From assembly GCA_963718585.1 (NCBI GenBank), contig OY970357.1, positions 360,001 to 392,000 of the forward strand: a stretch of 32,000 nt of DNA, read 5' to 3'. Source of the DNA: Candidatus Saccharimonadota bacterium. GTDB lineage: Bacteria; Patescibacteriota; Patescibacteriia; 2-12-FULL-60-25. Each line of letters begins with the position of its first letter. Within the stretch, counting starts at the first letter, position 1. The position numbers were made by a program, and so were the translations under genes. The notes below the pieces were generated by a model, which saw nothing but the letters and a program-made list of their open reading frames with translations, was not told where the DNA came from and did no database searches. Shown piece after piece: positions 1 to 32,000 of this stretch.

Positions 1-2871
1 GCGGAAGATGTAGTCGATGACGGATTTGGCGACGCGGATGTTCGGGTTCTGCGTGAAGCCAGAAGGTTCGAAGCGGACGTGGGCGAATTTGTTCACGAGG
101 GTCTTGAGCGGCACGCCGTACTGAAGGCCGATCGAGACCGAGGTCGCAAACGCGTCCATGAGTCCGGCAAGCGTGCTCCCCTCCTTGGACATGGTGATGA
201 AGATCTCGCCCGGCGTCCCATCGTCGTACAAGCCGACGGTGATGAAGCCTTGGTGTGCGCCGATCTCGAATTTGTGCGTGATGGAGCGGCGTTCATCCGG
301 CATCCGGTGACGGCGGATCTGAGATGTTGCCGGTGAGTGCGTGGACGGCAGAGCAGCCGTGGGGGCCGTTTCCTTCTTCGCTGTCCCCTTCACCTCCTGC
401 TTGGTCGTGGTGAGCGGCTGGGAGCGTTTGCATCCGTCGCGATAGATGGCGACCGCCTTGAGTCCCAGTTTCCAGCTCTCGAAGTAGACCTTGGTGACAT
501 CCTCCAGCGTGGCTTCAGAGGGGAGGTTCACGGTCTTTGAGATCGCGCCGGAGATGAACGGCTGGACCGCGCCCATCATACGGATGTGGCCGCGGTAATG
601 GATCGAACGCGTCCCCTTGGCCGGTTTGAAGGCGCAGTCAAAGACCGGGAGGTGTTCGTTCTTCAGGTGCGGTGCACCTTCGATGGTGTCGTTCGTGTCG
701 ATGTATGCGAGGATCTCGCGGATCTGCGCTTCGGTGTAGCCGAGGGCGTGAAGCGCTTCCGGGACGATCCGGTTCACGATCTTGAGCATCCCGCCGCCCA
801 CAAGCCACTTATAGCTGACGAGCGAGATGGCCGGCTCAACACCGGTCGTATCGCAATCCATGAGGAAGGAGATCGTGCCGGTCGGTGCGAGCACCGAGAT
901 CTGCGCGTTGCGGTAGCCAGACGTCTCTCCTCGTGCGAGCGCATCGTCCCAGGCACTGCGCGCGCGGGCATGGAGCGCTTCCGGGACGCCAGTGGCATCC
1001 ACGCGGTACGCCGCGTCGCGATGCTTACGCATGACACGGAGCATGGGCTCGCGATTGCGGGCGTAGCCGGCGAACGTCCCGACCTTCTCCGCGATCTTCG
1101 AAGACTGTTCGTACGCTGTGCCGGACATGACGGACGTGATCGCGGCCGCGACATTGCGCCCTGTATCCGAGTCGTACGGCTGGCCTGTGGCCATGAGAAG
1201 GGCACCTAGGTTGGCGTAGCCGAGGCCGAGCGGGCGGTAATCATGCGAGTTGCGTTCGATCGACGGGGTCGGATAGCTCGAAAAACCCACAAGGATCTCC
1301 TGTGCCGTGATCATGATGCGGCAGATGTGTTCGAAGGCCTTCACGTCGAATTGACCGTTTTGGTCTCGACAGGTCATGAGGTTCACGGATGCGAGGTTGC
1401 ACGCAGAGTCATTGAGGAACATGTACTCGGAGCACGGGTTGGACGCATAGATCCGGTCCGTGTTGGGACAGGTGTGCCAGTCGTTGATCGTCGTATCGTA
1501 CTGCATGCCCGGATCCCCGCATTCCCACGCAGCCTGACCGATCTCGTTCAACAGATCCTTGGCCTTGAATGTCTCGCACGTGTCTTTGGTCAGGACGTAT
1601 TTGGTCGAAAAGTCGCCCCCCTCCTCGGCGGCGGACATGAAATCGTCGGTCACGCGCACCGAGTTGTTCGCATTCTGGAAGAAGATGGACGAGTACGCTT
1701 CCCCATTGAGGTCGCCCGGATAGCCGGCATCGATCAGGGCATGCGCCTTTTTCTCTTCCCTTGCCTTACACCAGAGGAATTCTTTGATGTCCGGATGATC
1801 GACGTCGAGGATGACCATCTTGGCCGCACGGCGCGTCTTGCCGCCGCTCTTGATCACGCCCGCAAAGGCATCGAGCCCGCGCATGAACGAGACCGGGCCG
1901 GAAGACTGGCCGGATGAGTTGGAAAGCTTCTCCTTGGATGAGCGTAGCCAGGAGAGGTTGGAGCCGGCGCCGGAGCCGTACTTGAAGAGCATGCCTTCCG
2001 TCACCGCGAGGTTCAAGATCGAGCGCATGTCATCGTGTACCGAGTTGATGAAGCAGGCGGAGCACTGTGGATGCGGATTGACGCCCACGTTGTACCAGAC
2101 CGGGCTGTTGAAAGCCGCACGCTGGTTCACGAGGATGGAAGTCAGTTCAGCTTCGTACGCGTCTGCATCGGCTTCGGTCTGGAAATAGCCGCCGATCCGT
2201 CCCCAGTTCGCGATGGTCTGCGCGATACGGTCCACGACCTGACGCATGGAGATCTCGCGGCCCGGCGTGCCGATCCGTCCACGGAAGTATTGTGCGACGA
2301 TGATATTGGTCGCGGTCTGGCTGTAGTTCTTCGGGATCTCGACGTTCTTCTGCTCGAACACCACCTTCCCCTTGTCGTTCGTGATGCTCGCGTCGCGCTG
2401 TTCCCATTCGATCTCGTCGTACGGATGGACCCCAGCTTTGCTGTAAAACCGGTCCACCGTGATCCCCTTTCCAAAGGTCGGCGTGCCACCCCGAAGCGCG
2501 ACGTCGTAACGGAATCCGAGATAGCGCCGTAAGATGTGCAGCAAGTTGTGGTCGATCAAAGTCACCCCGACGACCTCGCGCACTTCATCACTCGTCGGAA
2601 CGATCGTCCCGTCGAATTTGAGCTTCAGGCGGGATAGGATGTTTGAAACGATCTGATCGAGGAGGACGTTGTCCTTTTCCTTGTCCATCCCGGCAGACTC
2701 GAACGCAGCTCGAAGGGATCGCTCGAGTTTGGCGGGATCGAATGCCTCAACCTTACCGTTGCGACGCTTGATCTGCTTAACGGAGGTGAGATAGTCGCGC
2801 ACGGCGTCGGCGGCACCGGTCGCGTGGTCCATGCTCGTCTTCGGAGCGCTGGACACGATTTTGTCGCTCAT
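1..2871 (-). CDS. nrdJ: Adenosylcobalamin-dependent (class II) ribonucleotide reductase with N-terminal ATP-cone; 3' end runs off the window
   Basis: Absent from the ORF track because it has no stop codon inside the window. Manual minus-strand translation from ATG (2871-2869) gives 957 uninterrupted codons. It starts MSDKIVSS, has an ATP-cone-like VKQIKRRNGKVEAFDPAKLERSL, then class II RNR blocks NSPVWYNVG..PQCSACFINS, SNPCSEYMFL, LAPTGTISFLMDCDTTGVEPAISL and AIYRDGCK. Confidence 0.9.
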   Translation of the reverse strand, partial: MSDKIVSSAPKTSMDHATGAADAVRDYLTSVKQIKRRNGKVEAFDPAKLERSLRAAFESAGMDKEKDNVLLDQIVSNILSRLKLKFDGTIVPTSDEVREVVGVTLIDHNLLHILRRYLGFRYDVALRGGTPTFGKGITVDRFYSKAGVHPYDEIEWEQRDASITNDKGKVVFEQKNVEIPKNYSQTATNIIVAQYFRGRIGTPGREISMRQVVDRIAQTIANWGRIGGYFQTEADADAYEAELTSILVNQRAAFNSPVWYNVGVNPHPQCSACFINSVHDDMRSILNLAVTEGMLFKYGSGAGSNLSWLRSSKEKLSNSSGQSSGPVSFMRGLDAFAGVIKSGGKTRRAAKMVILDVDHPDIKEFLWCKAREEKKAHALIDAGYPGDLNGEAYSSIFFQNANNSVRVTDDFMSAAEEGGDFSTKYVLTKDTCETFKAKDLLNEIGQAAWECGDPGMQYDTTINDWHTCPNTDRIYASNPCSEYMFLNDSACNLASVNLMTCRDQNGQFDVKAFEHICRIMITAQEILVGFSSYPTPSIERNSHDYRPLGLGYANLGALLMATGQPYDSDTGRNVAAAITSVMSGTAYEQSSKIAEKVGTFAGYARNREPMLRVMRKHRDAAYRVDATGVPEALHARARSAWDDALARGETSGYRNAQISVLAPTGTISFLMDCDTTGVEPAISLVSYKWLVGGGMLKIVNRIVPEALHALGYTEAQIREILAYIDTNDTIEGAPHLKNEHLPVFDCAFKPAKGTRSIHYRGHIRMMGAVQPFISGAISKTVNLPSEATLEDVTKVYFESWKLGLKAVAIYRDGCKRSQPLTTTKQEVKGTAKKETAPTAALPSTHSPATSQIRRHRMPDERRSITHKFEIGAHQGFITVGLYDDGTPGEIFITMSKEGSTLAGLMDAFATSVSIGLQYGVPLKTLVNKFAHVRFEPSGFTQNPNIRVAKSVIDYIFR

Positions 2872-3049
2872 ACTTGGGGAAGAAGAATACAAAAAACGAA
2901 TAATTTGTTTTGAGGTTCCCCGATCCTCCGATGAGGTTTCCCGACAAGGTCGGGAAGATGCGTGTGTCCTCATTGCAACGCTCGTGACAGCGCACAAGCG
3001 TCACCTTCCCCGTTACTGGGGAGGAGTGCGAAGTTCTGGGGTCCCTCCG

Positions 3050-3100
3050 ACCACTATATCTTGTGGTCTCAATGACTAGTATACCACAAGATATAGTGGT
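3050..3100 (-). promoter_or_regulatory. Two NrdR-box-like operators flanking the nrdJ -10 element
   Basis: ACCACTATATCTTGTGGT (3050-3067) and its exact reverse complement ACCACAAGATATAGTGGT (3083-3100) have centres 33 bp apart. The core CCACTATATCTTGTGG matches the remembered NrdR consensus acaCwAtATaTwGtgt at 14 of 16 positions. A minus-strand TGGTATACT extended -10 (hexamer 3083-3078) lies between and overlapping the boxes. Confidence 0.7.
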
Positions 3101-3139
3101 CGAAGGAAGAACTGTGGATAAGTGACAAAGAACGTACCC

Positions 3140-3721
3140 TTACAGGCCAAGCGAGAGATTGAGAGGGTCTATTTGCTCGGCTTTGGGTGGCATGATCGGC
3201 ATGGGAACTTCCTTTTTCTGACCCATGCGATCGAAGTAAAAAACTTTCTGGTCAGTCAGTGCGTGTTCGTACACGTCGCGGGTGACCCGAACGTCCTGCA
3301 GACAATAGTCACAAAGCTTCTTGATCTCCCCCTTGCGCCAGAATTCGACCGCCTGAAGACCATGACCGCTCTTCCCTACTCCCAAGGTCGCCTGCGCGAC
3401 GACGTCGAGCTTTACGCGAAAGCCGATCCGTCGTTCGATCTCGACCATGATATCCACGGTCGGGAGTTTCATGATGTCGCCTGCGTAGTAGGTCTGCAAG
3501 CAGGGGTAATCAAAGCCGAAGAGATTGTAGCCGATGATCCGGTCGGATCGTTCGAGACGGGGCCACATCTTCGGCAGGTCTTCTTCCAAAAAGGTCTCAA
3601 ACGTATCAGTTTCGTAGAAATAACACCCCACCACGGAGACCTGCAATAAAGACGGATTATACGACCCGACGTCATGAAATGAGTTGCGGGTCTCGATATC
3701 GAGGACGACTTCTCGGCGCAT
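3140..3721 (-). CDS. RNase H-like DEDDy 3'-5' exonuclease (YprB/PolB-exonuclease-like)
   Basis: 193-aa ORF with Exo I VLDIET, Exo II IGYNLFGFDYPCL and Exo III DYCLQDVRVT (Y-x3-D). Confidence 0.65.
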   Translation of the reverse strand: MRREVVLDIETRNSFHDVGSYNPSLLQVSVVGCYFYETDTFETFLEEDLPKMWPRLERSDRIIGYNLFGFDYPCLQTYYAGDIMKLPTVDIMVEIERRIGFRVKLDVVAQATLGVGKSGHGLQAVEFWRKGEIKKLCDYCLQDVRVTRDVYEHALTDQKVFYFDRMGQKKEVPMPIMPPKAEQIDPLNLSLGL

Positions 3722-3834
3722 AGGTTGCTCGCGGAGCGTAACACATTTTTTTGAGAGCGACGAGCTGTCCCATTTGCGAGAAACCGTCCCTCACGCTTAG
3801 ATGAGACATCGCCCTTTTGAAAGGAGGTGTATGT

Positions 3835-4401
3835 GTGAATTCCTTGCCAAAAGTAGTCCTATTTCCGCATGGACCTGTTCGCTCTGATGTGGCGAAAAAG
3901 GTCTTCGAGGGTCAGATCCATGCATGCGGCGGGGACTTAAGTCGCTTGCTCGACAATCGTGCTCCTTCTCCGGAGGAGTACATGCGCACCGTGCATACGG
4001 TCTCTGACCTGCGTCGGAAGAACAATCCGCCGATCGTGGTCCTCACGGAAACCACGCCACTGGGTCTGACCGTGATCAAGACACGCCGCATCCTCATGCG
4101 CGATCATCCCGTCCTCGAGACGTCGCTGTGGATCGTCTACGCCGACGTCGAGGTCGATCCATCGTTTCAGACGTTCGCCGAGACGCTTGGCGCCTTCGAC
4201 GATGCGGATCTGACGAACGTCCCGTATTGGACGGAAGAAGAGACCGGCAATCGGTATCTCATCCTCACTTCGCAGACGCGAAATCTCGACAACATCGCTC
4301 TCCGTGCCCGTGGTCTTGTCGCGCTCCAGGAGGCTCCCCTCTCCCACCGGCAGACTGGCCGGATGCGCATTCTCCATCCTCGCAATCCGGAGAAATCATG
4401 A
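3835..4401 (+). CDS. Hypothetical protein (about 188 aa), no recognised domain
   Basis: Start moved to in-frame GTG 3835, 7 nt after AGGAGG (3822-3827); the ATG at 3831 is out of frame. Codon pattern (NNC/NNG-rich) matches neighbouring genes, and an intrinsic terminator follows directly. Confidence 0.55.
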   Translation: MNSLPKVVLFPHGPVRSDVAKKVFEGQIHACGGDLSRLLDNRAPSPEEYMRTVHTVSDLRRKNNPPIVVLTETTPLGLTVIKTRRILMRDHPVLETSLWIVYADVEVDPSFQTFAETLGAFDDADLTNVPYWTEEETGNRYLILTSQTRNLDNIALRARGLVALQEAPLSHRQTGRMRILHPRNPEKS

Positions 4402-4429
4402 CCCCGTTCCGCTTGGTTCGGGGTTTTTT
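4401..4429 (+). terminator. Intrinsic terminator of the 3835-4401 gene
   Basis: ACCCCG (4401-4406) pairs with CGGGGT (4419-4424), followed by a T-run to 4429. Confidence 0.75.
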
Positions 4430-4430
4430 A

Positions 4431-4460
4431 TAAAAAGCACCCCTGCGAATTGCAGGGGTG
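4431..4460 (-). terminator. Intrinsic terminator of the minus-strand SLT/mini-protein operon
   Basis: CACCCCTGC (4438-4446) pairs with GCAGGGGTG (4452-4460) around a 5-nt loop. On the minus strand it is followed by CTTTTTAT. Confidence 0.75.
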
Positions 4461-4481
4461 GAAAAGGGAAAGGTTCAGGGT

Positions 4482-4664
4482 TCAGCCCAACAAGTGGACG
4501 ATGGTCGGGGCGATGATGTGATCGAGGCCCCAGAGGGCTCCGCAGCAGATGCTGAGGAATATCACGGGGACCGCGCACAGGGTGATGAACAGGATGAGCA
4601 GCGGAGCCATCACCCGCAGGATCCCGAACATGGTCGAGAACACATCCTTGAGGAACTCGGTCAT
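4482..4664 (-). CDS. 60-aa two-helix hydrophobic mini-protein
   Basis: MTEFLKDVFSTMFGILRVMAPLLILFITLCAVPVIFLSICCGALWGLDHIIAPTIVHLLG. Its ATG overlaps the upstream stop (ATGA, 4661-4664). Confidence 0.55.
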   Translation of the reverse strand: MTEFLKDVFSTMFGILRVMAPLLILFITLCAVPVIFLSICCGALWGLDHIIAPTIVHLLG

Positions 4665-4831
4665 GTGATCTCCTTGATCGATCGGACTCCGAGGAGCCCG
4701 GGGGGAAGGGTGATGTAGCCGGCTCGGGCGAGCACGACCAGCAGTGTCAGGAGGACCAATCCTCCCGGTGCGATGGCGATGATGATCGCAGCGATGCTGC
4801 GCAGGGTATTCCGGAACGAGGTTGTGGTCAT
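4661..4831 (-). CDS. 56-aa hydrophobic mini-protein
   Basis: I prefer ATG 4831 (MTTTSFRNTLRSIAAIIIAIAPGGLVLLTLLVVLARAG...), preceded by AGGAGG 4 nt upstream. The track's longer 97-aa version needs a TTG start and a non-hydrophobic, compositionally odd N-terminus. Confidence 0.5.
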   Translation of the reverse strand: MTTTSFRNTLRSIAAIIIAIAPGGLVLLTLLVVLARAGYITLPPGLLGVRSIKEIT

Positions 4832-4880
4832 TCGACCTCCTGTGAGTTTGATGGTGAAGGTTCGAGCACCGCCTGAAGGT

Positions 4881-4933
4881 CCGTGCGGCTCACGGGCGTT
4901 CGGGTGGTGCGTCGGGTCCGAGATGGACCCGAC
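4881..4933 (-). other. Two intercistronic stem-loops between the SLT gene and the mini-protein genes
   Basis: GTCGGGTCC (4911-4919) pairs with GGACCCGAC (4925-4933): 9 perfect bp, 5-nt loop. CCGTG (4881-4885) pairs with CACGG (4891-4895). Neither is followed by a U-tract. Confidence 0.6.
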
Positions 4934-4950
4934 GGTGAGAGGTTGAAAGT

Positions 4951-5568
4951 TCAAATGGTTTGATAATGTGCAAGCACCTTGTCAGCGTAGGCGACCGTGT
5001 CGTACGGGACACCGCCACGGCTGATCCCCTTTTTGGGTTTCGTGGAACCGCCGTTCCAGACCATCGCAACCTTGCGGATGCTGTGGTACTTGGCAACGAG
5101 CACCGCGAGATGATCCCGCGCGACGATGTCCTGGTTGTGTTGGGTCTGCGGAACGACCTTCCCGAAGGCGTGTCTGGAGAGTGCAGGCCAATAGCATTTG
5201 AGGATGCCGTAGCCGCCGTACTCTCCGTCTTTGCCGACGGTCTGGTAATGTCCGCGCGTCTCCATCCAGAGAATGGTCCGCGCCAGCTTGTCGATGTCGA
5301 TGTTGTCGACGACATCGGGGATGTTCGGATCTGTTCCCGTGGAACGTTGGATCCGGATGTGGAAGGACGCAGGGTGGACGGAGGCGGTCGCGTGATGCCC
5401 CGGTGCATCGCTCGTGACCTGGAGGAACAGGCCGACCAGGACGAAGGCGAAGCTCGCGACGAGCCAGAGGGCGATGATCACGATGATCCCGGCACAACCA
5501 AGGCCGGTCATCCACGCCGTGAACTTGAGGAAGGGATTCGCGTTCTCGCTCTTTTTGGTTTCGCTCAT
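4951..5568 (-). CDS. Membrane-anchored lytic transglycosylase-like protein (SLT/GH23-like)
   Basis: 205 aa with an N-terminal hydrophobic anchor (FTAWMTGLGCAGIIVIIALWLVASFAFVLVGLFL). C-terminal domain has LWMETRG (catalytic Glu context), GEYGGYGILK (compare GLMQ) and MVWNGG (compare AYNAG). RBS AAGGAGG lies 5 nt before the ATG. Confidence 0.55.
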   Translation of the reverse strand: MSETKKSENANPFLKFTAWMTGLGCAGIIVIIALWLVASFAFVLVGLFLQVTSDAPGHHATASVHPASFHIRIQRSTGTDPNIPDVVDNIDIDKLARTILWMETRGHYQTVGKDGEYGGYGILKCYWPALSRHAFGKVVPQTQHNQDIVARDHLAVLVAKYHSIRKVAMVWNGGSTKPKKGISRGGVPYDTVAYADKVLAHYQTI

Positions 5569-5637
5569 GTCCCCTCCTTACGGGGTGGTGGTTTTGAAGG
5601 TGTTTGAAAAAGGGCCTATCCCATCTCCAAACAACCC

Positions 5638-5666
5638 AATATAGCATAAAAAGTCGGTTTTGTCAA
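5638..5666 (-). promoter_or_regulatory. Sigma70-type promoter of the SLT operon
   Basis: Minus strand reads TTGACA-aaaccgactttttatgc(17)-TATATT. It lies about 60 nt upstream of the AAGGAGG/ATG of the 5568 gene. Confidence 0.7.
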
Positions 5667-5745
5667 GGTATTTATGAACAAAATATTGGCTTAAAAAAGC
5701 CAAAATGAAAACGCTAAAATAAGCGAAAAAATAGACATATTATGG

Positions 5746-5774
5746 TTGACAAAATCGTTAAAACATGCTATATT
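5746..5774 (+). promoter_or_regulatory. Sigma70-type promoter of the 5898 gene
   Basis: TTGACA (5746-5751)-17 nt-TATATT (5769-5774), in an AT-rich island and divergent from the 5638-5666 promoter. Confidence 0.7.
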
Positions 5775-5897
5775 GTTACGTTCAAGATTGAACACCGCTC
5801 GGCGTTTTGCCGAACTTTCCCTGGCATATATCGTGTTTCTGCGATGCGTGCCTAAGACTCAAGAGGACCTTTCAATCTCAACCACAAGGAGCGTGCC

Positions 5898-6146
5898 TTG
5901 AACCAACTCGTCATTCTCGCGATCGTCATCGTCAGCGCCATCATCATCGTGAAGCTCGCCGTCTCGTTCCTGAAGACGATGGCCCGGGCGGTCGTGATCT
6001 CTCTGATCGTCGTCGCGGGTCTGACGTATCTGGCGGTCTATGGCTATCACGCCGTAATGACCCAACCAGGTGCGTTCTCCGCGCAACTTCAGTCGATCAC
6101 AACGTTCCTTCCACAAGCGATCGACCTGGTCCACAGGTTGATCTGA
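5898..6146 (+). CDS. 82-aa two-TM membrane protein, TTG start
   Basis: AAGGAG (5886-5891) lies 6 nt before TTG 5898. The sequence is hydrophobic (LVILAIVIVSAIIIVKLAVSFL, AVVISLIVVAGLTYLAVYGY), and a terminator follows. Confidence 0.55.
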   Translation: MNQLVILAIVIVSAIIIVKLAVSFLKTMARAVVISLIVVAGLTYLAVYGYHAVMTQPGAFSAQLQSITTFLPQAIDLVHRLI

Positions 6147-6151
6147 CTCCC

Positions 6152-6226
6152 TCTCGGGCGGATGGGTACTTCCCTCCCCGCCCGAGACGCAAGCCGCGTG
6201 CACCTCCAGCACGCGGTTTTCTTTTT
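6152..6226 (+). terminator. Tandem hairpins; the second is a canonical intrinsic terminator
   Basis: TCTCGGGCGG (6152-6161) pairs with CCGCCCGAGA (6179-6188). Then CCGCGTGC (6194-6201) pairs with GCACGCGG (6209-6216), followed by TTTTCTTTTT. Confidence 0.75.
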
Positions 6227-6271
6227 ATGTCATTCCCGTGAAAACGGGTATCTTCGATCTTGATATGAAGA

Positions 6272-6292
6272 TCCCCCGGTCAAGCCGGGGGA
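6272..6292 (-). terminator. Possible typA terminator hairpin (weak U-tract)
   Basis: TCCCCCGG pairs with CCGGGGGA around a 5-nt loop, 22 nt past the typA stop. Only TCTTCAT follows on the minus strand. Confidence 0.4.
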
Positions 6293-6314
6293 TGACATTT
6301 CACCTCTGAACTTG

Positions 6315-8120
6315 TCAGGCAGATGGGGAATGCCGTTTCCGTTCGAAGTCTTTCAGGTACAACTTGCGGATGCGGATGCTCTTTGGCGTGACCTCCACGA
6401 GCTCGTCGTCCCCGATGTATTCCAATGCTTCTTCAAGCGTCATGGTGCGCGGGGTCTCCAGACCGACTGCCACACCGTCTCCTTTCGACCGCATGTTCGA
6501 CAGCTTTTTTTCCTTGCACACGTTCACGACGAGATCCTCGGGTTTCGCATTCTGTCCCACGACCATCCCCTCATACACCTTGATCGCAGGGCCGATGAAA
6601 AGCTGTCCGCGTTCTTGCGCAGCCTGGAGGCCGTAGGAGTTGGAATCGCCGGTCTCATGCGCGATGAGCGATCCGTGGGCGATGGAGCCGAATTCACCGG
6701 CATACGGCTTGTATCCGATGAAGATCGAGTTCATGATCCCCTGCCCGCGCGTATCCATCAGGAATTCGTTCCGGAAACCGATGAGGCCGCGCGTTGGGAT
6801 GATGAATTCCAGTTCCGCCTGGCCATTGCTTTCAACGCGCATGTCCTGCATTTCCGCGCGGCGTTTGCCAAGCTTTTCGATGACGATGCCGGCCATATTC
6901 TCAGGGACCTCGATGGTCACCTCTTCGAATGGTTCCTGTTTCGCGCCGTCGACGGTCTTGAAGATCACCTGCGGCCGTGAGACCTGTAGTTCGAAACCCT
7001 CACGGCGCATGTTCTCGATCAGGATGGCGAGATGCAATTCCCCGCGCCCCGATACCTCGAAGGCTTCGGATGATTGACCCGGTTCCACTTTGAGTGCGAC
7101 GTCATTCTGCAATTCCCGATCCAACCGCTCCTTGATGTTGCGGGTCGTCGTGTATTCACCTTCCTGCCCGGCAAAGGGGGAGGTGTTGACGCCGAAGCTC
7201 ATCTTCACGGTCGGTTCCTCGATCTTCATGACCGGGAGCGCATCCGGATGCGCCGGGTCCGCGATGGTCTCGCCGATATTGATCCCCTCGATCCCCGCGA
7301 ATGCGACGATCTCTCCTGCTGGCGCTTCAGGGACGTCTATCTTCTTCATGCCGTCATATACCATCACACTCGTGATCTTGGCCGGGGAGACCTTTCCTTC
7401 ACGGTTGATCCACGCGACCGGCCCAGGCTTGAACGTGCCGCGGATGACGCGACCGATGGCGGTCTTCCCTTTGTACGTGTCATAGCTGACGTTCGCGACA
7501 GACACCTGGAGCGGACCGGAGGAATCGCCGGTCGGTGCCGGGATCCGTTCGACAATGGTCTTGAAGAGCGGTTTGACGTCCGTCATGGCCGCGAGGTCGG
7601 TCTCAAGGCCCGCTTTCCCCTGCTTGGCAGAAGCGTAGACGACCGGAAAGTCGGTCTGTGCATCTGATGCTCCGAGGGTGACGAAGAGGTCGAACGTCTG
7701 ATCCAGCACCCAGTCCGGACGGGCGTCCGCCTTATCGATCTTGTTGATGACCACGATGATCCGGTGTCCGGCTTCGATCGCCTTTTTCAAGACGAAACGC
7801 GTTTGCGGCATGGGGCCTTCTTTCGCGTCCACGAGCAAGAGTGCGCCGTCCACGAGATTCATGATGCGTTCGACTTCCCCGCCGAAATCCGCGTGCCCCG
7901 GCGTGTCCACGATATTGATCTTCACGCCGTCATAGGACACGGCAGCGTTCTTGGACAGAATGGTGATCCCGCGCTCACGCTCGAGCGGGTTCGTGTCCAT
8001 GATGGTCTCGCCTTCGAGTCCCCGTTCGCTGAACGTGTCGGATTGCTTCAAAAGCGCATCGACCAGGGTCGTTTTCCCGTGGTCGACGTGGGCGATGATC
8101 GCGATATTGCGGATATCCAT
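6315..8120 (-). CDS. typA: Translational GTPase TypA/BipA
   Basis: 601 aa starting [24 protein letters not shown], with [14 protein letters not shown] and NKIDK G-motifs and an EF-G-like domain order without domain IV. Confidence 0.95.
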
Positions 8121-8131
8121 ATAGTGGGCGG

Positions 8132-8160
8132 AATATAGCGGAAAAAGTCGGGATGGTCAA
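8132..8160 (-). promoter_or_regulatory. typA promoter
   Basis: Minus strand reads TTGACC-atcccgactttttccgc(17)-TATATT. The ATG is only 11 nt after the -10, with no SD. Confidence 0.65.
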
Positions 8161-8191
8161 GAAAAACACCCCGCCTTGGAGAGACGGGGTG
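8157..8191 (-). terminator. Intrinsic terminator of the 8205-8639 gene, abutting the typA -35
   Basis: CACCCCG (8167-8173) pairs with CGGGGTG (8185-8191). On the minus strand it is followed by TTTTTCTT, which runs into TTGACC. Confidence 0.7.
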
Positions 8192-8204
8192 GAACACGGG
8201 AGGA

Positions 8205-8639
8205 TCACGTCGCGTAGGTGATCTTCAGGTCGTAACAGGTGCCTTTACCGAGATGGCTTCTCACGAAGACCTCACAGAAGACCATGGTGTCCTCGACGGG
8301 GCGCAGGAACCCTCCGTACGCTCCGTTTTTAGACGGTAGGTGGGGGCGCTTTGTGAGGGATCTGAAGACCGCTTTGAGTCCCGCATGCCGTGACCGGCTG
8401 ATAGACCGGATACGGACCGGGATCGGACTCGCATCAAGCGTGTCCGAGATCAGCGCGTTGAGCTGCTGTTTGACGTTGTCCACGTGGATATGAACGAAGG
8501 CAGAACGCGTTCGGACGGCGACGCTTAATGCGTCATCCATCCAGTCGCAGGCGTCATTCCACTCCAGAGGTGTGATGATCGCCGGCGTCGGGAGCAAGCG
8601 GACGCACACGTCCGCGACGATCGTGCGAAATGGTGGCAT
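8205..8639 (-). CDS. Hypothetical protein (144 aa)
   Basis: ORF with AGGAG 7 nt upstream and genome-typical codon pattern. Possible TTGACA-18-TACCAT promoter (8698-8669). No motif recognised. Confidence 0.5.
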   Translation of the reverse strand: MPPFRTIVADVCVRLLPTPAIITPLEWNDACDWMDDALSVAVRTRSAFVHIHVDNVKQQLNALISDTLDASPIPVRIRSISRSRHAGLKAVFRSLTKRPHLPSKNGAYGGFLRPVEDTMVFCEVFVRSHLGKGTCYDLKITYAT

Positions 8640-8712
8640 GACGCATCTCCTGTGAAGGTGCAGTCAAAATGGTATGACGTGACCCGTGCGTGTGTCAAAG
8701 AATGTGCGTTTT

Positions 8713-9735
8713 TTATGGAGTTGGATGCGCTTTCCAGAACGTCTTTGCGGCATTCAAGAATTCCGGGTGTCCTTTCTGAGCCATCCAGACCCACCACTCA
8801 AATCCCCAGAAGTCGATGGTGTGGAATCCCATGCGCTCTGCGAAACCGAAATTCGCCTGCATCTGTTTCAGATCCATGCTGGAAAGTTGATCCTCGATCG
8901 GCGTAGTAGGAAGATCCGTATTGCTCCATGGCTCCATCTGGAATTCGCTGACATAGACGTCTTTGACACCGAACGGACGTAAGAGGATCGCTTTTCGCTT
9001 GTAAAGATACGGCGGGACGAAGAAGTAATGGAAGTTGAAACCGCCAAGGATGGGATTGCGGACCACGCGGTACACGCTGATCCCGAGCTTATCGACAAAG
9101 ACGCCGAGGGTGACCCAGCTGGACAACTCTCCGGAATCCGTTGTTGTGATGGGGCGTGTGGAATCCAGACCATGTGCGAGTGCCGTCTCTTTGTAGATGA
9201 ACGCATAGTCCAGCGCCGGGCAGTCGCCGTAGGTGAAATGCGGTTCGTTCTCGATCTGCCATTCGCTGATCGTCGGGTCGTCACGATAACGCGTCATCAC
9301 CTTTTCGATGTATCGAAGCGTCTGTTGCTCCTGTTGATCGCGTGGAAGCTTTTTCCACCAATCCGGTTCCCAGCACTCGGGCCAGCGCGGGAGTTTTTCC
9401 CCGATCGCGAGGACGACCGTGCCGCCACGCTGTTTGATCTGCGCGATCTCATTGTCGAGCGCGGAAAAATCCCATTGATCCTGCGTGGGTTCCAGCTCTG
9501 ACCAATACGCGGGGAGGCGAAAGCGACGGATCCCGATATCATCGAGGGCGATCCGGAGGGTCTCGTTCGGGTCGAGACCGAGACTTTGGGCGTACGGGCG
9601 GCTGAATGTGATGCCGTAGGTGACGTCCGTCGTCGTGGTCGGCCAGCCGACGAACAGGAATGCGCCGATACAGACGAGTAACGCCGTCCCCAGGGCGAGG
9701 AGGAATTTGATCGTCATCTCGACCTGACGTTTCAT
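8713..9735 (-). CDS. Membrane-anchored clan GH-A (GH42/GH5-like) glycoside hydrolase
   Basis: Start moved to ATG 9735 (MKRQVEMTIKF...), 1 nt after the upstream stop. Motifs: YWSELEPTQDQWDFSALD (GH42-like N-terminal block), QIENEP (acid/base NEP) and YVSEFQ (candidate nucleophile Glu). Confidence 0.55.
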   Translation of the reverse strand: MKRQVEMTIKFLLALGTALLVCIGAFLFVGWPTTTTDVTYGITFSRPYAQSLGLDPNETLRIALDDIGIRRFRLPAYWSELEPTQDQWDFSALDNEIAQIKQRGGTVVLAIGEKLPRWPECWEPDWWKKLPRDQQEQQTLRYIEKVMTRYRDDPTISEWQIENEPHFTYGDCPALDYAFIYKETALAHGLDSTRPITTTDSGELSSWVTLGVFVDKLGISVYRVVRNPILGGFNFHYFFVPPYLYKRKAILLRPFGVKDVYVSEFQMEPWSNTDLPTTPIEDQLSSMDLKQMQANFGFAERMGFHTIDFWGFEWWVWMAQKGHPEFLNAAKTFWKAHPTP

Positions 9736-9736
9736 A

Positions 9737-10660
9737 TCAGACGACAAATGCGAGCCCTGCGGCCGTGATGCAGAGGGCGACGATCTTCACGGCGAGGACG
9801 CTGGGCGTCAGACGTTCACCTAAGAGTTTAGGTGCCCGTTTATGCAGGACGAAAGCGATGACGACGAGGAAGGCATATTGCAGGGCTTGGAGCGCATTGA
9901 CGAGCGAGACGCTGCCGAGCGCGGTCGCCCATTGGACGAAGAGGAATCCGGTCGCGCCGAGACTTTGACCGAGGAGGGCGATGAGCGCGGCGGCTTTGCC
10001 GGGATGTTTTTCCTTTGAATGCGGTTTATGCCGAATGATATGTAAAACGATGAGCGCTTCACGGCCCGCCTGTCGATCCAAGAGCAGGAGTGCGGCGGCC
10101 GTTGTCACGGCCATGATGCGCGTCGTGATGAAACCGCTTAAGAATCCGACGTCGTTATAGACGAGTTTTACGGCCACGCTCGAGAACGCGAAAAAGAATC
10201 CGGCCGTGATCGCGAGCAGGATGACCTTGGGTTTGAGTCTCCCCTTCCCTCCTCCGGCGGAAAGGAGGACCGTCGCGATGATCAAAAGCACGAAACCGAT
10301 GAGCTGACGTTGCGTCAACCGTTCTCCAAGGAAGAGATACGTCCCGACGAGCGTGAGGATCGGGATGAGCGATCCGACGACCGGTACGACGCGGGTGGCC
10401 TCGCCGCGCGACATGGCGGCGAAAAAGGACCAAAGCGCGAAGATGAAGGTCGTTCCGCTCAACAGCGCCGCGACCGCGATCCATCCGTGCGGCCAGATCT
10501 TCACGAACGGGAGTGCGACGATGACGACGGTCGACAAGAGGCCGACCATGCCGGCGTATGTCGCACTTCGTGTGAACGCCTCACGAAGCAGGATCTTGTC
10601 GATCGTGAATGCGAAGCTGTTACACAATTGTCCGATGACGACGAAGATGAGCCAGGTCAT
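9737..10660 (-). CDS. EamA/DMT-family transporter
   Basis: About 10 predicted TM helices in two EamA-like halves. Start moved to ATG 10660 (MTWLIFVVIGQL...), which overlaps the upstream stop (ATGA 10657-10660). The track's 35-aa extension is Arg/Gly-rich. Confidence 0.7.
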   Translation of the reverse strand: MTWLIFVVIGQLCNSFAFTIDKILLREAFTRSATYAGMVGLLSTVVIVALPFVKIWPHGWIAVAALLSGTTFIFALWSFFAAMSRGEATRVVPVVGSLIPILTLVGTYLFLGERLTQRQLIGFVLLIIATVLLSAGGGKGRLKPKVILLAITAGFFFAFSSVAVKLVYNDVGFLSGFITTRIMAVTTAAALLLLDRQAGREALIVLHIIRHKPHSKEKHPGKAAALIALLGQSLGATGFLFVQWATALGSVSLVNALQALQYAFLVVIAFVLHKRAPKLLGERLTPSVLAVKIVALCITAAGLAFVV

Positions 10661-12006
10661 ACATCGACCGTCTGTCCGAGGCGCGGGACATCCGCCTGGA
10701 CGCCGAGTTCCCGATGCAGGCGTGTTGCCAAAGCGGCGGAAGAATTCTCTTCCCCATGTGTGCAATAGATCTGTCCGGGGAGATGTTCTGCGGAGGAGAC
10801 CCAGCGTATGAGTTGGTCCTGGTCCGCATGCGCACTGTAGGCACCGATCGAGACCACACGCGCGCGAACGATGACATTTTGACTGAGGACGTTGACGTGT
10901 TTTTTCCCTGAATAGAGATCATGCCCAAGGGTTCCGTGCGCCTGATAGCCGATGATGAGCAACGTGTTGCGACGATCGCTCAAGTAGCGGACGAGATGGT
11001 GTTGGATCCGTCCCCCGTTCATCATTCCGCTCCCCGCGATGATCACCTTCGGCTTCGGTGCGGCGTTGATGCTCTTGGAGTCGTCCCGCGTCAGGGTCTT
11101 ATGCAGCCCCGGGAAATCAAAGAGGTCGTCCCCGTGCATCACCTGCTCCAATGCATGACGGTTGTAATATTGCGGGTACTCGGCGAAGACCTCAGATGCG
11201 CGGATCGCCATCGGACTATCGAGATAGATGTCGGCTTGCGGTACGCGTTTGTGCTCTACGAGATCGTTCAGTTCGTAGAGGAGAAGCTGGGTCCGCTCGA
11301 TCGCGAAAGCCGGGATCATCAAGACTCCGTTCTTCTTCAGCGTCGTGGTCATCACATCCCGAAGGATCTTGTTCCGTGCATTCACCTGCTCGTGGATACG
11401 GTCGCCATACGTCGACTCCATGACCAGGACGTCCTGTTCCGCGAGCTGGGCGGTCGGTCGGAGGATGGGGTCCGTCGGATTGCCCAGATCACCGCTGAAT
11501 GCCGCCCGTGCACCACCCCGCTCTTCGATCTCGACGAATGCACTGCCCAGGATGTGCCCTGCGTCGCGAAATCGGAATGTCAGTGAACCGATCCGGACCT
11601 TGCGGGAGTAATCGACGATCGTAAAATATTTGACGGCCTTGTCGACATCCTTCTCCCCGTACAGCATAGGGCGATAGTTGCGGCGTTCGTCTTCCTCCAT
11701 GATGTTCTCCGCGTCATCCAAGACGATCTTCGCGAGTTTGGCGGTCGGAGGGGTCAGGTAGATCTTCCCCGTGAATCCTTCGCGGATGAGTTTGGGGAGG
11801 CGCCCGACATGATCCAGATGCGCGTGCGTCACGACGACGGCATCGATGTCTTTGGGGTCGAAGTCGAAGTCACGGTAGTTCTTGGTATCTGCGAGCGCTG
11901 TGCCCTGATACATACCGCAATCGACGAGGATGCGGCGGTCGCCTGTTTCCACGAGATAGCAGGAGCCGGTGACCTCCCGCGTCGCGCCGAGGAACGTTAT
12001 TTTCAT
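10657..12006 (-). CDS. MBL-fold beta-CASP RNA-metabolising hydrolase (CPSF73/RNase J-like)
   Basis: Start moved to ATG 12006 (MKITFLGATREVTGSCYLVE). Has the VVVTHAHLDHVGRLP (HxHxDH) motif and a beta-CASP-length C-terminal region. Confidence 0.85.
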   Translation of the reverse strand: MKITFLGATREVTGSCYLVETGDRRILVDCGMYQGTALADTKNYRDFDFDPKDIDAVVVTHAHLDHVGRLPKLIREGFTGKIYLTPPTAKLAKIVLDDAENIMEEDERRNYRPMLYGEKDVDKAVKYFTIVDYSRKVRIGSLTFRFRDAGHILGSAFVEIEERGGARAAFSGDLGNPTDPILRPTAQLAEQDVLVMESTYGDRIHEQVNARNKILRDVMTTTLKKNGVLMIPAFAIERTQLLLYELNDLVEHKRVPQADIYLDSPMAIRASEVFAEYPQYYNRHALEQVMHGDDLFDFPGLHKTLTRDDSKSINAAPKPKVIIAGSGMMNGGRIQHHLVRYLSDRRNTLLIIGYQAHGTLGHDLYSGKKHVNVLSQNVIVRARVVSIGAYSAHADQDQLIRWVSSAEHLPGQIYCTHGEENSSAALATRLHRELGVQADVPRLGQTVDV

Positions 12007-12052
12007 ACGGACGATTTCGCGAGGAGTGTAGCATGGTATACTTTGAGCAGCT

Positions 12053-12244
12053 ATGAAAACGGGCGTCATTCTCCTCATCTCTACGTTGACCCTACTTGGC
12101 GCCGGATGCGCGGGATCGAAGCCGCCTGCTACGCCGGTCGGCCTGACGCCACAAGATAAACAGCTGACGCCGGAGCCGCCGGTTCAGCCCTCACAGACCC
12201 CGACGATCCCGCCGGAAGCAAAGAACGTTCCGCTTCCGAAGTGA
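12053..12244 (+). CDS. 63-aa putative lipoprotein made almost only of a Pro/Thr-rich linker
   Basis: MKTGVILLISTLTLLGAGC signal with a lipobox-like LGAGC, then 44 residues rich in P/T/Q. TGGTATACT sits 10 nt upstream of the ATG. Confidence 0.5.
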   Translation: MKTGVILLISTLTLLGAGCAGSKPPATPVGLTPQDKQLTPEPPVQPSQTPTIPPEAKNVPLPK

Positions 12245-12272
12245 GTTCCGATCTTCCATTGTGAGCGCGCCC

Positions 12273-12650
12273 TTATGCGCGCATATTCGCGCTGATCTGC
12301 GCGACGAGGATGATGGTCTCGATGATGAGAAGGAACATCCCGGAGAACACCACGAGACGCAGACCCAAGTCCGGATCGCCGAATACCTGGCGATACCCGT
12401 CTTCAAAGAGCCATAACCGTCCGCGGATCAGACTTTCGACCAGGAGGACACCGAAAAGCATGGCCGCGGCATAGATGAACGGCATGACGCCTACGGCACC
12501 CATGGAGATCGCGGTCAGATAGACGATGATGAACGAGGCGAACGTCAACACCGCCCACATGTTCGCATGGAGCTTCAAGGACCGTGGCGACGGGGTGTGC
12601 TGCTTTGGGTGCGACGTGCGACGCCGCGTATGAGATCTCCGTTTCGGCAT
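12273..12650 (-). CDS. Membrane protein (125 aa) with a basic N-terminus
   Basis: MPKRRSHTRRRTSHPKQH followed by about 3 hydrophobic helices. TGATATACT sits 9 nt upstream of the ATG. Confidence 0.5.
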   Translation of the reverse strand: MPKRRSHTRRRTSHPKQHTPSPRSLKLHANMWAVLTFASFIIVYLTAISMGAVGVMPFIYAAAMLFGVLLVESLIRGRLWLFEDGYRQVFGDPDLGLRLVVFSGMFLLIIETIILVAQISANMRA

Positions 12651-12734
12651 TTCATGGCAAGTATATCACGTCCATTGACAAAGCGTTCATTCTTGCGTAG
12701 CGTTTCGAAGGTTCTTTTTCCAAAGAGGTGCAAG

Positions 12735-13181
12735 ATGTTCGAACTCGTGATCCCTGATCATTCTCAGCCCGGGGCGCTTCGAAAGCTGCAGTCACAGATG
12801 GAGACGCTTGCCACGCGCGTGCGCTCCTGTCCCCCGCCGTTCGGACGCGTTCCGATCATGATCCGGCTCATCGCCGAACGGATTGAAGTGGATGCGCAGG
12901 ATCAGAAGACCTTGCGCACCTTTTCCATCGGTGTCCGCCGCCGAGTGGATGAGGGGGGAGGTTTGAGTGACCTGTGGGAGCGGACGTATCTCTTCGAAGA
13001 CGACGGGACGGCGATGATCCGTACCCGTGGTGCCGTGATGCTCGACGGGCTCCCGTGGCGAGATGCCGCGGAAAAGGTGATCATCGACCTTCGCGAGATC
13101 ACGGAAATGATCGCCTTCGACCTGCAGAACAAGCGCGAAGCACTGTCAGCGCTGCTTCCGCTCAAGACCATCAAGTCCTGA
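12735..13181 (+). CDS. Hypothetical protein (148 aa)
   Basis: Start moved to ATG 12735 after AGAGGTG. Candidate TTGACA (12675-12680)-17-TAGCGT promoter, and its own terminator. No motif recognised. Confidence 0.5.
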   Translation: MFELVIPDHSQPGALRKLQSQMETLATRVRSCPPPFGRVPIMIRLIAERIEVDAQDQKTLRTFSIGVRRRVDEGGGLSDLWERTYLFEDDGTAMIRTRGAVMLDGLPWRDAAEKVIIDLREITEMIAFDLQNKREALSALLPLKTIKS

Positions 13182-13200
13182 CCTCTGACCCCGTTCTCTC

Positions 13201-13225
13201 CCCCGTCGTTTCGGCGGGTTTTTTT
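13201..13225 (+). terminator. Intrinsic terminator
   Basis: CCCGTCG (13202-13208) pairs with CGGCGGG (13212-13218), including one G-U pair, followed by TTTTTTT. Confidence 0.7.
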
Positions 13226-13301
13226 AATGTGATGGCTTGACAGGCGATCCGTTTCGCGTAAACGTGCATTCGTTCCTTCACTGGATCGAGAGGAGTGGGA
13301 A

Positions 13302-13676
13302 ATGGAAAGGGAAAAGGTACGGATCAACATCCCGTCGCCGAACGGGTCCAAGGCATTTGATCTCCTTCGCGCGGAGATCGATAAACTCTGCGTCCCCGCA
13401 GAACGTGCCAGCCTGCGTTGCGACGTCTCCAACACGTTCGCGAGCGGCATCAAACGCGGATTGCACATGGCCTATGAGGTCATCCTCCATGATGGGTCCG
13501 CACGGTCACATCACGTCGCCAAGGTCGAGTTCAATATCGACGGGAGTGCAAGTATCTATGAAGCGACGGCGGCAGGACGCAGCATCAGCGGTTGGCGACA
13601 GGGTTTCGAATTCCTCTGTCGCAAGGTCCAGGACCGCCAGCACGCATATGACGTGGTCATTGAGCCGATCGCATGA
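13302..13676 (+). CDS. Hypothetical protein (124 aa)
   Basis: AGGAG (13291-13295) lies 6 nt before the ATG, and it has its own terminator. No motif recognised. Confidence 0.5.
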   Translation: MEREKVRINIPSPNGSKAFDLLRAEIDKLCVPAERASLRCDVSNTFASGIKRGLHMAYEVILHDGSARSHHVAKVEFNIDGSASIYEATAAGRSISGWRQGFEFLCRKVQDRQHAYDVVIEPIA

Positions 13677-13716
13677 TCTCTCTGTTCACGGATCCGGATC
13701 CATGTAGAAAGCGTTT

Positions 13717-13741
13717 CCGCCTCTCTCGAGGCGGTTTTTTT
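13717..13741 (+). terminator. Intrinsic terminator
   Basis: CCGCCTC (13717-13723) pairs with GAGGCGG (13728-13734), followed by TTTTTTT. Confidence 0.8.
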
Positions 13742-13812
13742 ATCACCTATTCCGTTCCGGTGCAGATCTTTCCCTTTTCCGAATCCCTCTGATTCTTTAT
13801 GATACGTGCCAT

Positions 13813-14988
13813 ATGGCACAAAAACGCATCCTGGTCGTCGGGGCTGGTTTCGCCGGTGTTCTCGCCGCACGACGGATGGCAAAGACGCTTCGTTCACAGG
13901 CAAAGGTCACGCTCATCAACGCGAAGGATCATTTTCTTTTTGCCCCGCGCCTCATCGATCTGCTCGAGGATCCGGATACGAAGGTCCCATATCGGGCGGA
14001 TCTCGCCTCTATCGCCAAACGAGATGGTTTCACCTTCCTCCAAGCGACCGTCACTTCCGTCAAGCGTGATCGACGGATCGTGACCATCAAGGATGGAGAC
14101 GGGAAAGAGAAGGATCTCCCTTATGATCATGCGGTCATCTGTCCGGGTGCGCGGACGAACTACTATCACATCGATGGCGCGGAGGAGAATAGTTTCGATC
14201 TGAAAGATCTGGACTCCATCAAAAAGATCCACGCGCGCGTGCAGGAACTCATCACGGATTCCAAAGCGACGAAATCGGATACGACGTGTCGGAGCATGCT
14301 CACGTTCGTGGTGGTCGGCGGCGGTGCCTCCGGGATCGAGGCCGCCTTTGCCCTCAAGAATTATTGCGAGAAGCTGATCGAAGAGTCGGCCCCTGAATGT
14401 CAGAAATTCCTCTCCTTTGTCGTCGCGCAGGCGGCGCCGCAATTGTTGCCGGGATTCCCGGATTCGGTCGTTGATGGGGCGGTATCAGAGATCACGCGCC
14501 ATGGGGTCAGTGTCATGATCGGGGAGCCTGTGACCAAGGTCGAGAACGGATCATTGACCACGGCGCGGGGCGGGATGCTTCCGGCGGGTCTGATCCTCTG
14601 GTGCGCGGGTCTCCGTCCGGTTCCGATCACCTTCGTACCCGAGACCGCGCATGACCATGGTGGATTCCTGGTCACGGACCGCAATCTCGCGATCGACGAA
14701 CGGACGTTCGCGGCAGGCGATGCGATCATGTTCCGGCATGAGCAGGTGGTCGCCCCGAAGAACGGGCAGACCGCGGAAATGATGGGGATGGCCGTTGCGG
14801 ACAACGTCATCCGGTCGATCCGCGGGCAAAGCCTCAAGCCGTTCCATTACTGGTCGAAAGGGACGATCCTGACGCTTGGGCACACGGGGTACATCGATCT
14901 CCCCTACTTCATCATCAAAACGAAACTCGCGATCTGGTTGCGCGACCGGTTCTACCGCCGCGTTTTCCGTAAGGTCACGGGTCTTTGA
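13813..14988 (+). CDS. ndh: Type II NADH dehydrogenase-like FAD/NAD(P)-binding oxidoreductase (NDH-2 family)
   Basis: RILVVGAGFAGV dinucleotide fold at the N-terminus, a second VVVGGGASGIE fold, FAAGD near the C-terminus, 391 aa. Confidence 0.75.
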   Translation: MAQKRILVVGAGFAGVLAARRMAKTLRSQAKVTLINAKDHFLFAPRLIDLLEDPDTKVPYRADLASIAKRDGFTFLQATVTSVKRDRRIVTIKDGDGKEKDLPYDHAVICPGARTNYYHIDGAEENSFDLKDLDSIKKIHARVQELITDSKATKSDTTCRSMLTFVVVGGGASGIEAAFALKNYCEKLIEESAPECQKFLSFVVAQAAPQLLPGFPDSVVDGAVSEITRHGVSVMIGEPVTKVENGSLTTARGGMLPAGLILWCAGLRPVPITFVPETAHDHGGFLVTDRNLAIDERTFAAGDAIMFRHEQVVAPKNGQTAEMMGMAVADNVIRSIRGQSLKPFHYWSKGTILTLGHTGYIDLPYFIIKTKLAIWLRDRFYRRVFRKVTGL

Positions 14989-15017
14989 TCTAAAAAACTC
15001 ACTCACCATTTTCTATT

Positions 15018-15476
15018 ATGTGGTTCCTCAAAATGAACATGTCCACCTGTACGAACGGGTGCGAACGACACTGCAGGTATGCGGATTGGGGCCTGCTCTT
15101 CATCCGTGTTGCCGCCGGCCTGATCTTCCTTGTCCACGGGTACGGCAAGCTCTTCGGTAACATGCCCGGCATGGATGGATTCACGCACATGGTCGCCGGG
15201 CTCGGATTCCCGATCCCCGCGTTCTTCGCCTGGGTCATCGCCATCGCCGAATTCTTCGGCGGGATCGCGTTGATCCTCGGTTTTTTGATGCGGTATTTCG
15301 CGCCGATCCTCCTGGTCGACATGTTCGTCGCATTCACGATGGTCTTCAAGGCGGACATCCTCCACGGCGGTCAGGAATTCATGCTCTTCTGGACGGTCCT
15401 CGCTCTCATGTGTGCCGGACCGGGAAGGTTCGCACTCGGAATGCGCCGACGGTCAGACGGATCGAAAGACGCATGA
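15018..15476 (+). CDS. DoxX-family membrane protein
   Basis: GLLFIRVAAGLIFLVHGYGKLFG and EFFGGIALILGF blocks are typical of DoxX. It lies 29 nt after ndh with no terminator between. The true start may be Met6 or Met8. Confidence 0.75.
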   Translation: MWFLKMNMSTCTNGCERHCRYADWGLLFIRVAAGLIFLVHGYGKLFGNMPGMDGFTHMVAGLGFPIPAFFAWVIAIAEFFGGIALILGFLMRYFAPILLVDMFVAFTMVFKADILHGGQEFMLFWTVLALMCAGPGRFALGMRRRSDGSKDA

Positions 15477-15505
15477 AAAAAGACCCCTTTGCGGGGGTCT
15501 TTTTT
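15476..15505. terminator. Bidirectional intrinsic terminator (doxX / FecR-like gene)
   Basis: AAAAAA-AGACCCC (15481-15487)-loop-GGGGTCT (15494-15500)-TTTTT. Confidence 0.8.
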
Positions 15506-16613
15506 AGAATGAAAGGCTTGATGTCGCGGCGTTCCCATCCGCGCTGGCGCCGACGGTCAGACGGATCGAGCCGGAGTGCTCATGTGTTCCGTCATTCCAT
15601 CGGGCGATGACCGTGACCGGGCCCTCCCCGACCGCAGTCGCACTCCCCTGTTCCACGGTCAGGATCGATGGGTCAGAGGATTGCCAGATCGCCTGATCGG
15701 TCACCTCTCTGCTCGAGGCCTGTCCGTTCTGGTCTTGAAAGATGGCCAAGGCTGTGAAGTTGATGGTCTGGCCCGTTACGAGTGCTGGACCGGTATCAGG
15801 CGGAATGATCTGCACGGCCATATATCCGTCATGTGTCGCATTGGGATCATCGAGCGTATAGGGTCCTGCTTCATCTCCCACCGAATCAAGCGTCGACATG
15901 TCACCGAGCGCGCGACGGACGGCACGGACCCGTTGGACGAAATCTTGGTCGGCGCGCAGCTGTGCGCGGATCCACGGGTCGTTCCGTGTCTCGTCCGGCG
16001 TGGGAAAGATGGTCTGGTCAAATTCCGGGGGCGGCGAGGTGGTGTCGAGACTCATCGTGAATCCGGTCTCCAGCGTCCCCGTCGCCGTTCCTCCGATGTT
16101 CAAGCTGCCATCAAACTGGTCGATCGTGAGATTGCCGGCATCCGCCCGGACGTGGAACGCCGTTCCGCGGACATTCGCGACCACACCGTTATTCCGCACG
16201 TCAAAAGAGGATCTTGTATCAAGAAGCTTCAAAACACGTGCCCAGAGTCGTCCGGCCGTCAGTTCCAGATGGACGGATTGCACAGCTTTGTCCGCGGATG
16301 CGTCATCGATCTTGAGCGTGCTGTCCGGTGCAAGGGCAACACGATCGCTGTCATAGAATTCGATCGACGCTTCGCCGTCTGCGCCGGTGATGATCGTCTC
16401 TCCCGCGGCCAAGGTCTGCCCTTCGGCCGCCGCGGTACTGGACCCGTCCGTTTCTTGGATCGTAACGGATCCCGAAAGAGACCCGATGGCGACGGCCAAG
16501 TCCGGTGATGAAGAATGGACCGCTCCGGGAGCGGCCGAACGATGACTCAACGTCACGTATGCGAGAGCCGCGATCGCGAGAGCCGCGATCGCGATGATGA
16601 TGTTCCGTTTCAT
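15504..16613 (-). CDS. Signal-anchored FecR-domain protein with C-terminal Big_2 (Ig-like) domain
   Basis: Start moved to ATG 16613 (MKRNIIIAIAALAIAALAYV). FecR-like block: GQTLAAGETIITGADGEASIEFYDSDRVALAPDSTLKI...LELTAGRLWARV...VRGTAFHV. Big_2-like block: WQSSDPSILTVEQGSATAVGEGPVTVIA. Confidence 0.65.
   Translation of the reverse strand: MKRNIIIAIAALAIAALAYVTLSHRSAAPGAVHSSSPDLAVAIGSLSGSVTIQETDGSSTAAAEGQTLAAGETIITGADGEASIEFYDSDRVALAPDSTLKIDDASADKAVQSVHLELTAGRLWARVLKLLDTRSSFDVRNNGVVANVRGTAFHVRADAGNLTIDQFDGSLNIGGTATGTLETGFTMSLDTTSPPPEFDQTIFPTPDETRNDPWIRAQLRADQDFVQRVRAVRRALGDMSTLDSVGDEAGPYTLDDPNATHDGYMAVQIIPPDTGPALVTGQTINFTALAIFQDQNGQASSREVTDQAIWQSSDPSILTVEQGSATAVGEGPVTVIARWNDGTHEHSGSIRLTVGASADGNAATSSLSF
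16561..16590 (-). repeat. Exact 15-bp tandem duplication inside the coding sequence
   Basis: GCGAGAGCCGCGATC occurs twice in tandem and encodes the repeated IAALA of the membrane anchor. Confidence 0.9.
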
Positions 16614-16615
16614 GT

Positions 16616-17107
16616 TCAGTGGACGACGACGGTCCCGTGCATGTCCGGGTGGATCCCGCAGCTGTAGGGGTACGTTCCCACGGCGTTGAACACGTGCGAA
16701 TAGCTGTGCCCAGGTGTGATGGTCCCGGAATCCCACAGCAAGGCTCCATCCGAATGCGTGGTATGGGGCACCGAATCATCATTCACCCAAACGACTGTAT
16801 CCCCGGCATTGACGGCGATGACCTGCGGGGAGAAGGCGTGGCCCACGATACGGACCGTGGCGGTTTGATGTGCGGGCGCCGGTGCGGGTTTGGGCGCGGG
16901 TTTTGCGACCGGTTTCGGGGTCGGTGCCGGTGCAGGCACTGGAGCGGGGGTCGCGCTTGTGGAGGTCGGTGTCGAGGTGGTCGCCTGCGCTCCCACTTCT
17001 GGATTCGTGGGTGTTTGACCTGTTCCTGCGGGAAGATCTTGCCAGGTGCTGAAGCATCCGGCGCCAAAAAGGGAGAGGACGGCGAACGCCGCGAGGATCC
17101 GTTTCAT
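16616..17107 (-). CDS. Type-1 (blue) copper cupredoxin lipoprotein, amicyanin/plastocyanin-like
   Basis: Start moved to ATG 17107 (MKRILAAFAVLSLFGAGC). A Pro/Ala/Thr linker is followed by VPHTTH and YSCGIHPDMHG (Cys-x2-His-x2-Met ligand set). Its stop lies 2 nt before the FecR-like ATG. Confidence 0.8.
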   Translation of the reverse strand: MKRILAAFAVLSLFGAGCFSTWQDLPAGTGQTPTNPEVGAQATTSTPTSTSATPAPVPAPAPTPKPVAKPAPKPAPAPAHQTATVRIVGHAFSPQVIAVNAGDTVVWVNDDSVPHTTHSDGALLWDSGTITPGHSYSHVFNAVGTYPYSCGIHPDMHGTVVVH

Positions 17108-17166
17108 AGGTTTTGTGTCAGCATACAAGAGGTCCGATGGCTCCGCAACCGTGGTATTCTACGCAT

Positions 17167-17643
17167 ATGGAAAACCCTTTTGTACCGACGGAACACCCCA
17201 TCTTCGAGTACTCGCAGATCAATGATCAGGTCTATCTTGGGACCAACGCCTGCTGTCAGATGCATTTCAAGCAGGAATTGCTCGACAAAGGCGTGACGGT
17301 CGATATCTCTCTGGAAGGTGAGATGCTGGATCAGCCGTACGGCGTGGAATCCTATCTGTGGCTTCCGGTCCTGGATCATACGCCGCCGACCTCGGATCAG
17401 GTGCGTATCGGGATCCCGACGTTGGATGCAGCGCTCGCGGCCGGGAAGAAGGTCTATATCCACTGTAAGAACGGTCACGGCCGCGGACCGACTTTCTACG
17501 CTGCATACCTTGTTTCCAATGGCATGACGCCAGCTGACGCGATCGGATCGATCAGTCAAAAACGACCCGAGATCCATCTCGAGCCGTCACAGATCTCTTT
17601 TTTGGACACGGTCGCGTCGGACGTTGGTCATTCCACGCCATAG
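17167..17643 (+). CDS. Dual-specificity/Tyr protein phosphatase (CX5R)
   Basis: Start moved to ATG 17167 (MENPFVPTEH). Active-site loop VYIHCKNGHGRGPT. TGGTATTCT sits 6 nt upstream. Confidence 0.8.
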   Translation: MENPFVPTEHPIFEYSQINDQVYLGTNACCQMHFKQELLDKGVTVDISLEGEMLDQPYGVESYLWLPVLDHTPPTSDQVRIGIPTLDAALAAGKKVYIHCKNGHGRGPTFYAAYLVSNGMTPADAIGSISQKRPEIHLEPSQISFLDTVASDVGHSTP

Positions 17644-18371
17644 GACGCGTGGAGACGCAGGGTCACGCGTATCGTCGATGAGGTTGTGTTCGTGAGACCA
17701 GATCCTTCCCCCGTCGGTTCGATGACCTGCACCTCAGATTTTCGGAGGGTCCCGAGTTTGATGCTGGAATGATCGGCGATCGCGCTTGCTTGGCCCTTGG
17801 CGTTTTTTGAAGCTTCTGCGATCAAGTCTGTCTTGATGTCCGTCAGATCTGGAAACGCATAGCGTAGTTCCTGATGATCAAGGAAGACTCCCTTTTCGAG
17901 CAAGGCGGTCGATGCGCCCTGTGCGATCCGTTCGACCTTTGAGACGTCGTCGGACGTGATACGGATGGACCGTGTGAGTTGATACCCGATGATCCGCGGG
18001 TTTTGGCAGCTATTCCCGACCGTGCTGCCACAGATCCGTTGGGCCGTGACCACGATCGGATCCGCTACGATCGCGTTTTCTGCGATCCCCTGCTCTTTCA
18101 GATCGTTGATGAGTGCGGTGAGGTCGTTTTGCGCATCGGTCGATCCCTGGGCCAGACCGTTTGCGGTCACATCACGCGTGATGTTCGTCGTCCAGGTCGC
18201 TTGTGTCGCCGTCACGGTTCGTGTAGCGATTCCGGTCACGTCGATGGTATTCGTCAGGCTGTCGATCTTCACGATCGTTCCCGTGATCACGAATGCACTC
18301 GCTAAGATCGATAAGCCAATGAGGAGTGCGGGTGTCGTGAATGACGGACTTCGCGTATTGAACGATTCCAT
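17628..18371 (-). CDS. SIMPL/DUF541-like exported protein
   Basis: 247 aa with an N-terminal anchor (ALLIGLSILASAFVITG). Overall pattern (IDVTG.A...V....) resembles SIMPL proteins, but the assignment is tentative. It overlaps the convergent phosphatase gene by 16 nt. Confidence 0.45.
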   Translation of the reverse strand: MESFNTRSPSFTTPALLIGLSILASAFVITGTIVKIDSLTNTIDVTGIATRTVTATQATWTTNITRDVTANGLAQGSTDAQNDLTALINDLKEQGIAENAIVADPIVVTAQRICGSTVGNSCQNPRIIGYQLTRSIRITSDDVSKVERIAQGASTALLEKGVFLDHQELRYAFPDLTDIKTDLIAEASKNAKGQASAIADHSSIKLGTLRKSEVQVIEPTGEGSGLTNTTSSTIRVTLRLHASYGVE

Positions 18372-18394
18372 ACGTTGAGAGATCAGAATGCGAT

Positions 18395-18817
18395 TTACGT
18401 TGCGTCGGACCCTGTGAGTTCTGCAAGTTTTTGAAAGAGAGCCGGGGAGAGATCGATGGGCTCTCCGAGTTCCGGGTCAAGCAGGGATCTCAGCTCCCAT
18501 GCGTCGTGTGCTTGTCGTGACGTCCCGTGTTCTTCAAAGAATCCAAGATAGGCGTACAGATCGCTCTTCTCCTCTGCGGTCATGTAATGGAAACAGCGAC
18601 CTTTATACGATGAGATCTTCTTCGCACATTTGGCATCCAGTGAGGGCGGAGCCGGGACCGTGTCTTTCTCCGGGCTGCGCATCTCCTGCCAGGCTCTCCA
18701 CTCTTTTTCCGACTCTTCCGAGGTGGTATCAATGGATCGAGCGTGCGCGCCCTGTTCTCGGATGCGCTGCCGCTCTTCTTCGAGAGGGTCCGGTTTTTTT
18801 TCAAACGGATTTTGCAT
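18395..18817 (-). CDS. Hypothetical acidic protein (140 aa)
   Basis: Start moved to ATG 18817 (MQNPFEKKPDPLEEERQ...), 4 nt after the methyltransferase stop. The track's upstream extension overlaps the methyltransferase gene. Confidence 0.45.
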   Translation of the reverse strand: MQNPFEKKPDPLEEERQRIREQGAHARSIDTTSEESEKEWRAWQEMRSPEKDTVPAPPSLDAKCAKKISSYKGRCFHYMTAEEKSDLYAYLGFFEEHGTSRQAHDAWELRSLLDPELGEPIDLSPALFQKLAELTGSDAT

Positions 18818-18821
18818 ACGT

Positions 18822-19373
18822 CTACGATAGCATACCGTCTTCCTTCGGTTTTGTGACGAATAGATGGATGCCGTTCTGTGATGACACGTAGGGAAGGTCG
18901 TGGAACGTGAATCCATTCGAAACGATCCGGACACCCATTGGGGATTCCCGTCGAAGTTTTCGTTCCAAGCGGCCCATGATATATGGAATGCCGTAGATCG
19001 CGATGGCGTGATACGACGACAGATCTGCGGACCAGAAGTCCTTCCAATGGAGGAACGCGCGGTCCGCGAGTCCTGCATCACGAATGAGACGTCGTCCGCG
19101 CCAGACGAGAAGGGGATTCCGTTCATACCCATGCGCTTCTGCGCCAGCCCGCGCGAAGGCGATGACGATCCGTCCATCCCCTGCCCCGAGGTCCGCGGCT
19201 ATGACACCGGGTCCGATCTCTGCAAGGGCGATCATCACAGCGATCGCGTCGTTCCGTGTCGGGATCCAGGGCGGACCGGTCAGTATCTGAATGACCAGCC
19301 AGACATCGATGGCGATGACGCTGACCGCGACAAGGATGAGGGCGATGTTCACCAGCATGAGATAAGCATACAC
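18822..19373 (-). CDS. Membrane-anchored class I SAM-dependent methyltransferase
   Basis: N-terminal TM helix, then GPPWIPTRNDAIAVMIALAEI, DLGAGDGRIVIAFA (motif I) and YERNPLLV. From memory this resembles FAM173/ATPSCKMT-type lysine methyltransferases. Start is GTG 19373 or ATG 19358. Confidence 0.65.
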   Translation of the reverse strand: MYAYLMLVNIALILVAVSVIAIDVWLVIQILTGPPWIPTRNDAIAVMIALAEIGPGVIAADLGAGDGRIVIAFARAGAEAHGYERNPLLVWRGRRLIRDAGLADRAFLHWKDFWSADLSSYHAIAIYGIPYIMGRLERKLRRESPMGVRIVSNGFTFHDLPYVSSQNGIHLFVTKPKEDGMLS

Positions 19374-19398
19374 GAAGCGTCAGATGCCCGGATGCGGA

Positions 19399-19427
19399 TT
19401 GACAAAAGCCTCATTTTTTGGTATGTG
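19399..19427 (+). promoter_or_regulatory. Promoter of the tandem-paralog operon
   Basis: TTGACA (19399-19404)-17 nt-TATGTG with an upstream TGg (extended -10). GGAGG (19436-19440) lies 4 nt before the ATG. Confidence 0.6.
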
Positions 19428-19444
19428 GATGATACGGAGGAACA

Positions 19445-19813
19445 ATGCAAAAGCTCTTTCAAGACCTTCGGGTCGGAATGAAGTTTCGTTTTCGGATCCA
19501 TCCCAACGGCCTCACGTTCCTGTTCCGCGATGATCTCGATGCGCATCTCTTGGAGATCCACGACGTGGTCGGGTCGGATATCATCGCAAATGTCGCGGCG
19601 GTACGCGAGATCGCGAGATTCCTCGACTTGGTCATCGCCGGGACGGTCGGCCTCTGCCTGCAGTTCGCGGCGGCAGAGGATGAGGACGGCGCGGTCCTGT
19701 TCGGACTCACCCGTTTCATTCGGGAACGGGTCCTGATCCCGTGGGATCCGCCTCGTGCGGCATTCGATCTGGTCTATCTGGTCGAGATGACGCGCCGCTC
19801 GGTGGATCCATGA
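19445..19813 (+). CDS. Orphan protein, paralog A (122 aa)
   Basis: MQKLFQDLRVGMKFRFRIHP...LFRDD...AAEDEDGAV. Homologous to the next ORF. Confidence 0.6.
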   Translation: MQKLFQDLRVGMKFRFRIHPNGLTFLFRDDLDAHLLEIHDVVGSDIIANVAAVREIARFLDLVIAGTVGLCLQFAAAEDEDGAVLFGLTRFIRERVLIPWDPPRAAFDLVYLVEMTRRSVDP

Positions 19814-20163
19814 TCCAGCTCTTTCAAGACTTGAGACCCGGTACGCGCTTCCGGGTGCGGATCCGACCTGACGATTCGGTCATGCTGTTTCGTGACGACG
19901 CTGAGGATGTATGGATGGCGTTGACGGACACGGTCGGGACGGAGATGCCGGAGGCTCTCCTGCGAAGTTACGAGCTCATGACGCTCTTCTTCGATCGTGT
20001 CCTTGCGGCGACCGCCGGATGGCGCGTCCGATTCTCTTCTGCTGAGGATGAGGACGGGACGGTCCAGTTGGATGTCGCGCGGTATCTCCGCGGCGAATCC
20101 CCTGTCATGGATCCGCTGCCCGAAGATGCGATCGACCTTCTCTTCGTCATCGCAAAGCCCTGA
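19810..20163 (+). CDS. Orphan protein, paralog B (117 aa)
   Basis: Start moved to ATG 19810, overlapping the paralog A stop (ATGA 19810-19813). MIQLFQDLRPGTRFRVRIRP...LFRDD...SAEDEDGTV. Confidence 0.6.
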   Translation: MIQLFQDLRPGTRFRVRIRPDDSVMLFRDDAEDVWMALTDTVGTEMPEALLRSYELMTLFFDRVLAATAGWRVRFSSAEDEDGTVQLDVARYLRGESPVMDPLPEDAIDLLFVIAKP

Positions 20164-20180
20164 CGCGATCACCGCGTCTC

Positions 20181-20209
20181 AAAAGCCCCCGTTGAACGAG
20201 GGCTTTTTT
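20181..20209. terminator. Bidirectional terminator (paralog operon / msrB)
   Basis: AAAA-GCCCCCG-ttgaa-CGAGGGC-TTTTTT, with one mismatch in a 7-bp stem. Confidence 0.65.
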
Positions 20210-20638
20210 CTACTCTTCTTTCTTTTCTGCTTCCGCTTTCCCGGCATCCATCTTCAGCGCGCAGGAGTTGATGCAAAAACGCTTGCCGGTCGTGTCTTTC
20301 GGGCCGTCATCAAAGAGATGGCCCAGGTGCGAACCGCAGTTCGCGCACACGACCTCGGTGCGGACCATGCCGCCTGTGTGATCTTCCTGAAGTTTGACCG
20401 CCCCCTGTTCCATGACACGGTCAAAACTCGGCCATCCGGTCCCGCTATCGAATTTATCGTCTGAACTGAATAGGACCGCACCGCAGGCGGCGCATTTGAA
20501 TACGCCTTTTTCGTGGTTGTCCCAGTACGCGCCCGTGAATGCGGGTTCGGTCCCCTTCTCCCGCATGATATGATATTGCTCGGAGGTGAGGGTATTTTTC
20601 CATTCTTCTTCGGTTTTGGGCATGTGCGCGTCGGTCAT
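20210..20638 (-). CDS. msrB: Peptide-methionine (R)-S-oxide reductase MsrB (zinc-binding type)
   Basis: Start moved to ATG 20638 ([13 protein letters not shown]). Motifs: [27 protein letters not shown] and RFCINS. Confidence 0.9.
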
Positions 20639-20743
20639 AGGCCTCAACTATACCGTATTCACCGATGCCCCGCGAACGCCCCGCCCCTTGACAAATGACT
20701 GCGCAGTGACTGGGATAGGAAACAGAGGAAAGGAGGTCGGACT

Positions 20744-21346
20744 TTGAGCCATGCCTCGTCCATTCAACTCGTGATCTTCGTAGGGAGCCGCCGGGCCGGA
20801 AGACTCTGGCACCTGGAACGGCTTATCCGATCCGCTCCGGATCGTTTCGCACCCCTGCTTACCGTCACGACACGGACGGAGGCGAAACCGGGTGATGACG
20901 TCTGGTACAAGCAGATGTCGCCCAACGTGGTCGCGACATACACGATCGACGAAATGCTCACCTTCTTCCAGGAAGGAGAGACGCATTACTACATCCTCAA
21001 GAAGCACGTGGATCAGGTCCGCTCGAGGCGGCTGACCCCCGTGGTCGGGATGTCGCCGGATGGCCTTGATCGCCTTCGGACCCGTCATGGAGCCAACGCT
21101 GATTTTCGCTTTGCGGCGATCATCCTCCAGCTCAAGGATCCGGAGAGGTTCCGGTCTCATCTCATGGCCGATGAAGGTCTTGATCCTGTGGTCGCGGACG
21201 AGGAGACCGCACGTGCGGTCCGACTCTCGACCCTCCCCCCCGCGCGCTCAATGCGAAGATCCTCGATCATCCCGGTCCCCATCGAGGGGACCCAAGATGA
21301 CGAGGTCGTCATCGATGCGGCGCTTAAGACCGCTCTCACGCCGTAG
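20744..21346 (+). CDS. Guanylate-kinase-like protein with degenerate P-loop
   Basis: TTG start 7 nt after AGGAGG (20731-20736). LVIFVGSRRAGRL stands in place of GPSGAGKS, and TVTTRTEAKPGDDVWYKQMS parallels the Gmk block TTRxPRxGExxGxxYxFVS. Confidence 0.5.
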   Translation: MSHASSIQLVIFVGSRRAGRLWHLERLIRSAPDRFAPLLTVTTRTEAKPGDDVWYKQMSPNVVATYTIDEMLTFFQEGETHYYILKKHVDQVRSRRLTPVVGMSPDGLDRLRTRHGANADFRFAAIILQLKDPERFRSHLMADEGLDPVVADEETARAVRLSTLPPARSMRRSSIIPVPIEGTQDDEVVIDAALKTALTP

Positions 21347-22073
21347 TCTCCCGACTACGGCGTTTTTTTTTGATCGCGAGGATCCGGTCGCGTTCCGCTT
21401 TCGGCATCCGCTCGATCGCATAGCGCAGCGTCGTTCGCGGCATGGATGCCGCGTGTTCAATGATGAACGCGCGTCCGCGTTTCGGATCCGCTTTATACGC
21501 TTCACGCAATGCCCATCCCGTCGCTTTGTGCATCAGGTCGTGATCATCCATGAAGAGTCGTTGGGCAAGATCGAACGTCGTCTTGAGATCGCCGTCGCGA
21601 AGGAACGCCATGGATGCGACGATGGCGATGCGTCGTTCCCAAATATCTTCCGATCGGATGAGACGTTTCAGGATCCTTTTCGAACGATGGCGTAGATGTT
21701 CACCTACGATCTTCCCGGCGGACGTGTCCACAAGATCCCAATTGTCGATCCCGGACGTCTGCGCGAGATAGAAGTCGAACACGCACTGCTTCAGCGCTTC
21801 GTCTCCGCATGCGTATCGATGTGCGAGGATGACGAGCGCGATGAATCGCTCTTCATGGATCTTGGAATGGAGAAGCGTCGCGATGTCCGCCAGGGGGAGA
21901 CCGAAAAAATCCGCGGCGATCTGCCGTGATGTCGGCACCATGAGACCCGCGAAGACGTCGCCTTCGCCATACTCCCCTTTTCCGGTCTTGAAAAAGCGTC
22001 GCAGACCCTCGATCTTCTTTGGATCCGCGGCCGCGCGGACCGCGCGTTCCAACGCCTTGAGGCGATCCGTCAT
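21336..22073 (-). CDS. DNA alkylation repair protein (AlkD-like HEAT-repeat family)
   Basis: Start moved to ATG 22073 (MTDRLKALERAV), overlapping the rhodanese stop (ATGA). Blocks FFKTGKGEYGEGDVFAGL, HEERF.AL and DNWDLVD are typical of the family. Confidence 0.7.
   Translation of the reverse strand: MTDRLKALERAVRAAADPKKIEGLRRFFKTGKGEYGEGDVFAGLMVPTSRQIAADFFGLPLADIATLLHSKIHEERFIALVILAHRYACGDEALKQCVFDFYLAQTSGIDNWDLVDTSAGKIVGEHLRHRSKRILKRLIRSEDIWERRIAIVASMAFLRDGDLKTTFDLAQRLFMDDHDLMHKATGWALREAYKADPKRGRAFIIEHAASMPRTTLRYAIERMPKAERDRILAIKKKRRSRETTA
21341..21371 (+). terminator. Intrinsic terminator of the GK-like gene, embedded in the 3' coding end of the convergent gene
   Basis: CCGTAGTC (21341-21348) pairs with GACTACGG (21353-21360), followed by CG and T9. 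Confidence 0.75.
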
Positions 22074-22417
22074 TGTTGGCAGTACTCGGTGTACCCGCCT
22101 TGAAGGAATTTTACGTTGTCGTAGCCCATCTGTTCGAGGGTCTCGGTCGCGAGGGCGGCTCGGCTTCCATGCGCGCAACAGACGATGATGAGCGCGTGTT
22201 TGTCCGGCATCGCTTCTTCCGCCTTGAACTCCAAGAATCCGCGCGGGATATGGAGTGCGCCTTCGACGTGCCCTGCGTTGAATTCATCTTCCTCGCGTAC
22301 GTCTAAAAGAATATGCGGCTTTGCGTCTGCGCGGAGTTGCTTGTATGCATCGCAGGTGATGGACGGCTCTTCGGTCGATGCTTTGTCGGCTAATTCTTTA
22401 CCGGTGTGATCGGTCAT
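22070..22417 (-). CDS. Single-domain rhodanese sulfurtransferase
   Basis: Start moved to ATG 22417, with an ATGA overlap to the upstream gene. Motifs: LLDVREEDEFNAGHVEGALHIP and active-site loop CCAHGSRA. Confidence 0.8.
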   Translation of the reverse strand: MTDHTGKELADKASTEEPSITCDAYKQLRADAKPHILLDVREEDEFNAGHVEGALHIPRGFLEFKAEEAMPDKHALIIVCCAHGSRAALATETLEQMGYDNVKFLQGGYTEYCQQ

Positions 22418-23061
22418 GTGTGTTTGGGATGACGTTTTGTATAAAGGAAGTACGAATAGACCACGGCGATGATCGCAGGAAGGAAGGTTCCGATCAGGAC
22501 AAACCAGATCAACGCGAGTGGGGCGAGAAGGCCGAAGAGGATGAAGATCCCTCCAGCGGCGAACAATTTGCCGCCAAGACGGTGCGTCTCTTTCCAAACC
22601 GTCTCATCTTCAAGGGTCCACGGGGTTCGGATCCCGAAGAACCAGCTAGGTGGCAAACGGCCCAGGATCATTCCGAAGGCGATATAGAGGGCGGCGATGC
22701 CTGGCATGATCCAGTATGTCGTATCCGCGTGCCAACCAAGGTTGTAGGCCAGGGTCAATGCGTGGACGTACGCAAGGAAAAGTAAGAGGTCGATGACGAG
22801 CCATTCGAGCGGGCCGTGGTCTTTTTGCTGTTTGATCCGCGGATCGATCCGGATGAGTAGAGCGAACAGTAAGACGAATCCCGTCATGATGAGCGGAACG
22901 AGCGCCACGCCCCACAGTCGTGGGAGGACCCCATTGGGTCGTCCGTTGACATCCCAGTGTGACGCGATGAGCGCGGGGAGATGCGGATACGCCAAAACAG
23001 ATGCGATGGCAGCCGCAACGATGATACACAAGGCAAAGATGCGTCGAGATCTCATATGCAT
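22414..23061 (-). CDS. DUF1648/SdpI-family membrane protein
   Basis: ASHWDVNGRPNGVLPR (DUF1648-like) followed by multiple TM helices. Start is ATG 23061 or 23055; the track's earlier start is unsupported. Confidence 0.65.
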   Translation of the reverse strand: MHMRSRRIFALCIIVAAAIASVLAYPHLPALIASHWDVNGRPNGVLPRLWGVALVPLIMTGFVLLFALLIRIDPRIKQQKDHGPLEWLVIDLLLFLAYVHALTLAYNLGWHADTTYWIMPGIAALYIAFGMILGRLPPSWFFGIRTPWTLEDETVWKETHRLGGKLFAAGGIFILFGLLAPLALIWFVLIGTFLPAIIAVVYSYFLYTKRHPKHT

Positions 23062-23318
23062 ATAGCATACCCCCTTTGTACGCTTCTGCACTATTGCGAG
23101 GAAAAGGCCCCGGATATCGTAGGCCATTACCCTTTGTCTGAATTCGTCTATGGCGGAGCATGGATCCTTTTTCGACGTGCATCCAATCTCCCATGAGCGT
23201 TCCGCCCGTGTTGCCTGGCCCTTGGTCTTCGGGTTTTTGGGTAATTTTGCTTATTTGAGCGAAACGCTGAACCAAATGGTCCTGTTCAGACGTATCTTTT
23301 TTTGTTATCTTTCCGGTC

Positions 23319-23849
23319 ATGGAATCTCCATCAAAGACCGGCAAAAAGCCGGCTCATCTCTATATCCCGAACGAACTCAAGACGCTTCGCGGATTGGGCC
23401 TCCTCGTTCTCCTCTCCCTGTTCATCGTCGATTCGGTGGTTTGGGTGTCTTTTCGGTGGGTCGAGGAGAATGAGATCCATCAACAGCTGATCACGACCGC
23501 ACAGCATATCGAGCAGGGAGACATCCATCTGCGGGCCGCAACATCGGTCGAGGATGTGACGCGATCCGCTGTGGTCGATCTTCCGAATGGTGTCGTCGCC
23601 ATCCAACGGACACCGTCGCAGGTCCATGATGATCAAGGAGACTTCCGCGAATCGGATCTCCTTGGACAGCGCTATGTCGTCTACAGTGGTTCCTCGAATT
23701 ACCTCATCGCCAAATCTGACGAATCGGTCGACGAAGAGCTTACGAAGCTCGCTGTCGTCCTCGCCGTGGTCTTTTTCGCGCAGTGTTTGATGCTTGGTAG
23801 TTGGTGGGCGTATCTCCGTAGTCGCGTTCGCGCCCTTTTTGACGTATGA
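23319..23849 (+). CDS. Two-TM membrane protein with about a 115-aa extracytoplasmic loop (histidine-kinase sensor-like, no kinase domains)
   Basis: TM1 GLGLLVLLSLFIVDSVVWV and TM2 LAVVLAVVFFAQCLMLGSWWAY. It ends 10 residues after TM2. First gene of the flavinylation operon. Confidence 0.6.
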   Translation: MESPSKTGKKPAHLYIPNELKTLRGLGLLVLLSLFIVDSVVWVSFRWVEENEIHQQLITTAQHIEQGDIHLRAATSVEDVTRSAVVDLPNGVVAIQRTPSQVHDDQGDFRESDLLGQRYVVYSGSSNYLIAKSDESVDEELTKLAVVLAVVFFAQCLMLGSWWAYLRSRVRALFDV

Positions 23850-24400
23850 ACTTGAAACGCTTCCTCCAAAACTTCCTCATATTCGCGTTCACGGGAACGT
23901 TCTTCATCTTATTGACCGTCGGGGTCCTGCGTATCCGGACGCAGAACATCCAAGATGCGATCACGCCAAAGACATCGCCGTCGCCAACGCCTTCCTCTGC
24001 ATCGCCGTCAGCGCCCGCTCCTTCGTCGTTTCAGCCTGTGACGGAGACGCCGGCACAGGTTGCTGCGCCGAGCCAGCCACAGACCAATGCGCCCGCACCT
24101 CCTGCCCCTGCTCCTGCACCCACACCCGCCAAGACCGCGTCCCGAACCGTGACGGGTGACACATATACCATTCCTTGGGGAGACGTGACCGCGGCGATCA
24201 CGGTCCAGAACGGCAAGATCACGGACGTGACCATGCCAGACGTCCCCTACTCGCCACCGAGCCAGTATGCCAAAGACGTCCTCATCAACCAGGCGATCGC
24301 AGCCGGCTCGGCGAACATCCAGGGTGTTTCTGGCGCCACATATACGAGTCTCGCGTTCAAGCGGTCGCTCGAGAGTGCCATTGCAAAGGCAGGGATCTGA
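23846..24400 (+). CDS. Signal-anchored FMN_bind-domain protein (ApbE flavinylation target)
   Basis: ATGA overlap with the upstream gene. N-terminal anchor, Pro/Ala/Ser linker, and a C-terminal domain with IQGVSGATYTS ([ST]GA[ST] flavinylation motif). Confidence 0.75.
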   Translation: MNLKRFLQNFLIFAFTGTFFILLTVGVLRIRTQNIQDAITPKTSPSPTPSSASPSAPAPSSFQPVTETPAQVAAPSQPQTNAPAPPAPAPAPTPAKTASRTVTGDTYTIPWGDVTAAITVQNGKITDVTMPDVPYSPPSQYAKDVLINQAIAAGSANIQGVSGATYTSLAFKRSLESAIAKAGI

Positions 24401-24404
24401 TCAT

Positions 24405-25301
24405 ATGGAGAATGTCCGACACCATGTCTTTGAATGCATGGGCATTTCCATTCACGCGACCCTGACGGGGATCCGCGATGGAGTGGATGAGGATCTTCAT
24501 GCGCTGGAGCACGTGTTCCATACATGGGATGCGCGTTTCACCCGTTTTCGTACGGATTCCGAGTTGATGCGGTTGAATGCAGCTGCGGGCGAACGAACCG
24601 TGGTCTCCCCGGAATTATTCGATGTCATCGAAAAATGCGTCCTGCTTGCTCGCGAGACGGACGGCGTCTTTGATCCAAGCGTCGGCGGACGATTGGCCGC
24701 TCATGGGTACGGCTTGCCGGTCGGTCACGTCCTTCCGATCCCTGCACCGGATTTCCGGTCCATCCGTCTAGATCGCGCGGCTCGTGCGATCGCCTGTGCG
24801 CCCGGCCAGGTCCTTGAACCCGCGTCCATCGTGAAGGGCATGGCGATCGACGCGGCCGGACGCGAGATCACACATGCGGATGGGTGGATGATCAATGCGG
24901 GTGGCGACATCCTGACGCGCGGCGCGTACGCCGGTGCGTCGTGGCGTGTCGGGATCCAATCCCCGACCGATCCGAATGCGATCATCGCCGCCGTCGATGT
25001 CCAGGATGGTGCGGTCGCGACCTCCGGCATCTATGCGGTCCGCGACGCGGACGGATGGAATCATCTCGTGGATATGACGACCGGGGAAAGCGTTTCCGAT
25101 CTCGTCAGCGTCACGGTACTCGCGAATGACGCAGAGACCGCAGATACCCACGCGACCATCGCCTGTCTGCTCGGTCGTGGACGCGCCGCGGCGTACCTCG
25201 AACGCCATGCGCTCCCCTATCTCCTCGTAGAAGCGGACGGACGTCTCACAAAAGACCGTGCATTCGCTGCGCGAGAAATCGAACTCTCCCCAATCCTATG
25301 A
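24405..25301 (+). CDS. apbE: FAD:protein FMN transferase ApbE
   Basis: Start moved to ATG 24405 (MENVRHHVFECMG). Blocks DGVFDPSVGG, IVKGMAIDAAG, MINAGGDI and VATSGIY. No N-terminal signal or lipobox. Confidence 0.85.
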   Translation: MENVRHHVFECMGISIHATLTGIRDGVDEDLHALEHVFHTWDARFTRFRTDSELMRLNAAAGERTVVSPELFDVIEKCVLLARETDGVFDPSVGGRLAAHGYGLPVGHVLPIPAPDFRSIRLDRAARAIACAPGQVLEPASIVKGMAIDAAGREITHADGWMINAGGDILTRGAYAGASWRVGIQSPTDPNAIIAAVDVQDGAVATSGIYAVRDADGWNHLVDMTTGESVSDLVSVTVLANDAETADTHATIACLLGRGRAAAYLERHALPYLLVEADGRLTKDRAFAAREIELSPIL

Positions 25302-25531
25302 CCCTCATCCTCGGCAATGACCTCGTGTGGTGGACCGGCATGATCTCCGGCCTCTTCTTCGGACTGTTGATGATCACGGTGGTCGTCAAGCAGTACAACT
25401 GGAAGATCTTCATGAAATACCAGGTCCCGCTCACCCCGCTCCACCACTGGTTCGGCTGGATCGCGTGTGGCGGTCTGGCGATCCATGTCCTGTTGGCGAT
25501 CCTGCAGTTCAATTTCCATGTCTATTTTTGA
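25298..25531 (+). CDS. 77-aa two-helix membrane protein with a His pair
   Basis: ATGA overlap with apbE. Helix 2 reads PLHHWFGWIACGGLAIHVLLAIL. It overlaps the next gene by 14 nt. Confidence 0.55.
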   Translation: MTLILGNDLVWWTGMISGLFFGLLMITVVVKQYNWKIFMKYQVPLTPLHHWFGWIACGGLAIHVLLAILQFNFHVYF

Positions 25532-26237
25532 TCAATGGCAGGAACGGCTTGAGGCGCAGAATGCCGAGATGACCATCGTCCGATCCACACGGATCGGGTC
25601 GCATGTGCAGGATGTCACGCTTCGGCTTCCCCGGGGCATGAAATGGGAATTCGCGATCGGGTCGTACATCCAACCCATGATCGGTGGATGCATCCCGCGG
25701 TGTTATTCGGTCGCGGATTATGATGCGACGTCCTGTCGCCTCATCGTGAGCTTCAGCCGCCATGGTGTCGGATCACGTTTCTTCGCGGAAGCACCTGTCG
25801 GCACGAAGGTCCGCGTGTATGGACCGTTCGATGATTTTCCTTTTGTCTACGATACGCATCGACCGAAGATGTTCTTTGCGACCGGGACCGGCGTCGCCCC
25901 GTTCCTTCTCATGGTGCAAGAGGCGATCAAAGAGCATGAGCCCTGTATGCTCCTCCTTGGTTCGCCGGAAGAACATGATCTTTGTTTCAATGATGAATTT
26001 TCGCAACTTGCGACGGTGCACGAGCACTTCCACTACGTCCCGGTCTTGTCTCATCCAGATGACTCGTGGAAAGGCGAACATGGATACATCACGACCGTCG
26101 CATCAAAGCATCCGGATCTCCTCCGGAAGAGCGACATCTACGTGTGCGGTGTTCCGCCCATGGTCGAAGGCGTCCAACGGATGATCGATCAGTACGCGGT
26201 TCCAAAGGATCAGTTATTCATCCAAAAATTCGGCTGA
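25518..26237 (+). CDS. FNR-family FAD/NAD(P)H oxidoreductase
   Basis: Start moved to ATG 25518 (MSIFDQWQERL). RCYSVA (RxYS FAD motif), FFATGTGVAPF (NAD(P)H motif) and a YVCGVPPM C-terminal block. Confidence 0.8.
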   Translation: MSIFDQWQERLEAQNAEMTIVRSTRIGSHVQDVTLRLPRGMKWEFAIGSYIQPMIGGCIPRCYSVADYDATSCRLIVSFSRHGVGSRFFAEAPVGTKVRVYGPFDDFPFVYDTHRPKMFFATGTGVAPFLLMVQEAIKEHEPCMLLLGSPEEHDLCFNDEFSQLATVHEHFHYVPVLSHPDDSWKGEHGYITTVASKHPDLLRKSDIYVCGVPPMVEGVQRMIDQYAVPKDQLFIQKFG

Positions 26238-26243
26238 CGCGGT

Positions 26244-27023
26244 TCAAACGTCCGGGAGGATCATCCATTCCGGTTTGCCGACGAGTTTCCCATCCGCGTG
26301 CGTGAACAAGCGGTATTTGCCGATCCCCGTGGTCGATCCGGCGTTGTAGACGCGGAGATCGCGCTCGCCATGCGTAATGTGTTCGAGCGGCCGATGCCGA
26401 TGTCCGTGGAGGACCACGTCGCAGCGTCCCAGTAACGTGCCGAGCAGCGCGGGTCCGGCCTTCAGCTCCTCTGCGAATGGAAGTCGGAGCAATGTCGAGA
26501 TCCGTTCCGAGAGATAGTCTTCTTCCTGTGGATAGAGATGGTGATGCAATCCGACGACGACGAGCTCGCCGTCGCGAGCGTCTGCCGCCAACGTGGCGAT
26601 CTTTTCGTTCATCCCGCTCGACAGGCGACCTTGACCGGGAATGACGAACCGATTGTATGTCGCAGTCGTGTCGATCCGGATGAGGTACACGCCATCGAAG
26701 CGCGTGACTTCGACAGGTCCGTCCATCAAGCGGTTCCCGATGTCGTCCGTGCAGCGATCGTGATTGCCGGGGAGCACAGTGAGGCGGTCCGCATCGATGA
26801 GTGGTGCGAAGATCCGTCGGAATTCGGCGTACTCCGCTTCCTTCCCGTGGTCCGTGATATCGCCCGTGACGATGACAAGGTCCGTCCCATTAGAACCGAG
26901 ATGCTGCGCGAGCGCTTCGGAGACACTCGTCGTCCGTTCATCCTGTCCGATGTGGAGATCAGAAAGATGCGCGATGGTCCGTCGCGTTGAAGAAGATCGG
27001 TTATCTGATCGGTCTTCGGACAT
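26244..27023 (-). CDS. Calcineurin-like metallophosphoesterase
   Basis: Start moved to ATG 27023 (MSEDRSDN). Motifs: IAHLSDLHIG, VIVTGDITDHG, LPGNHD, GLHHH and LHGHRH. Confidence 0.8.
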   Translation of the reverse strand: MSEDRSDNRSSSTRRTIAHLSDLHIGQDERTTSVSEALAQHLGSNGTDLVIVTGDITDHGKEAEYAEFRRIFAPLIDADRLTVLPGNHDRCTDDIGNRLMDGPVEVTRFDGVYLIRIDTTATYNRFVIPGQGRLSSGMNEKIATLAADARDGELVVVGLHHHLYPQEEDYLSERISTLLRLPFAEELKAGPALLGTLLGRCDVVLHGHRHRPLEHITHGERDLRVYNAGSTTGIGKYRLFTHADGKLVGKPEWMILPDV

Positions 27024-27051
27024 ACGTGTCGATGCGTCAATGCCGACCTTC

Positions 27052-27080
27052 GTTATATGCCGTTTTTGCCTAAATGGCAA
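27052..27080 (-). promoter_or_regulatory. Candidate promoter of the metallophosphoesterase gene
   Basis: Minus strand reads TTGCCA-17 nt-TATAAC. Confidence 0.45.
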
Positions 27081-27110
27081 TGATCTCCTCTGTCGGCGTC
27101 GGTTCCGGCT

Positions 27111-27119
27111 TGGTATGAT
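27111..27119 (+). promoter_or_regulatory. Extended -10 box of greA
   Basis: TGGTATGAT ends 9 nt before ATG 27129, with no SD and no good -35. Confidence 0.5.
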
Positions 27120-27128
27120 TTGGTGCAT

Positions 27129-27632
27129 ATGCAACTCCCCAAGCGTCGTCATCAGACCTTGAAGATCCACGAGGATGAAGGACCGGAGCTCCTGACCGCG
27201 GGAGCGATCGAGCGGATGCATCGGTCCCTTGCCGATCTCAAAGCGGTTCAGCGTCCGCAGGCGGTGACAGACCTCTCAGAAGCGCGGGCAAAGGGGGATC
27301 TCTCAGAGAATGCGGAGTATCAGGAAGCAAAGGGACGCTTGTCGCGTATTGACGGCCGGATCTTTTCTCTCACGGAGCGGTTAAAGCGCGCGGTCGTGAT
27401 CGAACGCTCGACCGGTGGTGAGATCAGATTGGGGTCGTGCGTCATCGTCGAGGTGAATGGGAAACAAAAGACCTATGACATCGTCGGACCACGTGAGGCA
27501 GATCCGTCTCGCGGACGGATCTCTCATGTCTCCCCCCTCGGGGAGGCGCTGACCGGGCACGTGGCCGGTGACACGGTCACGTTCGACGCACCCAGTGGTC
27601 CGGTCACGTATCGGGTTGTGGGTGTCGAGTGA
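27129..27632 (+). CDS. greA: Transcription elongation factor GreA
   Basis: Start moved to ATG 27129. Signature GDLSENAEYQEAK, coiled-coil N-terminal domain, and an FKBP-like C-terminal domain ending VTYRVVGVE. Confidence 0.9.
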   Translation: MQLPKRRHQTLKIHEDEGPELLTAGAIERMHRSLADLKAVQRPQAVTDLSEARAKGDLSENAEYQEAKGRLSRIDGRIFSLTERLKRAVVIERSTGGEIRLGSCVIVEVNGKQKTYDIVGPREADPSRGRISHVSPLGEALTGHVAGDTVTFDAPSGPVTYRVVGVE

Positions 27633-27743
27633 CGCGTGAGGGTGTTGATGATGTGATCGAACAGAGACGATGTCCTTCGATCCTCCTCTTCGAAGGTCCT
27701 CGCTTCCGGAATCCTTCTTTTGTACTCGTGATACGATAGACGT

Positions 27744-28451
27744 ATGAGTACCCGTTCGCTTGTCATCGTCCTCGCCGCGGTCGTCCTCGCCGGTGCGCTT
27801 GCATACGTCTTCATGCCGCATTCCGCATTACCGGATCTACAGATCGCCTCATCGAACGGTCTGCGGATCACAGGCGTAGACTCGACCGAGATCCCCACAT
27901 CGACCCTGCAGGCGACATCGACGGATCCAACCGTGTCTCCGTCGGAAGATCCGGGTATCTCTGTTCCGGTGTCTGATGCCCGTTCGCGGGTGACGAAAAA
28001 GCCGTTTGGGATCTACATCACACCCAAGACCTCCCCGGTCCGACCAGAACGGTTCACGGGGTATCACACAGGTGCGGATCTTGAGACGACCCCGGCAGAA
28101 GCGGACATCGACGTTCCGGTCCACGCGATCTGCGATGGAGAGCTGCTCGTGAAACGGACCGCATCCGGATACGGAGGTGTGGCCGTTGAATCCTGCACGA
28201 TCAATGGGCAAGCCATGACCGTGGTCTACGGGCATCTTCGTCTCTCAAGTATCACGCCGAAGGTCGGTGAACCGCTCATGCATGGGGAAAAGTTTGCGGT
28301 CTTAGGAAAGGGGTATTCATCCGAAACAGATGGCGAGCGAAAACATCTCCATCTCGCCATCCACAAAGGGACGGCCGTGAACATCCTTGGCTATGTTCAG
28401 CGCAAGGCAGATCTCGCGCAATGGATCGATCCGTTGACGGTCCTCCCCTGA
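27744..28451 (+). CDS. M23-family (LytM-type) metallopeptidase, signal-anchored
   Basis: YHTGADL (HxxxD) and HLHLAIH (HxH). N-terminal TM helix. TGATACGAT sits 6 nt upstream of the ATG. Confidence 0.85.
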   Translation: MSTRSLVIVLAAVVLAGALAYVFMPHSALPDLQIASSNGLRITGVDSTEIPTSTLQATSTDPTVSPSEDPGISVPVSDARSRVTKKPFGIYITPKTSPVRPERFTGYHTGADLETTPAEADIDVPVHAICDGELLVKRTASGYGGVAVESCTINGQAMTVVYGHLRLSSITPKVGEPLMHGEKFAVLGKGYSSETDGERKHLHLAIHKGTAVNILGYVQRKADLAQWIDPLTVLP

Positions 28452-28485
28452 CCCGCGCATTTCTGCGATCTTTGGTATGATGGTC

Positions 28486-28515
28486 TTGACCTTCATTTTT
28501 TAAATCAAATATAAA
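28486..28515 (+). promoter_or_regulatory. Promoter of the 28526 gene
   Basis: TTGACC-18 nt-TATAAA, with the ATG 10 nt after the -10. A second TGGTATGAT box lies at 28473-28481. Confidence 0.55.
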
Positions 28516-28525
28516 CAAAGATCTT

Positions 28526-28960
28526 ATGGACATGCATAAACAGACCCTGCGCGAGATCTCAAAATTCGCGTCTGGACTCATCCTGGGTGACCTCCTCGTA
28601 TGGGTCTGGTTGTATACGGCGCAGCTGCTCCCAATACGCTTTCTAGGTTTCGTCATCACACCCGACGTCGCGCCATGGGGCATCGCGTTCGATCTGCTGC
28701 TTTTTGCACTTCTGATCCATTATGGATGGAACGCCGAGGTACATAAACCGAACATCGCACAGAAGAACTTCTTCGTCGTCATCGGGATCATCATGACGAT
28801 CGTCTCGGTGATGCATGCGTTTCGACTCCTTGCGGGCTGGCCGGTAGAGATCGGGAGCCTCGCCATCCCCTACTGGATCAGCTGGGTCGGGGTCATTGCT
28901 GCGGCCTATCTCGCCTATGCGAGTTTCACGTTCGCGGGCGGCGGTGGACGTAAGCGGTAA
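28526..28960 (+). CDS. Four-helix membrane protein (144 aa), unknown function
   Basis: Hydrophobic ORF with its own promoter and terminator. Confidence 0.5.
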   Translation: MDMHKQTLREISKFASGLILGDLLVWVWLYTAQLLPIRFLGFVITPDVAPWGIAFDLLLFALLIHYGWNAEVHKPNIAQKNFFVVIGIIMTIVSVMHAFRLLAGWPVEIGSLAIPYWISWVGVIAAAYLAYASFTFAGGGGRKR

Positions 28961-28965
28961 CGATC

Positions 28966-28993
28966 AGACGGGGCCATGTGCCCCGTCTTTTTA
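28966..28993 (+). terminator. Intrinsic terminator
   Basis: AGACGGGGC (28966-28974) pairs with GCCCCGTCT (28980-28988), followed by TTTT. It overlaps the DedA stop codon. Confidence 0.8.
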
Positions 28994-29599
28994 TGGCTGT
29001 TCCTGTCGAACGATCGCCCAGCGTCGAAAGGTGAAGGCCGTGATCAAGAGGAGGATGAGGATGAAGACGAGCCCGGAGATACCGAAAAGATTGACGAGGA
29101 ACTCCCATGTCTCACCAAAGATGGACCCGCCGAAGTAGTTCAAGGCGACTTCTCCGCTCTCACCCACGATGACAGCGAGGGCAAAGGTCCGGAATGGCAT
29201 ACGCGAGATCCCGGCCATGACATTGACGTACGGCGAGACGGTCGTGGCGAATCGGCTGATGAAGACCGTGCTGATCGGATGTGTCACGATCCCGGTCTCG
29301 GCGCGGCGGAAGAGACGCGTCTTCATGAGCCGGCCAAAGCCGACTTTCGTTAAGATGGTCGTTCCATACCGTCGGGCGAGAAAGAAACCAACACAATCAC
29401 CGATGATGTAGCCGCTCAACCCGGCCACGGTGACAAGCGTGGGATCCAGATATCCCTGCGACGCGAGGGCGAACGACGCGAGGAGTGTTGCGCCGGATGG
29501 GATCGGGAGGGCAAGCGCACCTAAGAAGGTGAAACCAAAGATCGCGACGTATTTGTATAGCAGGATAAGGGCCAAAAAGGGGCTCAGGAGCGTATCCAT
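28991..29599 (-). CDS. DedA/VTT-domain membrane protein
   Basis: 202 aa with typical DedA blocks (FLGALALPIPSG, GYIIGDCVGFFLARRYG, SRF.....PYVNV.AGISRM). Confidence 0.8.
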   Translation of the reverse strand: MDTLLSPFLALILLYKYVAIFGFTFLGALALPIPSGATLLASFALASQGYLDPTLVTVAGLSGYIIGDCVGFFLARRYGTTILTKVGFGRLMKTRLFRRAETGIVTHPISTVFISRFATTVSPYVNVMAGISRMPFRTFALAVIVGESGEVALNYFGGSIFGETWEFLVNLFGISGLVFILILLLITAFTFRRWAIVRQEQP

Positions 29600-29714
29600 G
29601 GATCTACAGAAGGCGTGTACGTGAATAAGACCTCAATAAAAGTCTGGAGAGCGGGTCTGTGGATCCGCCATTATTCACCGTAAAAGCATACCGTATCTGC
29701 GACCGGTACGCATA

Positions 29715-29750
29715 TGAAAGACCCGCCTTCCGCTGGCTGGCGGAGGCGGG
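29715..29750 (-). terminator. Intrinsic terminator of the Cys-rich gene pair
   Basis: CCCGCCTCCGC pairs with GCGGAAGGCGGG (one bulge) on the minus strand, followed by TCTTTC. Confidence 0.65.
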
Positions 29751-29756
29751 TGTAGT

Positions 29757-29993
29757 TCAGGCGGCATTCGAGAGCTCGACATCGAGGCACGCTGCTCGTT
29801 CCTCCTCTTCTACTGGAGGGTCCGGAGGGGTGCACATCGGAAAGATGTGACGTTTTAGAACAAGGAGCCTTCGGAGGTCTGTCACCATGACGTGTCCTTC
29901 GTAGAACTCGCCAGGCTGGATGTATCGGCAGCACGTGTCGCACCAATGCACGGCCATGGCGACGCGCTGGTAGGTGCGAAGCGTTTGGATCAC
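29757..29993 (-). CDS. 78-aa Cys/His-containing protein with acidic tail
   Basis: Proposed GTG start 29993 overlaps the upstream stop (GTGA), with GGGGAG 6 nt upstream. Contains HWCDTCC...H...HIFPMC and ends PPVEEEERAACLDVE. Confidence 0.4.
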   Translation of the reverse strand: MIQTLRTYQRVAMAVHWCDTCCRYIQPGEFYEGHVMVTDLRRLLVLKRHIFPMCTPPDPPVEEEERAACLDVELSNAA

Positions 29994-30280
29994 GGCGTAC
30001 TCCCCGTGGTAACAGGGACCTGGACCCAATGCACATTTTCACACTCTTCGCATACCAATGGCTCGACGCCAAGCGTCTCTGGATCCGGATCGAGTGGGAC
30101 ATCCGGTCCGAAGACCGTGTGCTGATCCTGTTTCGTTTCGCAGGAGCGACACTGGTAGATCCGATGCGGAAAGACGTCTTCACTCGCACAAACGGGACAC
30201 CGGTGTTCTGCCGAGGTCCGGAACGTCGTCTCGTGACCGATCTTTTGACAGCAATAGCATTTCCAATGCGTCACCTCCAT
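29990..30280 (-). CDS. 96-aa double zinc-ribbon-like protein
   Basis: Start moved to ATG 30280, 5 nt after AAAGGAGG. Four CxxC motifs (CYCC, CPVC, CRSC, CEEC). Confidence 0.55.
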   Translation of the reverse strand: MEVTHWKCYCCQKIGHETTFRTSAEHRCPVCASEDVFPHRIYQCRSCETKQDQHTVFGPDVPLDPDPETLGVEPLVCEECENVHWVQVPVTTGSTP

Positions 30281-30345
30281 GCGCTCCTCCTTTCGTTCAA
30301 GGTTCAATGGTCATGTTATCCCCTTTTCGTGCGCGAGGGTCAAGA

Positions 30346-30381
30346 AACAAAAAAACCGCTCCATGCGGAGCGATTTTTTTT
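30346..30381. terminator. Bidirectional terminator
   Basis: An A-rich run (caaaaaaa), then CGCTCC (30357-30362), loop atgc, GGAGCG (30367-30372), a, then T8. Confidence 0.8.
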
Positions 30382-30391
30382 GTGCAAAAGC

Positions 30392-31159
30392 TCACTTGGT
30401 CGCGAGTTCCTGATCGATCGCCGCCTTGATCTGCGCGTATGGGACCGCGCCCACGATCGGCTTGCCATCGATGAAGACCGTCGGTGTCCCGTTCACGCCC
30501 GCGGCCTCCCCGTCGGAAAGATCTTTTTGGACGTTGCTCGCGTATTTGTGCGAGTTGAGACATGATGTGAATTTGGCCTTGTCCATGCCCAGGTCCGTGG
30601 CGTATTTGATGAGATTGTCGTTGGAATAATAGGCTGTATTGCTCTCATCCGCCTGGTTCTCGTACATCCAGTCATGGAACTTCCAGAACTGTCCCTGTTC
30701 GTTGGCGCATTCAGCGGCTTCAGATGCGGCTGTGGATTCCGGGCCAAGGAAGGCAAAACTCCGGAAGTAGAATGCGACCTTCCCGGTATTGACGTAGTCC
30801 TTCACGAGGCTCTTTTCTGCGTCCTGATAGAATCGTTCGCAGTACGGACAACGGAGGTCCGCAAATTCAACGATCGTGACTTTCGCATTCTTATCACCAA
30901 GGACCGGGAAATCACCGGTACCAAGGTTCGAAACGACCTGTGGGGTGGTCGGTTGGGCGGCGGTCGGTGCTGACGGAGCGGCGGTCGGGGCAGCCGGGGC
31001 GTTGGCACTGGCTCCCATTGAGAGGCCGCCTCCCTGGAGGAGGATCGTCAAAAGGATGATGAATCCGAGGGTTCCCATCACGAGGATCGACGTGACGAAT
31101 CCCAAGATGAGTGCGGATTTGCTGTCGAGGAGGTCGAACAGCTTCTTGCCTTCAGGCAT
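30392..31159 (-). CDS. Signal-anchored DsbA-family thiol:disulfide oxidoreductase
   Basis: N-terminal TM helix, Ala/Pro/Thr linker, and a thioredoxin fold with LRCPYCERF (CPYC). Confidence 0.8.
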   Translation of the reverse strand: MPEGKKLFDLLDSKSALILGFVTSILVMGTLGFIILLTILLQGGGLSMGASANAPAAPTAAPSAPTAAQPTTPQVVSNLGTGDFPVLGDKNAKVTIVEFADLRCPYCERFYQDAEKSLVKDYVNTGKVAFYFRSFAFLGPESTAASEAAECANEQGQFWKFHDWMYENQADESNTAYYSNDNLIKYATDLGMDKAKFTSCLNSHKYASNVQKDLSDGEAAGVNGTPTVFIDGKPIVGAVPYAQIKAAIDQELATK

Positions 31160-31220
31160 AGGCGTAAGATCGGGCAGGTAAGATGAATAGGTCGTGCGTA
31201 TACGCTGTTATAGCATATGG

Positions 31221-31985
31221 TCACATATAATTCAGCAAGCGGTCATAGTTCACGCCCCGGAAGAGCGAAAAGGCGATGTTGTTCCAGACGGCCAGATTCC
31301 CGGTCACGAGGAGGACTCCCAAAAAGACGATGAACGCCCCACTGGCGACGGTCACGACCCCGAGCGTACGCGTGAATCGTTGGAGAACGCGACTGGCTTG
31401 GCCGATCCCAAGGGCGGTGAGAAGGAAGGGGGTCGCAAGACCGGCCGAGAACACGAGGAGGAGCAAGCCGCCGCTCAAAGCCGTCGTCGAGGTCGACGCG
31501 AGGAGGAGGATCGTCCCGAGGATCGGACCGACGCATGGGGTCCACGCGAGGGCGAATGATGCGCCGAAGATGAATGAACTAAGAGGCTTACCCGGCGTCA
31601 GTCCTCGCACGGTCGGGAGCCGGCGTTCCATATCCATCCATCTGAACCACTTATGATCAAAGACGTTCATCAAATACAGACCGAAGAAGATCACGAGGAT
31701 CCCGCCGATCCGTTCGAGCCAGATCCGTTGCGCGCCGAGGGCGATCCCGCCGGCGCTGAAAAGCAGGCCGAACCCGACGAAAATGGTCGTAAAGCCAATA
31801 ACGTACATGAGCCCGTTCAAAAAGATCCGCCAGCGTATCATCGGAGCTTTTTTCGGGTCTTGAAGGTCTTTAAGCGATGTTCCGCTGATGAAGACGAGAT
31901 ATCCCGGAACGAGCGGAAGGGTGCACGGCGCAAGGAATGTCAAAAAGCCTGCGATATAGGCAGGGATGATCAGCGTCGTCGGCAT
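31221..31985 (-). CDS. ccdA: CcdA/DsbD-family transmembrane thiol-disulfide electron transporter
   Basis: LAPCTLPLVPGYL and WTPCVGPILG (the two conserved Cys helices), about 6 or more TM helices. It lies upstream of the DsbA-like gene on the same strand. Confidence 0.85.
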   Translation of the reverse strand: MPTTLIIPAYIAGFLTFLAPCTLPLVPGYLVFISGTSLKDLQDPKKAPMIRWRIFLNGLMYVIGFTTIFVGFGLLFSAGGIALGAQRIWLERIGGILVIFFGLYLMNVFDHKWFRWMDMERRLPTVRGLTPGKPLSSFIFGASFALAWTPCVGPILGTILLLASTSTTALSGGLLLLVFSAGLATPFLLTALGIGQASRVLQRFTRTLGVVTVASGAFIVFLGVLLVTGNLAVWNNIAFSLFRGVNYDRLLNYM

Positions 31986-32000
31986 ACGGGTCGTGCGGAA

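Follow-up and report, generated by a model that had tools for sequence, protein, structure and literature searches.

A set of five adjacent genes in the window (the whole stretch of 32,000 nucleotides of DNA that was analysed) may encode a minimal NAD(P)H-driven transmembrane electron-transfer chain specific to the CPR/Patescibacteria, a reading to which we give roughly even chances. These bacteria account for a large share of bacterial diversity, are ultra-small and are regarded as episymbionts that live by fermentation and have no electron-transport chains. The candidate components are an FNR-type reductase (g5), a small two-helix membrane protein (g4), an FMN_bind protein (g2) and an ApbE-type flavin transferase (g3), accompanied by a second membrane protein (g1). 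Pfam backs three of the products directly (g2, g3 and g5), and we count four of the five product descriptions as supported. The product types that the initial annotation gave for g2 to g5, namely an FMN_bind domain with SGAT, ApbE, a two-helix His protein and an FNR, are borne out, and the motifs are present in the sequence.

Layout and conservation of the locus

All five genes lie on the + strand: g1 (23319..23849, 176 aa), g2 (23846..24400, 184 aa), g3 (24405..25301, 298 aa), g4 (25298..25531, 77 aa) and g5 (25518..26237, 239 aa). The ORF coordinates agree with the public gene calls used for the sizes, which are those of a contig with identical DNA. Two ATGA overlaps, a 4-nt gap and a 14-nt overlap had been described between these genes, and each junction stands when re-read in the sequence. 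ATGA at 23846-23849 holds the stop of g1 and the start of g2, the g2 stop TGA (24398-24400) is followed by tcat and the g3 ATG at 24405, ATGA at 25298-25301 holds the stop of g3 and the start of g4, and the g5 ATG at 25518 precedes the g4 stop at 25529-25531. An alternative in-frame ATG for g5 occurs at 25569. The overlapping start is favoured because the 17-aa extension read from 25518 (MSxF..LEA), coded partly inside the g4 overlap, is conserved across the g5 clade; it is absent from the outgroup. The unit is limited upstream by a divergent SdpI-like gene (22414-23127, - strand) and downstream by a convergent metallophosphoesterase gene (ending at 26244, - strand). The operon promoter is presumed, from position only, to lie in the 191 nt between the SdpI-like gene and g1 (23128..23318), where a scan of the + strand for a sigma-70-type consensus gave no match.

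The loci compared are 19 species representatives from Paceibacterota, Yonath-, Nomura-, Magasanik- and Saccharibacteria. All five genes occur together in 14 of the 19 in tblastn searches, and inspection of the ORFs raises this to fifteen (L022). Conservation of the five-gene arrangement, as the initial annotation had it, holds for the set, which spans several CPR classes, but not for the order: relatives usually have g4-g5-g1-g2(x1-4)-g3, of which the window shows a circular permutation. As the same genes recur in permuted order, their linkage has survived rearrangement, which supports the view that the five form one conserved functional set. The cluster of the closest relative (L032) is without ApbE. 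All five products have conserved homologues elsewhere and are thus real genes rather than chance ORFs, and the genes that neighbour the cluster are not conserved. No terminal acceptor gene is encoded within the cluster, and neither its five genes nor the flanking genes match Ndh2, EetA/B or quinone-synthesis components of the Listeria-type EET. Pfam and NCBIfam searches of the five proteins agree with the earlier statement that the operon holds no Nqr/Rnf, EetAB or quinone component.

The five products

By its sequence, g5 is a soluble FNR-type FAD/NAD(P)H reductase without a TM segment. Pfam NAD_binding_1 matches at 2.5e-22 (80 bits, cut-off 22), FAD_binding_6 reaches 20.7 bits, marginally below its cut-off of 21.1, and both FNR motifs, RxYS (R61-C-Y-S64, 25698-25709, + strand) and GxGxxP (G123-T-G-V-A-P128, 25884-25901, + strand), are invariant in the alignment. 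In NCBIfam, g5 scores below cut-off against Fre-, NqrF- and BenC-type models; in the PDB it is closest to NqrF FAD/NAD domains and BenC. Membership of g5 in a known soluble pathway, considered earlier as a way in which the proposal could fail, is not what we find: g5 belongs to a separate clade (46-59% identity inside, with generic FNRs as the next matches at ~30%), and a g5-type FNR adjoins g4 in 19/19 genome loci.

The g4 product is a two-TM hairpin in which only one helix bears His. His49/His50 (25442-25447, + strand) mark the cytoplasmic end of TM2, the helix that also contains His63 (25484-25486, + strand). His49 and His63 are invariant across all g4 relatives and 14 residues apart, a distance that matches di-haem cytochrome b helices. 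TM1 contains G14xxxG18, with G14, G18 and T27 invariant, conservation is found on both membrane faces, and the charge bias predicts the K-rich loop inside and both termini outside. The homologues form 24 clusters at 65-82% identity, every one of 68-90 aa, and a g4 profile run against 1.84 billion representatives retrieves only six clusters. Among these is P0059, a tandem-duplicated 4-TM relative with the His pair in each half, in effect a naturally fused dimer, whose gene is followed by an FNR gene with an 8-nt overlap.

Pfam assigns g4 to no family above threshold. Below threshold, Pfam matches of the g4 family comprise Ferric_reduct in 24/24 members, Ni_hydr_CYTB in 12/24 and DUF4405 in 10/24; P0059 additionally gives a weak match to the eukaryotic Cytochrom_B561, and beyond di-haem cytochrome b families none of the weak matches recurs in more than a few members. 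The family's best score is 20.5 bits against 28 for Ferric_reduct/MsrQ-like (PF01794) and 18.8 bits against 26.7 for DUF4405 (PF14358), where the alignments are nearly full-length (2-64/66). PepSY_TM signal is essentially absent from the family (one match at E=0.33). Comparison of g4 by hhalign with E. coli MsrQ (probability 0.2) and YodB found nothing, a PDB sequence search with g4 returned 0 matches, and a Foldseek search with the P0059 model gave no significant match (top match SpNOX, E=1.8). The His pair, the di-haem-type weak matches and the tandem 4-TM version support a role of g4 as a transmembrane redox hub, and g4 probably binds haem. Its sequence is best read as that of a homodimeric DUF4405/FezC-like mini-cytochrome that would link the cytoplasmic FNR to the flavinylated protein. 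To our knowledge, haem biosynthesis is generally absent from CPR bacteria, so that the haem for g4 would have to be scavenged.

Its match to Pfam ApbE (PF02424; 3.3e-45, 155.1 bits, cut-off 25.6, model positions 1-258/266) identifies g3 as an ApbE-family FAD:protein FMN transferase, and PDB ApbE/FMN transferase matches reach down to 7e-21. Searches for a signal peptide, TM segment or lipobox, by which an extracytosolic-type ApbE would be recognised, found none in g3 or its 17 orthologues, and the in-frame sequence upstream of the g3 start is hydrophilic. The same genome encodes a cupredoxin with a classical lipoprotein signal (MKRILAAFAVLSLFGAGC).

In g2, a single N-terminal TM anchor (residues 9-27, 23870-23926, + strand) is connected by a Pro/Ser/Thr/Ala-rich linker to a Pfam FMN_bind domain (PF04205, residues 111-179, 24176-24382, + strand; 1.5e-8, 35.6 bits, cut-off 22). 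Relatives have long PT-rich linkers, acidic tails and two to three FMN domains per protein, and some combine a protein of up to three domains with a separate single-domain paralogue. The closest PDB match (8P2A, E=8e-13) is the SaFMN3-D2 domain, which is flavinylated experimentally and comes from an externally anchored multi-FMN protein (PMC10339131). The flavinylation motif is defined as D-x-x-[S/T]-G-A-[S/T] with a canonical leading Asp (PMC12052999). In g2 it reads S162-G-A-T165 (24329-24340, + strand) with Thr165 as the predicted acceptor, and Gln stands at the Asp position (QGVSGAT), as it does in aligned CPR homologues; IQGVSGAT is the prevailing form among relatives, and the more distant FMN_bind protein of L029 keeps the Asp. 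Replacement of this Asp by Ala had minor effects only, in one tested target. We infer putative covalent FMN on Thr165, attached by g3.

The two TM segments noted earlier for g1 are confirmed (residues ~25-45, 23391-23453, and ~144-166, 23748-23816, both + strand), but the loop between them measures ~98 aa (residues ~46-143) rather than 115 aa. This loop is predicted to be outside and beta-rich and has no conserved Cys or His; conserved features are the motifs GF(Y)E, Y..Y and KSE and polar residues mid-way in both TM segments. An AF2 model (pLDDT 68.6) shows helix - 5 strands - helix. Foldseek of this model against PDB gave no significant match, and no Pfam or NCBIfam family matches g1 above threshold. 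Homologues of g1 occur in the same clusters as the other members of the set, and g1 may be a non-redox accessory or scaffold subunit.

Proposed electron path and alternatives

In the path that we propose, two g4 hairpins would pack into a four-helix bundle that holds two b-type haems, one close to either membrane face, with His49 and His63 from both copies of TM2 as the bis-His ligands; DUF4405, MsrQ and PepSY-type cytochromes and homodimeric FezC show this arrangement. The reductase g5 would dock at the conserved cytoplasmic loop of g4, possibly via its clade-specific N-terminal extension, and would pass electrons from NAD(P)H through its FAD to the inner haem. From the outer haem, electrons would move to the covalent FMN of g2, attached to Thr165 by g3 and tethered outside by the flexible linker, and from there to an acceptor on the outside, for example Fe(III), O2 or an extracytoplasmic redox protein. 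Such a chain could serve to get rid of reducing equivalents and/or to reduce extracellular iron in cells without a quinone-based chain.

The location of g2 bears directly on this path. That g2 is an exported flavoprotein, as the initial annotation had it, is unproven: the ApbE and its 17 orthologues have no signal peptide, and the flanks of the g2 TM are equally positive on both sides, so that charge does not decide the orientation. The FMN domain could instead be cytoplasmic (N-out/C-in) and flavinylated there, with electrons passing from NAD(P)H to the FAD of g5, the FMN of g2, the haems of g4 and an acceptor on the outer side that the external domain of g1 might hold. We regard this as unlikely. 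It would fit the signal-less ApbE orthologues, which also have no TM segment, the conserved R-x-K-K cluster directly after the TM, which in many homologues is at least as charged as the N-tail, and the fact that the sole clearly external domain belongs to g1. It would also fit Klebsiella, where ApbE specificity follows localisation and cytoplasmic ApbE enzymes flavinylate cytoplasmic targets (review PMC12052999). However, the flanks of the L029 FMN_bind protein clearly predict N-in/C-out, although the ApbE there is also without a signal. The short N-tail of g2 carries 2-3 Lys/Arg, which by the positive-inside rule disfavour its translocation, and NqrC is periplasmic even though basic residues follow its anchor. 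The linkers, multiple FMN domains and acidic tails of g2 relatives, moreover, resemble externally anchored multi-flavinylated proteins (PMC8238504; PMC10339131), and the nearest solved domain is from such an externally anchored protein. With g2 in the cytoplasm, the system would follow the logic of diflavin reductases (FAD to FMN to haem) in a split, membrane-bound form.

Electrons might also not cross the membrane at all. In that case g4 would be an anchor or docking site for the FNR, its His residues would be structural or metal-binding, and g5, g2 and g3 would form a one-sided, membrane-associated flavin reductase system. The sub-threshold scores for every haem family, the usual absence of haem synthesis from CPR and an ApbE that is cytosolic by sequence are consistent with a passive g4; nevertheless we hold it to be quite improbable, since the invariant intra-TM His pair with its accompanying small residues is hard to explain by it. 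The restriction of recurring weak matches to di-haem cytochrome families, the retention of both His pairs in the tandem 4-TM version and the conservation of both membrane faces likewise argue against it. It is very improbable that the locus joins two separate, often adjacent modules, a NOX-like/ferric-reductase pair (g4+g5) and a flavoprotein module (g1+g2+g3) with its own electron source. Two loci (L010 and L025) do carry g4+g5 without g2/g3, the internal order of each block is kept when the cluster is permuted, and L028/L029 have g2+g3+g4 without an adjacent g5. However, in the great majority of the 19 species-level loci the blocks directly adjoin each other on one strand, in the window they are translationally coupled, and the g1-g3 block holds no other transmembrane redox component. 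Moreover, g4 stays with FMN_bind and ApbE rather than with the FNR in L029, which ties it to both blocks; found with the FNR alone and with FMN_bind and ApbE alone, g4 looks like a hub.

Relation to known systems and implications

The initial annotation did not recognise this arrangement as described. The general design is in fact published (PMC8238504; PMC10979944); new are the 2-TM stand-alone membrane part, an FNR that forms a subunit of its own, the partner g1 and the restriction to CPR. MsrQ-like systems comprise the same parts, apbE, FMN_bind, a haem-type membrane protein and a PF00175 reductase, and are proposed to carry electrons from NAD(P)H to a flavin outside the cytosol (Meheust et al. 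2021, eLife; PMC8238504). Their membrane proteins have six TM segments, pass PF01794, usually carry a C-terminally fused NAD-binding domain and are mainly actinobacterial (PMC8238504), whereas g4 is a separate two-TM protein of 77 aa below the PF01794 cut-off, the reductase is separate, g1 is added and the ApbE has no export signal. DUF4405 proteins are membrane proteins of apbE clusters with conserved His and experimentally shown haem b, and the small ferrosome protein FezC is modelled as forming haem sites by homodimerising (Huang et al. 2024, PMC10979944). For the DUF4405 protein that has been characterised, six TM segments, an origin in Proteobacteria and Firmicutes and a link to flavodoxin and flavin transporters are described (PMC10979944). 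Alignments of g4 homologues to the DUF4405 model span almost all of its 66 positions, at scores below cut-off; in contrast to the characterised protein, the homologues are two-TM, CPR-restricted and FNR-paired.

Juillan-Binard et al. (2017; cited in PMC8238504) reportedly described E. coli Fre-MsrQ as a two-component NOX-like system. In it, a soluble Fre-type FNR, of the same FAD_binding_6/NAD_binding_1 class as g5, hands electrons from NAD(P)H to a b-type cytochrome that is a distinct membrane protein. MsrQ, however, is a 6-TM Ferric_reduct protein whose acceptor is the molybdoenzyme MsrP, fre is unlinked to msrQ, and there is no flavinylated carrier. PepSY-like/FoxB-type proteins share a bis-His di-haem core, outward electron flow, some PF00175 fusions and apbE clusters (PMC8238504; PMC10979944), but their substrate is DUF2271 rather than FMN_bind and they belong to Gram-negative lineages. 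Nqr/Rnf-like two-subunit systems are minimal NAD(P)H-to-extracytosolic FMN_bind conduits of Actinobacteria and CPR (PMC8238504; PMC10979944); they differ in having an NqrB/RnfD-like membrane subunit (PF03116) with the NAD-binding domain fused to it. Pfam and NCBIfam find no PF03116 NqrB/RnfD-type subunit in g1-g5, where only the NqrF FAD/NAD part resembles g5.

An earlier survey that applied a signal-peptide filter and defined systems by Pfam matches found flavinylation strikingly underrepresented in CPR (PMC8238504), and this underrepresentation may stem from that filter and definition. The signal-less ApbE raises the question of where and when membrane-anchored FMN_bind proteins are loaded with flavin. 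It is possible, although on balance doubtful, that the 77-residue g4 homodimer with two b haems and a separate FNR is the smallest known NAD(P)H-driven transmembrane wire, widespread in CPR/Patescibacteria as an outlet for reducing power to extracellular acceptors or host surfaces, with its carrier flavinylated in the cytoplasm by the ApbE before export. If so, designed haem maquettes would have a minimal natural equivalent in the hairpin dimer, which would also be a compact building block for synthetic electron wiring, and cytoplasmic flavinylation before export would be a route by which exported FMN_bind proteins are not known to mature. For the CPR bacteria themselves, a conserved and self-contained path by which NAD(P)H electrons leave the cell would, if true, answer in a concrete and testable way how NAD(P)H is re-oxidised or iron reduced in them.

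Composition and conservation of the gene block

On reading positions 23130-26330, all junctions that the initial annotation had claimed for the five + strand genes at 23319-26237 are seen. The gene of the two-TM protein g1 (23319-23849) and that of the TM-anchored FMN_bind protein g2 (23846-24400) share the ATGA at 23846-23849, and a 4-nt gap separates the g2 stop codon (24398-24400) from the ATG of the ApbE gene g3 at 24405. A second ATGA at 25298-25301 joins g3 (24405-25301) to g4 (25298-25531), which encodes a small two-TM His protein. The FNR-type reductase gene g5 (25518-26237) starts with the ATG at 25518, in a 14-nt overlap that ends with the g4 stop codon (25529-25531). Public gene calls on the same DNA (176, 184, 298, 77, and 239 aa) match the ORF list. 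The SdpI-like gene upstream is divergent and the metallophosphoesterase gene downstream is convergent, and hence the five genes form a discrete operon-like block. Neither a sigma-70 consensus nor a terminator was matched at the block ends; in an organism of this kind, such a negative carries little weight.

Domain searches identify g2 as FMN_bind (1.5e-8), g3 as ApbE (3.3e-45), and g5 as NAD_binding_1 (2.5e-22), the latter with a FAD_binding_6 score marginally under the cut-off. The S162-G-A-T165 site of g2 was read directly at 24329-24340, and the RCYS and GTGVAP motifs of g5 were read in its sequence. For g1 and g4, these searches gave zero family matches above threshold. The matches include neither Nqr/Rnf membrane subunits nor EetAB nor quinone-related families, as the initial annotation had stated, and Ndh2 is likewise absent from them. 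At present, the system is annotated as hypothetical proteins everywhere.

MAGs with g4 relatives belong to Candidatus Paceibacterota, Yonath-, Nomura-, Magasanik-, Doudna-, and Saccharibacteria, and Minisyncoccia, so that the window very probably stems from a CPR/Patescibacteria genome. A pattern scan with the g4 alignment, using one genome per GTDB species, yielded 19 loci. According to tblastn with the five window proteins as queries, g5 lies directly 3' of g4 in 19/19 loci and the complete five-gene set is found in 14 of the 19; g1 of locus L022, missed by tblastn, was added from ORF reading. Locus L021 has a g1-sized gap and its sequence stops before g3, L024 stops at a contig edge, g1 is absent from L006, and g1-g3 are absent from L010. 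The proposed gene set is therefore kept in relatives, whereas its order in the window is permuted. The usual order is g4-g5-g1-g2-g3, so that the window order g1-g2-g3-g4-g5 represents a circular permutation, and the blocks g4-g5 and g1-g2-g3 are each intact through the rearrangement. In the nearest relative, L032 (4933-6946), g4 shows 82% identity, the gene order is g1-g2-g4-g5, and the site reads SGAS. The L032 cluster lacks ApbE and, like that of the window, adjoins an SdpI-like gene. It had been considered that the set might not recur in relatives or that the FNR might be a stray oxygenase reductase. The grouping withstands both objections because the set is conserved and the FNR forms its own clade (46-59% identity, then ~30% to generic FNRs).

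The genes on either side of the cluster are not conserved along with it. Further redox-type genes, of kinds not usual in CPR genomes, lie at 13813-17107 of the window. Those on the + strand encode a Pyr_redox_2 flavoprotein (13813-14988) and a DoxX-family membrane protein (about 15018-15476); those on the - strand encode a FecR-domain protein (15504-16613) and, at 16616-17107, a lipoprotein cupredoxin of the amicyanin/plastocyanin type (MKRILAAFAVLSLFGAGC). The cupredoxin could conceivably accept electrons outside the cell, but in relatives it is not found together with the cluster. The same holds for the other neighbors considered as a conserved terminal acceptor (FecR, DoxX, MsrB, rhodanese, and SdpI), and this idea was rejected. 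At 19445-19813 and 19810-20163 (+), two adjacent, overlapping small paralogs of 122 and 117 aa both start with M(Q/I)(K/Q)LFQDLR.G..FR.RI.P and match no Pfam family.

The 77-aa membrane protein g4

Homologs of g4 fall into 24 clusters with 65-82% identity, all 68-90 aa long. The family is narrow, since a full HMMER search with its profile, covering 1.84 billion representatives, added just a handful of further, more distant members. The (near-)invariant residues are G6, N7, D8, W11, W12, G14, G18, T27, K31, Q32, N34, F38, Q42, H49, H50, W51, W54, G58, and H63. With the distant members included, the invariant residues include His49 and His63, which are 14 residues apart on TM2. Two histidines 13-14 residues apart per TM helix, one heme each, are the hallmark of di-heme cytochromes b. 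The N-tail and the C-tail of g4 are without Lys/Arg, and the loop between the helices carries 2-3 Lys/Arg and no acidic residue. This charge distribution predicts a loop in the cytoplasm and both termini outside, in which case His49 would lie at the cytoplasmic end of TM2, with His63 ~20 Å further out.

Scanned singly against Pfam, the g4 members match Ferric_reduct (24/24), Ni_hydr_CYTB (12/24), and DUF4405 (10/24), every match lying below the cut-off; any other family is matched by at most four of the 24. The DUF4405 alignments cover nearly all of the 66-position model. Two attempts to show that g4 is homologous to MsrQ or cytochrome b561 came up empty: comparison of the family profile with E. 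coli MsrQ and YodB by hhalign yielded nothing, and the same profile had 0 matches at E<=10 among PDB sequences. Heme binding by g4 is an unproven prediction from its sequence.

In P0059 (151 aa), the g4 hairpin is duplicated in tandem to give a 4-TM protein, and each half keeps the His pair. Such a natural covalent "dimer" is expected if the working unit of g4 is a four-helix bundle of two hairpins. P0059 has an extra Pfam match to the eukaryotic Cytochrom_B561 family. A Foldseek search of its AF2 model (pLDDT 75.6) against the PDB gave nothing significant, the top match being SpNOX, a bacterial NOX (E=1.8). At its locus (L025, 6001-7135), an FNR gene follows with an 8-nt overlap; the surroundings contain glycosyltransferase and ABC-transporter genes and no FMN_bind/ApbE nearby. 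Among the 1.84 billion representatives, the profile search found no longer g4 fusion, only tandem g4. The possibility that g4 and g5 are one frameshifted or fused gene was rejected, as they are separate in every relative and often share the 14-nt overlap.

The cluster also occurs in parts. L010 and L025 contain g4 and g5 without FMN_bind/ApbE, and L028/L029 contain FMN_bind, ApbE, and g4 without an adjoining FNR, downstream of a two-component system. Hence, g4 appears as the hub, being the sole partner that the component on the inside shares with the flavoprotein component, which fits a membrane-crossing role. In the latter, low-GC relative (L028, 3163-6258; L029, 439-3534), FMN_bind-ApbE-g4 is directly preceded on the same strand by the genes of a histidine kinase and its putative response regulator partner, which hints at regulated expression. 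The N-terminal 17-aa extension of g5 (MSxF..LEA) is clade-specific and partly encoded in the g4 overlap. FNRs of the outgroup lack this extension, which may serve in docking.

Position of the flavin and the role of g1

In the minimal chain that we propose, the FAD of g5 would take electrons from NAD(P)H and pass them to two b hemes held by a g4 homodimer, from which they would reach the covalent FMN of g2 and an external acceptor. We regard this chain as the most likely reading, with about an even chance of being correct. Alternatively, the FMN might sit between FAD and heme at the cytoplasmic face, an arrangement that we keep as a rival because arguments stand on both sides for the orientation of g2. 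The ApbE protein g3 (24405-25301) and 17 orthologs (L001-L023) start directly at the ApbE core, with no signal peptide, TM segment, lipobox, or hydrophobic N-terminus in any of them, and the cupredoxin of the same genome bears a textbook lipoprotein signal. A signal-less ApbE in Klebsiella serves a cytoplasmic target, and specificity follows localization (PMC12052999). ApbE would thus be cytosolic, which together with an R-x-K-K cluster after the g2 anchor points to an inside FMN domain. This is at odds with a presumed substrate that resembles a membrane-anchored, linker-tethered external protein. An outside FMN domain is favored by the basic N-tail, NqrC/RnfG-like layout, and PT-rich linkers of g2 and by its multi-domain, acidic-tailed paralogs. 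Moreover, the closest solved domain belongs to an externally anchored, flavinylated Streptomyces protein, and the flanks of the L029 homolog clearly predict N-in/C-out. In g2 itself, charge leaves the orientation unfixed because 2-3 Lys/Arg flank each side of the anchor. A Tat signal was rejected (N-tails are KR or KK, not RR-x-FLK). The place of the flavoprotein in the chain is unproven.

Residues 159-165 of g2 (24320-24340) read Q-G-V-S-G-A-T, and Gln replaces Asp also in aligned CPR homologs, while the more distant L029 homolog retains Asp (DIITGAT). The Asp in D-x-x-[S/T]-G-A-[S/T] has been described as strictly conserved; D->A in the flavinylation motif was tolerated in one tested target. 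Several Yonath- and Nomurabacteria have two genes at the g2 position, with up to four FMN_bind domains in total. In L014, L015, L016, L018, L020, L022, and L023 (about 9500-11500 per locus), these are TM-anchored genes with one and one to three FMN_bind domains, long PT-rich linkers, and strongly acidic tails, in which PxVPRKYR is followed by Asp/Glu runs (e.g., DDDDEWDD). The acidic C-terminal tails could bind metals or surfaces. At 10069-12237 of L023, a single ORF of 722 aa takes in both ApbE and the last FMN_bind domain. It runs through an ambiguous base, translated as X, and is probably an assembly artifact rather than a real fusion.

The least understood part is g1, a two-TM protein that is conserved along with the cluster. 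In the AF2 model (pLDDT 68.6), its external domain of ~98 aa consists of a long helix and, after it, five strands. Protein g1 has no conserved Cys/His, a homolog search returned only g1 itself, and scans of 13 family members gave no recurring Pfam family. Foldseek matches of the model were insignificant, the top ones covering ~50 residues of ATPase subunits. Both TM helices have a conserved mid-membrane polar residue, which is His, Asn, or Asp in TM1 and Glu or Gln in TM2 (Asp38 and Gln154, respectively, in the window protein). This suggests that they pack against another membrane partner. A PepSY-like domain is unsupported by the Pfam scans and Foldseek. The response regulator and kinase genes of L029 raised the idea of a truncated histidine-kinase sensor, which was rejected, as that kinase, with a loop of only ~45 aa, bears no obvious similarity on inspection. 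We treat g1 as an accessory or scaffold subunit.

Relation to known flavinylation-associated systems

The initial reading of the block as a minimal NAD(P)H-to-outside electron conduit is supported in outline, short of the two unproven points (flavoprotein position and heme binding), and its novelty needs narrowing. The general design is already known, because MsrQ-like and PepSY-like proteins, DUF4405/FezC, and the Fre-MsrQ pair have been published; the last, from E. coli and cited in PMC8238504, is reportedly a precedent for a split FNR and cytochrome. MsrQ-like clusters combine a PF01794 protein, with six TM helices and two heme sites, with apbE and an FMN_bind gene, and the MsrQ-like proteins usually have an NAD-binding domain, PF00175, at their C-terminus (Meheust et al., 2021; PMC8238504). 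The same study also describes PepSY-like proteins that contain NAD-binding domains, as well as Nqr/Rnf-like two-subunit systems in Actinobacteria and CPR. A bis-His di-heme core is common to PepSY-like, MsrQ-like, and DUF4405 proteins; DUF4405 binds heme b, and the small ferrosome protein FezC forms such sites via homodimerizing (Huang et al., 2024; PMC10979944).

A literature search for the five-gene system in Patescibacteria gave nothing, and Patescibacteria clusters do not occur in the searched text of the PMC8238504 supplements. The literature searched contains no description of a stand-alone 2-TM cytochrome candidate, of its separate FNR, of a partner such as g1, or of a restriction to CPR. 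Thus, the system is best described as a CPR-specific variant of published flavinylation-associated cytochrome systems.
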